Source of the DNA: Candidatus Latescibacterota bacterium
Lineage (GTDB): Bacteria > Latescibacterota > UBA2968 > UBA8231
DNA: 64,000 bases
Reading direction: 5' to 3'
NCBI GenBank assembly: GCA_965248265.1
Contig: CBDFJF010000001.1
Span: 512,001 to 576,000 of the forward strand
How positions within the stretch are numbered: the stretch's first letter is position 1; the number at the start of each line of letters is the position of its first letter. The notes beneath the pieces are model-generated. The model saw nothing but the letters and a program-made list of their open reading frames with translations. It had not been told where the DNA came from and made no database searches. Made by a program: the position numbers and the translations under genes. Of this stretch, positions 1 to 64,000 are shown piece after piece.

Positions 1-4
1 CAAG

Positions 5-1162
5 GTGGGTGACGAGGTGCGGGTGGATCCGTCGATGAAGGTGGTGATCGAGCGCCTGAAGTCGAAGGACAGCAAGGAGTACTTCCTTGAGGAAATTCCC
101 TCGGCTTCGTGGGACAAGATCGGTGGCCAGGAGAAGGCGATTCGGGCGATCCGTGACACCATCGAGTTGCCGGCCCTGCACCCGGAACTATTCGAGCGTT
201 TTCAGTACTCCACCCCGAAGGGATTCCTGTTGTACGGTCCGCCCGGATGCGGCAAAACGCTGATCGGTAAGGCCACGGCATTCAACCTGGTGCAGCATCT
301 GCGAGAGGCGGAGGGTCTGGAGGTGCGCGAGTACTTCATGCACATAAAGGGCCCCGAAATCCTCAACATGTGGTTGGGCGAAACCGAGCGACTGGTACGC
401 GAGATCTTCGCGCAAGCGCGCCAGAAGAGGAAGGAGGGCTACCTCCCCTTCGTCTTCATCGATGAAGCCGAGTCCATCCTGGGCACCCGCCGGTCGATGC
501 GCAGTCACAACATCGCCAACACGGTGGTGCCGATGTTCTGCACCGAGATGGACGGCATCGAGTCCCTCCAGGATGTCGTCATCATCCTGGCGTCCAACCG
601 TCACGACCTGATCGACCCCGCCATCCTTCGTCCCGGACGCATCGACCGCAAAATCAAGGTCGAGCGGCCCGATCAGGATGCCTCGAAGGAGATCTTTGGC
701 ATTTATCTGAACGAGGAATTGCCCGTTGATGTGACAGAAATCGAACGGCATGGCAGTGCAGAGGCGGCTCGTCAGGCGTTGATCGAAGAAGCGACGGCGG
801 CGCTGTTCGCGCACACAGAACACAACAAGTTTCTGGAAGTGGCGCTCAGGAGCGGACGCCAGGAGAGCCTCTATTTCGGCGACCTGGTGAGTGGTGCTCT
901 CCTCGACAACATCGTCCAACGAGCCAAGGAATCTGCGATCAAGCGGGCGATCGCCGAGCAAGATGCCGAAGCCGGAATCCGGCTCGAGGACTTAACCGAT
1001 GCCCTGAACGCAGAATACCGGGAGAACGAGGTGTTCCCGCCCAGCGACAGTGTCGAGGATTGGTTGAAGCTTCTCGACTACGACCCGGAGAACGTGGTGC
1101 GGGTGGCGCCGGTGCGCCACGACGATGCTGCGGACGCGGTCAACCCCAGCAACGTCATCTGA
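5..1162 (+). CDS. arc: Proteasomal AAA+ ATPase ARC/Mpa (5' part outside window)
   Basis: Walker A GPPGCGKT, pore loop KGPEILNMWLGE, Walker B FIDEAES, RPGRIDRKI; first gene of a Pup/UBact-type operon. Confidence 0.93.
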   Translation: MGDEVRVDPSMKVVIERLKSKDSKEYFLEEIPSASWDKIGGQEKAIRAIRDTIELPALHPELFERFQYSTPKGFLLYGPPGCGKTLIGKATAFNLVQHLREAEGLEVREYFMHIKGPEILNMWLGETERLVREIFAQARQKRKEGYLPFVFIDEAESILGTRRSMRSHNIANTVVPMFCTEMDGIESLQDVVIILASNRHDLIDPAILRPGRIDRKIKVERPDQDASKEIFGIYLNEELPVDVTEIERHGSAEAARQALIEEATAALFAHTEHNKFLEVALRSGRQESLYFGDLVSGALLDNIVQRAKESAIKRAIAEQDAEAGIRLEDLTDALNAEYRENEVFPPSDSVEDWLKLLDYDPENVVRVAPVRHDDAADAVNPSNVI

Positions 1163-1168
1163 GGCCTG

Positions 1169-2728
1169 ATGCTGACGGGCAAGCGTCTGTTCGGTCTGGA
1201 GACCGAGTACGGAATTCAGATCGAGGGCGTTGGGGGAGACATGGATGTCGTGGTCGAGTCGATGGAGCTTATCCGCGCCTACCTGCGCGAGGATTTTGTC
1301 GCGCTATGGGACTACGATCTCGAGAATCCTCGTATGGATATTCGCGGCTTCGAGGTCGATGAGTTGCTCAACGACATCGACGAAACAGTCCATCTCCAGC
1401 GAGATCGCAAGCGCAAGATTCCCCGAGCCGAGCTCAAGAGCGATCTGATTCTCACCAATGGCGCTCGACTCTATAATGACCATACACACCCAGAGTACTC
1501 AACGCCGGAGTGTTATTCGCTGACGGACCTGGTAGCGTCGGATCGGGCCGGTGAGCGGATTCTGTTGCAGTGCGGACTGCGTCGCACTCAGAGTCTGGCC
1601 AATGGCGTTGTCAGGCTTTACAAGAACAACACCGATTTCGAGGGGCACAGCTATGGTTGCCACGAGAACTACCTGATCAGCCGCGCCTTGCCGTTCGAGC
1701 GCGTCATTGACGGCTTGTTGCCGTTTCTGGTGACGCGGCAGGTGTTCGCCGGCGCCGGGAAGGTGGGTGTGGAAGGCGACCGCGGGGCAGATCCTGCGGT
1801 TTTCCAATTAGCCCAGCGTTCCGACTTCTTCGAGACCATCGCCAGCGTCGATACCATGACCCGGCGTCCTCTCGTCAACACGCGAGACGAACCGCATGCG
1901 AGCGCGGCGGATTACCGGCGTCTGCACATCATCATCGGTGACTCAAACATGTCGGAGTACGTTACCGCATTGAAGGTGGGCAGCATGTTGCTCGTGCTCG
2001 ATTTGATTGAATCCGGCCAGGGTCCGGATATCGTCCTGGCTGATCCGCTCGGCGCGCTCAAGGAGATCGCCCGCGACCCGTCACGCCGTTGGCACGTCGA
2101 ATTGGTCAACTCGCGTCACTCGGACGCGCTGGAGGTTCAACGGGCTTACCTGGAGCGCGCCCGGGCCATGGCCGCGGGCCGGGATGAACAGACGGACTGG
2201 GTGCTGAACGAATGGGCGAACATGCTGGATGGCCTCGAAAACGATCCGGTAGAACTGGTTGGACGCTGTGATTGGGTGACCAAGAAGTGGCTCCTCGACG
2301 CCTTCGCCGAGGCGGAAGGGCTGGATTGGGGCAGGCCCGAAGATCGAGTCTGGTTGCAAAGCCAGGATCTGGAGTACCACAACGTCGATCCCGAGGCGGG
2401 GTTGTACCAGATGCTGGAGGCGGACAACGAGGACTGGCGGCTGACGAGCCACGAGCAGGTACAGCGGGCGACGCAGAAGGCTCCACCCGGTACGAGGGCC
2501 TATTTTCGCGGCCGTGCAATCGAGAAATTCGGTAGCTCGGTCCGAGCCCTGAACTGGGACAGCATCGAGTTTGATTTGGACGGCAGGACGGCGGTCATCG
2601 ATCTAAAGAGTTTGGTGGACGGTGATGTGGCCGCTAAGTTTAACGGCATACTGAATGCTTCTGCCACGGCACAGGACCTCGTGGCAGCACTTGAAAAAAA
2701 TGAGGGAGCGACGCCATGGACAGACTGA
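1169..2728 (+). CDS. dop: Depupylase/deamidase Dop
   Basis: GLETEYG, Dop-loop WDYDLENPRMDIRGF, NGARLYNDHTHPEYSTPEC, NTRDEPH, RRLHIIIGD. Confidence 0.92.
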   Translation: MLTGKRLFGLETEYGIQIEGVGGDMDVVVESMELIRAYLREDFVALWDYDLENPRMDIRGFEVDELLNDIDETVHLQRDRKRKIPRAELKSDLILTNGARLYNDHTHPEYSTPECYSLTDLVASDRAGERILLQCGLRRTQSLANGVVRLYKNNTDFEGHSYGCHENYLISRALPFERVIDGLLPFLVTRQVFAGAGKVGVEGDRGADPAVFQLAQRSDFFETIASVDTMTRRPLVNTRDEPHASAADYRRLHIIIGDSNMSEYVTALKVGSMLLVLDLIESGQGPDIVLADPLGALKEIARDPSRRWHVELVNSRHSDALEVQRAYLERARAMAAGRDEQTDWVLNEWANMLDGLENDPVELVGRCDWVTKKWLLDAFAEAEGLDWGRPEDRVWLQSQDLEYHNVDPEAGLYQMLEADNEDWRLTSHEQVQRATQKAPPGTRAYFRGRAIEKFGSSVRALNWDSIEFDLDGRTAVIDLKSLVDGDVAAKFNGILNASATAQDLVAALEKNEGATPWTD

Positions 2729-2913
2729 CGATGGAATCTCGCGACCGGGCTCCGCGCCCGCGTAAACCGTTGGACGGCGGCGATGGCGGTGAGGAAGATT
2801 CGGGACCTCGTCGCCCCAAGGTAGAGCGTCCGAACACGGACGACCTGCTGCGCCGCATGCGTAAGGTGGACCCCAATCAGGCACGCCGGTATCGCCAGCG
2901 TACGGGTCAATGA
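2716..2913 (+). CDS. ubact: Ubiquitin-like modifier UBact (Pup analogue)
   Basis: 65 aa, disordered-looking N-terminus, C-terminal LLRRMRKVDPNQARRYRQRTGQ matching R[T/S]G[E/Q]; RBS GAGGGAG; lies between dop and prcB. Confidence 0.92.
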   Translation: MDRLTMESRDRAPRPRKPLDGGDGGEEDSGPRRPKVERPNTDDLLRRMRKVDPNQARRYRQRTGQ

Positions 2914-3707
2914 GCGACGGCGTCACGGAGACAGACTTCATCGCGCTGCTGCGGCAGCATGGGCAGTTGCCACAGGCGCGGATCGGAGAAACCCGGATCG
3001 GAGACCACGCATCCGGCATCGAACCGACCGAGGGCACGACCATCCTCGCGGTCCGCTATCGCGATGGGGTTCTGGTGGCCGGTGACCGCCGTGCCACCAT
3101 GGGGAACACGGTCGTCTACGATCGCGCTGACAAGGTACTGTCGGTCGATGACCGCTCCGTGATCGCGCTCGCGGGATCGCCGGCGAACGCGTATGAGATT
3201 GTCCGCATGTTGGAGATGTCCTTCCAGCACTACCGGCGCAGCCAGCTGCAGGAATTGAGCCTTGAAGGCAGGCTGCGCACGCTGTCGCGGTTGCTGCGGG
3301 AGAATCTGCCGATGGCCATGCAGGGGATCGGTGCGGTCATTCCGATCTACGCCACCTACGACGCCGCGGATTCGGCGGGGAAGATTTTTTTCTACGACAT
3401 CCTCGGCGCGCAGTTTGAGTCAGTCGACTTCTGCACCACGGGTTCGGGCTCCACGATGATTCGGGGCGCGCTCTACTATCAGAACCGGTGGGAGCAGCCA
3501 CTGGCGGACATGGACGAGAGCCAATCATTGGAGTTGATCCTGAAGATGCTCGAAACAGCGGCAGAATTCGATACGGCGACTGGCGGCTTCCGGCCGACCG
3601 CACGCGTGTTTCCGCAAGTCATGCGGGTCACCGCCGCCGGTATTTCCGTGATCGAGGAGTCCGATCTGGAGTCACTCTACGAGACTCGATTGAGCGGGCG
3701 GGGCTAA
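2910..3707 (+). CDS. prcB: 20S proteasome beta subunit
   Basis: Propeptide then G/TTILAVRY (Thr1 nucleophile), AGDRRAT, TGSGS, DTATGG. Confidence 0.92.
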   Translation: MSDGVTETDFIALLRQHGQLPQARIGETRIGDHASGIEPTEGTTILAVRYRDGVLVAGDRRATMGNTVVYDRADKVLSVDDRSVIALAGSPANAYEIVRMLEMSFQHYRRSQLQELSLEGRLRTLSRLLRENLPMAMQGIGAVIPIYATYDAADSAGKIFFYDILGAQFESVDFCTTGSGSTMIRGALYYQNRWEQPLADMDESQSLELILKMLETAAEFDTATGGFRPTARVFPQVMRVTAAGISVIEESDLESLYETRLSGRG

Positions 3708-3718
3708 AGGCAAGGGAC

Positions 3719-4543
3719 ATGCTGGAAGAACCCTACCGTTGGGTCGAAGCCATTCGCAATCGACGTGAGTACATCGACGATCAGCTCAAAGCGGCCAGCG
3801 CCGTGGTCGGGTGTGCCTATGAGAACGGCATCCTGCTGCTGACGACGACCCCCGGACCGCGAAAGTTGTTCGAGATCTATAACCAGCTGGCCTTCGCCGC
3901 CATCGGTCATCCCGCTGACATCGAAAAGCTGCGCAAAGCGGTTATCGATATCGCCCATCTCGAGGCGTTCAATCTTTCCGCGCACGACATCTCGCTGCAG
4001 CGACTGGTCCATTTCGGCATCGGTCCGCTGATAAAGAGCGCTTTCGACGAGATATTCCGCTCGCCGTACCTGGCCCGTGTGCTGGTGGCCGAACTTGATC
4101 CATCTGAAGACCAGGAGTGCTTTTTCAGCGTGGACGCGGACGGCTCCTTCGTCAGTGGGCGTGAGGCTGCTGCCGTGTCCGGTGTGAACGGCGCCAATCC
4201 CCTCATCATCGACCAGCTCAAGGCGGGCGCTGGACCGGAGGCGAGTCTGGAGGATGCTCTGGATAGCGCCCTGGATGCCTGGGCGCGTGGCCATCTACCG
4301 CCTGCTGAGGAAGGTAAGGCCAGGTCTGACGACGACGCGGATCGCAACGACGCGGATCGCAACGACGCGGATCGCGTGGCCGCGGATCGCGATTCCGCGG
4401 TTCGGGTTTTTTTGAAAGAGTCCCTGTCCTCAGTCAAGCTCGAAGTGGCCGTCCTCGATCGCACCCTGCCGACAACCTCAAAATTCCGTTTGCTGACTGC
4501 GGCGGAACTCGAACCCGTCCAGGCTCGGTACAACGGCCAGTAA
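3719..4543 (+). CDS. prcA: 20S proteasome alpha subunit
   Basis: Start reassigned to MLEEPYRWVEAIRNRREY; KLFEIYNQLAFAAIG, LEVAVLDR; operon position. Confidence 0.88.
   Translation: MLEEPYRWVEAIRNRREYIDDQLKAASAVVGCAYENGILLLTTTPGPRKLFEIYNQLAFAAIGHPADIEKLRKAVIDIAHLEAFNLSAHDISLQRLVHFGIGPLIKSAFDEIFRSPYLARVLVAELDPSEDQECFFSVDADGSFVSGREAAAVSGVNGANPLIIDQLKAGAGPEASLEDALDSALDAWARGHLPPAEEGKARSDDDADRNDADRNDADRVAADRDSAVRVFLKESLSSVKLEVAVLDRTLPTTSKFRLLTAAELEPVQARYNGQ
4331..4405 (+). repeat. 15-bp in-frame tandem repeat (NDADR) inside prcA
   Basis: (g/a)ACGACGCGGATCGC x3 plus two degenerate units. Confidence 0.9.
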
Positions 4544-4555
4544 GCGCCAAGTCAC

Positions 4556-5974
4556 ATGCGTAACCGCATCTACGGTCTGGAAGTGGAGTACGGCTGCATG
4601 CCACCGGACTCCGACCCTTTCCTCAGCCCGGATTTCATCTCGGTCAAAGCCAAGGACTGCGTGTTCTACCGCGAGGGCCTGGGGATCGTCGACATCCACT
4701 ACCGCGGCCGCGACGAGCCACCTGGCAACGGGGGTTTCCTGTTCAACGGCGGTCGAGTTTACATCGACATGGGGCATGTCGAGTACGCCACGCCCGAGTG
4801 TCGGGGACTGTTCGATCTGCTGGCGTCGGATCGGGCCGGCGAGGTCATCGTGCAACGCGCACTGGATCAGCTCGGGCTGGCCGAAAAAGCCTCTTTCTTC
4901 AAAAACAACATCGATCATTACACCGGCGCGACCTTCGGTTGCCACGAGAATTATTTGGTGCGCCGGGACGTGCCGTTCAACCAGGTCCTGCTCCCCGCCA
5001 TTCTGCCGTTTTTCGTCAGCCGGCAGATCTACTCGGGTAGCGGCCGGGTGGGATGCCACACCGACATTTTCGAATACGGCGGCACAGACGACGGGGAAGA
5101 GGTGTCCTACCAGATCTCGCAGCGAGCCGACCACATCGTCACCGAGATCTACCAGTGGATTCAGTTCAGCCGCGCCATCATCAACACCCGGGATGAGCCT
5201 CTGGCCGACTGGGGATTGTACCGCAGGCTTCACCTGCTGGTGGGTGATTCCAACATGTCAGAGTACGCGACCGCTCTCAAGGTCGGGACCACGGCTCTCA
5301 TGCTTGAGCTGCTGGAGGAGCGTATCGTCCCGGACGTCAAGCTGCTGGATCCGGTGCAGGCGATCAGAGACATCTCCCGCGATCTGTCCTACCGCTGGGA
5401 GGTGCAACTCGAGGACGGGCGCTATACCACCGCCACCGAGATCCAGGCAGAATATCTCGAGCTCGCCGAGCGCTACCTGCGCGGCAAAGACCCCGAAGGT
5501 GACTGGGTGCTGAATGAGTGGCGACTGGTGCTTGATGCCCTGCGGCATGACCCCGAGGTCCTGATCGATCGCATCGACTGGGTAACCAAGAAATGGTTGC
5601 TGGAGTCGTTCATGGAAGAGGAGAGCCTCGACTGGCACGACACCTGGGTTCAGAGCCTCGACTTAGAGTACCACAACCTCAATCCCGACAAGGGGTTGTA
5701 CTTTGATCTGCGGCGGCGCGGTGTCGTGCGCAAGCTGTTGGATGACGAACTGGTAAACCAGGCAATCGTCACCCCGCCTCAAGACACCCGAGCCCGAGCG
5801 CGATCAGTTGTCATGCGGGCGTTGACCGGACAGAAGGCTCGTTACGTCATCGACTGGGATTCCATATATGTCGAAGATGAGAAATACCTGAATATGGACG
5901 ATCCGTTCATGACGTACGACATGGAGTCCGAGGACTTCATTCAGGAGTGCACGGGCCTTCCTGAGGTCGGGTAG
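4556..5974 (+). CDS. pafA: Pup/UBact-protein ligase PafA
   Basis: GLEVEYG, NGGRVYIDMGHVEYATPEC, GCHENY, NTRDEPLAD, no Dop loop. Confidence 0.92.
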   Translation: MRNRIYGLEVEYGCMPPDSDPFLSPDFISVKAKDCVFYREGLGIVDIHYRGRDEPPGNGGFLFNGGRVYIDMGHVEYATPECRGLFDLLASDRAGEVIVQRALDQLGLAEKASFFKNNIDHYTGATFGCHENYLVRRDVPFNQVLLPAILPFFVSRQIYSGSGRVGCHTDIFEYGGTDDGEEVSYQISQRADHIVTEIYQWIQFSRAIINTRDEPLADWGLYRRLHLLVGDSNMSEYATALKVGTTALMLELLEERIVPDVKLLDPVQAIRDISRDLSYRWEVQLEDGRYTTATEIQAEYLELAERYLRGKDPEGDWVLNEWRLVLDALRHDPEVLIDRIDWVTKKWLLESFMEEESLDWHDTWVQSLDLEYHNLNPDKGLYFDLRRRGVVRKLLDDELVNQAIVTPPQDTRARARSVVMRALTGQKARYVIDWDSIYVEDEKYLNMDDPFMTYDMESEDFIQECTGLPEVG

Positions 5975-6055
5975 TTAATGGTGGCTTGCGGCCAAAAAAA
6001 AGACAATATTAGCTGAGACAATGGAAATCCTGGACTAAAACGGTCATACCCTCCG

Positions 6056-6589
6056 ATGCTGCAACCCACGCAAATAGTTGACAACAGCCTGCCACTTTCC
6101 GTGCGCCTGCGGAACTCGCGCCAGAGCGGCCGTTTCGGTGTCAACAGGGTAAAGGATGGCCACACCATCAACACCCTGCGCGCCACGGGCGGTCCACCCG
6201 CCAGCACCAGCCTGTTTTCCTCCACAGGAACGGGCTCGGTGGCCGCGATCAGCGCCGATGACCGCGGTCGGCGATCCACGTCACTATTCGATCTGCCCCG
6301 CAGCGGCAGTAGTGTGCTCTCCAAGCTGCAAGGGCAGGCCAAGAGTAGTAACCCGCTGCTTTCCGGGCTGACGGGAGATTCTTCTGCGGGCGCGGGTTTG
6401 ACCTCGCTAACGAACAGGCAACGCTCATCCCGTTCGTTGGCCGCCGCGCACTCGCAGGCGGCGACCTTGCGGCAACAGTCTACGTCGATCGACAGCCGCA
6501 GCCGTTTCATGCAAGCACAGACAAGCCTTCTGCGATCCTCCGGGGGCTTTGGTGCGACACTCTCCAGTACATTCAACCTCCTAGCGTGA
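6056..6589 (+). CDS. Hypothetical Ser/Gly/Arg-rich protein (start uncertain)
   Basis: Open frame filling the intergenic space; low complexity; ends GATLSSTFNLLA. Confidence 0.5.
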   Translation: MLQPTQIVDNSLPLSVRLRNSRQSGRFGVNRVKDGHTINTLRATGGPPASTSLFSSTGTGSVAAISADDRGRRSTSLFDLPRSGSSVLSKLQGQAKSSNPLLSGLTGDSSAGAGLTSLTNRQRSSRSLAAAHSQAATLRQQSTSIDSRSRFMQAQTSLLRSSGGFGATLSSTFNLLA

Positions 6590-6639
6590 GCAGGTCTGCT
6601 TCCTGCGTAAGCAGGACTGCTCGCCGGGCTCATTCGAGC

Positions 6640-6871
6640 AGGACGATCCCCAACCCATTCAACAGCGCGACGGTGATTCCGTTCGAGCTGCCGCATTTGG
6701 CCGTTGTCCAGCTGACGATCTATGATGTCCTGGGTCGATCGCTGCGGCAGCTGTTGTCGCAACCGCTGTCAGGCGGGTACCATCGCGTGATGTGGGATGG
6801 TCTGGATGATCGAGGCCGGGCGGTCAGCTGATTCGTTCACGCAAAGCGGCCGCATGTTGCTGCTGCAGTAA
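6640..6871 (+). pseudogene. Remnant of a FlgD-Ig/T9SS-type C-terminal domain
   Basis: PNPFNSATVIPF...IYDVLGR...WDGLDDRGRAVS then stop; the tail DSFTQSGRMLLLQ* continues in another frame; the usual GxYxYxL segment is missing. Confidence 0.7.
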
Positions 6872-6878
6872 CTCCCCC

Positions 6879-8312
6879 TCACACACCGATCTGGGCGCGC
6901 AACAACTCTTGAACCAGCTGAGGGTTGGCCTTGCCGCCGGTCGCCTTCATCACCTGCCCCATCAGGAATCCGATCGGTTTCTGGTTGCCCCCCCTGACCT
7001 TCTCGACCGCATCGCCGTTGTCGGCGATAACCTGGGTGACCGCGGATTCCAGTTCCGAGGTGTCAGAGATCTGCCTGAGGCCGCGCTCGTCGACGATGAC
7101 GGTGGGCGAGCCGCCACCTTCCCACATCAGCCCAAACACTTCCTTGGCGGCAGTTTGGTTGACCGTGCTGTCCTGCACGAGGCCGATCAACTCGGCCAGG
7201 TGATCCGGCTGTACCTTGACCTCGTCGATTACCATGGCGGTTTCATTCAGGCGCCGGAACACCTCACCGGTGATCCAGTTGTTGGCCAGCTTGGGGTCGG
7301 CCCCGGCTTGGAGAGTATCTTCATAATAGGCGGCCACGCCCTGGTCCTCGACCAGCAACCGGGCATCCTCTATATCGATTCCATACTGGTCCACGAAACG
7401 GGACGCCTTGTCATCGGGTAGTTCCGGCAGCCGTTGACGCGCGCCGTCGAGCCACTCTGGTGACAGTTGCAGATCGAGCAGATCCGGCTCGGGGAAGTAG
7501 CGGTAGTCATCGGCAAATTCCTTGCTGCGCTGCTCCCGTGTAGCTCCCGCGCCTTCATCCCAGCCCATCGTCACTTGCCGAATCGACTCACCCGCTGACA
7601 GCGCCTCGATCTGACGCTCGACCTCGTACTGAATGGCGTTCCTCACCGAGCGAAACGAGTTGAGATTCTTCACTTCTACTTTTGTTCCGTACTCGCTGGA
7701 GCCTTGGGTGCGCACGGAGACATTGGCCTCGCAGCGCATGGCCCCTTTTTCCATGTCGCCGGTGGAGGCACCAAGATACCGGACGAGTTGGCGGATTTTC
7801 TGCAGGTAGCAGAAGGCCTCTTCCGCGGATCGCAGGGAAGAGTCGGAGACGATCTCCATCAACGGCACGCTGGCGCGATTGTAGTCGACGAGACTGCAGT
7901 CCCCATCGTGAACGAGCTTGCCGGCGTCCTCTTCGAGGTGAACCCGCACGATGCCGACTCGCTTGTTCTGCTCCTCTCCACTGTCGATATGGGTGTAGCC
8001 GTCAACACACAATGGCTCTTCGTACTGTGAGATCTGGTATCCCTTCGGAAGATCCGGGTAGACGTAGTTCTTGCGCGCGAAGACGCTGTGGGGGCGGATG
8101 TCGCAGTTGAGGGCCATGCCGGTCATGACGGTCAGTTTGACCGCTTCCTCGTTGATAACGGGTAGGGCGCCAGGTTGGCCCGTACACACCGGACATACAT
8201 GTTCGTTGGCAGCGATCTGGAAATGATCGGCCGCGCAACGGCAGAACATCTTGGACGCCGTCTGCAGCTCGACGTGTACTTCCATGCCGACCACGGTTTC
8301 GTACCCCCCCAT
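6879..8312 (-). CDS. gatB: Asp/Glu-tRNA amidotransferase subunit B
   Basis: [45 protein letters not shown]. Confidence 0.97.
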
Positions 8313-8323
8313 TGTGCTGGTGC

Positions 8324-8695
8324 TCACGACTTTTCGATCAGCTCGATCTTGACGTTGTCGGGGCCATCGATGAACACCATGCGATTCGGGGCCGTGTTCT
8401 TCGGACCGAACCATACCGAGACCCCGAGCTCCTCGATCTTCGCCATCGTGGCGTCGAAGTCATCGGTGGCCAGGCAGAAGTGATCCAATCCCTTGTAGCG
8501 GAACAGCTCTATGTCAGAGGCTTCGCGTCCTGTTACGGTGATCTGGACGTCGCCGATATGGACGAACTGCCATGGCGCGCCGTCCTTGACGAAGGGCTCA
8601 TCCGAGGTGGCATCGAACACGGACTCGTAAAATTTGACAGCGGCTGATACGTCGGCCGCCTCATGGTGGATGTGATGCAGGCTGTAGCTGGGCAT
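8324..8695 (-). CDS. VOC/glyoxalase family protein
   Basis: [26 protein letters not shown]. Confidence 0.88.
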
Positions 8696-8848
8696 GTATG
8701 CACTCCTGAAAGTTGGAATCCTGACGATATTAGGAATGTAAGGGATGTGGTGAAATCCGGTGCCGCAGTCAATTCAGGTCGGTACATTCTCCGAGTCCGT
8801 CGATTGATGTATCTTTATAGAAGCCGAGAACTGGAGCCATGGAAGCAG

Positions 8849-9436
8849 ATGGAAAAGAGCCCGGAACAGACTGTCATCGATCCCGAGTGGGTGAACCTCT
8901 TCGCCGAGACCAAGCCCGAGACCGGCAAGGAATCCCTGGTGCGGATTCTCGGGACGATTCCCATTCTCAGTCTGCTCCGTGCCTCCGAACTGAAGCTGCT
9001 GTCGCGCATCGTCCACGTCCGCACCTTCGATCAGGGTGAGACCGTGATTCAGCGGGGTGCCCGGCAATCCGGGTTCTACCTGGTCAGGGCCGGGTCAGTC
9101 AACATCGTCCGTCCCGGGGCTGATGGGCCCCGGATCGTCGATACCCTCCGTCCCCCGGCACTACTGGGGGAGTTTTCCCTGGTCGATGACGCACCACGCA
9201 GCACTTCCATCGTCGCTGCGGAACCCAGTGAGCTCATCGGTTTTTTCAAGCCAGACCTGATGGATGTGCTGGTAACCAAGCCGGGCATGGGGTGCGCGAT
9301 CCTGCTGCGACTGGCCGAGGAAATGAGCCGCAACCTGAACCAAGACTACCAGAAACTGTTCGACCTGGGGTACCCTTTCCTCGAATCCGAGGATGCCTCA
9401 GCGGAACTCGACCCGACCACGAGCGAGGTTCAGTAG
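8849..9436 (+). CDS. Cyclic-nucleotide-binding domain protein (no HTH seen); start could be 8807
   Basis: FYLVRAGSV, LGEFSLVDDAPRSTS phosphate-binding cassette. Confidence 0.85.
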   Translation: MEKSPEQTVIDPEWVNLFAETKPETGKESLVRILGTIPILSLLRASELKLLSRIVHVRTFDQGETVIQRGARQSGFYLVRAGSVNIVRPGADGPRIVDTLRPPALLGEFSLVDDAPRSTSIVAAEPSELIGFFKPDLMDVLVTKPGMGCAILLRLAEEMSRNLNQDYQKLFDLGYPFLESEDASAELDPTTSEVQ

Positions 9437-9440
9437 GATC

Positions 9441-9854
9441 ATGAAGCCGGCCAAGAAGAAGAAGGGGAAGGCGAAAAAGAAGCCGCCGAATTCGCTCCTG
9501 ACGCGCCTGCTCAAGGGCAAAGACAAAAAGAAGGACAAGGGAGACAAGGCGGCCTCCGCGGCGGGAGCGCGGTCCGCTGCCAAGGACAAACCGCCGACCC
9601 CGCTGGACCGTTCCATCAGGGAGATCAAGCAATTGCTCGGAGTGGGACAGTCAGACCCCGAGCGTCTGGCTCTGCTGTTGAGCAACATTCTCGGCGCTGA
9701 GAGGGAGAAGCAGGAAAAGGATCAGCAGAACTTCGATCAGATGGTCTGGGACATCGTCAACCGCAAGGAGCAGAGCAACGGCGATGGAGACGGCGGAGCC
9801 AACGGCGCGGATGGTCCATCGGCGAACGGCAACGGCAGAGAAGGGTTGAACTAG
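9441..9854 (+). CDS. Hypothetical protein with Lys-rich N-terminus
   Basis: Starts 5 nt after the previous stop; host-like codon usage. Confidence 0.65.
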   Translation: MKPAKKKKGKAKKKPPNSLLTRLLKGKDKKKDKGDKAASAAGARSAAKDKPPTPLDRSIREIKQLLGVGQSDPERLALLLSNILGAEREKQEKDQQNFDQMVWDIVNRKEQSNGDGDGGANGADGPSANGNGREGLN

Positions 9855-9859
9855 TCACG

Positions 9860-10678
9860 TCACAGCAGTTCCAAGATCCCCCGCAGGTACTTGAGACTTC
9901 CGGCCGCAATCGTTCTGGGGTCGGGCTCAAAGTCGAACACCTCCACGGAGACATAGCGGTCGTAGGACATCTCCTTTAACCGCCGCAGTACGGACACGAA
10001 ATCCGTTTCTCCGAAGCCGGGACCGCGTTTGTTGGCGTCGTTGACGTGAACGTGGTAGAGATGAGGGCCGGCAATATCCAGCAGATCGGCCACCGGCACT
10101 TCCTCCGTTGAACCGCTGCACACATCCACCATCATCTGGAAGTTGGGGTGGTCGATCTGCTCGACCATCTTGCGTGCCTCCGTCGCCGTGGTGATGAAGT
10201 TCGTCTGTTCGCTGCTCAACGCCTCGATGCAGAGTGATACATCATTGCGTTCACACAGCGTCAAACAGTCCTCAAAAACTGCTCGCGTTCGATTCCACGT
10301 CTCGCCGTAGTCCCAATCATCCTGAACCGTTCGCTGCTGCGGCGAGCCGACGATCATGACACGGCCTCCGAGATCACCGCAGAATTCGACCAATGCCTTG
10401 AAGTAATCTCGCGTACAGTTGCGGATTTTGTCGTCGACATGGTTGGTGTACAGCCCCTTGGGGCTCACTAACAGCCAGTGAAGGCCGATGATGTCGACGC
10501 CGGCGGCAGCGGCGGCGTTGCGGATCTCTGCACGCCGTGAAGAGGATACCTCCTCAACTGAATCAGCCAGCGTAAAGGGGGCGATCTCGACTCCCTGGTA
10601 ACCCACCTGGGCGGCGTAGTCGAAGACCTCCTCGAGCGGCCAGTTCTCGAAGTACTCATTGCAGGTGCCGAATTTCAT
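9860..10678 (-). CDS. Sugar-phosphate isomerase/epimerase (tagatose-3-epimerase-like TIM barrel)
   Basis: GVEIAPF, GLHWLL, IEAL, HVHVND, GPGFG, SVEVF. Confidence 0.88.
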   Translation of the reverse strand: MKFGTCNEYFENWPLEEVFDYAAQVGYQGVEIAPFTLADSVEEVSSSRRAEIRNAAAAAGVDIIGLHWLLVSPKGLYTNHVDDKIRNCTRDYFKALVEFCGDLGGRVMIVGSPQQRTVQDDWDYGETWNRTRAVFEDCLTLCERNDVSLCIEALSSEQTNFITTATEARKMVEQIDHPNFQMMVDVCSGSTEEVPVADLLDIAGPHLYHVHVNDANKRGPGFGETDFVSVLRRLKEMSYDRYVSVEVFDFEPDPRTIAAGSLKYLRGILELL

Positions 10679-10902
10679 ACCGCAAAAGATAGAGTGTAGT
10701 GGGTGGGTGGGAAAGGAACCACATGCTACCTGGACGCTACACAGGAGCTTCCCTGATTCCATTCGCTTTCCCCCGGAGCCGTCCGGCGTTCGTAGGCACA
10801 GCGTTTGCCCAGCGTCCTGGACGACCACCCCGACAGGCGCTCAAGCCGATCGGGGAATCAGCCAGCGGGAGGGGATGCGCTTTGCGCAGCAACGGATGCA
10901 CA

Positions 10903-12588
10903 GTGGTGACCATCGCGTGCCTGGTCTTGGCTGGTGGTGGGGCGGAGGTCAGCCTTGGACAGCATAAAACGCTGGGACAGCAGAAGACGCTGGGTCAACA
11001 GGAGACGAGCTCGGACACGACGTTTCTCGAGAGTGCAGACGGAGCGCTGCTGGAGGCCATGCTGGCCGACACCGAGCAGGGCATCGGTGAGTTGGCGTTG
11101 CGCACCAGAGTTCGCCAGCCGTCGATCTCGGTAGACCAGCTATCCCTGTATCGCAGGGCTCGGTGGACACTTCCCTCCGGCCATCAGCTTCACGTCGTGG
11201 CTGAACGAGATGCTGGAGAGCCTGACTGGCATGACTTCGTGGCAATCTACGGTCGCTGGCAACTGTCTGAGGCGGTGCAAACGCATGTCGGCGACCTTCG
11301 TCCCGGCTTTGCCCAGGGGCTGGTGTTCAGTCGCGGCTCGCGACGGGGTGGCACGGTAACGCCGCTGATGCGGGGCGACAGTCACGCCATCGGGTACCGC
11401 GCTTCGGGAGAGAACCAGGCCCTGCGCGGGGTCAGCGTGCGGCTGCACCACCGTGGTGCCGTTTCTACCCTGATCGTCGGAAGCCTGCGGCGTGATGCCC
11501 GCTTGGATACTGCTGGAAGAGTGATCTCACTCCCCGAGAGTGGTCGCCATGTCAGCGAGGTGGAGCAGGTGGGGAAAAACCAACTCTCCGGCACGCTTCT
11601 TGGGTTACGGTTACACAAAAAAAATCGCAGGCTGCAACTGGGGGCAACATTGTACCGCCTTGTCGCCGACAGTAAAATCGACCTGCGGCGACCGGAGAGC
11701 CGCCCCGAGGGGTTCGAAGGTGACAGCCAACACCTGGCGGGCATCGATGTCTCAATCGGACACGGCAGGCGCGGGAGTGCGGTGGTGTTTGGGGAGGCTG
11801 CCGTGGATGGACGCCGGGAGTGGGGCCTGGTGGCAGGCGGCCGTGTCGCCCGCAACACTGTGAGGTTCAGTGGTCTGGCGCGTTATTACTCCTCCGGGTT
11901 TCACAGCTTCTTCGGTGGTTCCGCGAGCTCTGTCGGCATGAACAATGAACTGGGTCTGGCACTGGCCGTACGAGGCCGATGGGGTCGGCTGTTTCGGTGG
12001 CGGCTGTTTCACGATCGCTATGAACGTCCGCTGCTTCCCGCAGGGGCGAAGGGTGCAGCGACCTCGAGCGTCTGGGGAGGCGCCCTGCAATCGCAAATCG
12101 GCCGCCATTGGCGCCTCGACACGACCCTGCAGCAACGCCGGCGACTGCGATCAACCGGCTCACCACACGACTACAGTCTGGCCCTTCGTGTGGATGCCAT
12201 CCGGGATCCTATCGGGCAGGGGACGGCGATCCGCCTGCGCACTGAGTGGAAGCGTGTGCGCGTTCAGTCGGAGGGCCCACAAGCTGGGGTCAACGTCTCA
12301 ATGAGCTGCAAAAAACAGCAGGACAGGTGGCAATACGTAATCCACCTGAGCCGCTTCTTCACTCAGTCGTACGACGCGCGCATCTACGAGTACGAGCGTG
12401 ATCTTCCCGGATCGGTGAGCATTCGCCCGCTCTACGGAGACGGTTGGCGGGGGGTCGCCATGGTGCAGGGTGAGCTGGGGCGAGGTTTTTCCATGACACT
12501 GCGCTGCCGCCACCAGCGCGCCGGTGGAGAACGCCGCCGCCGAGACACCCTGACAGGATTGCAGATCGACTACGAAGGTCCCGGTTAA
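10903..12588 (+). CDS. Putative outer-membrane beta-barrel protein related to FCB ComEA/HhH-associated proteins (start uncertain)
   Basis: AERDAGE, VGDLRPGFAQGLV, MNNELG, SYDARIYEYERDLPG..IRPLYGDG; amphipathic strands; ends LQIDY. Confidence 0.6.
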   Translation: MVTIACLVLAGGGAEVSLGQHKTLGQQKTLGQQETSSDTTFLESADGALLEAMLADTEQGIGELALRTRVRQPSISVDQLSLYRRARWTLPSGHQLHVVAERDAGEPDWHDFVAIYGRWQLSEAVQTHVGDLRPGFAQGLVFSRGSRRGGTVTPLMRGDSHAIGYRASGENQALRGVSVRLHHRGAVSTLIVGSLRRDARLDTAGRVISLPESGRHVSEVEQVGKNQLSGTLLGLRLHKKNRRLQLGATLYRLVADSKIDLRRPESRPEGFEGDSQHLAGIDVSIGHGRRGSAVVFGEAAVDGRREWGLVAGGRVARNTVRFSGLARYYSSGFHSFFGGSASSVGMNNELGLALAVRGRWGRLFRWRLFHDRYERPLLPAGAKGAATSSVWGGALQSQIGRHWRLDTTLQQRRRLRSTGSPHDYSLALRVDAIRDPIGQGTAIRLRTEWKRVRVQSEGPQAGVNVSMSCKKQQDRWQYVIHLSRFFTQSYDARIYEYERDLPGSVSIRPLYGDGWRGVAMVQGELGRGFSMTLRCRHQRAGGERRRRDTLTGLQIDYEGPG

Positions 12589-12663
12589 CCCCTCCTCACA
12601 GATCATTGACACCTCGCAAGTGCCTGAATACCTTGGACATGAACGCTGTGCGAGGGGACGCAA

Positions 12664-14247
12664 ATGCCAACGAATGCGACACGACGTGGAGATCTCGAAG
12701 AGTGTCTCCGACGACTCAACGAGATTGGCTCCGCGCTCTCAGTAGAGCGCGATTTGCGAACCTTGCTCGAGCGTATTCTGCTCGAAGCACGGCGCTTCAC
12801 CGGGGCTGATGCCGGAACCCTCTTCCTGGCCGCAGAAGATCATCTCACCTTCGAAATCACCCAGAACGACACGCTTGGCGAGTTTACCGGCAGCCGCGAG
12901 GCCCCCAAGATACCGCCGGTACCCCTGAACAAGGAAAGCGCCTCCGGCTACGCCGCGGTCACCGGCAAAAGCCTCAACATCGAAGACGTCTACGACGAGA
13001 CCTGCGAGTACCAGTTCGAAGGGCCCAAACTCTACGACCGCCTGACCGGGTATCGGACGAATTCGATGCTGGTCATACCGATGCAGGATCACGAAGACCA
13101 GGTCATCGGTGTCCTGCAGTTGCTCAATGCCCGCGACGACGATGGCTCTTTCGTCGCGTTCTCGGATCAGGACGAAGGGCTCATTCAATCGCTGGCATCA
13201 CAGGCAGCCGTGGCCGTCAACAACGTGCGCCTGATCCAGGAAACCGAGCAATTGTTCGAGTCGCTCATCCAGGTAATGGCGACCGCCATCGACGAACGCT
13301 CCCCGTATACAGGCGGACATATCCGCCGCGTTGCCGAGATGACGATGGAGCTTGCCAGGGCCGTCAACGCCTGCGACAGCGGCCCCCTGGCTGAGGCTCA
13401 CTTCGATGAAGAGCAGCTGGACGAGATCCGCATCGCCAGCTGGATGCACGACATCGGCAAGGTCACGACACCGGAATGGGTCGTCGACAAACCCACCAAG
13501 CTGACGACGATCTTCGACCGCATCGAGCTTTTGCGTACCCGCTTCGACGTCATGGCTAAGACCGCTGAGGCCGACATGTTGAAGCAGAAGGTAGCCTGCC
13601 TGGAGCGGGGTGAGCTGTTTCCGCTGGACCTTGAAGAGGCTTGTACGGCGAGACTTCAGCAGTTGCGGGAAGATTTCGAGTTTCTCGCCAGGGCGAATCA
13701 ACCGGGCGAGTTCATGGATGATGATGATCTCGAGCGGCTCAACCAGATCCGCACCAGGAACTATTCGATGGATGGTAACGTGGGGGTGGCATCTCTCACG
13801 GATGACGAATTCGGGAACCTTAGTATCCGCAAGGGTAGTCTTACTGACGGGGAGCGTCAGAAGATCAACGACCACGCGGCGATGAGTATCAAAATGCTCG
13901 GGCAGATTCCGTTCACCCGCCACCTTCGTCAGGTGCCCGATATCGCCGGGGCCCACCACGAAAAGCTCAACGGCTCCGGTTATCCTCTGGGTTTGAAGGG
14001 CAGCGAAATCAGTCTGCAGGCACGTATCCTGGCCCTAGTGGACATCTTCGAGTCCCTCAGTGCCGACGATCGGCCGTATCGCGCCAGGCCGATGCCGAGA
14101 GATCTGGTTTTGCGAATCCTGGAAGAGGAAGTGGACGCCGGACACCTCGACCGTGATGTCTTCGACCTATTCATGCGAGACGAGTTGTATGTCAAACTCG
14201 ACGAGATCAAAGCCCAGATGGCGCAGAAACCTCAAGCGCAGTCTTGA
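12664..14247 (+). CDS. GAF + HD-GYP cyclic-dinucleotide phosphodiesterase
   Basis: GAF domain (GYRTNSMLVIPM), SPYTGGHIRRV, HDIGK, HHEKLNGSGYP, RPYR. Confidence 0.92.
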   Translation: MPTNATRRGDLEECLRRLNEIGSALSVERDLRTLLERILLEARRFTGADAGTLFLAAEDHLTFEITQNDTLGEFTGSREAPKIPPVPLNKESASGYAAVTGKSLNIEDVYDETCEYQFEGPKLYDRLTGYRTNSMLVIPMQDHEDQVIGVLQLLNARDDDGSFVAFSDQDEGLIQSLASQAAVAVNNVRLIQETEQLFESLIQVMATAIDERSPYTGGHIRRVAEMTMELARAVNACDSGPLAEAHFDEEQLDEIRIASWMHDIGKVTTPEWVVDKPTKLTTIFDRIELLRTRFDVMAKTAEADMLKQKVACLERGELFPLDLEEACTARLQQLREDFEFLARANQPGEFMDDDDLERLNQIRTRNYSMDGNVGVASLTDDEFGNLSIRKGSLTDGERQKINDHAAMSIKMLGQIPFTRHLRQVPDIAGAHHEKLNGSGYPLGLKGSEISLQARILALVDIFESLSADDRPYRARPMPRDLVLRILEEEVDAGHLDRDVFDLFMRDELYVKLDEIKAQMAQKPQAQS

Positions 14248-16988
14248 CCCGCGGCCTCCTGAGGCAGCGTTGCGGTGTTTTTATTACGCTGCTGGCGGCG
14301 ACCTTCTGTTCAGATCCTCTTGCCGTCGACTCGCAGAGCACCTTGACGGCGCGCGGGCGCATGTTCGCGCTGGTCGTTTTTGCTCAATTCGCTGACGAGG
14401 GCAGTGGTCAGGATGCGCCGCCGTCATTCGCTGGCGATCTGTTCGATCCAGACCTTCCAGGCAGCCTTACCCATTTCTTCGACGAGATGTCGCACGGGCA
14501 GTTTCAACTCGATGGCCGGGTTCTGCCCAGATGGTATCGTTCCAACAGCACCGCGGCTTCCTATCTGGCAAGCGAAGTAGGCGTCCGTGGTGAATTCGGC
14601 CGTTTCGTGCGCGAAATTCTGGCGGCTGCCGATGCCGATGCCGATCTGACCGAGTTCGACAACGACGGTCCCGATGGCGTACCCGATTCCGGAGATGACG
14701 ACGGCTTCGTGGATTTCGTCTTCGTCATCACGCGCTCGACTCCACCCGGATTCATCATCAACCAGGCGACGGGCATGGCGCGTCTGGGTCTCGAATCGGC
14801 CTTCCTCACGAATGACCGGACGATCGATGGGCGAACCCTGCGCATTCGAGCCGACTTCAGTACACCGGTTGGCGGTGTTCTGCAGCGCGGGAAGAATTTC
14901 GCCGAGGCCGTAGGCAGCATGGCGCATGAGTTCGGCCATGTCCTCGGCCTGCCGGATCTGTATGACACCGATTTCAATTCATCGGGGAACAACATGGACC
15001 CGGCAGAGGACTCGGCCGGCATCGGTTACTGGGGCCTGATGGGACACGGCACCCGCGGTTGGGATGATGCCGGGGGGCCGAATCCCTTGAGTGCCTGGAG
15101 TCTGGCGCAGCTGGGGTGGATTGGACCGGCCAACGAGCATCTCGTCATCCTGGAGCAGGATGCCGCCGACCTGGCATTCGAAGACGCGGAGGGAAACAGC
15201 CTTGTCTACAAACTGCCAGGCCCTTCAACGGCTGATGGCCCATCCCCTGTTTACTATCTGGTAGAACACCGTCGGAACGGCTCCAGCTATTATGAGCGCG
15301 ATCTCCCGGGTTCAGGTCTGTTGATCTGGCGTGTCGATGAAGAGTCATCAAACGGTAGGAACAGGGTCGAGCAAGCCAAACTCGTCGACCTGGTGTGTGC
15401 CGACGGCTTGTTCGACGATGCCGGAGCGCCAATCGGACAGAGACCGAACCCCGACGCCGGCAAGGACAATTTAGATTTCTGGGCACACGATCAGGCGTAC
15501 ACCGCCGAGCATGCCGGCAATCTGGGTGACGAAGGAGATTTCTTCGATGGCGAGGAAGGTGCCGATGAATTCTCGGTGGTCTCGAACCCTGCGGCTCCGT
15601 CCGGCCGGGGCCTCGTGATCGAGGCGATCCGACGACAGGGGAATGGAATGCGTGCAGATGTCCGATTTGATGATCGCAGGCGGGCAGGCCGTATTGACGA
15701 AAACCAGGTATGGCGGGACACCATCGAAGTCGCCGGCGACCTCAGCATTGGCCCAGGTACAACATTGACCGTGGAGCCCGGGACGGTGGTGCTGATGGGT
15801 CCCGACCAAAGAGCGTCGGGTCTGGATGCAACGCTGACGGAACTGGTCGTTTTCGGTACGCTGTTCGTTGCCGGTGGCCAGGACGGCGCGCTCTTTACCT
15901 CGGCGGCTGCGGTTCCGAGTCCAGGCGATTGGTATGGCATCCGGGCCTCGTTCGGCAGTCTGCGACTCAACCGAGTGGCCTTTGAGTACGCCTCTACCGC
16001 ATTGAGCGGGGACCTGGGAGTCTCAGGCAAACTCGATCGCCTGGACCTGGTGACCGTTCGGGAAACAAGCAGTGATGGCATTGATCTGCGGGTGCGCGGC
16101 CAGGTAGAGCTGGACAGGGTGGTCGTCGTGAACGCTGGTGGTACTGGCATGCGTTTCACCGGCGATGGGCAGGTCATCATGGAGGAGTGCGAGGTGTCTG
16201 GAGCCGCCGACCATGGGCTGGCCAGTGAGGCCCGCTCGTTTGCGTGTACGAACTGCCGGTTTTTATCCAATGGTGTGTCGAACATGGAAGCTGCCAATCT
16301 CTTGTTCGACAGAAGAGCCAAGGTCACGATCACCGAGGGCACTTTCACGGGCGGGATAGGCATTCGTCTGGAGCGGGCCGGTGAGGTTCTAATCAAGGGT
16401 ACTCAATTCAACGATCATCGAACGGCAGTCATTTCGCGTGACACCCAGCTGGAGTTCGAGCGAAACTGGATCAACAACTGTGATCTTGCTTTTGAAACCA
16501 CCGGAGTCGGTGCCCGGGTCCTCATTACGCTCAATTCGATAGAGGGAACCCCTCGACTGATTGAGAACACGAATAGCTTCATCGTTGCAGCAGGGCAGAA
16601 CTGGTGGGGGCGGGATGATGAGTCCTGGATCGAAGAGCGCATGATCGGCCTGGTAGAGTGGCGGCCGGTGCTCAACTTCGATCCCCGACTTCCAGTCGAT
16701 TTCGCACTGAATCAGAATTTCCCGAATCCGTTCAACGCCAGCACGGTCATCGACTACTCCGTGGGTATTCGACACGCGTCTGCGAGCGCTGACATGACCC
16801 TGGAGATTCGCGATGCGGTAGGGGGTCTGGTTCGTCGCCTCGTTGACGGCCCTGCGGTACCGGGAATCTATTCGGTAACCTGGAATGGCATTGACAGTGA
16901 AGGCGAAGCCGCCGCCAGCGGCACCTACTTCTATCTATTGGAAGTGGGGCCCGCGAGATTAAGCCGCAAGCTGATGGTCATTCGTTAG
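14244..16988 (+). CDS. M6 (immune inhibitor A-like) metalloprotease with beta-helix and FlgD/T9SS-type C-terminal domain
   Basis: Signal peptide, HEFGHVLGLPDLYD, WGLMG, YYLVEHR, GLLIWRVD, QNFPNPFN...SGTYFY...KLMVIR. Confidence 0.88.
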   Translation: MTRGLLRQRCGVFITLLAATFCSDPLAVDSQSTLTARGRMFALVVFAQFADEGSGQDAPPSFAGDLFDPDLPGSLTHFFDEMSHGQFQLDGRVLPRWYRSNSTAASYLASEVGVRGEFGRFVREILAAADADADLTEFDNDGPDGVPDSGDDDGFVDFVFVITRSTPPGFIINQATGMARLGLESAFLTNDRTIDGRTLRIRADFSTPVGGVLQRGKNFAEAVGSMAHEFGHVLGLPDLYDTDFNSSGNNMDPAEDSAGIGYWGLMGHGTRGWDDAGGPNPLSAWSLAQLGWIGPANEHLVILEQDAADLAFEDAEGNSLVYKLPGPSTADGPSPVYYLVEHRRNGSSYYERDLPGSGLLIWRVDEESSNGRNRVEQAKLVDLVCADGLFDDAGAPIGQRPNPDAGKDNLDFWAHDQAYTAEHAGNLGDEGDFFDGEEGADEFSVVSNPAAPSGRGLVIEAIRRQGNGMRADVRFDDRRRAGRIDENQVWRDTIEVAGDLSIGPGTTLTVEPGTVVLMGPDQRASGLDATLTELVVFGTLFVAGGQDGALFTSAAAVPSPGDWYGIRASFGSLRLNRVAFEYASTALSGDLGVSGKLDRLDLVTVRETSSDGIDLRVRGQVELDRVVVVNAGGTGMRFTGDGQVIMEECEVSGAADHGLASEARSFACTNCRFLSNGVSNMEAANLLFDRRAKVTITEGTFTGGIGIRLERAGEVLIKGTQFNDHRTAVISRDTQLEFERNWINNCDLAFETTGVGARVLITLNSIEGTPRLIENTNSFIVAAGQNWWGRDDESWIEERMIGLVEWRPVLNFDPRLPVDFALNQNFPNPFNASTVIDYSVGIRHASASADMTLEIRDAVGGLVRRLVDGPAVPGIYSVTWNGIDSEGEAAASGTYFYLLEVGPARLSRKLMVIR

Positions 16989-17263
16989 CTTTGAGGTAGG
17001 CAATATTTGCCGCCGCTGGATACGATCAAGACAGCATCAGTCGGCGCCTCTGCCCGGGATATTTTACACGCCAGATGGTGGTATCCGAGTCTTCCTTGTA
17101 CTACATATGGCGGCTTTCGGGCGACAGATCGTGCGTGGGGTGGAACCTGATATGCTGATCCGGAAATGCTAGGGAGGGGCCCACGCGGGGGGCATTAACT
17201 TGCTTATTTTCTTAAAGATATGTGGTTTCTTACCGATCAACTGAGCGTCGGGAAAGATGCGGA

Positions 17264-17279
17264 TGGCCCGGGCTTTGCT
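17264..17279 (+). promoter_or_regulatory. Sigma54 -24/-12 promoter
   Basis: TGGCCCGGGCTTTGCT (GG-N10-GC), with IHF-like TAACTTGCTTATT at 17196-17208. Confidence 0.65.
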
Positions 17280-17386
17280 GATTGCAGAGTGGGAAGTCCT
17301 TGGGGGACGCGCACGCCGGCTCAGGCGATTGGCGGCTCCCACGGCAACAACAGGGTACCGCACAGAACCAGATAAAGAGAGACGTC

Positions 17387-18427
17387 ATGTCCAAGACCCA
17401 GCGGATGATTGCTTTCGCTGTCGCCGTCGTTGTCACGAGCTGGCCCCATGTGGGCGAGGCTGGAGAGGCTTTCGTCACCAAGATCAGGGGGACGAGTCTG
17501 ACCATCGACAAGGGCGCCGAAGAAGGTCTCGAGGTTGGCCTCGAAGTCAAGGTGATTCGGCCTCCCGACGAGGCCATCATCCATCCTCTGACCGGTGAGA
17601 ATCTGGGTGCTCCCGCGATCGAGCTCGGCACAGGGGAGATCACCAAGGTTTCAGCTCGCGCCGCTTCGATCCATCTGGAGAGTTCGCCGATTCTCCCCGT
17701 ACGTCCTGGAGACGTAGTCAATTACATCACCCCGGACGAAAAAATGGTGATGGAACAGGAGATGGTCACGGTGACGGCCGAAAAGGCGGCAGCGGAGCGG
17801 AGCTCGATCCGCAACAAAGCCTCCAGCCTGGCTCGCACCATCGGTGCTGTCCAGGGCACGATCAAGGCGCTGCAGCGCTCCATCAAGGAGTTACAGCGCT
17901 TCGACAACGACGTCGTCAAGCCCCAGTTCAACAGCATCAACCGCGAAATGGAGACGATCCAAGCCGAGCTCAAGGAATTGCGCGAATCCGTTACCTTGAT
18001 GGGTTCCGTGGCGATCGACGGTCTCGAAGGAGAAGGGGTCGAGGGCGAGCTCACCGATATGCAGATCGAGAAGCTGCAGCAATTGATCGATGAAAAGCTG
18101 GTTCTCCTGCAGACCCAGATGCCAACGGGAATCACACCGGGCGAGCCGCCGATGCTGGATGACGAAGAGATCCTAATCGATCCCGAGGCAGAGGAAGAGG
18201 AGGAAGGTGGGTCACTTTGGATCTATCTAGTGGTGATCGCGGTCGGTGTTCTCGCCATCGGAGCCTTCGTCTACATGAAGATGTCGGCCGGTGGTGATGA
18301 CGATGAAGAGGACGACGAAGAAGATGACGACGAAGATGACGGCGATTTCGAGGACGAGGATGACGAGGATCTCGAAATCGAGGAAGAAGACGAAGAAGAC
18401 GACATCGTCGTTGAGGAGACGCAATAA
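17387..18427 (+). CDS. Exported protein: FlgT-C-like domain, coiled coil, TM helix, acidic tail
   Basis: Signal peptide, IDKGAEEGLEVG...IHPLTGENLG, heptads, WIYLVVIAVGVLAIGAFVYM, D/E-rich C-terminus. Confidence 0.7.
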   Translation: MSKTQRMIAFAVAVVVTSWPHVGEAGEAFVTKIRGTSLTIDKGAEEGLEVGLEVKVIRPPDEAIIHPLTGENLGAPAIELGTGEITKVSARAASIHLESSPILPVRPGDVVNYITPDEKMVMEQEMVTVTAEKAAAERSSIRNKASSLARTIGAVQGTIKALQRSIKELQRFDNDVVKPQFNSINREMETIQAELKELRESVTLMGSVAIDGLEGEGVEGELTDMQIEKLQQLIDEKLVLLQTQMPTGITPGEPPMLDDEEILIDPEAEEEEEGGSLWIYLVVIAVGVLAIGAFVYMKMSAGGDDDEEDDEEDDDEDDGDFEDEDDEDLEIEEEDEEDDIVVEETQ

Positions 18428-18453
18428 CAATGTTCTACTGCCTGTTCGATTGG

Positions 18454-19272
18454 ATGCGTGAATCATCAACAAGGGTGGGTCTTGCCGGACTACTTGTCTT
18501 TCTGGCAACCAGTACCGCGGTGGACGCCGACGGCATGGTTATCCGCGTCCAGCAAAGCTCCCAGAGTACCCTGGTGTTCATCGATGTAGGCGCCAACGAC
18601 GGTGTCATGAGAGGCGATCTCTACAACATCATCTCGTCGGAGGTACTCTCGCATCCACTGACCGGTGATACGCTGGCGGTGACGCCGATGAATGTGGGCG
18701 CCATTCAGGTTCATCAAGTAAACGAGAAACTGGCGATTGCCAAGCTCCTGCACCTGATGCCAGGTGAGGATGCCATGTTGAAGCCGATCGCCAGGGTCCA
18801 GGATCCTGATCGTCTGGCGGAAATAGAGAAGCTCGTGTCACGAGCGCGCTTCAAGGCTATGGGCGGCAGTGCACCCCGAAACACAGCACTGATTCCTGGC
18901 ATGTACCAGATGAAGGTCGGGGAGAAGACAAAGGGGTGGGCCCTGCTCGCCTCCGACGCCGTCGCTCTTGTGGCGGCCATCGGCTATCGCACCAATAGCA
19001 ACGACTGGAAGGATCAGTACAACAATCTTCCCGCGGGGCTGCCGGACAGCCAGTACGAATACTACTTCAGCCGTGCTGAAGATCGCCGCAAAACCAGCAA
19101 CCGGCTGTTCTGGTTGGCTGGCGCCATCTATGCCTACAACTGGGCGGATGTGCTGTGGTTGGGGGAGAGCGCCAAGATGATGGCACACACGGCCCCCGCC
19201 AACCAGACTCAGTTCGGTCTCGGCGCAACCAGTGACGGTAATCCGCTCTTCAGCATCCAACACAGATTCTGA
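18454..19272 (+). CDS. Exported protein: FlgT-C-like domain plus DUF5683-like membrane region
   Basis: FIDVGANDGV...HPLTGDTL; ALIPGMYQM..G.K.KG; IYAYNWADV. Confidence 0.65.
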   Translation: MRESSTRVGLAGLLVFLATSTAVDADGMVIRVQQSSQSTLVFIDVGANDGVMRGDLYNIISSEVLSHPLTGDTLAVTPMNVGAIQVHQVNEKLAIAKLLHLMPGEDAMLKPIARVQDPDRLAEIEKLVSRARFKAMGGSAPRNTALIPGMYQMKVGEKTKGWALLASDAVALVAAIGYRTNSNDWKDQYNNLPAGLPDSQYEYYFSRAEDRRKTSNRLFWLAGAIYAYNWADVLWLGESAKMMAHTAPANQTQFGLGATSDGNPLFSIQHRF

Positions 19273-19288
19273 GTCACGCAGCATACCG

Positions 19289-19771
19289 ATGATTCCCGCT
19301 CACAAACCCGTCGTTCTTCACGTCCTCTCCGCGGCCACCTTCGCCGTGCTCTTCAGCATCGGTTGTGGTGGGCTGGAGCGCGACAACCCTGTCGATCCAT
19401 TCGTGACCGGAGGCGCTTCGCTCAGCGAGCAGCTGATCGGCACCTGGACCCGGCGAAGCGGAGCGCAGGCACAGGATTACGGTTTCAGCATCGGACAAGG
19501 CGTCATGCGCGTCGACTACACGGCTGTTTCCGGGGGCACCGTAGACCGCCTCGACTCGTGGTCGACCACCCGCGCACACACCTTCCGGGGGATCTACGAG
19601 CTCGAAGGCGATCAGCTGACGATGACCTACAACGATGCCAACTCCACCGAACCCGGTGAAGAGCTCACGGTTCCAGCCGCCTCGCAGGTTGTCAGAATCA
19701 CCATCAGACGCAATACCTTGACGATGGAAGAGGCCGGCAGCACCCTGCAGTTCCTGCCGTTGCAACCTTAG
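19289..19771 (+). CDS. Putative lipoprotein (lipocalin-like beta sheet)
   Basis: Lipobox-like SIG/C followed by RDNPVDP and LIGTW. Confidence 0.7.
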   Translation: MIPAHKPVVLHVLSAATFAVLFSIGCGGLERDNPVDPFVTGGASLSEQLIGTWTRRSGAQAQDYGFSIGQGVMRVDYTAVSGGTVDRLDSWSTTRAHTFRGIYELEGDQLTMTYNDANSTEPGEELTVPAASQVVRITIRRNTLTMEEAGSTLQFLPLQP

Positions 19772-19935
19772 GAATTGGGTTCCTATACGGGTTGGGGCCG
19801 GTCCTTGCCGGCCGCATCGCTCTCTCTATATTCTTCTCGACAATAATAGTCACTGATTCCACGAGCCCGACGCATCGTCGCGTAGTCCGGCTCTTTCCCG
19901 TTGATTGATCGCCCTCTCCCCGAGGGAGTCCTGCC

Positions 19936-21774
19936 TTGAGAAAAGGCATCGCCGTACTCGACTTCGGCGGGCAATACGCCCACCTCATCGCCAACCGCAT
20001 AAGACGCCTCCATGTGTACGCCCGGACGCTGCCTCCGGATGCTCCTGCGAGTGATTTCGCGGAGGCGGATGGCATCATTCTGTCCGGGGGGCCCGCCAGC
20101 GTTTACGATGAGGACAGCCCTCCGTTCAATAACGCCGCCCTGGCGTCGGGGAAGCCGATTCTGGGTCTGTGCTACGGACATCAGTTGTTGTGCCACTCCC
20201 TGGGGGGCACGGTCGAGCTGGGCGAGACGATGGAGTATGGAGCGGCTCATCTCGATGTCGAGTCGCCCACAGGGATACTGCAGGGGTTGGGCCGCAAAGA
20301 GCGAATCTGGATGAGTCACCGCGACACCGTCACCGGATTGCCGCCGGGGTTTCGCGCTCTGGGATCAACGGATGACTGTCCGATCGCGGTGATGGCGGAC
20401 GACGAGCGCCAGATCTTCGGCATGCAGTTCCATCCCGAGGTGACGCACACCGAGTCTGGCATGAAGATTCTGGAGAATTTTGTCGACTTATGCGGCAGCG
20501 AGCGGGACTGGACCATGGAGAATTTCATCCGCGACTCGATGAAGCAGCTGGAGGAGAAGATCGGAGACCGCAAGGTCTTCCTGCTCGTCAGCGGCGGTGT
20601 CGACTCCACTGTCTGTTTCTTACTGCTCAACAAGGCTCTGGGCACGGAGCGGGTACAGGGGTTGCATATCGACAACGGATTCATGCGCCTGGGGGAGACG
20701 GCCCTGGTGGAGCGCCTGTTGCGAGATTCGGGCTTCACCAATCTGGAGGTCGTCGATGCCAGTGCCGATTTCCTGGCGGCCGTGGAAGGCATCGCCGATC
20801 CAGAAGAGAAGCGCCTGAGAATCGGCACCGAGTTCATCGAAGTGCGCGACCGTGTTCTGGACCAGCTGGGAATGGATCCGCAAGAGTGGCTACTGGGACA
20901 GGGGACCCTCTACACTGATACGATCGAATCGGGTGGCACTGACCATGCGGAAGTTATCAAGACGCATCACAATCGGGTTGGAGTGATCGAGCAGCTGCTG
21001 GCAGAGGGCAAGGTCGTTGAGCCGCTGGATCAACTCTACAAAGACGAGGTACGCGAACTCGGCGAAGCCCTGGGATTGCCCCATCACCTGGTGTGGCGTC
21101 ATCCATTCCCCGGGCCGGGATTGGCCGTGCGTGCCCTGTGCGTCAATGGCGAGGCGAAGGATCAGGCGCCGGCCCAGGCCGAGACGGCAGCGGAGGAAAT
21201 CGCTGGGCGGTTCGACCTGGATGCGTACATCCTGCCGTTGCGAAGTGTGGGTGTGCAGGGAGATGGACGTACCTACGCGCACCCTGCGGTACTGACGGGC
21301 AAGAGCACGGATGGTGGCGCCTTGATACCGCAGCAAGGTGGCGTCGAGTGGTCGTCGTTAGAAAAACTGTCCACGGAATTGACCAACGCCGTGTCCCAGA
21401 TCAATCGTGTGATTCTGCAGCTGGGACCTGAACGCCGTCTACGGCAGCGTCTCAAGACTGCGTACCTGACTCGTCAGCGTCTGGATCTGCTGCGCCAGGC
21501 CGACGATCTGGTGATGACGGCTCTGCAGAACCACAATTTGATGGAGCAGGTGACGCAGATGCCGACCGTGCTGCTGCCGCTGTCGTCCGATGGCATTGAG
21601 GAAAGCGTCGTGCTGCGACCGATCACGACCGATGACTTCATGACGGCGCGGTTCGACCAACTGCCCGTGTCTTTTCTCGAAGAAGTAACCGCGGGGTTGC
21701 TCGCACTCAACGGCATCGAGGCAGTGTACTACGACGTCACCAACAAACCCCCCGGTACCGTGGAGTGGGAGTAG
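19936..21774 (+). CDS. guaA: GMP synthase (glutamine-hydrolysing)
   Basis: LDFGGQY, GLCYGHQ, QFHPEV, SGGVDS, IKTHHN, KPPGTVEWE. Confidence 0.97.
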   Translation: MRKGIAVLDFGGQYAHLIANRIRRLHVYARTLPPDAPASDFAEADGIILSGGPASVYDEDSPPFNNAALASGKPILGLCYGHQLLCHSLGGTVELGETMEYGAAHLDVESPTGILQGLGRKERIWMSHRDTVTGLPPGFRALGSTDDCPIAVMADDERQIFGMQFHPEVTHTESGMKILENFVDLCGSERDWTMENFIRDSMKQLEEKIGDRKVFLLVSGGVDSTVCFLLLNKALGTERVQGLHIDNGFMRLGETALVERLLRDSGFTNLEVVDASADFLAAVEGIADPEEKRLRIGTEFIEVRDRVLDQLGMDPQEWLLGQGTLYTDTIESGGTDHAEVIKTHHNRVGVIEQLLAEGKVVEPLDQLYKDEVRELGEALGLPHHLVWRHPFPGPGLAVRALCVNGEAKDQAPAQAETAAEEIAGRFDLDAYILPLRSVGVQGDGRTYAHPAVLTGKSTDGGALIPQQGGVEWSSLEKLSTELTNAVSQINRVILQLGPERRLRQRLKTAYLTRQRLDLLRQADDLVMTALQNHNLMEQVTQMPTVLLPLSSDGIEESVVLRPITTDDFMTARFDQLPVSFLEEVTAGLLALNGIEAVYYDVTNKPPGTVEWE

Positions 21775-21785
21775 AGCGGTAGCTG

Positions 21786-23036
21786 TTACTTCACCAGGAA
21801 GTACTTGCTCTTGCCCCGGCGGATGACCAGGTACTTGCCGTGTAACCCATCTTTCGTGCGCATGGTTCGCTCCATTTCCTGACAGCGATCCCCATTGATG
21901 TAGATGGCGCCGCTGTCGATGTCCTGGCGTGCCTGCCTTTTCGAGGAGGAGATACCGGCGTTGACGAGCAGGTCGACGAGTCCGACTTGGGGCTCGTCCA
22001 GGTTGTAGGTGGGCACGTCATTGAAGCCCAACTCAAGCTCGTCCTCTTCCAGTTCCACCAGATTCCCGTAGAACAGAGCTTGCGAGATTTTTTCTGCCTT
22101 GCGGGTGCTCTCCTCACCGTGCACGAGAATCGTCAACTCGATGGCCAGGGCGCGCTGGGCCTCGCGCTTGCCCGGATCCTGCTGTACAGATTCCTCCAGT
22201 CCACGGATGGCCTCCTGATCGAGGAAGGTGAAGACCTTGAGCAGGGAGAGGACGCTGGCGTCATCGGTGTTGAGCCAATACTGGTAGAACTCGTACGGAG
22301 ATGTCTTGTCGGCATCCAGCCATACGGTACCGGCTTCGGTTTTGCCGAGTTTGGCACCATCTGCTGTAGTTATCAGCGGATAGGTCAGGCCATAGGTCTT
22401 GGCCCCCTTTACCCGCCTGATCAGATCGGAACCGGCCGTGATGTTGCCCCATTGGTCACTGCCACCGATCTGCAGCTCACATCCTTTGAGCTCGTGTAAC
22501 TTGAGGAAGTCGTAAGACTGTAGAATCATGTAGCTGAACTCGGTGTAGGAGATACCGGTCTCCAGGCGCGAAGAAACCGAGTCCTTGGCCAGCATGTAAG
22601 GGATCGGAAAGTGCTTGCCCACGTCCCTGAACAGGTCGATGGCGGGCATGTCGCCGAGCCAGTCGAAGTTGTTGACGAGTTGGGCCTTGTTAGCACCATC
22701 AAAGTCCAAAAATGGCTCGAGCTGCTTTCTGATCTTGACGGCCCACTCTTCGACCGTATCCCTGGTGTTGAGACTGCGCTCCTCTTTCTTGCCGCCCGGG
22801 TCGCCGATCAGACCGGTGGCTCCACCGACCAGGGCGATGGGCACGTGGCCAGCCTGCTGGAAACGCCGCAGGACAAGGATGGCAGCCAGGTTGCCGATGG
22901 TGAGGCTGTCGGCGGTAGGGTCGAAACCGGCGTAGAGGGTGATCGGCTGCGACTTGGCCAGCCTTTCGGCCAAACCATCCTGATCGGTTACCTGGTACAC
23001 CAGTCCTCTGAAGTATAGATCTTGTAGCAGGGTCAT
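21786..23036 (-). CDS. tyrS: Tyrosyl-tRNA synthetase
   Basis: YAGFDPTADSL, TIGN (HIGH variant), QIGGSDQWGNI, KLGKT, C-terminal S4 domain. Confidence 0.97.
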   Translation of the reverse strand: MTLLQDLYFRGLVYQVTDQDGLAERLAKSQPITLYAGFDPTADSLTIGNLAAILVLRRFQQAGHVPIALVGGATGLIGDPGGKKEERSLNTRDTVEEWAVKIRKQLEPFLDFDGANKAQLVNNFDWLGDMPAIDLFRDVGKHFPIPYMLAKDSVSSRLETGISYTEFSYMILQSYDFLKLHELKGCELQIGGSDQWGNITAGSDLIRRVKGAKTYGLTYPLITTADGAKLGKTEAGTVWLDADKTSPYEFYQYWLNTDDASVLSLLKVFTFLDQEAIRGLEESVQQDPGKREAQRALAIELTILVHGEESTRKAEKISQALFYGNLVELEEDELELGFNDVPTYNLDEPQVGLVDLLVNAGISSSKRQARQDIDSGAIYINGDRCQEMERTMRTKDGLHGKYLVIRRGKSKYFLVK

Positions 23037-23068
23037 GGCAGTACTCTCATGAGTGTGTGTTTCACCCA

Positions 23069-23099
23069 ACAAAAAACCCCCGACCAGCAGGCCAGGGGT
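23069..23099 (-). terminator. Attenuator terminator upstream of tyrS
   Basis: Minus strand ACCCCTGGCC-TGCT-GGTCGGGGGT followed by TTTTTGT. Confidence 0.85.
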
Positions 23100-23132
23100 G
23101 TATTCGATTGGATCGACGTGCAAGCGTGACGA

Positions 23133-23195
23133 CTAATCGAAAGCCCCCGGTGAACGGTAGTATCGATAATAAGCGCGGAGCCTGTGCGTCGTCAT
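23133..23195 (-). CDS. Tyr-rich leader peptide MTTHRLRAYYRYYRSPGAFD
   Basis: 20 codons including TAT TAT CGA TAC TAC; lies between promoter and terminator and overlaps the antiterminator strand. Confidence 0.85.
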   Translation of the reverse strand: MTTHRLRAYYRYYRSPGAFD

Positions 23196-23241
23196 TGTTT
23201 TCGCCGTAATCGGTTTGTCGTAATCGTTTCAGGACAACGGC

Positions 23242-23270
23242 AATATACCCAGGTCGCAGATGTGGGTCAA
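23242..23270 (-). promoter_or_regulatory. Sigma70-type promoter for leader and tyrS
   Basis: TTGACC-N17-TATATT on the minus strand. Confidence 0.75.
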
Positions 23271-23293
23271 TGTGTCGGGTGGGGTGCCGATAA
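23267..23293 (+). promoter_or_regulatory. Sigma28 (FliA)-like promoter
   Basis: TCAA-N15-GCCGATAA. Confidence 0.6.
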
Positions 23294-23345
23294 TAGGTAC
23301 AGGTCCGAAAGCGCTACCCCCATCGTCGCCAGAGGTGACCGGAAC

Positions 23346-23549
23346 GTGCCAGAAGACGCAATCACAGCCACAGGCATCTACCCCAACATGACCGCGTGTC
23401 ACGAGGCCTGGTTTGTCGACGATGTCAACCAGTTCAAGATGCTGGTCGCGACATGCCGCATGGATGTGTCACGACAGGAGTACGACTGGTGGGTCCATCA
23501 GATCGCCGAGAGCCTGATGGCTGATTGGGCCGACTCCGTGGCCGTCTGA
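23346..23549 (+). CDS. Small hypothetical protein (67 aa)
   Basis: GTG start with GAGGTG RBS 8 nt upstream, downstream of the sigma28-like promoter. Confidence 0.55.
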   Translation: MPEDAITATGIYPNMTACHEAWFVDDVNQFKMLVATCRMDVSRQEYDWWVHQIAESLMADWADSVAV

Positions 23550-23699
23550 ACCCCGCAACAGTTCCGATCTGGCGATCCTAGCGGATCGGCGCCAGGTCCT
23601 TTACCGTTTTGACACTGCCCGTCTACCCAAGCTCCGTATCCACAGCTTCCACCGAGGCGATCTGATGGCTCGATGTCCCCCGGCAGACAGCCCGGTCGC

Positions 23700-23808
23700 C
23701 GAAGAGCAGAGGTGGAGCGACCTGGACCTCGTCGTGGCCGGCCAGACGGTCCTGCACGATGGGGAGCATCCTTCCCTTCTGATCCTGCCGGTGATTTCGG
23801 GAGCATAG
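23700..23808 (+). pseudogene. C-terminal remnant of a CocE/NonD-family hydrolase
   Basis: VVAGQTVLHDGEHPSLLILPVISGA* resembles that family's terminal motif; no catalytic domain upstream. Confidence 0.5.
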
Positions 23809-24021
23809 AGTACGGCCCGCACTTCGCCTGCCATCGACCACGGCATAAGTCGTCGCCTCATCCGGATTCGAGACCAGGCTGTTGCGCCCGTCGGCCGGGG
23901 CTCAGAGATTGCGCTTGCCCTGCACAATCTCCGAGACCACACTCTAGAGGCCAGTTCAGCGAATCCGAACCAGAATGCCTGCGGTCCCGGCTCCGGGCGC
24001 CCGACATGGATTGAGCCTGTC

Positions 24022-25413
24022 ATGCATCAGACACTGAAGAGATTGACGGACTACGTCGAAGAGGCGGTCACCACCGAAGCCGATTCGAGCGAGGAGAGGC
24101 TGCGCAAGAAGACCTTCACGCTGATCACCTTCCTCAAGTCGGTGTGCTGTGGTCCTTGGGCGTTGATGTACGCGATTCTCGGAATGAGCGCCGCCGCCCT
24201 TTTGCCACTGTCGTATGCAGCCATTCTGCTGGCTAGCATATTGATGTTTTTCATCACAAAGAATTTCGGCCTATTCGTCAACGTCCCGGCCTTTTTCATG
24301 CTGCTGACGCCGATTGCCCTGCAGTTTACCCTGGGCGGTTTCGCCGCCTCCGGGGCGGTCATGCTCTGGTCCATTCTGGCCCCCCTGTCGGTGCTGGTGT
24401 TCCGGGGCGTGCGTGAGGCCAAGCTGTGGTTCGCCGCGTTCGTCCTGATGGTGATCGTCGCCACTATCTTCGAGCAGCATCTGCCTTCAGTCGCAGATCG
24501 ACCCGGCTGGGTTATCAGCCTCTTCTTTGTCATGAATATCGGAGCCGTCACCGCCATAATCTTCGCCACCGTGCTGTATTTTGTCGGCCAGCTCAGAAGA
24601 GAGCAAAGGGTAGTCAAAGAGAAGAACGAGGCCCTGGAATCGACGCTGAGCCAGCTGAAGCAGACGCAGCACCAGCTGATTCTGACGGAGAAGATGGCGA
24701 CGCTGGGAAAACTGGCGGCGGGCGTCGCTCACGAGATCAACAATCCCGTCGGGGCCGTGCGCAGTGCCGCTGATGTATGCGGGCGATGCCTCGGCAAAGT
24801 CGCCGAGATGGTGGGCTCTCGTGAAACGGCTCAGGAAATCAGAGATGATCCACAATACCAGAAATCGCTTCAAATGATGCAGAGCAACAGCGACATCATC
24901 GCCACGGCGACCGAGCGCATCGCCACGATCGTCGACAACCTGAAGGACTTTTCGCGCCTCGATGAGGCGGAATTTCAGTCAGCCGACCTCCATTCTGGCA
25001 TCGACAGCGCGCTCACGCTCATGCAGCACGAGATTGGTGATGATGTTCAAATCGTCAAGGAATACGGCTCCATCCCGACGATACCCTGTTACTCCAATCA
25101 GCTCAATCAGGTGTTCATGAGCCTCCTCTCCAGAGCTGTGAATGTCATCGACGGCTCGGGTACCGTCACCATCAGTACCCACGCGGACGATGACCATGTC
25201 TGCGTCTCTTTCCGCGATACGGGCGAGGGTATTCCTCCCGGACAGATGGATAATCTCTTTGAGTTGAGCTTTGAGGCGGCGGACTCACGAGTGAGTCTGG
25301 ACACGAGCCTGCCCAGCGCCTACAACATCATCCGGGCCCACGACGGTGACTTGACCGTGGACAGTCGGGTGGACGGGGGGACGGAATTCAAGATATCTCT
25401 GCCGAAGCCGTGA
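24022..25413 (+). CDS. Membrane sensor histidine kinase with degenerate ATP-binding boxes
   Basis: About 6 TM helices, H-box AHEINNP, G1 DTGEGI, atypical N and G2 boxes. Confidence 0.88.
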   Translation: MHQTLKRLTDYVEEAVTTEADSSEERLRKKTFTLITFLKSVCCGPWALMYAILGMSAAALLPLSYAAILLASILMFFITKNFGLFVNVPAFFMLLTPIALQFTLGGFAASGAVMLWSILAPLSVLVFRGVREAKLWFAAFVLMVIVATIFEQHLPSVADRPGWVISLFFVMNIGAVTAIIFATVLYFVGQLRREQRVVKEKNEALESTLSQLKQTQHQLILTEKMATLGKLAAGVAHEINNPVGAVRSAADVCGRCLGKVAEMVGSRETAQEIRDDPQYQKSLQMMQSNSDIIATATERIATIVDNLKDFSRLDEAEFQSADLHSGIDSALTLMQHEIGDDVQIVKEYGSIPTIPCYSNQLNQVFMSLLSRAVNVIDGSGTVTISTHADDDHVCVSFRDTGEGIPPGQMDNLFELSFEAADSRVSLDTSLPSAYNIIRAHDGDLTVDSRVDGGTEFKISLPKP

Positions 25414-25516
25414 TTGGCTCTGGCCGATTTGGGATCCTTGCGGATCGGGGTCGGGTCCTTTACCATTCTAACACTGCCGCCAGAGTTCGAGACAACGCTG
25501 GCGGCTTTTCTCATTG

Positions 25517-25593
25517 GGGCGATTAGCTCAGTTGGTCAGAGCACCTGCCTTACAAGCAGGGGGTCGCTGGTTCGAGCCCGGCATCGCCCACCA
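25517..25593 (+). tRNA. tRNA-Val(TAC)
   Basis: Acceptor GGGCGAT/ATCGCCC, anticodon arm CCTGC-CT-TAC-AA-GCAGG, GGTTCGA T-loop, encoded CCA. Confidence 0.97.
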
Positions 25594-25599
25594 TTAATT

Positions 25600-25634
25600 G
25601 GCTCTTTGGATTCTCTGTCCAAAGGGCCTTTTTT
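25600..25634 (+). terminator. Intrinsic terminator after the tRNA
   Basis: GGCTCTTTGGA...TCCAAAGGGCC followed by TTTTTT. Confidence 0.8.
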
Positions 25635-25721
25635 ATTTAAAAACAGTATGTTATATTATCAATGAACGAGTGGAGAAAGGTCGTCACTGACCTGTCTCAT
25701 CCAACGTCATTGAGACCGGAA

Positions 25722-25765
25722 TTACCCCATTTTACCCCATTTTGATGGTTACAGTGATGGTTACA
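25722..25765. repeat. Paired short direct repeats (putative integrase arm sites)
   Basis: TTACCCCATT x2 (25722-25741) and TGATGGTTACA x2 (25743-25753, 25755-25765). Confidence 0.6.
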
Positions 25766-25770
25766 CGCCA

Positions 25771-26955
25771 ATGGCATCAATGAAGCTGTATCCTGCGCGC
25801 AACTGCTGGCGGGTGCGGTATACGGTCTATTTGGGTCACCAGAAGCATCATCGATCCCGTTACTGCAAGACGAAGGCGGCGGCAACATCGATGAGGACCC
25901 GGCTTGCGGACTTGGAAGGCGCCACTCGTGATCAGGTTGCAAGCAACGCCCAAATCAAGAAGTGGATCGATGATGGCGTTCTGACTCGTGGTGAGGCCGC
26001 CTCAGCGTTTCCTGGTTGGGCAGACACGGCGGCACGTGACCCCGACAGCTCCGGCACCGACTACAAAGTTATCCTCGATGCATACGAGAATTATGCACTC
26101 GTACACAGCAAGGCCAACGACCCGCACCGCAAGACCCACCTGAACAACATGGCGATGGCTCGCCAAGTCGTGGAACGGCTTCACTCGGACTATCCCGATC
26201 TACGTCAGTTACGGGTCAGGGACTGTGAGGCTTACCGTGCCGATTTACAGGACCACTACTCGTCGTGGAGTGTCCACCACTACCTGACCAAGCTGCGCAT
26301 TCTGTTAGATCAAGCCGTCGATATGGGCATGATCGCCACAAATCCAGCTCGACTGCTCAAAATGGGCAATCCGAAGACGGCCAAGGTCCGACGTATTCTG
26401 AGCAGCGATGAGGCGCGGATGGTGATGGATACGAGCCGGGAGTACCAGCAGTGGGTCTATGGTGGGCTACCCACTGCAGTCAGACTGGGCTTGTACGCTG
26501 GTCTCAGGCCCGAGGAAATGTGCTGGACGCAATGGTCATGGCTGGACATGAAACGTCGTACCCTGACTGTGCAGCAGGCGCAGGACGTGATGGGCCAGGT
26601 GTGGCGACCGAAAGATTACGAAGCACGTGTCCTGGACGTTAGTAAGGAACTACTCGATTGGCTGAAAGCTCAACATCAAGACGGCCGTTTTATCCTCCGT
26701 GGTAAGCATGAGGGCCGCCCGCTGCATCCATCATCCTTGACTCATGGATTCAGGAAGATGGCTGACGCTGCAGGATGGGACACAACAATCTCGTTGTATT
26801 GTGGTCGCCATACCTACTGCACTGAGTTGCTCAGAGCCGGGGTAGACCTGGCCACCGTTCAGCGACGGATGGGACACGAGTCGATCCGCACTACACAGAC
26901 GTATCTTCATGCCCTCGGGGCAGAAACTCCTGTGGCTGACAAGTTGCCGTACTGA
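25771..26955 (+). CDS. Tyrosine recombinase/integrase
   Basis: GLRPEE (R), YCGRHTY (HxxR variant), MGH, TQTY (catalytic Tyr). Confidence 0.93.
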   Translation: MASMKLYPARNCWRVRYTVYLGHQKHHRSRYCKTKAAATSMRTRLADLEGATRDQVASNAQIKKWIDDGVLTRGEAASAFPGWADTAARDPDSSGTDYKVILDAYENYALVHSKANDPHRKTHLNNMAMARQVVERLHSDYPDLRQLRVRDCEAYRADLQDHYSSWSVHHYLTKLRILLDQAVDMGMIATNPARLLKMGNPKTAKVRRILSSDEARMVMDTSREYQQWVYGGLPTAVRLGLYAGLRPEEMCWTQWSWLDMKRRTLTVQQAQDVMGQVWRPKDYEARVLDVSKELLDWLKAQHQDGRFILRGKHEGRPLHPSSLTHGFRKMADAAGWDTTISLYCGRHTYCTELLRAGVDLATVQRRMGHESIRTTQTYLHALGAETPVADKLPY

Positions 26956-27125
26956 GGCGCGGGCTTTTTTTCGGATGAGAGCGCTGATACACGTAAGTGT
27001 TTCCACAAGGAAACACTATCCCGAAGAGCTCTGTGGCTGTCCCTCTTGCTATGCCTCTGGCACAGTTTCTGCTGATGGTTGCTGCAGCAATCTGCTACAG
27101 CAAACGACAGCAAGGAGCGATCAGC

Positions 27126-27314
27126 ATGTTTCCGAATATGACCTTCTGCATAATGTCTACCGACCCGGACTTCGTCTCGGACTTCACACAGCTTCTTCAC
27201 AGTTGTAGCGCGGAAGTCTACATTGCTACTGACTTCGAGGAGTTTAGGCGACTACAAGAGGAGGGTGTCGCAGCCGAGATGCTCGTAGTCGACCCAATCT
27301 TCAAATGCTCCTGA
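27126..27314 (+). CDS. Small hypothetical protein resembling half a receiver domain
   Basis: AAGGAG upstream; alternating beta/alpha pattern ending MLVVD. Confidence 0.4.
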   Translation: MFPNMTFCIMSTDPDFVSDFTQLLHSCSAEVYIATDFEEFRRLQEEGVAAEMLVVDPIFKCS

Positions 27315-27380
27315 GGCTTGCCTCGCGGCGGAAAGCTCCAATACTGGGATAGCACCGCGACACGTGAAGGGGTTGAGGCA

Positions 27381-28392
27381 GTGAACCAAACCACAACAGT
27401 CCGAAAACTGCTGCTAACGGAGGTGCAAGACCTCTTGGACGAAGAGGGATTGCAATGCACCGATACCTCTCAGACAGTGACGGAACTCCTGGCACTGCTA
27501 GCCCACTACTCAGAAGAGCAACACAGGCTCTTCCCGAAAGTCATCATCTGTAATCGTGTTAGTGAGATTCGTGGGGTGCTTGGTGGTGTTGACGAGATTC
27601 CTATCGGTGAAGGCGATATCTCACCTGGAACGATGCGGCAGGCCCTGAAGTCTTGCGCGCCATTGGCCGGTCTTAATTGGCTCCTCTATTTGGAGCGCGG
27701 CTATGGCAAGATGAGATATGGACTTCTCAGATCGGGCCTTCTGCCCACTGCCATCGACCCTAAGGCAAGCCTCCACGAATCTGACGTAGATGCTCTCTTA
27801 ATTAGCCGAGTTGGTGCTGGTACTGTTGAGGCCGTTGGAGCCCACGGTAATCGCTATCGGGTCGTATTCTCAGCAGCGAAGGAGATTGCGGTATCCGCAA
27901 GCGATCATGTCGACACGCTCACAAGTGTGATGGTTAGAGGTTTAGCCGCTGAGGAGGCCGAGACGACCGCGTCGTTCTTTCGGTCCGTTCTGAATAGCGT
28001 CGTCGAAGTAGCTCATGGCACCCTAATCGCGGTATGCTGCCATAGCTACCGATGCCTTGGAAAAGACGCGATCTTCTTCGACCCTGAGATCAATTTCTCA
28101 GGATTCGCGGTCCGGGCTAGCACTCCAACATCTAACGGTGGGGATGTGGCCAGTGCAATGTCCTATGCTGAGCTTCTGCGAGGCATGCTATCGAGTGAGG
28201 CATTTGCGTATTCGATATCAAGGGCAATCTTTTGGGTTATGCTGCTTTGTGAAATCCGAACATGCCGAGCAGGAAGTCGGTGGGGCTAGACGGCGTGCAT
28301 ATAGAGTTCTCAAACGCCTAGTGGACTCAAAATGTTTGGCAGCTGTTTTTTACCAGTCGTCTGATGGTCCCACAGAACTCTACGGGGAGTAG
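27381..28392 (+). pseudogene. Divergent diadenylate-cyclase (DisA_N)-fold protein split by two 1-nt frameshifts (or assembly errors)
   Basis: Three frames join as HGTLIAV...MLSS[D]GICVFDIKGNLLGY..FVKS...GGARRRAY...FYQSSDG; shifts near 28198 and 28241-28248. Confidence 0.65.
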
Positions 28393-28396
28393 GAAA

Positions 28397-29716
28397 ATGA
28401 CAGAAGTCGTCCTGTGGAAACCTAATGTGCCGGTGGCGATCCCAGGGAGCGCCAAGACTCCTGCGGAGATAGCGGATTATGCCAAGCAACTAACGCCTCG
28501 AGATCGCAGCCAGCTCCTAAATGCCTACGAAGCCGAGCACTACGAGATGGCGACTCAGTTCGTCTGGTCGCGTGCCATGGCAGCATTGAAAGCTCAGTTG
28601 GGGACACTCGGGGCAGACTTCATTGGCGAGCTACTCGACAGGCAAGACATCGGCGCTGAGACGTCTCTGGGTACGGCGATCACTGACAACGAAGCGATAC
28701 AGCTGGCACAGGAGTTAGGAATCCTTGGGCCAACCACTGCGCTGAAGCTTCGTCACCAGATGGAACTGCTACTGCATCTTTCGTCGCCCAACAAAGAAGG
28801 CGAAGAGGAAAGAGAGATGTACCCTGAGGACGCGATCCAGTGCCTTCGCGCCTGTGTACAGAGTGTTCTTGGGACTGCACAAGACGAAAGTGCGGTTCGC
28901 TTCAAGCAGTTTCGAAATAGGCTCGAGTCCGAGCCTCTCACGCCAGACAGCGCGGAGGTCGTTACCCTTCTCAGTTCATCGCAGTTCTTTGTCCGGACTA
29001 CCATCAAAGTGCTACTGACCATGGCGAAGGCTTCTCAGGGAGCCAAGCTAGAGCATACCCTTGCGAATCTGAACCTAATCCTGCCAAAGGTCTGGGACAG
29101 GCTGCCTGAACCTGATAGGTGGTCCGTTGGCCGCGGGTACGCCGAAGTCAATGCAGCAGGCCACGTGCAGGCTGCGAAAGGGCTCAAAGCTGCACTGACC
29201 AAGGTCCAAGGATTCGACTTTGTTCCTGAGAGCCTCCGCTCTACTACATACATTGCGGTTGCTCGGGCTCTTGTCGAGACACATTTCGCGATTGACAATT
29301 TCCACAATGAACCAGAGAAGATTCGTGCACTGCACCAACTAGGCAAGTCAATCCCCTCGGCCGCATTGAGCCATTGTCTGACGGCGGTTCTGTGCGTGGG
29401 GCTTGGCAACATGTACGGCATCTCGTATGGAGCTCAATCTTATGTGAACCGTATCCTGGGATCGCTAACTCCGGATCGATGGAAGTACTATCTCGACCAG
29501 TGCCTCCCAGTAGACCAAGTCATTCTTGAGAAGCTGAAATACGATGGTCCCTGGGAGCGGTGGTTTGGTGTAGTCACTAAATACGGTCTGCGCGACTTGG
29601 AATTGGAGCAGACATCGGTTAAGCGGCTTTTTGCGTTGATGACGGGTACCGAAGTCCGGGGAATACCAGCATGGCAGATAGATAAGATGCTGGTTAACGC
29701 AGGCCCACAGGAGTAG
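28397..29716 (+). CDS. Hypothetical helical protein with HEPN-like N-terminal domain
   Basis: AYEAEHYEMATQFVWSRAM...DNEAIQLAQELGIL...LKLRH...H; starts 5 nt after the upstream stop. Confidence 0.6.
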   Translation: MTEVVLWKPNVPVAIPGSAKTPAEIADYAKQLTPRDRSQLLNAYEAEHYEMATQFVWSRAMAALKAQLGTLGADFIGELLDRQDIGAETSLGTAITDNEAIQLAQELGILGPTTALKLRHQMELLLHLSSPNKEGEEEREMYPEDAIQCLRACVQSVLGTAQDESAVRFKQFRNRLESEPLTPDSAEVVTLLSSSQFFVRTTIKVLLTMAKASQGAKLEHTLANLNLILPKVWDRLPEPDRWSVGRGYAEVNAAGHVQAAKGLKAALTKVQGFDFVPESLRSTTYIAVARALVETHFAIDNFHNEPEKIRALHQLGKSIPSAALSHCLTAVLCVGLGNMYGISYGAQSYVNRILGSLTPDRWKYYLDQCLPVDQVILEKLKYDGPWERWFGVVTKYGLRDLELEQTSVKRLFALMTGTEVRGIPAWQIDKMLVNAGPQE

Positions 29717-29721
29717 ACCGC

Positions 29722-30008
29722 GTGGCGATCCCAGACTACCAAACGATAATGAAGCCACTTCTGAGAGCCATCGGAGACGGTGAGGAGTGGAACATCCGTG
29801 AGCTCATTGGTGTTCTTGCCGACGAATTCGGGCTCACTGAAGAAGAAAGACAGACACGGCAGCCAAGCGGGGCAGCGCGTCTATTTGATAATCGGACTCA
29901 CTGGGCACGGAAGTACCTGAAGGAGGCTGGTTGCCTTGAGGCGACTAGAAGGGCACATGTACGCCTGACGGACCGGGGCCGCGAGGTCCTTAGGGACAAC
30001 CCGGATAG
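29722..30008 (+). pseudogene. mrr: Mrr restriction protein N-terminal winged-helix domain, truncated by IS
   Basis: MAIPDYQTIMKPLL...PSG...FDNRTHWARKYLKEAG...LTDRG; nuclease domain absent. Confidence 0.88.
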
Positions 30009-30059
30009 TGAATCGCCCCGGGGTTGCCGGAGGCTCCATTTCTTGAGAGGATTGGAGTC

Positions 30060-31291
<1,232 letters not shown>

Positions 31292-31321
31292 CCGAGTCTC
31301 CGAAAAACCCGGGGCGATTCA

Positions 31322-32603
31322 CAGCTATGAAGAGGCTCGGCTGAGAGTCGAGGAAGCCGAGATCGAGCTTGAAGAAACCAAACTTGCCCTGCTCAAGGAT
31401 GCCACTCGTGTCGCGGTACGCGAAGCGCGCAAGTACCGGCAGGCAAACGGCCACAGCTTCGTGGACCTGTACCTGGAAAACGCATCCGACGTCGATCGTG
31501 CGCTGCTTGTGGATCCACAGTTGCAGCAGGAGGACATAGCGGCCCTCCTGCGAGTCGAAGATGTGTTTGTCTCTCTCACGCACGGTCCCATCGTAGCCGA
31601 ACCCTACGAGGTCAGAATCCCTGTGCTTGAATTGGGGGATCGACAGAAACTGACGTTTCGGCTGCTGAGAGACGAGAACGCGGTCGTCGTCTCCCTCTCT
31701 TACTTGGATGTCGTCGGTGAAACCAGATCGATTATCCTCAAGAAGGGTGGCCAACTGGGCTTGCCCATGATCAACTCCGCTCAATTCTCGCAGGCGGGAG
31801 AACTGAAACGGAAGGTGCGCTACGACCTGTTGCTCGAGCACCTCGCAGAGGATGAGAGCAATTTCGCCCTGGAAGTCGTCGGCCTCGCTCCGGGAATCGA
31901 TCACGCGTTCATGGCTGATGGCGCCCGCGTCAATCGTGTCAGCTTTGACGGTTTCAGCTCCAACGACACGTTGTCACTCGAACTCGCCATCCCTGCCAAC
32001 CTCAACCCCAGATTCATCGGGCAGCCGCGCACCTTTTTTGCGACCATTAGCGCGCCGGGCGAAGTCGGTGTCGTGCGAGACCTCAATGTGAGGTTCGGCG
32101 ATCGGCCTGTTCCCGAAGAAGAGGTGCTTGCGCTCAACGCCAACTACGTGTCGCTGGAGTTGACGCCCAGAGGAGCGGGAGAGCTCGAAGTTCTGGTCGC
32201 GAACCGCTACCAGGAGATTGGTGCGGGAAGTGATTTCCATCTGCAAGTGCAATTCGCCAACCGGGGAACGGCAACCGTGCACAACGTCGAGGCAGTCATC
32301 GACCTGCCGTATCGTTGGGGGAGCACGGTCGAGCCGAACTTGATAGAATCGATCGAGCCCGGCCGCAGAATCTCCATCCTGGTGTCCGCGAGCCCACCAG
32401 ATGAGGTCGCCTCCGCCACCTACGAAATGGGGATCATGGCCCGTGGCCAGGTCGGCAACGAAAACGTCGAATCACGCAAAAAGAGCATCACCATACGCCT
32501 GCAACCGTCCTCCGGAACAGCGACAAAATTGCTGCTGGTTGGTGCGGTACTGACGGTGATCATAGTCGTCGGTGTTGCCGCCGTAAGGATAACTCGGCGA
32601 TGA
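31322..32603 (+). pseudogene. 5'-truncated NEW3/CARDB-like surface protein, paralogue of the next gene
   Basis: Begins mid-coiled-coil at the IS end; DATRVAVREARKYR aligns with DATHIAILEAKKYR of 32600; C-terminal TM plus RR. Confidence 0.8.
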
Positions 32604-34201
32604 TCAAAGTGACATCGACAATCGCAGCACGCGTCGGTCTGCGGTGGCTGTCAATCGTGTTGGCGATCGGCGGCAACCCAGTACCCGCACAAGAGCCCGG
32701 TTTCGATTCCTTTGCTCAACGACCGCAACAGGTGAGAACGCAGGCGCAGCGGCTATACGACCTGCAAGTACACAAAGCCCGCTGGAAGGTAGACCGTCAG
32801 AAACTGGAAATGGAAAGCAGGAAAAGCGATTACGAAGCAACTCGCGACCTGTTCGATCAAAAGATCGAAACACTCGATCGCCTGCATAGAGCGCTGAGCG
32901 AGTACCGGCAGTCGAGCCTTGCGTTCGAGGCGGCACAACTGCAACTGGAGCGCACGCGCCTGTCGTTTCTGACCGATGCCACGCACATCGCCATCTTGGA
33001 AGCGAAGAAGTACCGCACCGCCGACGGACGCAGGCGTGTCGACCTCCTGATCCAGAACGATTCTAATCTCGCTCAGGCGACATCACTCAATCCAGATAGA
33101 GCAGTTGACGACGTCCGCAAACTCCTCGAAGTCCAGGATATCGAAGTATCGCTGCAGGAACAGTCGACAGGCCTCATCATCGCCGAGCCCTACGAGTTGA
33201 CAGTGCCGTCGCTGAAGCACGGGCAAGTGGAGCGCTTGAGTTTTCGATTGATGGAAGACCATGATGACGTCCTCGTAGCGATGGCGGTTCATGGTAGCCG
33301 AAGACAAAACAAGCACATTGTCCTGCGACGAGAAGCCCTGCAGGAGATGCCCTCGCTGTCCTCAGCCCAGTTCTCGCAGGAAGCCGATCTCAATTCGAGG
33401 GTGCGATTCGACCTCGCCATCGAACGACTGGCAGAGGAGGAGCGTGCCTACCATTTGGCCGTGGTCAATCTGCCACAGGAAATCGATGCCTTTTTCTTCG
33501 ACCGGAAGACTGGGGCTGAGCTGCCACAGATCAAGCTCGACGGAAAGACCACCAGACGTGAGGTCGACCTCGAGTTGCGTATCCCAGCGAAATTGGATTC
33601 GCAGTTCGTCGGCGCACCCCTCGTGTTCTACGCTCTGGTCACTGACCAGGAAGGGATCAGGCGAATCGGGCATCTCGGCGATGAGTATGGTGTGAGTGCG
33701 ATCCCGGTTACCCGGATCATCGAGGACGGCGGGAACAACACACAGCGGTTGGAGTTGACGGCGCGAGGACGCGCCGGATTGGAGATCGTCGTCAACGAGC
33801 GCTATCACGAAGTCGGCAGTGGAGATCCAGTCTTAGTGCAGGTTGACCTGTTCAATCCGGGTACACAGCGAGTGATCGAAGTCCGCGTGGATGTCGCCGT
33901 GCCACTGGGCTGGACCTACATGATGGTGCCGGATGAGATCTCGGCACTGATGCCGGGCGAGCGCGAGTCCATGAGTGTCACACTGACCCCAGGTTCGGCA
34001 GAAGGAGTCAGCGAATACGACATTCGCCTGTTCGCCCAGGCCGTCGCGGGCAACGGTGAAAAGATCGAGGCCACCGAGGAGGACATCGCCATTCGCATAG
34101 AACCCCGAGCTGCCGTATGGACCAGTGTTCTCATCATCGCTGCGATGCTGTGCCTGGTCGTGGCCCTGGTTATTGTCACTATCAGGACCAGCCGCCGCTG
34201 A
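32600..34201 (+). CDS. Exported coiled-coil + Ig-like (NEW3/CARDB-like) protein with C-terminal TM anchor
   Basis: Signal peptide, coiled coil, NPGT...VPLGW...PGE Ig motif, TM plus RTSRR. Confidence 0.75.
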   Translation: MIKVTSTIAARVGLRWLSIVLAIGGNPVPAQEPGFDSFAQRPQQVRTQAQRLYDLQVHKARWKVDRQKLEMESRKSDYEATRDLFDQKIETLDRLHRALSEYRQSSLAFEAAQLQLERTRLSFLTDATHIAILEAKKYRTADGRRRVDLLIQNDSNLAQATSLNPDRAVDDVRKLLEVQDIEVSLQEQSTGLIIAEPYELTVPSLKHGQVERLSFRLMEDHDDVLVAMAVHGSRRQNKHIVLRREALQEMPSLSSAQFSQEADLNSRVRFDLAIERLAEEERAYHLAVVNLPQEIDAFFFDRKTGAELPQIKLDGKTTRREVDLELRIPAKLDSQFVGAPLVFYALVTDQEGIRRIGHLGDEYGVSAIPVTRIIEDGGNNTQRLELTARGRAGLEIVVNERYHEVGSGDPVLVQVDLFNPGTQRVIEVRVDVAVPLGWTYMMVPDEISALMPGERESMSVTLTPGSAEGVSEYDIRLFAQAVAGNGEKIEATEEDIAIRIEPRAAVWTSVLIIAAMLCLVVALVIVTIRTSRR

Positions 34202-34382
34202 TGCCCTTGTAGACCCTGATTTAGCCCCTTCGAGCAGGAAGATAGCCGCTTGCCGAATCCTACCTTGTGGTGTAAGTTGCAGACAATGGTGAGGGGGATC
34301 CAGGGAGGGAACGGGCGATGTGCGATGGTCAGCACGCCAGTGTGGACATCCCGCCAGTACGCGACGATGTGGTGAGTTGAGA

Positions 34383-35180
34383 ATGAAAGACGATATTGGC
34401 GACCTGCTGAAAAACTGGCCCTTCGATCCCGACGAGTTCATCGCCCGGCGGATAACGGCCAGAGACGGTACCGAAAAGATCCAGATCCGCATCGACATGG
34501 GTGTGCTGCAGCTCGAAGTCGAGGGCCGGCCTGACGGTGAACGCCCCCACGATCGCGCGTCGCTGCTATCCTACTATCAAAAGCAAGCAGAGGAATCGGC
34601 AGACGTCACATCAGAGGCGGGTACCAGCCCGCTCGACGAAGAGGCATGCGAGGACCTGTTCCAGGAAGCCTGGCAGTACTACCAGCGTTATTTGAGCCTG
34701 TTTTATCTCGAGGATTTCGCCGGCGTCGTCCGTGATACCCAGCACAATCTCGAAATCTTCGATCTGGTCCAGAGTCACGCCGACAGCGACGAGGCCAAGT
34801 GGTATTTCGAGCAGTACTATCCCCATGCCGTGATGATGCGCGCTCGATCGAGGGCCATGCTTCATCTGGAGGAAGAGAACTACCCCGCGGCCCTGACCGA
34901 GGTCGAGGGCGGCATCGATCAGATCGAACGCTTCATTGAAGAGTGGGAAGGGGAGATCGCCGACGAGGAACTGCCGGAGCTGTCGTTCCTGCGTGACTGG
35001 TACGAAGAGCTTGAAAAGGAGCGTCCGTTGTCGCGCCAGGAGGAGTTGGAGAGAGACCTGACCGTGGCCGTCGATGCCGAGAACTTCGAAGAAGCTGCCC
35101 GCCTCAGAGACAAGCTCCGCATGATGCGTCCTGTTTTTCGGGGACCCAATCCCGAACGGTCTTCGTCCTCCTCCGCCTGA
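34383..35180 (+). CDS. UvrB/UvrC (UVR)-motif protein
   Basis: C-terminal AVDAENFEEAARLRD; N-terminal IQIRIDMGVLQLEVEGRPDG. Confidence 0.82.
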   Translation: MKDDIGDLLKNWPFDPDEFIARRITARDGTEKIQIRIDMGVLQLEVEGRPDGERPHDRASLLSYYQKQAEESADVTSEAGTSPLDEEACEDLFQEAWQYYQRYLSLFYLEDFAGVVRDTQHNLEIFDLVQSHADSDEAKWYFEQYYPHAVMMRARSRAMLHLEEENYPAALTEVEGGIDQIERFIEEWEGEIADEELPELSFLRDWYEELEKERPLSRQEELERDLTVAVDAENFEEAARLRDKLRMMRPVFRGPNPERSSSSSA

Positions 35181-35191
35181 TCCCGACGCCC

Positions 35192-35995
35192 TCAGCCGGA
35201 CAGCACGTCCCCCATATCATACAGCCCTGGCTCGGCATTCACGACAAAACGAACTGCTCGGATTGCGCCAACTGCGAACGCATCACGGCTGGTCGCATGG
35301 TGGCGTAGCTCGAGGTACTCGCCCCCAGCTCCAAAAAAGACCGAATGATCGCCGGCGACATCGCCCAGTCGCAGCGCATGCATGCCGATCTCCTTGCGCG
35401 TCCGCTCACCCACGGCCCCTTCCCGCCCGTGGACGATGACCTCTTCCAGGTTGCGTCGAAGACCCCGTGCCGCGCCCTCAGCCAATCTTAGGGCCGTTCC
35501 GCTCGGGGCATCCACTTTGTGTCTGTGATGCGCTTCGACCACCTCGACGTCGTAGTCGTCTCCGAGAATGCCCGCCGCCTCTTCCACCAGTCTGAACAGC
35601 ACATTCATCGCGGTACTGAAGTTGGGAGCGAACACGCACGCGACCTGTTCGACGGACCTCTTGAATTCGCTCAGTTGATCAGCACTCATCCCGGTCGTTC
35701 CCACGACCAGAGCGCAGCCGTGGCGGGCGCAAACCGCGGCATGTTGAACCGTCGCTGCGGGGGCCGTGAAGGCGATGACGACATCCGCGGCGGCGATCAC
35801 CGTCTCCAGGTCGTCGACCACCTCACCAGCAGCCTCCCCCCCGCCGACCAGCGCAGACACGGGCGAGCCGACAGCCTCGTGACCCGGAGCCTCAACACCT
35901 CCGACGAGCTCCAGGCCTTCGCCCTCGATCGTCAGAGCAGCCAGTCGCTGGCCCATGCGGCCGGCAACGCCGGTTACGACTACACGTATCCTCAA
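35192..35995 (-). CDS. dapB: 4-hydroxy-tetrahydrodipicolinate reductase
   Basis: GVAGRMG, VGTTG, EAHHRHKVDAPSGTA. Confidence 0.97.
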   Translation of the reverse strand: MRIRVVVTGVAGRMGQRLAALTIEGEGLELVGGVEAPGHEAVGSPVSALVGGGEAAGEVVDDLETVIAAADVVIAFTAPAATVQHAAVCARHGCALVVGTTGMSADQLSEFKRSVEQVACVFAPNFSTAMNVLFRLVEEAAGILGDDYDVEVVEAHHRHKVDAPSGTALRLAEGAARGLRRNLEEVIVHGREGAVGERTRKEIGMHALRLGDVAGDHSVFFGAGGEYLELRHHATSRDAFAVGAIRAVRFVVNAEPGLYDMGDVLSG

Positions 35996-36007
35996 GATTT
36001 CCTCTTT

Positions 36008-37045
36008 TCAGTAGGCGGCGTAGGTCAGCCCCTGAAGCGCGGTCGCGTCATTGAGACGGGCTTCGACATCGACGCCGAAGCATTCGCCTATTGGACTCAG
36101 CACAGATGGGTCGTTGGCGTGGACGGCCAGAGCCGCCTGGACGATCACCTCCAAACCAGCGGGTGTCATCTTGCCCAGGGGTCGGCGGCAGGGCCCGGAA
36201 GGCATGCCCAGAACGGTCATCAGACTCTTGACCGGCACGGGATTGCGCGCCTTGCACTCGACGCTGCCGTGCGACGACGCCTCGGTCGTTGTGACGCCGA
36301 CGCAGCCGAACAGAGGTTGCAGATTCGCGGCGATCTGTTCAGCGCCGGCAATATCCCCGTCGTTCAGCATCTGGGTCATGTTCACCAGCGGGCCGGGTAT
36401 CACGTTCGACATCACGGAGATAACGCCAGCCGCCTTGATGTCATCGCGCTTCATCATCTCCACGGTCTTGTCGTCGTCCCCCGACAGGATGCTGAAACTG
36501 TCACCGCATAGCCGGCGCGTCTTGGCCATGTTGTCGAAGTCGCCGGTGGCTTCCTTCACCGTGGTGACATTGCCGTGAGATTCGGCAAGAATAGCGAGGT
36601 CCTCTACGTGCATCATCGTTCCCGTGCGCCCGGGAATGATGTATGGGATGATCGGCATGTCGGGAAACTCCGTGGCCACCGGTTCGACGTACTCGCGGCG
36701 GATCTCCAGAGAGCTGGGGCCGTTGTAGTAGGGGTCCACCAGCAGTACCCCGTCTGCGTGCACATGCGCTGCGTGCTCGGTGCCGGCGAGAGTTTCGCGC
36801 GTGGAGTTGCTGCCGGTACCCGCGACCAGTTGACAGTGTCCTTCGGTGGCGCTGCGGCTGCGCTCGATCACCTCGTTGTGCTCTTCCCACAGCAAGGTTG
36901 GACTCTCGCCGGTGGTGCCAACCGCTATGATTCCCTGGATTCCGTTGGCAATTTGAAATTCCAGCAGGTTATCGAGCCCGTCGTAATCGACGCTGCCGTC
37001 ATCACGCATCGGGGTTACCGAAGCCGTGTAACATCCTTTGAACAT
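36008..37045 (-). CDS. dapA: 4-hydroxy-tetrahydrodipicolinate synthase
   Basis: GTTGES, GTGSNST, PYYN, VKEATG, SGDD; adjacent to dapB. Confidence 0.95.
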   Translation of the reverse strand: MFKGCYTASVTPMRDDGSVDYDGLDNLLEFQIANGIQGIIAVGTTGESPTLLWEEHNEVIERSRSATEGHCQLVAGTGSNSTRETLAGTEHAAHVHADGVLLVDPYYNGPSSLEIRREYVEPVATEFPDMPIIPYIIPGRTGTMMHVEDLAILAESHGNVTTVKEATGDFDNMAKTRRLCGDSFSILSGDDDKTVEMMKRDDIKAAGVISVMSNVIPGPLVNMTQMLNDGDIAGAEQIAANLQPLFGCVGVTTTEASSHGSVECKARNPVPVKSLMTVLGMPSGPCRRPLGKMTPAGLEVIVQAALAVHANDPSVLSPIGECFGVDVEARLNDATALQGLTYAAY

Positions 37046-37206
37046 GATATCACCTTGAGAGCTTGCGAATGATCTGCGAAGAAAGTAGGGTTGAGAGCGC
37101 CCGTCACAGCTGTAACGGGGCGAGCGTCCATGATATAACGCGCAGAAAATACAGTGTCAACGTAGTCGCGCCCGGGAACGGCGCGTTCGCAATCAGTGGA
37201 GATCAC

Positions 37207-38394
37207 ATGGCTGAAGAATTGAGCATGCGTTACGGAGTCAACCCGCACCAGGCTTCAGCCCGCTGTACCAGCACCGGAGCCATGCCGTTGCGCGTCCTGA
37301 ACGGCTCACCCAGCTACATCAACCTGATGGATGCGCTCAATTCCTGGCAACTGGTGCGGGAGCTGAGACAGGCTTGCCGTCTGCCCGCCGCTGCCTCCTT
37401 CAAACACGTCAGTCCTGCCGGTGCCGCAGTCGGAGTACCGTTGAATGACACCTTGCGCGATGCCCTGTTCGTACGCGCCACCGGTAACGGCGAGCAGGAG
37501 TTGAGCCCGCTGGCCACCGCTTATGTGCGTGCCAGGGGAGCTGACCGCATGGCGTCATACGGCGACTGGATCGCACTGAGCGATCGCGTCGACGCCAGTA
37601 CCGCACAGGTTATCAAAGCGGAAGCTTCCGATGGCGTCATCGCCCCTGACTACGACCCGGACGCTCTTGAAATACTGAAGAACAAGAAGGGGGGACAGTA
37701 CCGGATTCTCGCCGTCGATCCTGACTTCGAACCCGAGTCGTCGGAGACCCGCCAGATTTTTGGTCTGACACTCGAGCAACACCGCAACGATTTCGTACCG
37801 GATCGGTCTTTCTTTGAAAACATAGTGACGCAGAGGCGCGAACTCGGCTCCGATGCGATCCGCGATTTGACCGTCGCCACGATAGCGGTCAAATACACCC
37901 AATCGAACTCGGTCTGTCTGGCCATGGATGGCCAGGTGATCGGCGTTGGGGCCGGACAACAGTCGCGCGTGCATTGCGTGCGACTGGCCGCGGACAAGGC
38001 GGACCTTTGGTACCTGCGCCAGCACCCGCGGGTACGTAGTGAACTGAAATTCCGCAAAGGCATCAAACGCCCGGAGCGGGACAACGCAGTGGATCTGTTT
38101 CTTCAGAAAGAGGTCTCGGAAATCGAGCGACCGGCCTGGCTGAGAAGCTTTGCGGAGGAACCCCAACAACTCACCGAAGTGGAGAAACGCCAATGGCTGG
38201 ACGGCCTCAAGTCGGTCGCATTGAGTTCAGACGCGTTCTTTCCATTCCGTGACAACATCGATCGAGCCAGCCGCAGTGGTGTCGAATACATCGTACAGGC
38301 TGGCGGATCGATCATGGACGAGCAGGTGGTCAAAGCCGCTGACGAGTACGGTATGCTGATGGTCCATTCGGGCGTGCGCCTGTTCCACCATTGA
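37207..38394 (+). CDS. purH: AICAR transformylase (PurH formyltransferase domain only)
   Basis: RYGVNPHQ, SFKHVSPAG, KYTQSNSV, SSDAFFPF, RLFHH; no IMP cyclohydrolase domain. Confidence 0.9.
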   Translation: MAEELSMRYGVNPHQASARCTSTGAMPLRVLNGSPSYINLMDALNSWQLVRELRQACRLPAAASFKHVSPAGAAVGVPLNDTLRDALFVRATGNGEQELSPLATAYVRARGADRMASYGDWIALSDRVDASTAQVIKAEASDGVIAPDYDPDALEILKNKKGGQYRILAVDPDFEPESSETRQIFGLTLEQHRNDFVPDRSFFENIVTQRRELGSDAIRDLTVATIAVKYTQSNSVCLAMDGQVIGVGAGQQSRVHCVRLAADKADLWYLRQHPRVRSELKFRKGIKRPERDNAVDLFLQKEVSEIERPAWLRSFAEEPQQLTEVEKRQWLDGLKSVALSSDAFFPFRDNIDRASRSGVEYIVQAGGSIMDEQVVKAADEYGMLMVHSGVRLFHH

Positions 38395-38416
38395 AAGAAG
38401 GACAGCCGCTGGCCTT

Positions 38417-39190
38417 TCAGAGCGGCGCCAGCCACCCTCCGTCCACAGGCAGGGCAGTACCGGTTATCCACTCCGCGTCCTCCGAGGCAAAAAACACACA
38501 GGCGCGACCGATATCGCGGGGCAATCCCAGGCGCGGAAGTGGGGTCTTGTCCCGGCACCATTCGATTTGATCGGGCGTCAGATAGTCCTGGATCGGGGTC
38601 TCGATGTAGCCCGGGCAAATGGCGTTCGCCGTCACCCCGTCGGCCCCGAGTTCGACAGCCGCGTTGCGGGTCATGTTGACGACCCCTGCCTTCGCGGTAG
38701 CGTAGGCAGGGCCGCCTCCACCTCCGAATGCATGAATCGATGCGATGTTGATGATGCGGCCAGCCTGCGACTCCTTCAGGTGAGGAATGCAGTACTTCGA
38801 AGTAAGATACAGGGCGCGGAGATTCACCCCGACGACCCGATCCCAGTCGGCCGTCGGCATCGATTCAGTCGTTCCAGGAATGTGGATGCCGGCGTTGTTG
38901 ACGAGGATGTCAATACCGCCAAAACGCTCGACGGTGGTTGAAATCAGACCAGCAACGGCCGTCTCGTCGGCGATGTCGAGCTGGACGAAAAGTCCTTCGC
39001 TGCCGATTTTTTCGATTTCCGCCACCGTCGGAGTGACCAGATCACGCTCATGGTACTTGCCTTGTTTTGGCTGCTCCTGGACATCCGCGACGACAACACG
39101 GGCGCCCTCGCGCGCCAGTTCGAGACAGATGCCCCGACCGATTCCTGAGCTGCCCCCGGTGACGATGGCTGTGCGGTTTTCCAGTGACAT
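38417..39190 (-). CDS. SDR oxidoreductase
   Basis: TGGSSGIG, NNAG, YATAK, VDGG. Confidence 0.93.
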   Translation of the reverse strand: MSLENRTAIVTGGSSGIGRGICLELAREGARVVVADVQEQPKQGKYHERDLVTPTVAEIEKIGSEGLFVQLDIADETAVAGLISTTVERFGGIDILVNNAGIHIPGTTESMPTADWDRVVGVNLRALYLTSKYCIPHLKESQAGRIINIASIHAFGGGGGPAYATAKAGVVNMTRNAAVELGADGVTANAICPGYIETPIQDYLTPDQIEWCRDKTPLPRLGLPRDIGRACVFFASEDAEWITGTALPVDGGWLAPL

Positions 39191-39302
39191 GAAGACGAAC
39201 CCTCTCAATCCGCTTAGTGGCGTCGCTGCAAATCCTGGCTGCGACTACTGCCCAAATACTGCGCCCGTGCGTCCAGCCACGCAACCACCGGCCACTCACC
39301 GC

Positions 39303-39920
39303 ATGATTCTTGCATGTGTGCTGGCGGTGCTGTTGCTCTGTGTTGCCGTGTCGGTGGAAACGGCCCAAGCGCAGGTTTCTGACATCGGCATGGAGGCCAT
39401 AGCCGTCTCCAGAGCCGCCAAGGACAGTCTGTTCCGCTCCTCCGACCCGAATTCACCGATTCCCGCCGAAAGCCGCAATAGCTTCCCGGGCCTTTCCTAT
39501 TTCAAGCCCGACCAGGCCTATAGCTTCAATGGAGAATTGCATCGCTACGGCCGGCCGCGCCAGGTGGAGTTGCTGACAAATACCGGATCCCACCTCCCCT
39601 TGGAGCGCTTTGGCAGGCTCTTTTTCCGCTTCGATGGAAAGGTCTTCTGGTTGGAAATCCATCGGAATATGGAAGCCGGAGAGTTGTCTATTTTTTTCAC
39701 CGATGAGACCAACGGCGACCAGACCTATTCGGGAGGCCGTTACGTGCCGTTGACGGCCTTGGAAAATGGGACCTATCTTGTAGATTTTAATAGATCTTAC
39801 AACCCATACTGCGCCTACAATCCCAGTTACATCTGTCCGCTACCTCCAGCTCACAACCATTTGCCGTTTGCAGTGTTGGCCGGCGAGCGCTCATATGGTC
39901 CGAATGTTGCTCATCCGTGA
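39303..39920 (+). CDS. DUF1684 family exported protein
   Basis: FTDETNG..TYSGGRY, DFNRSYNPYCAYN..YICPLPP. Confidence 0.9.
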   Translation: MILACVLAVLLLCVAVSVETAQAQVSDIGMEAIAVSRAAKDSLFRSSDPNSPIPAESRNSFPGLSYFKPDQAYSFNGELHRYGRPRQVELLTNTGSHLPLERFGRLFFRFDGKVFWLEIHRNMEAGELSIFFTDETNGDQTYSGGRYVPLTALENGTYLVDFNRSYNPYCAYNPSYICPLPPAHNHLPFAVLAGERSYGPNVAHP

Positions 39921-40004
39921 ATCGGACCTTACTGTTCTATTGGTTAATGCTGGAACGGTACACTGTAATTGCATGCATCAGCGCCAAGCACAGGAGGTCC
40001 ATTG

Positions 40005-40244
40005 ATGGATATTGCCAGGCGGCTTTTCGCCAGGGAAGTTGACTTCAAGATTGAAACGACGGAAAACTCGTACGCCGCATGTCGCGCGCTGTCAATCAGG
40101 GCGCGACATCTGAACTCCCGCTTCAGGGATCTACCCGAGGGAGCGGTCGACGACAGCAACAACCCGACTGTGGGCGCGCTAAAGGATTACTCACAAGGCC
40201 GGATCGTACTCTCGGAAAATGAGGGGGAGGCCGCCCAGGAGTAA
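40005..40244 (+). CDS. rpoZ: RNA polymerase omega subunit-like protein
   Basis: ENSYAACRALSIRARHL...NPTVGALKDYSQGRI. Confidence 0.65.
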   Translation: MDIARRLFAREVDFKIETTENSYAACRALSIRARHLNSRFRDLPEGAVDDSNNPTVGALKDYSQGRIVLSENEGEAAQE

Positions 40245-40295
40245 CACCTCGCCGCGGGGCCACGGTAGCCGTCGCCACCTGCACACGAATCGAAT

Positions 40296-40958
40296 ATGTG
40301 GCGCTTTCTAATCGTATCGGCCATCGGAGCCCTCGGCATTCTGGTAGGCCAGGCTGTCCTGGGTTTAGGTCTTTATCCCGGCGCACTGGCTCCTGTCGCA
40401 GCGCTGTTCCAGGGAGCCGTCCTTCTCATCGCGGGTACGGCCCTCTTCGTTTCCGGCATGCTCGGCCTCGCCCAGGGCTACGAGCAGGTCGCCAGCACCC
40501 TGCAACACCTTCTCAATACTAAAGACACCACAGAAGATCCTCCAGCCGTTGCCGATAGTGAGCAGCTCGGCCATCGCAACGATGGTTTCTGGCGCGCTTA
40601 CCAGAGATCGGCCGTTGGCATCTGCCTGTTCGTCGGCGGCCTCCTTGCCCTTGTGATCGGACTGGATCGGTACAGCTTCAATCTGTATGTCACCGCAGTC
40701 GGTTCCGGTGTCGGCATCCTGGGATTAGTGGCGTTCGCCTTTCTCGTTCAAGGCTGGAGAGGGATGAGACGCACCCACAGTGACGTTCTGCAGTCTTCGG
40801 CCGCACTGGGAAAATTGCCCGATATCAGTACCGAGAAGGAGCCCGGGCCACGCTCAAGGCCCAAATTTGCCCGTAGGTACACCCTTTTCGAGAAAAACCG
40901 CGGGCATGGGAGCTCCGATTTTCAGCAGCAGCGCCGCAACCGTGCGTCTGGCCTTTGA
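40296..40958 (+). CDS. Hypothetical 4-TM membrane protein
   Basis: Two hydrophobic hairpins. Confidence 0.7.
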   Translation: MWRFLIVSAIGALGILVGQAVLGLGLYPGALAPVAALFQGAVLLIAGTALFVSGMLGLAQGYEQVASTLQHLLNTKDTTEDPPAVADSEQLGHRNDGFWRAYQRSAVGICLFVGGLLALVIGLDRYSFNLYVTAVGSGVGILGLVAFAFLVQGWRGMRRTHSDVLQSSAALGKLPDISTEKEPGPRSRPKFARRYTLFEKNRGHGSSDFQQQRRNRASGL

Positions 40959-40999
40959 TCGTACGTCCACCCCTCTTTCCTCCCATTTACAGCCCTTAG

Positions 41000-41160
41000 G
41001 CAGAAATTTCTGCAGCATTGGGAAAGACTTTCCCGTATCATTAGTGCAGAAGCATGTCGACGGCGCTTCATGTTCCTAAACATAAATTAATTATTTACTG
41101 TAACTTAGGATCGTTATAGTACCTTTTTTCCCGTCGGGATGAAAAAAGGTACCGTTTTGC
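41000..41160 (+). promoter_or_regulatory. Putative sigma54 enhancer/promoter region
   Basis: Palindromes GCAGAAATTTCTGC and GGGAAAGACTTTCCC, AT-rich tract, AAGGTACCGTTTTGC (GG-N9-GC, one base short). Confidence 0.45.
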
Positions 41161-41276
41161 GAAGGTGCTGGCGACATCGGTCTGTTCAGCACCTGGCAGA
41201 CATGGTTTCAGAGCTTAGGCAACTCAGAGCAGCTCGGGCCCACCTTCTCGAGCGAAACAAGGACACATACAGGTCA

Positions 41277-41651
41277 ATGACTGATCTCCGTCAGCTGGTT
41301 GAAGGGACTGAGTCGGAGCGATCCGACGGCTTGTGGGACGACCTAGACAATGCATGTGAGGCCGCCTTCGGGATCTCTCAGCATCTGAGTGATCACCTCG
41401 AGAAGGAGGCCTCTGCCGACGAATGTGTGCCCCTGCTCCAGCGCCAGTTGGATCTGGCAGAGAGAATTCGCCAGGGTATCGGCCGCCTGCGGGTCCAGCG
41501 CGACTCCGGACGCCCTTGGGCGTCTGATGGCGCCCGGACACAGCAACTTGTCGGTCGACTCAAAGAGCTGCTCGATCTCGAGCAACAAAACTACGACCTG
41601 CTCACCCGGCACGGCATGCGGCTCAAGGGGCCCATGGGCCGTCTCGGATAG
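41277..41651 (+). CDS. Small helical protein, FlgN/FliT-like (start uncertain)
   Basis: All-helical, LKELLDLEQQN; precedes the FleSR-like pair. Confidence 0.5.
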   Translation: MTDLRQLVEGTESERSDGLWDDLDNACEAAFGISQHLSDHLEKEASADECVPLLQRQLDLAERIRQGIGRLRVQRDSGRPWASDGARTQQLVGRLKELLDLEQQNYDLLTRHGMRLKGPMGRLG

Positions 41652-41662
41652 GCCACACAGAC

Positions 41663-42922
41663 ATGGAATCCACTGATCTTCCTGAGCATACGCTGGAACT
41701 CGACCATTCCGAGGGACAGCTGGAGGAGGCCTTCGCTCACTCCTACATGCTGTTCAACGAGACCACCCGCAAATACGTGGAGGCGTACAAACAACTCGAG
41801 GAACAATTCGAGTACCTCAACGTCAAGCTGGAAGAGACCAACATCGAGCTGCGTAAGAGCCTGGAGGAGAAGGATCGAGTCAGCAACTATCTGAACAATA
41901 TCCTGACCAGCATGACCGGAGGAGTGCTGGTTCTCGATCTGGACGGCAACATCACCCTGTTCAATCAGTCGGCCGAAGAAATCGCCGGCCGCGCACAAGA
42001 GGACGTGTTGGGCCAGTCCTACGAAAGCATCATGGGCCTCGAGGCGGGGCGAGAGAAAACGGCCCTGCACACACTCGAAACCGGGCAGGGATTGGCCAAC
42101 AAGGAGAAGGAACTCAAGCGCGGCAACAGCACGATTCCGATCGGCTTCAGCACGTCATTGGTGCGCGATAAGGACGGGCGCGTCCTTGGTGCCATAGAGG
42201 CCTTCAATGACCTCACGGAGGTGAAACGCCTCGAGGCACAGGTCAGACGAATGCACACCTTGGCAGCTCTCGGAGAAATGGCGGCCACGGTGGCCCACGA
42301 GATCCGCAATCCACTCGGTGGCATCGCCAGCTTCGCCAACCTGCTCGAAAGAGACCTCGCAGCCGATGACCCGAGTCGCCGGCTGGTGCGCAAGATCACG
42401 GAAGGGGTGGCGCGTCTGAATCGCATCGTCTCCAGCCTGCTGAGTTACACTCGCCCACTGAATCTGAACACCCACTCCATCGATGTCTCCGAAGTAGTCG
42501 AGGAGGCTGCCGCCTTCTTCGAAATCGACACGGAGCGCACGGCAGGCAAAATCGCCATCGTCAGACACTTCCCGGATGAACCATTGGTGTGCCACGTGGA
42601 CACGGAACAATTCCAGCAGGTGATCTTGAACCTGCTGCTGAATGCGACACAGGCCATGCCCGAGGGCGGCGATATAGAGGTCGAGGTCTACCCGATTAGC
42701 CATGCGGACGGCGGAGCGACGCTGTGTGTCCGCGACCACGGAGTTGGCATCAAGGAGGAGTATCAGGAGAAACTGTTCACACCATTTTTCACCACCAAGG
42801 AGGATGGTACGGGCTTGGGGCTCGTGACCTCCAGAAAAATCGTTGAAGCCCATGGAGGGCAGATTCGAGTCACCAGTAAACCAGGTGAAGGCACGAGCTT
42901 CTTCATCGACTTACCCAGTTAA
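41663..42922 (+). CDS. PAS sensor histidine kinase (FleS/FlrB-like)
   Basis: PAS, AHEIRNPL, NLLLNA, FFTTK..GTGLGL; no TM. Confidence 0.92.
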   Translation: MESTDLPEHTLELDHSEGQLEEAFAHSYMLFNETTRKYVEAYKQLEEQFEYLNVKLEETNIELRKSLEEKDRVSNYLNNILTSMTGGVLVLDLDGNITLFNQSAEEIAGRAQEDVLGQSYESIMGLEAGREKTALHTLETGQGLANKEKELKRGNSTIPIGFSTSLVRDKDGRVLGAIEAFNDLTEVKRLEAQVRRMHTLAALGEMAATVAHEIRNPLGGIASFANLLERDLAADDPSRRLVRKITEGVARLNRIVSSLLSYTRPLNLNTHSIDVSEVVEEAAAFFEIDTERTAGKIAIVRHFPDEPLVCHVDTEQFQQVILNLLLNATQAMPEGGDIEVEVYPISHADGGATLCVRDHGVGIKEEYQEKLFTPFFTTKEDGTGLGLVTSRKIVEAHGGQIRVTSKPGEGTSFFIDLPS

Positions 42923-42949
42923 CGCGACAACCAAACAAGGAAGATTATC

Positions 42950-44380
42950 ATGGCTGCATCGAAGCGCATTCTCGTCGTGGACGACGACGCCTATGTCCGG
43001 GGTGCCACAGAAGAAATCCTGCTGCGGAGAGGGTATGAAGTCGATACCGCCTCCGAGGCGAAATCCGCACTGCAGAAGCTGGAAGAGGGTGATTACGATC
43101 TGCTGTTGTCCGATATCAAGATGCCGGGCATGAGTGGACTGGAACTGCTCAACCAGGTCAAGGCGAAGTGGCCGGACATGCATGTCATCCTGATGACGGC
43201 ATACGGCACAGTCGAGGATGCCGTGGATGCGATGAAGATGGGTGCCTACGACTACATCCAGAAGGGTTCGGAATCGACGACAACCGAAACCGAGATCGTC
43301 GTGGAGCGAGCACTGAAGTTCCAGGACACGGAGCGCGAGAACCGCCGCTTGCGATCGGAGTTGCAGACCAAATACAGCTTCAGCAACATGATCGGCAAGA
43401 GCCCCAATATGGAGCAGGTATTCGACTTGATCTCGACGGTGGCCGACAGCCGGGCTACGGTCCTCGTCACGGGAGAGAGCGGCACGGGCAAGGAACTCGT
43501 GGCGCGCGCCCTTCACTACAACAGTTCCCGCAGGAACGGTCCCTTCATACGACTCAACTGCGCCGCCCTCCCCAAAGACTTGATGGAGAGCGAGCTTTTT
43601 GGACATGAGAAAGGTGCCTTCACTGGAGCCATCAAGCAGACCCGAGGACGCTTTGAGATGGCGGATGGCGGAACCCTGCTGCTGGATGAGATAAGCGAGA
43701 TCGACCCTTCCCTGCAGGCGAAGCTGTTGCGAGTATTGCAGGAAAGAGAATTCGAGCGCATCGGTAGCACCCAGACGATCAAGATCGACGTGCGAATAAT
43801 CGCCACCACCAATCGCGACCTGAACAAGGAAGTCGAAGAAGGACACTTCCGCGAGGATCTGTTCTACCGCTTGAACGTCATCGACATCGCCCTGCCGGCC
43901 CTACGTGAACGTCGAGAGGATGTTACTGCACTAGTCAAGAGCTTCATCGACCGCTACAACTCCGAGAACAACAAGGACGTCGTTGGCATCGACGATGAGG
44001 CGCTGGAGTTGCTGACGCAATACGATTGGCCGGGCAATGTCCGCGAGCTCGAAAACTACATTGAGCGCGCGGTCGTCGCCGGCGGAACCACGCTCGGACC
44101 GCAGGACTTCCCCACCAGGCTCTCTGCAGGACCGATGGGCCGGGAACGGGACGAGGGGCTCCAGGTCGGCATGAGCGTCCATGAGATGGAGAAACGGCTG
44201 ATCATGAAGACGCTGGAATACTACCATGGCAACCGCACGGAGGCTGCCGGCCAGCTCGGCATCAGCACCCGGACATTGAGAAACAAGCTGCACGAGTACG
44301 GCGCCATGGATGCCTTCAAGGAGAGCGGAATGGGCGGGGTGGAGGCAGACCAGCCACATCCGGATCCGGCCATGGCATAG
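42950..44380 (+). CDS. Sigma54-dependent response regulator (FleR/FlrC/AtoC-like)
   Basis: REC domain, GESGTGKE, GAFTGA, HTH LGISTRTLRNKL. Confidence 0.95.
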   Translation: MAASKRILVVDDDAYVRGATEEILLRRGYEVDTASEAKSALQKLEEGDYDLLLSDIKMPGMSGLELLNQVKAKWPDMHVILMTAYGTVEDAVDAMKMGAYDYIQKGSESTTTETEIVVERALKFQDTERENRRLRSELQTKYSFSNMIGKSPNMEQVFDLISTVADSRATVLVTGESGTGKELVARALHYNSSRRNGPFIRLNCAALPKDLMESELFGHEKGAFTGAIKQTRGRFEMADGGTLLLDEISEIDPSLQAKLLRVLQEREFERIGSTQTIKIDVRIIATTNRDLNKEVEEGHFREDLFYRLNVIDIALPALRERREDVTALVKSFIDRYNSENNKDVVGIDDEALELLTQYDWPGNVRELENYIERAVVAGGTTLGPQDFPTRLSAGPMGRERDEGLQVGMSVHEMEKRLIMKTLEYYHGNRTEAAGQLGISTRTLRNKLHEYGAMDAFKESGMGGVEADQPHPDPAMA

Positions 44381-44542
44381 CTGCACCGCCATTCATAGCC
44401 GTCGCAGAGGCGGCGCTGATCTACCGAGGGCCGTTGCCACGAGGCAATGGCCCTCTGCTAGTTGATTTCTATTGCTCCGACAACTAATTTATCACGTCGC
44501 ACAAGATCATCGTCTGCCCACACATAGCAGCAGGAGGCGTCG

Positions 44543-46129
44543 TTGCCCGAAGAGACAGCGAACGCACCGGGCAACCCCCTGATCGTAATGGGGGACAAAA
44601 TCGCCCCCAAGCCCCACCTGACCGCCTTTCTGAAGGATCTGCGCACTGAAAATGCGATGCTCGATCCCGAGGAATCGATCATGTATGCCGTGTGTCAGGA
44701 CAGCAATCAAGTCGCCCTGACCCTGAAGAGGCATCTCGACAACGTCAAAATGGTCTTGATCGGGCCCGGCCTCGTCGGTAACGGCGTGACCGTGGCGCGC
44801 ATGCTGGGAAGCAAGGCGCATATCGTCATGGTCGTGGATCCGAGCGTCAATCCCTTGGGGCCCGATCCGGAGACCTACACCAAAATCCAGCACAATCTGG
44901 AGGAACTGGGCGTCATCATCGTCCTGGCAAAGGACGCCACTGACAGCTTCTACCAGCCCCTGATTCAGCAATACGTGCTCTCCGGGATGGCAGCCGGTGC
45001 TGATTTCGGTGAAATGAGCCCGGAAGAGCGCGCCGCCATGATCGACAAGCGACTGGAGGCGGTTAACTCGTTCCCCTCGCTGCCGGACACCCAGCGCAAA
45101 GTCGCCGAACTCGATGACCTGGACCCACCCAAGAAATGGGCCGAGGCCATAGATCCGGATCTGCCGACCAAGACCGTCATCTTGAAGATTCTCAACAGCG
45201 CCCGCTACGGATTCCGCTCCCGCGTCGAAACCATAGACCAGGCCGTGGCCCTGGCCAGCGCCCGGACGATCCGCGAAATCGTCACCGCCTGTCAGATCCG
45301 GCAGATCTTCTCGAAGACGGAAGAGACCACCATCGACCAGTTCTGGCGCCATTCCCTGGCCGTCGGCTTCCTGGCCAAGCTGCTTTCGCTGCCAGCGGAT
45401 CCCGCTGAGCAGGACTCCCAGCAAAAAACAGAATTCGAGCGTTACCAACTCGAAGAAGACCAGGTCGCGGCCCTGCAGGAAGCCCAACTGTGGAAGAAAC
45501 TGAGTCTGGAACCCAATGACGATGCCTTCACCGCCGGACTGCTGCACGACATCGGTAAGGTATCGATGCAGATGTGTCTGGAAGATTCACTCGAGCTCAT
45601 CATGGCCGTGATCGAGTCTGAAGTGCAGGAGGCCCAGGGGGAGAGCAAGCTGTGGGCGAACCGTGTCATCGACATTGAGCGCCTTTTGATGAAGGATCTC
45701 GATCATCAGGTGATTGGCGGACGTATCGCCGAGAAGTGGGAGGTGGACGATTCCATGCAGGCGGTGGTGACCCGTCTCCACGACCTCCAGGAGCACTCAC
45801 CTGACATCGTCAAAGTCGTCGCCTTCGCCAACGTCGCTGCCAATTGCCTTTTCCCCTACCCGGCAACGGAGACCCAGCACCCCTTCCCTCAGCTCTTCGC
45901 GCGCATCGACGCGGCGGTCAAAAAATCGACCAAGAACGGGGCTGAAGCCGTCGAGGAAGCGATAAATGAAGAGATATTCGAAGACCTCGTCGACGTGCTC
46001 AACCGCTTGAAAATCCCTTCTTTTCTCTGGGAACTCATCGACTTCCGAACTTTTTTCAAGCTCGCCCATATCCTTTCTCCGAAAATCAAAGCAGCCACCA
46101 TAGGATTCCTGCAGCAGACGGGCGGCTGA
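44543..46129 (+). CDS. HDOD-domain signalling protein
   Basis: FPSLP, ILKILNSARYG, FWRHSLAVG, AGLLHDIGK, HQVIGGRIAEKW. Confidence 0.85.
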   Translation: MPEETANAPGNPLIVMGDKIAPKPHLTAFLKDLRTENAMLDPEESIMYAVCQDSNQVALTLKRHLDNVKMVLIGPGLVGNGVTVARMLGSKAHIVMVVDPSVNPLGPDPETYTKIQHNLEELGVIIVLAKDATDSFYQPLIQQYVLSGMAAGADFGEMSPEERAAMIDKRLEAVNSFPSLPDTQRKVAELDDLDPPKKWAEAIDPDLPTKTVILKILNSARYGFRSRVETIDQAVALASARTIREIVTACQIRQIFSKTEETTIDQFWRHSLAVGFLAKLLSLPADPAEQDSQQKTEFERYQLEEDQVAALQEAQLWKKLSLEPNDDAFTAGLLHDIGKVSMQMCLEDSLELIMAVIESEVQEAQGESKLWANRVIDIERLLMKDLDHQVIGGRIAEKWEVDDSMQAVVTRLHDLQEHSPDIVKVVAFANVAANCLFPYPATETQHPFPQLFARIDAAVKKSTKNGAEAVEEAINEEIFEDLVDVLNRLKIPSFLWELIDFRTFFKLAHILSPKIKAATIGFLQQTGG

Positions 46130-46302
46130 GCCGGCGGATCTAGAGCCGGTGGCTTCTGCCGACGCCGCCTGTTGTCGGCCGGAATAATCCACCATCGGAG
46201 CGGAATACCCACCCACTCCTGGTGGGTATTTTGGCGAGCACAGCCTGGAATCCCGGTGTCTCTATTCTATAGCAATCATTACCCACCAACACGGAGACAA
46301 CC

Positions 46303-47070
46303 ATGTTGATGGAAGGCAAGACCGGCTTCATCGCCGGCGTGGCAAATCATCGCAGTATCGCCTGGTCGATCGCGCGAGCACTCGACCGGGAGGGTGCGAA
46401 ACTGGCACTGGGATATCTGAGTGACCGGGAAAAACAGGGTATCGAGAAGATCGTCGGCCAGTTGTCGAATCCACCCTTGCTGATTCAGTGCGATGCCAGT
46501 AATGACGAATCCGTTCACCGCGCCTTCGACCAGGTCTCGAATGCGTTTGAGCGCATCGACAGCCTCGTCCACGCCATCGCCTTCGCCAAAAAGGAAGACC
46601 TGGACGGACGCTACGTCGATACTTCTAGAGAGGGCTTCCATCTTGCGCTCGATGTCAGTTCGTTCTCCCTCAACTGCCTGGTGCGGGCAGCCGAGCCGTT
46701 GATGAGCGAGGGGGGCGGGGTGGTCGCCCTCACCTACCTTGGCAGCGAGCGCGCCGTGCCGAAGTACAACGTCATGGGAGTGGCCAAGGCGGCGCTGGAA
46801 TCTGCCGTGCGCTACCTTGCCAGCGAACTGGGAGAAAAAGGAATCCGCGTAAACGGACTCTCTGCCGGCCCCATCAAGACCCTGGCCGCGAGAGGCATCA
46901 AGGACTTCACCACGATGCTCCATCTACACGCCGAGCGCGCGCCTCTGCGTCGAAACGTGGACGTCGAAGAGGTCGCCGACACGGCATTGTTTCTGTGCAG
47001 TTCACTCAGTCGAGGCATCACCGGCGAAATTCTCTTCGTCGATGGGGGCTATCGAATCATGGGAATGTGA
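46303..47070 (+). CDS. fabI: Enoyl-ACP reductase
   Basis: GVANHRSIAW, YNVMGVAKAALE, AGPIKTLAA. Confidence 0.96.
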   Translation: MLMEGKTGFIAGVANHRSIAWSIARALDREGAKLALGYLSDREKQGIEKIVGQLSNPPLLIQCDASNDESVHRAFDQVSNAFERIDSLVHAIAFAKKEDLDGRYVDTSREGFHLALDVSSFSLNCLVRAAEPLMSEGGGVVALTYLGSERAVPKYNVMGVAKAALESAVRYLASELGEKGIRVNGLSAGPIKTLAARGIKDFTTMLHLHAERAPLRRNVDVEEVADTALFLCSSLSRGITGEILFVDGGYRIMGM

Positions 47071-47766
47071 TGTCGCAGAGCATGGCGAGGGCAGTTGTAA
47101 CCGGTTCAGAACCCGCAGGCTGAACTCACCTTCGCGTCCTCCAGCCTTTCTGATGGCTTGCAGGTGGACTTTGAGAAAGGCCGCTTCAGCTGGCGAATCT
47201 ACGTCGTACCAAGGAGGCAGAAGGCCGAGTGAATGGTCGTGGACCTTGCTCAGCGTCTGCTCCAACACGTGACCGGTGCTCCAGTCAACCTCGCGGAAGA
47301 CGCGAGCGTCTGGAGAACTCTGGCCCAGCAGGTAATACCCTCCGTCCACACTCGGCCCCAGGACCAGAGGATGAGCACCCAGAAGCGAGAACGCTTCGTC
47401 CACGATCGAGCTCGGGAGAGACGGACTGTCAGAGCCAACGACGACGACCTGCTCGACCCCCTCGTCAAAGCGATCCCTGAACAGCGCCTCCATGCGCTGC
47501 CCAAGATCAGCGTCGGGTTGAGGCACGTATTCGAACTCTGTAGCCGTTGTTCCTGTCAGCAGATCGCGGACCGCTGCGAGGCCTGAAGCTGGAGTGTAAG
47601 CGATTACCTTCCGGTGGGCGTTGGTTTTGGCGAGAGTAGCAGCCGAATCCGCGACGAAGGCTCTATACAGCTCGGCGGCCTCCGTGGGGCTGAGGTGGGT
47701 GTGCAACCGTGTCTTTACGGACCCCGGAATCGGCTCCTTGACAAACATCATTGCACAGGTCGTCAT
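47002..47766 (-). CDS. DUF2064/TIGR04282 glycosyltransferase-like protein
   Basis: FVKEPIPGSVKTRL, DLGQRM, GSDSP, LGPSVDGGYYL, WYDVD. Confidence 0.88.
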   Translation of the reverse strand: MTTCAMMFVKEPIPGSVKTRLHTHLSPTEAAELYRAFVADSAATLAKTNAHRKVIAYTPASGLAAVRDLLTGTTATEFEYVPQPDADLGQRMEALFRDRFDEGVEQVVVVGSDSPSLPSSIVDEAFSLLGAHPLVLGPSVDGGYYLLGQSSPDARVFREVDWSTGHVLEQTLSKVHDHSLGLLPPWYDVDSPAEAAFLKVHLQAIRKAGGREGEFSLRVLNRLQLPSPCSATSHSHDSIAPIDEENFAGDASTE

Positions 47767-47928
47767 CGTGGTCAGAAGCTCGCGTCATCGATGGCTGCCA
47801 GCAAGCTTCTTGGGTGCGCAGGAATGCGAGGGCCGATGGCGATTGCACAGCGGCCTGTTCAAGATTGTGCGTAGCGGAGGATGACGAAGAAGGACAGGAT
47901 CGAGTATTCGGCCGGAGGGGGGAGCCGA

Positions 47929-49401
47929 TCAGAAGGCGTTCTTGCGGTAACGCTGCGAATTGATGCCCAATTGATCGCGGTACTTGGCAACGGTGCGACG
48001 CGCAATTTGCAGTCCGTCCTTACCCAGAATGTCGGCGATTTCCTGATCCGAGAGCGGTTTGTCTTTGTCCTCGCCGTCAATCAACACGGAAATCTGCTCC
48101 TTGACGCTGCGCGCTGAGACATCTTCACCGTTGTCTCGCTGCACCTTGGAATCGAAGAAATACTTGAGTTCGAACACTCCGTGTGGCGTCTGCATGTACT
48201 TGCCGTTGCTGACCCGCGATATCGTGGAAACGTGCATTTCCACGGCGTCCGCGACGTCCTGAAGGACCATCGGCCTCAGATGGGCAGGGCCCTTCTCAAA
48301 CCAGTCCATCTGGGCACGGACGATGTAGTTGGCCACCTTCAGCATGGTCGCACGGCGCTGATTGATCGCATTGATGAGCCAGCGGGCATCACCCAGTTTC
48401 TTGGACACGTAGGTGCGAATTTCATCCTTGCTACGAGCACCATCCCGCAAAAGCTTGGCGTAGGCGCTATTGACCCGAACGGATGGCAGGGTGCCGTCGG
48501 TCAGACTGACGATCCAATCCTCCCCCGCTTTTTCGACAATCAGATCCGGAGTGACGTAAGAGACATCGGTGTCGAGGGTCAGCAACCCGGAGTAATCGCT
48601 GGTGCTCGTGATGCCGGGATTCGGCTGCAGCTTCTCGATCAACTCGACGGCGGCTTTTAGATCATCATTGGTGATCGCCAACCCCTTGATGATGCGCGAG
48701 TAGCGCCGTTTCGTCAGGTCGTCCCAGTGGTAACGGATAACCCGCAACGCGACATCTCGTCCCGGCTCATCCCGGAACGCCAGCTGTATGGACAAGCACT
48801 CCTGTAGATCGCGGGCGCCAACGCCGGGAGGATCAAACCCCTGGATCACCTTCAGGTTGCGCTCGATGTCCTCCAGCGGCACCCCCAGGGCTTCGGACAC
48901 CTCTTCTGACGAGCAGGTGAGGTAACCTCGATCGTCGATGTTACCGATGATGAATCCAGCAATTTCCACGTCTTTGCCCGCCAAATCACTCAGAGTAAGC
49001 TGCTCGTACAGTTGCTCCACGAGCGGCGGCATCGTGGTGATCCGATTCTCTTGGGGTTCCCTGTCCTGCTCCCAGTTCGGATCGTACTCGCTGTTTTCAT
49101 TGTTATAGGAGCTGGAATCAAATTGGTCGTCTAGCAGAGCATCCCAGTCGACTTCGTCCATGCTCTCGGGCACCTCAGCCTCTTCGTCGAGGGAATCGGT
49201 CGGTGCCTCTTCCTCAGTCTGCTGCTCCTCCTCACCGTCCTCGACCACATCGAGATTTTCCTCAAGCAGCGGATTGATCTCCATCTGCTGCTTGATCTCC
49301 AACTCGAGTTCGAGAGTCGACATCTGCAACAGCTGCAGCGATTGGATGAGCTGAGGAGCCATCCGCTGCTGCATGCTGAGGTTTTGTGAAAGTCTGAGCA
49401 T
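47929..49401 (-). CDS. rpoN: RNA polymerase sigma-54 factor
   Basis: PQLIQSLQLLQM, HVSTISR, RpoN box ARRTVAKYR. Confidence 0.98.
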   Translation of the reverse strand: MLRLSQNLSMQQRMAPQLIQSLQLLQMSTLELELEIKQQMEINPLLEENLDVVEDGEEEQQTEEEAPTDSLDEEAEVPESMDEVDWDALLDDQFDSSSYNNENSEYDPNWEQDREPQENRITTMPPLVEQLYEQLTLSDLAGKDVEIAGFIIGNIDDRGYLTCSSEEVSEALGVPLEDIERNLKVIQGFDPPGVGARDLQECLSIQLAFRDEPGRDVALRVIRYHWDDLTKRRYSRIIKGLAITNDDLKAAVELIEKLQPNPGITSTSDYSGLLTLDTDVSYVTPDLIVEKAGEDWIVSLTDGTLPSVRVNSAYAKLLRDGARSKDEIRTYVSKKLGDARWLINAINQRRATMLKVANYIVRAQMDWFEKGPAHLRPMVLQDVADAVEMHVSTISRVSNGKYMQTPHGVFELKYFFDSKVQRDNGEDVSARSVKEQISVLIDGEDKDKPLSDQEIADILGKDGLQIARRTVAKYRDQLGINSQRYRKNAF

Positions 49402-49504
49402 CTCTTCAGTATTTTATTAACTTGTTTATTAACAACAGGTTATAATAATATGCAACCTGCTGATCGCCGAAGCAGTATTCATGCTGCGGTAACCACCTTT
49501 CCGT

Positions 49505-49521
49505 AAGGTACATCATTTGCT
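49505..49521 (+). promoter_or_regulatory. Sigma54 -24/-12 site facing away from rpoN
   Basis: AAGGTACATCATTTGCT (GG-N10-GC); IHF-like TAACTTGTTTATT at 49418-49430. Confidence 0.6.
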
Positions 49522-49528
49522 TCCCGAC

Positions 49529-49825
49529 GCGCAAGGTGGAGCGGTGGGCATAGAGGGCGGGGTGCAGGGAGGGTTGGCGGGTGCGCGTCGACGAGCGCAA
49601 GGTGGAGCGGTGGGCATAGAGGGCCGGGTGAAGGGAGGGCGGCTGGGTGCGCATCGACGAGCGCAAGGTGGATGGGTGGGCATAGAAGGCGGCGTGCAGG
49701 GAGGGTTGACGGGTGCGCGTCGTCCAGCGCAAGGCCATCGGGTCCTACCAAAAGAGCCATGCCAGGGTGCATACAATTGACGCGCGTCGACAAGCGCAAG
49801 GCAATCGGGGTCCTACAACAAGAAC
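49529..49825 (+). repeat. G-rich tandem array with 66-67 bp period
   Basis: GCGCAAGG recurs at 49529, 49595, 49661, 49727 and 49794; three near-identical units plus two of a second type. Confidence 0.9.
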
Positions 49826-49855
49826 GAGGTCAGGGGTACCTAAAATTGACCCCCG

Positions 49856-50578
49856 TCAATCCAGGCGAAAGCTGTCGCCCAGGTATCTGCGCCTGACCGT
49901 GTCATCTTCCGTGAGCTCACGGGCCGTGCCTTCGGTCAGAATTTCACCATCCGCCATGATGTATGCCCGGCGAGTTATTCTCAGTGTCTCGCGAACGCTG
50001 TGGTCGGTGATCAGGACTCCCAGGCCCTTGTCGGTCAGGTGGGAGATGATTCCCTGAATGTCCTCTGCGGTGCGAGGATCGATGCCGGTGAATGGTTCGT
50101 CGAGGAGCAGATAGCGTACATCCACGGCCAGCGCGCGGGCGATCTCGACCCGGCGCACCTCGCCGCCGGAAAGTGTATCAGCGCGCTGTTGGGCTCGATC
50201 CTGCAAACGCAGCTCTTCCAACAATTGACCGACCCGGGCGTTGCGTTCAGCCTTTCCGAGACCGCGGACCTCCAGAACCGCGGAGATGTTTTCTTCCACG
50301 GTCAGGCCCCGAAAAATGGAGGTCTCCTGAGGCAGGTAGCCGATCCCCTCCTGAGCCCGGCGGTACATGGACAGGCTGGTTATGTCGGCACCATCGAGGA
50401 GTATGCGGCCACCGTCCGGCTTCAGAAAACCGACGATGGTGTGAAAGGTCGTCGTCTTGCCGGCCCCGTTGGGGCCCAACAGCCCCACAATCTCTCCTTG
50501 CTCAACGGCGAGGCTCACCCCCTTCACCACTGGCTTCCTGCCGTATCCTTTGACGAGCTGATCTGTGGTCAGCGGCAA
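49856..50578 (-). CDS. lptB: LPS export ABC ATPase
   Basis: GPNGAGKTT, YLPQETSIF, LSGGEVRRVEIAR, ITDH, YLGDSF. Confidence 0.95.
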   Translation of the reverse strand: MPLTTDQLVKGYGRKPVVKGVSLAVEQGEIVGLLGPNGAGKTTTFHTIVGFLKPDGGRILLDGADITSLSMYRRAQEGIGYLPQETSIFRGLTVEENISAVLEVRGLGKAERNARVGQLLEELRLQDRAQQRADTLSGGEVRRVEIARALAVDVRYLLLDEPFTGIDPRTAEDIQGIISHLTDKGLGVLITDHSVRETLRITRRAYIMADGEILTEGTARELTEDDTVRRRYLGDSFRLD

Positions 50579-50585
50579 AGCGGAA

Positions 50586-52529
50586 TCAACCTCCGTTTGT
50601 GGTCTCTGTTTTCGATGAGGCAGGCACGAATTCACCTTCAACTGACTCTGACGCTTTGACCTCGAATACAGCTCCATTCTCGATGGTTATCTCCAGGCGA
50701 TTGCCGGCAACTCGGTTGACGGAGCCAGCGCGGTCGGCTCCATCCGGCACGCCCGAGTCGGTCGATCGCTTGGCCTCCTCATCCGCCAGACGCGACTGGA
50801 CCACAGCGCCCCCCTGAGCGATCACCGTAGACAATTCGCCATCGGTGAAGTTCATCTCGATGTCTGCGGCCGTAAAACGGTTGATCGCGTTGCTCTCGAG
50901 ACTACGGTGGGTAACCCTGGCGTCGCCTGTCAGCGTGATCGTTTGAACACGCTCCGAATCGAGGAGCAGGTGACCACCTCCTGCGAACCAACTTGCCTGA
51001 GCTTCGCTGGTCGCGACCGATCCCGTCAATGAGGCCGGCAGCATAACGTCCGTGACCACCCCGTCCACCAGGGTCACGATCATGGAATCGGCATGGATGG
51101 TTTCCGACTCCCTTGCGGTCAGTTCGACATCCCGAGATAGGGTCAGCCTTTCGGATCTGGAGTCGAAATGGCCTTGCTGCGCCCTCAGCGCCAGTGCTCC
51201 CGTGATCACGGAGAACGGGGCGTCCCCCGCCACATGCTGCTCCGCAAGATCCAGCGTCAACGTGCTCGCAGTGATGACGAGGGTGTCCGCCGCTCGCTGC
51301 CTGATCAACCGGGGAGATCCGCTCAGCTTTGCCCGCTCCGTGTCCAGCCAGAAAAGCACGTGCCGCGCCTGCGCCACGCCAGCAAACTCTGGCCCAGTGA
51401 GAGCGACCTCGCCGGCAGCCTCCACGCGACCGGCTTCCCGATAATAGGTGAGACTGTCTGCGACCAGGAGCCGCTCACCATCACGAAATTCGATCTGTCT
51501 TGCCGTTGTCACGTCGCCGGTTGCGGCAAAGGATGCAGGTTCGATTCGACGGTCGTACGTCAGATGTGCGGCCCTGAGGCTGCGCTCTTCCCACTCCACC
51601 TCTACCGGCGCGCCTGACGAGACCCAACGCCCGCCATCCTCATCGACACGAATTGCTTGGGCCTGCAGGCGCCAGTCCCCTTCCGCCACCACGACTGACC
51701 CGTACGCGGATGACGTCCCATCGCTCAGATCATGCTCCAGCTGATCGGCGTTGATCGTCCGCATCGAGTCCACCAGCCCTACACTTCCGGAGAACGTGAT
51801 GAGTCCGTGTTCGGCATCGAATTGGGCTCGCTCGCTGCCAATACTCTGGTCGTCCATACGGACCGTTACGGTTTCGTATGCAGCCTTCAGGAACCCGTCG
51901 CGGGGTCGACTGCTGCTGTCACGCTTGGCGCGAAGTTGCAATTCGTACGGCGCCCCGAGCTTGGTCGTGCCAGTGAGTGACCCGCTCACGTTTCTGGCGG
52001 ACCACCGCTCAAGAGAGGTGGAGGCCGATAGATCACGAAGCCGGAGCGAACCGCCCGGTCGGACTACATCGGCCCAACCGGGTACCTGCAAAAGATCGTC
52101 GGTGCGGGACCATCGGAGGCTGTCGCTGGTCAGCAAGACTGAGTCGGAGGTGACGGCAACGCTCCCCGCGAGAGTGAATCGATCCGTATCGTGCTCGAGC
52201 ACGAGCCGTCGTGCACGGAGCTGGATTCTCGCACTCCCGGTGCTGTCCCTGGCCTTGTCACGAAACTCGATCGACACACCACCTTCGCCCCGAGTAACCT
52301 TGCGTTCATCGAAATCCTGAGCGTAGGGCAGTTGGACAGTGAGGGTTGATTGCGGGCCTTGCAGGTGAATGGTCGAGTTCCAGGATTGTCGGTCCGCCTG
52401 TGGGACTGGTTCGTTGGGGTCCGGATCACCCAGCTCGTCGCTGTCACCACAGCACACCAGACAGGCGGCCACGGCTGCCCATGCTGGCAGCGCAACGGGC
52501 GTCTTGCGCATCAACCAGTGTGATGGCAA
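50586..52529 (-). CDS. LptC/LptA (OstA)-like multi-jellyroll protein
   Basis: Lipoprotein-like signal, repeated ADSL/G.V beta-jellyroll units; directly upstream of lptB. Confidence 0.75.
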   Translation of the reverse strand: MPSHWLMRKTPVALPAWAAVAACLVCCGDSDELGDPDPNEPVPQADRQSWNSTIHLQGPQSTLTVQLPYAQDFDERKVTRGEGGVSIEFRDKARDSTGSARIQLRARRLVLEHDTDRFTLAGSVAVTSDSVLLTSDSLRWSRTDDLLQVPGWADVVRPGGSLRLRDLSASTSLERWSARNVSGSLTGTTKLGAPYELQLRAKRDSSSRPRDGFLKAAYETVTVRMDDQSIGSERAQFDAEHGLITFSGSVGLVDSMRTINADQLEHDLSDGTSSAYGSVVVAEGDWRLQAQAIRVDEDGGRWVSSGAPVEVEWEERSLRAAHLTYDRRIEPASFAATGDVTTARQIEFRDGERLLVADSLTYYREAGRVEAAGEVALTGPEFAGVAQARHVLFWLDTERAKLSGSPRLIRQRAADTLVITASTLTLDLAEQHVAGDAPFSVITGALALRAQQGHFDSRSERLTLSRDVELTARESETIHADSMIVTLVDGVVTDVMLPASLTGSVATSEAQASWFAGGGHLLLDSERVQTITLTGDARVTHRSLESNAINRFTAADIEMNFTDGELSTVIAQGGAVVQSRLADEEAKRSTDSGVPDGADRAGSVNRVAGNRLEITIENGAVFEVKASESVEGEFVPASSKTETTNGG

Positions 52530-52548
52530 CGGGGAGGAATCCCGGCCG

Positions 52549-54429
<1,881 letters not shown>

Positions 54430-54717
54430 TCAGTCCAGAATCCGCGGTACCTTGTAGTAGCGTTCCTGCATTTCCGGAGCCTGTTCGAGGAGTTCGCCGA
54501 TATGGGGAAACACTTCCGCCACGTCGCTGCGGAATGCGTTCACCATCGGCACAACGTGCGAAGTAGGCTCCACGCCATCGGTGTCGAGTTCGTTCAGCTT
54601 CTCCATGTATTGGAGAATGCGATTGAGCTCGAGGACCAGCTTCTCCTCCTCGCCGGACGAGAATTGCAACCTCGCGAGGCCCGCCACGCGACGGACGTCA
54701 TCCACGGTAACAGCCAC
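54430..54717 (-). CDS. gatC: Asp/Glu-tRNA amidotransferase subunit C
   Basis: VRRVAGLARL, LNELDTDGVEPTSH, YKVPRI. Confidence 0.95.
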   Translation of the reverse strand: MAVTVDDVRRVAGLARLQFSSGEEEKLVLELNRILQYMEKLNELDTDGVEPTSHVVPMVNAFRSDVAEVFPHIGELLEQAPEMQERYYKVPRILD

Positions 54718-54879
54718 CTTAACCGTGCTCCCTTCTAAATTGACGGCCCAAATATGCCGTACTGCCATGGCCGGCGCAAGTTGACGAAAATCTCCTTCGA
54801 AGCTCCGAAGCCGCCTTGCCCGGGCTCCACCCCCACGCTATAATGCCTGGCCGAATACCTCACACACGTCTAAGGGAGC

Positions 54880-55368
54880 TTGGACCCTCTGCCCAGCAAA
54901 ACGTTCACAGTCGACGAAGCAAACGCCACGGTTCGCGTCCTCGAGGAGGTTTTCGAGCGCATGGACAGCAGGAGAGCCGCGCTGTTCGCTCAACACCAGA
55001 AGCTGCAGATGCTCGAGGTCATGTGGGGAGAACAGATCCGCAAGAGCGAGAACCCGGATCACGCCGAATTCAACGAGCTGCGCGCCGCCTTCGACGGAAG
55101 CATCGACGAGTTGGACCAGTTTGTCACCCGGGAGATTCGCGACCGTGGCTTGCGCTTCCCACCTGGCGGCCTGGAGAACGGGCTCATCGATTTTCCTACC
55201 ACCTACGAGGGCCGTTGGGTGTTCCTTTGCTGGCAGCGGGGCGAACCACAGGTGAGGTACTGGCATGAGATTGAAGCTGGATTCCGCGGTCGCCAGGAAA
55301 TCGCCGCCGAGCACGTCATCGCCATGGGCAAAGACGATGCCGATGACGAGTTGCATGGAGATCTCTGA
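54880..55368 (+). CDS. DUF2203 family protein
   Basis: FTVDEAN, GLIDFP, LCWQRGE...YWH...GFRGRQ. Confidence 0.9.
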   Translation: MDPLPSKTFTVDEANATVRVLEEVFERMDSRRAALFAQHQKLQMLEVMWGEQIRKSENPDHAEFNELRAAFDGSIDELDQFVTREIRDRGLRFPPGGLENGLIDFPTTYEGRWVFLCWQRGEPQVRYWHEIEAGFRGRQEIAAEHVIAMGKDDADDELHGDL

Positions 55369-55371
55369 GTC

Positions 55372-56238
55372 TCAGGTCCTCCCATCTATGACGAAAGCGG
55401 CGACGAGCGCGCTCGCCGGGACCGCGTCATCGTAGCGGATCACCCACGCCGGACAGGACTCCACGACCCGCGCCAGCAGCTCCGTGCACTGCTCCCCCAG
55501 AGATTCGAGATTGTAAGTTTCCAGCAATAGGCGCCGCGCTGCCTCGGCCTGGCCCAGGCGCGCCAACGCCAGTCCCTCGCCGGGCCGGAACGAGGTAAAT
55601 AACAGCTGAGTCAGAGGCACGATCGAAGCGGTCGATCCGGATACAGAATCCAACCGATTGGGAGGGACGTGGCAGTGATCGGGGAAGCGCTTGAAACACG
55701 GTTCTTCACCGTAGGCCGAGTGCGGAAAGAGGCGCTGCGTGCGTCGGTGTACGATCAGATCACGCCGAAACGGAATCAGATCGATCTCGACACCGTGCGT
55801 GTCGGCCCGTAGCAGCCCGACTTCGTCGGTGAGGATGGTGGCGCCGTGACCGGAGAGCCCGACTATCAGAGAGGTTTTACCCGATCCCGGCGGCCCGCAG
55901 ACTAGAAGACCGGCCCCGTGCATGGCGACCGCACCGGCGTGCACCTGAATCAGCGCCCGGCAACCGCTCATGGCCTGTTGCGTCAACGTCCATTCCACGT
56001 CCAGGAAGAAATCGGCCAGATTGCGCTGACGGCATATCTCGACGCCTGCGGCACTCATGCAGTACGCGTCTACACCTGCATTTGTACCATTGTCGTCAGC
56101 GCGAGACAATCGAAAGGCGATGTCGGCGGTGCCGCTGTCCACTCGGGCCGCAGAGTAGACGGCGTTAGCCAGCTCGTGAAGTTCTGAGTCCTCCCCTTCG
56201 AGGGAGAGAAGATAGCCACCCACGCTGTAGAGGTTCAT
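55372..56238 (-). CDS. HPr-kinase-like P-loop protein
   Basis: VHAGAV, GPPGSGKTSL, LTDE. Confidence 0.75.
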   Translation of the reverse strand: MNLYSVGGYLLSLEGEDSELHELANAVYSAARVDSGTADIAFRLSRADDNGTNAGVDAYCMSAAGVEICRQRNLADFFLDVEWTLTQQAMSGCRALIQVHAGAVAMHGAGLLVCGPPGSGKTSLIVGLSGHGATILTDEVGLLRADTHGVEIDLIPFRRDLIVHRRTQRLFPHSAYGEEPCFKRFPDHCHVPPNRLDSVSGSTASIVPLTQLLFTSFRPGEGLALARLGQAEAARRLLLETYNLESLGEQCTELLARVVESCPAWVIRYDDAVPASALVAAFVIDGRT

Positions 56239-56293
56239 CCAACCGCTATCTCGCATGAGCCCGGGTGGGGTCAAGCCAGGCGGTTGTGTGCGT

Positions 56294-56641
56294 TCAGGCG
56301 GCACGGCGAGCAGGCACCGAATCGGTGTGCTCGCGCAACTGGCGCAGGATCTGCGTCTCCACGCGAATGTCTTCGGCGACGAATGATGCTCTCAACTCGT
56401 ACTGGCGCTTCTGATTGCGCGTCTGCCGCAGATCCTCCAACAGATCCGCGCAACGCGTCCGCAGCTGGCCGTACTCTTCGTCGCTGGCTATGAGTCGATT
56501 CCTCAGTATTTCGATCCGGGAGGCCACCAGATAACGGGCCACCAGGGGCACCGCCAGCAGCAAGGCAATGGTCAGCAAAAGGATCCTCTCTTGGTGTACT
56601 GGGATAAGCACTGCAGTTCGGACTACTATGTAGTACCACAA
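56294..56641 (-). CDS. Hypothetical TM + coiled-coil protein
   Basis: N-terminal hydrophobic helix followed by heptads. Confidence 0.6.
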   Translation of the reverse strand: MWYYIVVRTAVLIPVHQERILLLTIALLLAVPLVARYLVASRIEILRNRLIASDEEYGQLRTRCADLLEDLRQTRNQKRQYELRASFVAEDIRVETQILRQLREHTDSVPARRAA

Positions 56642-56704
56642 AGGCTCCTCTTATTTATCGGCTTGAGCGCCGAACCCTTTGGTTTTTGGCCGCGGCCCCT
56701 TCCT

Positions 56705-56905
56705 TTACTCGACCTCCTGCCGCTCCAGATCGCTCAACAGCAGCTTGGCCAGCCGACGTTCGCGTTTGCTCGCCGTGGCCATGAGCGCGAGCATGAAATG
56801 GCAGTTCTCATCGGCGCCATACTTCTCGACCACCGCATCCACGAGCTTGCGTTTCTCCTCCGGCAGCGCCGCCCGGACATCGTCCATCAGATCCGACAGT
56901 TTCAC
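56705..56905 (-). CDS. Small hypothetical protein (66 aa)
   Basis: GGAGG RBS before GTG; host-like codons. Confidence 0.7.
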   Translation of the reverse strand: MKLSDLMDDVRAALPEEKRKLVDAVVEKYGADENCHFMLALMATASKRERRLAKLLLSDLERQEVE

Positions 56906-56999
56906 ACCGTATCCTCCAGCTTCGGTTGGTCGTCCTCAGCAGGCGGCCAATTTAGCCCCGGGCACATCGGTGTCAAGGAACCCGCTGGCCACAAAAACC

Positions 57000-57028
57000 T
57001 TGACCTCTATCGCAACATATGGTAAGAT
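57000..57028 (+). promoter_or_regulatory. Sigma70-type promoter upstream of smc
   Basis: TTGACC-N17-TAAGAT with TG extension. Confidence 0.65.
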
Positions 57029-57260
57029 ATGCCCGGTCGTGCACTAGGTATGGTGGCTTCGTCGTCCTTCCCCCTCCCCCGAAGCTGATGCTGGAGTGCT
57101 ATAGGACCAAAAGCGTCCCACTCCCCCCAGGACTATCGCCACCCAATCCCGAAGCTATCCCAAAACGTCATGGATGCGCTCGGCCATGCCCCGTTTTGAT
57201 GCATCTCACGGTACGGGCACGACCGGCACCCGAGGCAGATAACCGACAGGAGTCCGACAC

Positions 57261-60200
57261 TTGCGTCTGTCCAGCATAGAGGTATTCGGTTTCAAATCCT
57301 TCCTCAGCAAGGTTGAAATTCCGTTCGGTCTTGGCACCACCGCGATCGTAGGCCCCAACGGCTGTGGTAAATCGAATATCGTCGAGGCTATCCGCTGGGT
57401 GCTCGGTGAGCAACGGGCCGGGGCCGTCAGGGGCCAACGCATGGAGGACGTCATTTTTTCGGGAACCCGTGAGCGCAAGGCCCTGGGCATGGCGGAAGTC
57501 TCCGTTACCATCGACAACTCCAGCCATATCCTGCCGATCGAATACAGCGAGATCACCATCACCCGACGCCTTTTTCGCTCCGGCGAGAGCGACTACCTCC
57601 TCAACAAGGTTCCCTGCCGTCTGCTCGACATCCAAAACCTGTTGATGGACACGGGGTTGGGACCCGGGGCCTACAGCGTCATGGAACAGGGGATGGTTGA
57701 TGAGATCATCAGCGAAAAGACAGAGAATCGACGACGCATCCTTGAGGAGGCGGCGAGTATCACGAAGTACAAGGCCCGCCGTCGTTCAACCTGGAACAAA
57801 CTCGAATCGACCAACGCGGACCTCACCCAGCTCGAACTCCTGATCACAGAAGTCAAACGGCAGGTTGATTACCTCGGACGCCAGGTCGGGCGGGCCCGGC
57901 GCTATCAAACGCTGAAGCTGGAGCTCGACGAGAAGGAACTGCTCTACGGTCGCTTTCAATACTTCACGATCCTGGCGGAAGTTCGGCCGTTGCGGGAACA
58001 GTTCGGCGAGCTCAGCAAACGCACCGAGTCTTCACTCAGCCACTTCACTGCGCGAGAGGCCGAGCTCGAGAGCAGCAGGTTGGCTGTACTCGAGGCCGAA
58101 AAAGAACTGCAGGCCGTCAACGTTGAGTTGAACCAGTTGGTGGAGGGCATTCACGCCAAGGACCGCGAGCTCATCGCCACTCGCGAGCGACGGGAAGCCA
58201 GGGAGGAATTCGGTCGGCGGTCGTCCTCGGAGCGCGATGAGTCTCAGCGCCAGCTCGAGTCCACGTTGGCACAGTTGGATGAGACCTCCCAAAACATCGA
58301 AACGGCACAGGGTGCCCTGGCCGGATCGGGTGAGCGTCTCACTCAGGGTGAGGAGGAGGCGGCGCGACTCGATTCATCTTGTGAATCAACGCGGGCAGCC
58401 TTGGATTCGGCTCGGCGCAGTTTGCGGGAGCTGCAGCAGCAAAAGGGCGAGGCGACCCGGGGGCTGGAACGAGTGCGCACGGAGCGGGAGTCGTTGACGA
58501 CGTCGGGTAGCCAGATCGAGACCGACATCGCTCGCGTCAGCGCTGACCTGACTTCCTCACACGAACTAGCGGAGGCGACCGCAGACGAATTGAGCGAGGT
58601 GCGTGACCGCGTCGCGGCCCTGAAGGAAGATCTAGCCGGTGCAGAAGAGCGCGTGCGTGAGGTCGAAACGAAGCTGCAGGGATTGGTGAAAAAGGAGAGT
58701 TCCGTCGACCGAGGCGTCGAAGGCCATCTTGCCCGCTTGCAGATTCTGGAACGCGTGCAGTCCGGATATGAGGGAGTCGCCAGCGGCGTCCGCACCCTGG
58801 CCGTGGACTCACCACTCAAGGATACCTTTCAGGGTGTGCTCGCGGACCTTATCGAGGTCGAGCCTCGCTATTTGAAAGCCGTTGAAGCGGCCCTGGGAGA
58901 TGCCCTGGAAGCGCTGGTCGCGGACGATGAGACCGACGCCCTCAAAGCCATCTCCCATCTCAAGCAGCACACCGGAAGAGCGGCGATATTCCCGCTGAAA
59001 TGGGCACCACGCGAAGGGATAGACGCCACACCCGTCGCACCGACTATCGGGGTCGTCGGTCCTTTGCTGGACCAGGTTACCGCCACTGGTCCCGTAGCTG
59101 ACCTGCTGTCTCACCTGTTGCGGAACACCTATCTCGTGGACGACCTGGCAACATCGGTAGCGGCAGCCAAAAGCGTCCCTCACCCCATTCGTCTCGTCTC
59201 TGCGGAAGGGGACGGCGTCGATATCGACGGTCGGTTCTGGGGGGGGACCGAGGACAGTTCGGAAAGCAGCTCGCTGGCGCGCCGGGTAGAGATCGGTGAG
59301 TTGAGATCAACCCTGGCTGGAGAAAAGGCACGCCTGACGGCTCTCACCTTCAATCGCCAGGGTGCCGAGTCCAGGAGATCCATTCTCGCCAGTTATATGA
59401 CGGAGTTGGACGAGCTGTTGGCGGACCTCAAGTCGAACGAGGGCGACCTCGTGTACCGCCACGACTCTGCTCGCAGCGCCCGTGACCGCCTGACGGCCGA
59501 GCTGAGTGCTCTCGAAGCAAAGCGCGACGAAGGAAGGCGGCGAGTGCAAGGTCTTGAAGAAGCCGCGATCGGTGCCGAGGAGCGTGCCGGCACATTGCAG
59601 CGAGAGGAGGAGAGCCTGGAGCAGCGCATAGCCAGCGGAGAGCAGGAACGCCATCGGGCCGAGGAGGAGCGTCGGGAGAAGCTGGAAGCCGTGGCCGCCC
59701 TGCGCATCCAGCAGGCCCGCACGGCAGAGCAGTTCGAGGGCTTACGCAGAGACGACGACAGGCTGGGCGATTTGCGGCAGTCGTACATCTCCACCATCGA
59801 CCGTCTCGACCGTGAGATGGAGCAGGCGGACAGTGACCGGGAGAGCCTAGGCGCCGGGGAAGAACGGATCGCCGCAGAAATCGCCGAGTTGCACGGCACG
59901 CGCGAACGGCGGGTTCAGGACTCACAAAGCAAGCAGCTCAGGTGGCAGGAAGTGAAATCCCGGGAGCGGGAACTGGGTGATGAGATCTCCAAGATGCAGC
60001 GGGAGCTGAGCACGGAACGCGAGCGCCGGCACGGGATCGAGCTGAAACTTACGGAATTGGACAATGAATTGTTGCGTATCCGCGAGCATCTGCAGGAGGC
60101 CCTCTCCGTCGAGGTCGAGAGCCTTGGGCCGTTGGAGGACGACGACTTCGACAGTGAAACCACTGGGCAACGAGTCCAGCAGCTGAGAACCTCAATCCAG

Positions 60201-60827
60201 CGGTTGGGGACCGTGCACGTCGGAGTGCTGGAGGAATACGAGGAACAGAAGGAGCGCTACGATTTCCTCGTCCAACACCGAGATGATCTGCAGGCGGCGG
60301 CGGCGGACCTGCGCAAATCGCTGCAGTTCATCGACCGCACGGCCCGCCAAATGTTTCGGACAACCTTCGATGAGATCCGCGAAAAATTCCGCCACACATA
60401 CGCCCGCTTTTTTCCAGGAGGAGAAGCGGACCTCGTTCTCCAACAGGATGTAGATCCGCTGGAATCGACCATCGAGATCGTCGCCCGGCCCAGGGGAAAA
60501 CGGCCCCAGAGCATCAACCTGCTCTCAGGTGGCGAGCGAGCGCTGACGGCGATCGCTCTGTTGTTCGCCATCTACCAGGTCAAGCCGAGCCCATTCTGCA
60601 TCCTCGACGAGGTCGACGCCCCACTGGACGACTCCAACGTCGACCGCTTCCTGCGAGTGTTGACTGAATTCTCGCAGACGACCCAGTTCATCATGGTGAC
60701 GCACAACAAGCTGTCCATGGCGGCCGCAGACACCCTGCACGGTGTCACCATGCCGGAAGAAGGCGTATCGCAATTGGTCTCGGTGCGGATTGATGAAGCA
60801 GAGGCGCTTGGGGAAGCAGCGGGTTGA
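57261..60827 (+). CDS. smc: Chromosome segregation protein SMC
   Basis: GFKSF, GPNGCGKSN, coiled coils and hinge, LSGGE, LDEVDAPLD. Confidence 0.97.
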   Translation: MRLSSIEVFGFKSFLSKVEIPFGLGTTAIVGPNGCGKSNIVEAIRWVLGEQRAGAVRGQRMEDVIFSGTRERKALGMAEVSVTIDNSSHILPIEYSEITITRRLFRSGESDYLLNKVPCRLLDIQNLLMDTGLGPGAYSVMEQGMVDEIISEKTENRRRILEEAASITKYKARRRSTWNKLESTNADLTQLELLITEVKRQVDYLGRQVGRARRYQTLKLELDEKELLYGRFQYFTILAEVRPLREQFGELSKRTESSLSHFTAREAELESSRLAVLEAEKELQAVNVELNQLVEGIHAKDRELIATRERREAREEFGRRSSSERDESQRQLESTLAQLDETSQNIETAQGALAGSGERLTQGEEEAARLDSSCESTRAALDSARRSLRELQQQKGEATRGLERVRTERESLTTSGSQIETDIARVSADLTSSHELAEATADELSEVRDRVAALKEDLAGAEERVREVETKLQGLVKKESSVDRGVEGHLARLQILERVQSGYEGVASGVRTLAVDSPLKDTFQGVLADLIEVEPRYLKAVEAALGDALEALVADDETDALKAISHLKQHTGRAAIFPLKWAPREGIDATPVAPTIGVVGPLLDQVTATGPVADLLSHLLRNTYLVDDLATSVAAAKSVPHPIRLVSAEGDGVDIDGRFWGGTEDSSESSSLARRVEIGELRSTLAGEKARLTALTFNRQGAESRRSILASYMTELDELLADLKSNEGDLVYRHDSARSARDRLTAELSALEAKRDEGRRRVQGLEEAAIGAEERAGTLQREEESLEQRIASGEQERHRAEEERREKLEAVAALRIQQARTAEQFEGLRRDDDRLGDLRQSYISTIDRLDREMEQADSDRESLGAGEERIAAEIAELHGTRERRVQDSQSKQLRWQEVKSRERELGDEISKMQRELSTERERRHGIELKLTELDNELLRIREHLQEALSVEVESLGPLEDDDFDSETTGQRVQQLRTSIQRLGTVHVGVLEEYEEQKERYDFLVQHRDDLQAAAADLRKSLQFIDRTARQMFRTTFDEIREKFRHTYARFFPGGEADLVLQQDVDPLESTIEIVARPRGKRPQSINLLSGGERALTAIALLFAIYQVKPSPFCILDEVDAPLDDSNVDRFLRVLTEFSQTTQFIMVTHNKLSMAAADTLHGVTMPEEGVSQLVSVRIDEAEALGEAAG

Positions 60828-60850
60828 TCAGCGATTGAATTTGATGGTCG

Positions 60851-61723
60851 TCAGCCGGATTCCAATCCATACGGGTCCTCGGCGAGGAGCAGTTTCGCGC
60901 GCTCGGCGGTTCGCACGTCACCACTGTTGAGCGCATCCTCGATGAAACTCGGATTGTCTTGCAGGAATTGCTTCATCGCCCCGTCGGGATCCTGAAAATA
61001 AGCCTGCAGGCGTCCGTGTTGAGCCGGGTCGACGAGTCCAGACTCGAGGAGGGCGTCGAAAAGCGTTCCATCCACCCGTAGCAACGCGCCGGCATTCACA
61101 CCGTGGCTCTGGAGGGCGTCGATCCCACCCTGAGCGCGATCGACGACGTTGACGGCAGCGCTCATGTCAGCTCCGCGATCCCGCAACGCGGGGATCCATG
61201 ACCGCAGGTAGCTGGACGCCTCGGTGACCAGATCGGCTACATGTATGGTCTTTGAACCGCTCAGGTCAGTCGTCACCTGCGCGCCGTTTTCCTCCGACCT
61301 AACCGTGGCATTGAGGTCCTTGTAGAGGTAGAGATGGGGCCGTTGCAGCCGGGCAGCCACCGCGACGGAGAAAAACCAGTCCCTTCGCTGACCTCCCGAG
61401 ATGTAGTCGCAGGCCTCCCCCGTTTCTTCGACGGCGTCCGCCAACCGATCGATGACCGCGCTGTACCTGGGATCCCGCGCGTACATGCCCGCTATTTTTT
61501 CTTGTAACTGCGCCGCGAAGGAGTCAGCATTGGGGTCGGCGTTTTCCTCGATGAAGTCCAGAAGCGCCGCCGCTTGCTGAGGACCTCCGAAGAGAAAGTG
61601 GGTGTTAATGTAATAGGGCCCGACCTTGCCCGATGTGTACCAGAACACTTCGCTGGCGGGAGCCACTCGCAGAGCCTCGCTTTCGACGAGAGCCCGGATC
61701 AATTCATGCGAGTGTGGGTTCAT
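60851..61723 (-). CDS. Divergent orotate phosphoribosyltransferase-like PRTase
   Basis: FWYTSGKVGPYYIN, PRPP loop HVADLVTEASS, VVDR..GG. Confidence 0.75.
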   Translation of the reverse strand: MNPHSHELIRALVESEALRVAPASEVFWYTSGKVGPYYINTHFLFGGPQQAAALLDFIEENADPNADSFAAQLQEKIAGMYARDPRYSAVIDRLADAVEETGEACDYISGGQRRDWFFSVAVAARLQRPHLYLYKDLNATVRSEENGAQVTTDLSGSKTIHVADLVTEASSYLRSWIPALRDRGADMSAAVNVVDRAQGGIDALQSHGVNAGALLRVDGTLFDALLESGLVDPAQHGRLQAYFQDPDGAMKQFLQDNPSFIEDALNSGDVRTAERAKLLLAEDPYGLESG

Positions 61724-62271
61724 GCTGGCAACGACTCTTCAGCGATCTCGTCGAGGCGGGGGTTGGTGGCATCACGCTCGGACACCAGCGGTGGCGAGGC
61801 GCAAGCCCAGTCGAGTCCGAGAGCCGGATCGTCCCAGGCCACACCGAACTCGTCAGCACCTCCGTCATAATACTGATCGACGACGTAGATCAGTGTGATG
61901 TCGGTGACCGCCAGGTAGCCGTGAGCGACGCCGGGTGGTATCAGCAGCCCCTGCGGGCGATCGCCAACCAACTCAAGCACGTCACCTCGGCCCCTGGTGG
62001 CTGAACCGACCCGCATATCGAACAACCCGACGCGGAGCCTGCCGCTTATGCAGTGCCAGTAGTCAGCCTGTCGACAGTGGAAGTGGAGGCCGCGCAGCAC
62101 GCCGGCGATCGATTCCGAGCGATTGCATTGCAGCCGGGTCCAGTCTCGCTGCGGAAACCATTCCACACGGAAAGTCTCCGCGAACATTCCCCGCGGCTCG
62201 GAAATCCCGTTGAGATCGACGGTGTGGACACCTTCGATGCGATCGGACTCGACTCCCTTTGTCGCACTCAT
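61720..62271 (-). CDS. rmlC: dTDP-4-dehydrorhamnose 3,5-epimerase
   Basis: RGMFAETF, GVLRGLHFH, IPPGVAHGY, WDDP, SERD. Confidence 0.92.
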   Translation of the reverse strand: MSATKGVESDRIEGVHTVDLNGISEPRGMFAETFRVEWFPQRDWTRLQCNRSESIAGVLRGLHFHCRQADYWHCISGRLRVGLFDMRVGSATRGRGDVLELVGDRPQGLLIPPGVAHGYLAVTDITLIYVVDQYYDGGADEFGVAWDDPALGLDWACASPPLVSERDATNPRLDEIAEESLPA

Positions 62272-62300
62272 TTCCCCATTACCTTGTCACTGCTTCCTTG

Positions 62301-63005
62301 TCACACCTTGCCGCAGCATTTCTTGAATTTCTTGCCACTGCCACAAGGGCATGGATCATTGCGGCCGACCTTGGGCTCTTCACGTCGATAGGTTTCGACT
62401 CGCCCACCCGGAAACAACCGGCCCCCATCCAGTAGGTCCTTGGGCAGCTTGCCCTCGAGTCCCACTCGTGGTGTCTCCAGCCACTCATCCTGGAGCTCCT
62501 GCAGGGCGCCGTCGGTGGCGACCCCCTGCCCCTGGGTCTGCTCCGGATCCACCCCCTTCTCTTGACAGAAGAGGCCGAAGTCGGCGATCAGAGCCGCCCG
62601 GGGGGATGCCATCAGTTGCTCGAACTGGCTGCGATCGATCCCTGGCGGCAGCTCCAACCCATCCATGACCTGGGCAAGGTCCGCAGGCGCGCCGGCCTCG
62701 GGATCGATGGGGACATCCTCCCTCTCACCCGTGGCGACCACGGGAACGGCCATCTCCTGCAACAGTTGCTCGAGTCGAGAGACGGCTTCGGATGACCCCT
62801 CGGAACGTACCTGGTCGATGATCCAACCCGAATCCTCACCGTCGTCGAGCAACTCGACGATTTCCTCGGCCGAGAACCGGGTGATCCCGCCTTGCTCGCA
62901 CAGATCACGAAGCTGTATCAATCGTGAATTTTCCAAAACGGTCGCCTTTTGATCATGACACTGCCAAATGCCCACGGCTGGTTTCGCCAATCTATCTTCG
63001 GTCAC
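62301..63005 (-). CDS. SEC-C motif protein (start uncertain)
   Basis: C-terminal [19 protein letters not shown]. Confidence 0.85.
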
Positions 63006-63257
63006 CGGTCATGTCAAAACATCAGAACTCGCCATAAGATGGTGAGACCGGACTGGCATCTGGTGCATCAAATAGTTGAGAGAGCCTCAGAATTCTGACC
63101 CGAGATGCGACCGAAATCTGCGAGTTCTCAGCTATTCGAGAGCCTCCCGTTGGAGTTGATTCGGCGCCACCCTCGGTCAAAAAAAAGATTCTATATCGAA
63201 TATTAACAATGTGTTAAATCTGCTCTCAATGGCTCTTTGCAACGACTTTGTGATAAC

Positions 63258-63273
63258 GGGCACACCTCTTGCT
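63258..63273 (+). promoter_or_regulatory. Sigma54 -24/-12 promoter upstream of the ECF sigma gene
   Basis: GGGCACACCTCTTGCT matches GGCAC-N5-TTGC; IHF-like TAACAATGTGTTA at 63204-63216. Confidence 0.7.
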
Positions 63274-63334
63274 CAAATGCTGTGTGATTGAAGCTCAAAC
63301 CCAAGCGGACCGAAATAATAGAAAGGGCACTCTC

Positions 63335-63976
63335 GTGACTCAGACCCTGATTGAAACGCCCGAGCAACTATCCGACAAAGCGGTTCTCATGAAGGCCACA
63401 ACTGACGCGAGTTATCTCGCCATTCTCGTCCGTCGCTACCGGATTCCATTACAAAACTTCGTCTACCGATTTGTGGGTGATCGAGAAACGGCCGAGGACA
63501 TCGTGCAGGAGACCTTTCTGCGCTGCCTGAGACATCGTCACCAGTACCCGGCCATCGAGCAGGTTTCAACCTGGTTATACACCATCGCCGGCAACCTGGC
63601 CAAGACTGAACTGCGTCGCCGCAAGCGCTGGCACTGGGTACCGATAGGCCCCAACGAGGATGACGAGGTGCGCACGTCGTTTTACGAACCCGTCGACAAG
63701 GACGTACTGCCGGGTGAGATCACGGATACCAAAACGGTTCAGGGAACCGTCGTGAAGGCCATTCATGCGTTGCCCGAGGAGTTTCGTGAGGCCGTACAGC
63801 TACGGGACCTGAATGGACTCTCCTACGACGAGATCGCCAAGATCATCGAATGCCCCGTGGGCACGGTGAAGTCGAGGGTGAATCGGGGCCGTATCCGCCT
63901 GCAGCGCAACCTGCGAGGATTGGCTGAGGAAGTCATCGGTACCCTCAACCGCAATCCAGCCCTGAGCGTTGGCTGA
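63335..63976 (+). CDS. ECF sigma factor (RpoE/SigW-like)
   Basis: AEDIVQETF, STWLYTIAGN, LSYDEIA, GTVKSRVNRGR. Confidence 0.93.
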   Translation: MTQTLIETPEQLSDKAVLMKATTDASYLAILVRRYRIPLQNFVYRFVGDRETAEDIVQETFLRCLRHRHQYPAIEQVSTWLYTIAGNLAKTELRRRKRWHWVPIGPNEDDEVRTSFYEPVDKDVLPGEITDTKTVQGTVVKAIHALPEEFREAVQLRDLNGLSYDEIAKIIECPVGTVKSRVNRGRIRLQRNLRGLAEEVIGTLNRNPALSVG

Positions 63977-64000
63977 AACGCTGCCAGCGCGCTAAAAAGC

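Follow-up and report, generated by a model that had tools for sequence, protein, structure and literature searches.

To our knowledge, a role of diadenylate cyclase (DAC) domains in phage defence was shown only in 2026 and for two architectures, CdaG in CBASS-DAC and the minimal PanS with its 2TM-beta effector. CdaG (or DS-2C, of the CBASS-DAC system known as DS-2 or Liu-DS2) is described as a protein of ca. 550 aa with DACNG, DACNH and DAC domains whose partners are a CD-NTase and an effector of the patatin kind (10.64898/2026.08.10.743927; PMC13069673; PMC13092281). In PanDA and Panoptoo, PanS is a bare DAC of ca. 150 aa that is recognised by DisA_N and PanE a two-TM beta-barrel nucleotide receptor (PMC13640721; 10.64898/2026.08.10.743927). 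DACNV proteins form one putative diadenylate-cyclase architecture in the classification of Galperin 2023, as cited in PMC13640721.

Here we describe a pair of genes, G1 and G2, from a 64,000-nt stretch of a Candidatus Latescibacterota genome (the window) that most likely represents a third architecture of DAC-based defence with a putative function. Like CdaG, G1 has a DAC fold with an N-terminal sensor-type domain and resides in defence islands, the DAC domains of the two can be aligned (hhalign P 2.9e-5, 121 columns, SQDG against SEDG), and some loci of the pair adjoin CBASS genes. Unlike CdaG, G1 has only ca. 350 aa and, in the six G1-bearing genomes searched, no PF21750 match, and its constant neighbour is G2 and not a CBASS effector. 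With PanDA and Panoptoo, the pair shares the layout of a two-gene operon of DAC-fold enzyme and partner in defence islands, but G1 carries an extra conserved N-terminal domain of 175 aa and G2 is a helical protein of 440 aa. Compared to canonical DisA/CdaA (PF02457), G1 is only 14-23% identical and below the Pfam threshold, has RHR changed to R-x-(R/K), DGA to DG(I/V) and SEE to S-Q-D, and comes without a membrane or DNA-binding module.

A gene pair with a broken G1 in a tRNA island

The first-pass annotation had placed the pair within a tRNA island, and a tRNA-Val gene, an integrase and a GC content of 0.53-0.55 (vs. 0.58-0.62 in the flanks) bear this out. The features of the island are as follows:

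25517..25593, + strand: tRNA-Val (TAC), called by ARAGORN; left island border
25771..26955, + strand: island tyrosine integrase (Pfam Phage_integrase, E 1.5e-21)
26997..27314, + strand: candidate 105-aa ORF in the interval between integrase and G1, without PADLOC or Pfam match and without family
27381..28392, + strand: gene 1 (G1), a pseudogene in three frames with DACNV-like N-domain and divergent DAC-fold domain
27381..27900, + strand: DACNV-like N-terminal domain of G1 (ca. 175 aa), in which EEG, K, W and G are invariant
27901..28389, + strand: C-terminal DAC-fold domain of G1 (HGTLIAV / S[D]GI / GGARRRAY / SSDG)
28197..28198, + strand: first 1-nt deletion of G1, frame 0 to frame 2
28241..28246, + strand: stretch with the second 1-nt deletion of G1, frame 2 to frame 1
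28397..29716, + strand: gene 2 (G2), intact, 439 aa, all-helical, of an unnamed family
28481..28888, + strand: G2 residues 29-164, HEPN-like helical bundle that profile comparison did not confirm, with the invariant His127 in ELLLH
29039..29434, + strand: G2 residues 215-346, the best-conserved core, common to distant stand-alone plasmid relatives
29722..30007, + strand: what is left of a type IV restriction gene of the Mrr type, an N-terminal part with Pfam Mrr_N at residues 6-91 (E 9e-30)
30008..31322, + strand: IS3-family element truncating Mrr

G1 runs from a GTG at 27381 to a TAG at 28390-28392 and is followed, after a gap of 4 nt, by G2 with an ATG at 28397 and a TAG at 29714-29716. Directly behind, as had been noticed from the letters, comes Mrr with a GTG start at 29722, a gene that is itself cut by the IS3 element: what is left matches only profile positions 1-97 of 317 of the PADLOC model mREase_IV and is without the catalytic Mrr_cat, and at 30008 the first inverted repeat of the element begins (30008-30047, with its counterpart at 31283-31322 and orfA and orfB at 30024-30377 and 30377-31291).

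Against a profile built from 49 intact homologues, G1 of the window aligns in three successive reading frames, i.e., in frame 0 over profile positions 4-279 (E 1.3e-64, ending ...GMLSS at 28196), in frame 2 over positions 281 to ca. 296 (GICVFDIKGNLLGY, a match that is weak alone with E 0.005) and in frame 1 over positions ca. 297-346 (E 5e-15, ...GGARRRAY...FYQSSDG). The gene has therefore suffered two 1-nt deletions, just as the first-pass annotation had supposed when it restored two single bases, and the first of them hits the codon of the invariant Asp in the D-G motif. A programmed frameshift is ruled out because the homologues read through in one frame. Logan contigs from four runs, which belong to one sample of one study and are possibly the source of the assembly itself, match the window across 27300-29800 without a single difference or gap, so that the breaks cannot be put down to the deposited assembly alone. 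With two deletions in G1, Mrr cut by IS3 and only G2 open, the system is dead in this genome, for which the locus is a relic. We lean towards viewing it as a decayed copy of a conserved two-gene DAC-based defence module, for which enzyme activity, product, binding, effector role and defence are inferred.

Fold, motifs and relatives of G1

Proteins of the G1 family have 335-365 aa and are soluble. Their C-terminus has the DAC fold, as shown on an intact homologue, and the order of DisA_N motifs first read from the repaired gene recurs throughout: in a register taken from hhalign, H-G, D-G, G-G-x-R and S-x-D-G are invariant or near-invariant among 49/49 homologues, far beyond chance, with H217, D280, G281, G312, G313, R315, S338 and G341 found in all 49 sequences, G218 in 48 and D340 in 47. 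The altered RHR motif, seen as GGARRRAY in the window, likewise turned out to be a family trait of the form R-x-(R/K), in which the first Arg is present in 49/49, the last position (317) is R44/K5 and the position of the His is R20/S15/T8/H3/K2/A1, leaving His in only 3/49. Where DGA has its Ala, the residue after D-G is I40/V7/L2 (n = 49). With the His mostly lost and the Ala replaced by Ile or Val, the domain may catalyse a different reaction or none. Judging from these alignments, it seems to retain the set of residues that an active nucleotidyltransferase should have, and the invariance of D-G, R and S-x-D argues for catalysis over binding alone.

The Pfam DAC/DisA_N model (PF02457, gathering threshold 27 bits) finds 0/49 G1 sequences above its cut-off and 4/49 weakly (best E 0.021), and it has no match to the G1 fragments of the window. 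Across ten genomes with an intact G1 it did not pick up this protein and matched only different ORFs (286, 295 and 538 aa), in 3/10 of them; a canonical DAC is present in the window's own genome and in these 3/10 other host genomes tested. The DACNV model (PF21751) matches none of the 49 members at E<=10 and gave 0 matches in one genome with an intact G1 (G083), DACNH (PF21750) has no match in the six G1-bearing genomes searched, and sequence-profile searches of the PDB returned nothing relevant for G1 or G2.

The additional module that had been noted in front of the DAC domain is conserved, spans ca. 175 aa and resembles that of DACNV proteins, the nearest relatives of G1, which with 380-450 aa show the same two-domain layout of PF21751 and a divergent DAC domain. 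Profile-profile comparison over both domains (hhalign with 17 DACNV proteins) gave Prob 94.6% and P 6.5e-8 over 287 columns, the motifs in common being EEG for the N-domain and, for the C-domain, DG, GG(A/T)R and SQDG, and the N-domain of G1 reaches TM 0.58-0.63 against Atlas models of DACNV clusters. Where G1 has DG(I/V) and R-x-R, the DACNV proteins retain DGA and R-H. They are also solitary genes in syntenic chromosomal surroundings, where 0/14 loci have a G2-like neighbour, so that the fold by itself is no sign of defence. Comparisons of the N-domain with canonical DACs (hhalign P 0.66) and with CdaG (P 0.23) supported neither relationship, and an internal duplication of G1 (N- vs. C-domain, P 0.48) is unsupported despite a similar order of secondary structures.

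Pairing with G2 and surroundings of the pair

The coupling of the two genes, known at first from this locus only, recurs across genomes. Among 80 genome loci found through G2, 78 have upstream DNA; there, the upstream ORF matches the G1 fragment of the window in 76/78, and by profile G1 lies directly upstream in 77/78, the exception (L076) having G1 ca. 5 kb away. Seen from the G1 side, with a pattern from a 12-sequence subset that limits this test to the LKKCAPL-bearing members of the family, G2 comes right behind in 46/51 metagenome loci, the other 5/51 having a truncated G1 or ending within 54 nt of it, and hence in 46/46 loci with sufficient downstream DNA. The candidate start of G2 lies -38 to +13 nt from the stop of G1 in 49/49 loci, with overlaps of 4 or 8 nt in 22 of these, and a third recurrent neighbour gene is absent from pair loci. 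The G1 family was itself reached via the neighbours of G2 (a word-indexed search started from the G1 fragment returned nothing but this fragment). Cultured, non-pathogenic strains with an intact pair include Chryseobacterium artocarpi (L013), Chitinasiproducens palmae (L039) and Vibrio nereis (L050).

G1 is broken beside an intact G2 in the window and at L014, L044, L063 and L194, and G2 alone is split at L025 and L207, though in MAGs such breaks may stem from errors of sequencing; the loci of the former kind fit the idea that G2 does no harm when G1 is missing. Structure prediction of a G1–G2 complex gave a median ipSAE of 0.55 (best control 0.00), with at least 96% of contacts agreeing between runs and a partner pLDDT of at least 84. 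This was graded as weak support; the mark is reached by 116/157 solved complexes and 2/215 mismatched pairs, and values of 0.60 or under comprise only 18 of the 157 solved complexes and both passing mismatches.

G2 is modelled as an all-helical protein of ca. 440 aa without family, and the copy in the window retains every residue that is invariant across its relatives. Its core is marked by N224, W233, Y248, G272, P277, H296, N301, E305, G337-N338 and G341. From its helical pattern, G2 had been called HEPN-like with the canonical motif lacking: the predicted N-terminal bundle does look HEPN-like and the Rx4-6H catalytic motif is indeed absent (the closest conserved Arg lies 8 residues upstream of the invariant His127 and is itself not invariant), but a HEPN identity stays putative, and the profile comparison of this domain to HepT was not significant. 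Neither a recognised nucleotide-receptor domain nor a nuclease motif or consistent membrane segment was detected (median maximum hydropathy 1.41, with 14/49 proteins reaching 1.6 in one conserved core helix), and Foldseek returned only generic ARM/HEAT rows at TM ca. 0.2. Neither G1 nor G2 was found in Pfam, NCBIfam or PADLOC, and no description of the pair turned up in the literature searched; supplementary candidate lists (of the preprints, PMC13092281 and PMC13069673) may name it.

The distribution of the pair is sporadic across phyla: the G1 family comprises 777 representatives at 50% identity from many phyla, 0/40 relatives carry G1–G2, and the pair is found on two plasmids and three IMG/VR contigs, with no tblastn match for either protein in 50,697 phage records. 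Of the ORFs nearest to the pair, 31/140 match PADLOC models (E<=1e-5), in 29/80 loci, among them SIR2-pAgo, CBASS patatin/JAB/CapP, DrmD, BrxL, HmaB, AbiE, TIR and PD-Lambda-3. Adding a second shell (E<=1e-20) brings the loci that have a recognised defence gene no more than two ORFs away to 35/80 (ca. 44%), one of them by a generic sigma-54 AAA match, and leaves 45/80 without. As a control, which is crude in using one window and ORF-level calls, 6/53 other ORFs of the window match PADLOC, all of them generic AAA, SMC or cNMP-binding; matches of at least 100 bits were obtained for 20/140 nearest ORFs vs. 2/53 control ORFs. CBASS genes adjoin the pair at L013, L056, L080 and L047 and on an Agrobacterium plasmid, but such adjacency is rare (ca. 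5/80 loci and one plasmid) and so we claim no specific link to CBASS. We regard G1–G2 as probably, if by no means certainly, a self-contained module carried between distant bacteria by mobile and defence islands.

Possible mechanism and alternative readings

The first-pass annotation's idea of a candidate defence system made of a DAC-fold enzyme and a partner is supported by these results, with the defence itself still putative. In such a system, G1 and G2 would most likely form a complex in which a cue sensed by the N-terminal domain of G1 may switch on nucleotide synthesis by its DAC domain; the product, which need not be c-di-AMP, or an altered state of G1 would then activate G2 as an effector that stops the propagation of phages or plasmids. 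Only tentatively do we go further and propose a third architecture of DAC immunity in which a DACNV-like enzyme with an R-x-R site, in complex with a member of a new helical effector family, might produce a nucleotide other than c-di-AMP or nucleotidylate the partner.

The best surviving alternative sees in the pair a module for signalling, maintenance or regulation that is borne by mobile elements and unrelated to immunity, with a DAC-like domain that may only bind nucleotide and a defence-island context that is a by-product of integrative elements. The solitary chromosomal DACNV relatives in their conserved neighbourhoods, distant G2-like proteins that stand alone on small plasmids by recombinases and toxin-antitoxin genes, the 45/80 loci without PADLOC match within two ORFs and the loss of the RHR His all agree with this reading. 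We nevertheless consider it unlikely in view of the frequent strong and specific defence neighbours, the sporadic occurrence across phyla with the pair in 0/40 relatives, and the D-G, R and S-x-D invariance that speaks for catalysis beyond mere binding.

A type VII toxin-antitoxin system, in which G1 would silence a HEPN-like toxin G2 by covalent nucleotidylation as MntA does with HepT and a DAC-fold transferase would replace the Pol-beta-fold MNT, appears improbable. MntA-HepT shares with our pair a nucleotidyltransferase gene beside a protein with a HEPN-like bundle, but its transferase has a different fold and G2 is three times larger, without Rx4-6H motif or significant profile match. Less plausible still is a Panoptes/PanDA-like guard, in which a constitutive decoy nucleotide from G1 would repress G2 until phage sponges remove it, since despite two published DAC defence systems that work in this way (PanDA, PMC13640721; Panoptoo, 10.64898/2026.08.10.743927) and the several pair loci next to CBASS genes, synthase loss should unleash the effector, yet loci with dead G1 and intact G2 exist, G1 is not minimal but has a conserved sensor-type domain, G2 is not a 2TM-beta protein, CBASS adjacency is infrequent, and canonical DACs coexist with G1 in the window's own genome and 3/10 other host genomes tested, unlike the mutual exclusivity reported for PanS in PMC13640721.

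If the preferred reading of G1–G2 as a DAC-based defence module is true, it would add an architecture whose sensor domain is a different one, whose active-site motif is altered and whose effector belongs to no known family, and the DACNV 'probable sensor' proteins would gain a mobile, testable relative in G1. At two genes and ca. 2.4 kb, the system suits three questions, namely DACNV-type sensing, the product of a non-RHR DAC and the function of the G2 core. This core is common to stand-alone plasmid and phage proteins (phrog_27609) and would, on the tentative reading above, constitute a new effector module.

Conservation and distribution of the gene pair

The gene pair at the centre of this analysis consists of:
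27381-28392, gene 1, a diadenylate-cyclase (DAC)-fold-type enzyme gene
28397-29716, gene 2, a helical partner gene

Relatives of the gene 2 protein number at least 176, are ca. 440 aa long with 37-50% identity, and are all unnamed. The 80 genome loci that we fetched via gene 2 span Pseudomonadota, Bacteroidota, Planctomycetota, Acidobacteriota, Actinomycetota, Cyanobacteriota, Bacillota, and others. Upstream DNA is present in 78 of them, and a profile places gene 1 directly upstream of gene 2 in 77 (in the other, L076, it lies ca. 5 kb away), while the window's own gene 1 fragment is matched by the upstream ORF in 76. Gene 2 starts between -38 and +13 nt relative to the gene 1 stop codon (49/49 loci), and clustering of 739 ORFs returned only these two genes as recurring neighbors. 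In the reverse direction, gene 2 follows gene 1 in 46 of 51 metagenome loci found by a gene 1 peptide pattern, which covers the pattern-bearing part of the family only; the remaining five end within 54 nt past gene 1 or carry a truncated gene 1. Whether the pair co-occurs across genomes was a check named in the first-pass annotation; the two genes form a conserved module.

Searching 1.84 billion representatives with a profile recovered 777 gene 1 proteins (694 at E<=1e-10), and nearly all of the 150 listed among them measure 335-365 aa. Gene 1 is absent from all 40 host relatives examined. The pair is present on three IMG/VR contigs and on two plasmids, one of Agrobacterium and one of Vibrio, whose annotations label either gene "hypothetical protein". 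A 204-aa ORF lies 0-3 nt behind gene 2 in Vibrio loci (L050 7326-7940, L056 7326-7940, and L153 3225-3839) and could be a lineage-specific third gene.

As far as the consulted portions of the reports go, published DAC-based defense comprises two forms, CdaG/DS-2C in CBASS-DAC and PanS with PanE (PanDA/Panoptoo), and our pair fits neither as they are portrayed there (10.64898/2026.08.10.743927; PMC13640721; PMC13069673; PMC13092281). No description of it was found in the main texts of the literature searched. The pair is real and well defined and apparently undescribed.

Architecture of the two proteins

Gene 1 has no significant match in Pfam, PADLOC, NCBIfam, or PDB sequences. An intact homologue gave a confident AlphaFold2 model (pLDDT 93.1, pTM 0.88), and the DAC motif order recognized at first pass indeed aligns in a profile-profile comparison (P 8.1e-5), with HGxLxAV facing GALIV, SDGI the DGA strand, and GGARxRAF GTRHRAA. 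As a yardstick in the same setting, CdaG against CdaA-type DACs gave P 7.5e-4 and gene 1 against CdaG P 2.9e-5. The residues invariant among 49 homologues match the expectation for an active site; however, the RHR histidine is conserved in just three of them, and Ile or Val stands at the third position of DGA.

The N-terminal domain, initially taken as unknown, is not new. Its 175 residues fall with ESM Atlas structure clusters in which DACNV, DACNH, and DACNK accompany DAC (TM 0.58-0.69), and comparison with a profile of 17 DACNV proteins aligned 287 columns over both domains (Prob 94.6%, P 6.5e-8) with shared motifs EEG, DG, GG(A/T)R, and SQDG. Neither the DACNV nor the DACNH model of Pfam recognizes gene 1. 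Unlike gene 1 with gene 2 directly downstream, the DACNV proteins fetched are encoded by stand-alone genes in conserved chromosomal neighborhoods with a gene 2-like neighbor in 0/14.

The gene 2 protein is modeled as all-helical (pLDDT 85.8, pTM 0.53) and belongs to no Pfam or NCBIfam family. Its best-conserved part, residues 215-346, recurs in phrog_27609 (E 1e-13 to 3e-22) and in distant stand-alone proteins of ca. 470 aa (profile E 1e-28 to 1e-31) encoded by small plasmids of Clostridium, Acinetobacter, Bacillus, and Streptomyces, which suggests that this core is an independent module. These relatives retain N224, W233, Y248, G272, P277, H296, N301, E305, G337-N338, and G341 and have not kept His127 and Arg173, so that the HEPN-like domain may be a part added for work with gene 1. 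Examples without gene 1 lie beside recombinase and toxin-antitoxin genes on plasmids of Clostridium perfringens (L149 3785-5203), Acinetobacter schindleri (L150 3800-5200), and Streptomyces (L151 3740-5185). On an IMG/VR contig where gene 1 was not detected (L144), a 694-aa ORF (4230-6314) carries ca. 257 additional residues ahead of the gene 2 part, possibly a replaced or fused partner.

A relic copy in a tRNA island

Around the pair, the window contains:
25517-25593, tRNA-Val
25771-26955, tyrosine integrase downstream of tRNA-Val
between integrase and gene 1, family-less 105-aa ORF
29722-30007, Mrr_N fragment after gene 2 (Pfam E 9e-30)
30008-30047 and 31283-31322, inverted repeats (40 nt) of an IS3-family element with HTH_Tnp_1 and rve ORFs

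Re-reading the window reproduced the coordinates and spacings of gene 1, gene 2, and Mrr, and the placement in a tRNA island holds with tRNA-Val, integrase, and a GC dip (0.53-0.55 over 25-30 kb; 0.58-0.62 in both flanks). The IS3-family element interrupts the Mrr gene, of which only the N-terminal domain is left. It also adjoins a gene with an NPCBM_assoc domain at 31338-32600, whose remaining 421 aa fall ca. 110 N-terminal residues short of the neighboring 533-aa paralogue (32600-34201). A search for the island's right border found no direct repeat derived from the tRNA; this end, including any attR, was probably lost through IS-mediated deletion.

The proposed split of gene 1 by two single-base losses is borne out by a profile of 49 intact homologues that spans three frames. 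Frame 0 matches positions 4-279 up to ...GMLSS (E 1.3e-64), frame 2 then GICVFDIKGNLLGY (positions 281 to ca. 296), and frame 1 FVKSEH... through the stop (ca. 297-346, E 5e-15), placing the deletions at 28197-28198, inside the invariant Asp codon, and somewhere in 28241-28246. Logan contigs from four runs are identical with the window over 27300-29800, though these runs all derive from a single sample and are possibly what the assembly was built from. The host genome has no second gene 1 copy; the copy in the window is a relic.

Defense context and possible mechanism

Of the 140 nearest ORFs, 31, spread over 29/80 loci, match PADLOC models at E<=1e-5, and many of these matches span the full length:
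SIR2-pAgo, 1,500 bits
HmaB, 872 bits
DrmD, 712 bits
BrxL, 704 bits
CBASS patatin, 389 bits
also AbiEi, PD-Lambda-3, TIR, and candidate systems PDC-M30/M41

A second shell of ORFs (19/126 at E<=1e-20) adds six loci to reach 35/80, one of these through a generic sigma-54 AAA match. Among the other 53 ORFs of the window, which served as control, six match, all via generic AAA, SMC, or cNMP-binding domains. A defense role of the pair is credible. The window ORF at 8663-9433, in which Pfam recognizes a cyclic-nucleotide-binding domain (E 5e-17), weakly matches PADLOC "TIR effector"/PycTIR, probably through its cNMP-binding part, and these matches do not mark it as a defense gene.

In several loci (L152, L080, L013, L056), the pair sits directly beside CBASS genes, such as a divergently transcribed patatin-like phospholipase and nucleotidyltransferase on Agrobacterium plasmid pAtCG920 (L152 4746-9332) or E1-E2, JAB, and patatin genes (L080). 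This resembles the reported closeness of other DAC defense genes to CBASS, with too few cases for a claim.

Conserved active-site-type residues, a sensor-type domain, overlapping genes, and a weakly supported predicted complex (ipSAE 0.55 versus 0.00 for controls) suggest that the two proteins act as an enzyme-partner complex. Activation of gene 2 by gene 1 is favored over an antitoxin or decoy-guard role of gene 1: A broken gene 1 stands beside an intact gene 2 in the window and four other loci (the opposite kind occurs in two loci), and gene 2-like proteins exist alone, which together argue that gene 2 is not a toxin in need of restraint by gene 1, an argument weakened by MAG errors.

The pair neither depends on nor excludes c-di-AMP signaling of the host, since a canonical DAC is present in the pair's own genome here and in three of ten other host genomes tested and absent from the other seven. 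The canonical DAC of the host genome is a single CdaA-type one (C1:1874891-1875238; 130 bits, 275-aa ORF), so that c-di-AMP signaling probably exists there independent of the island.
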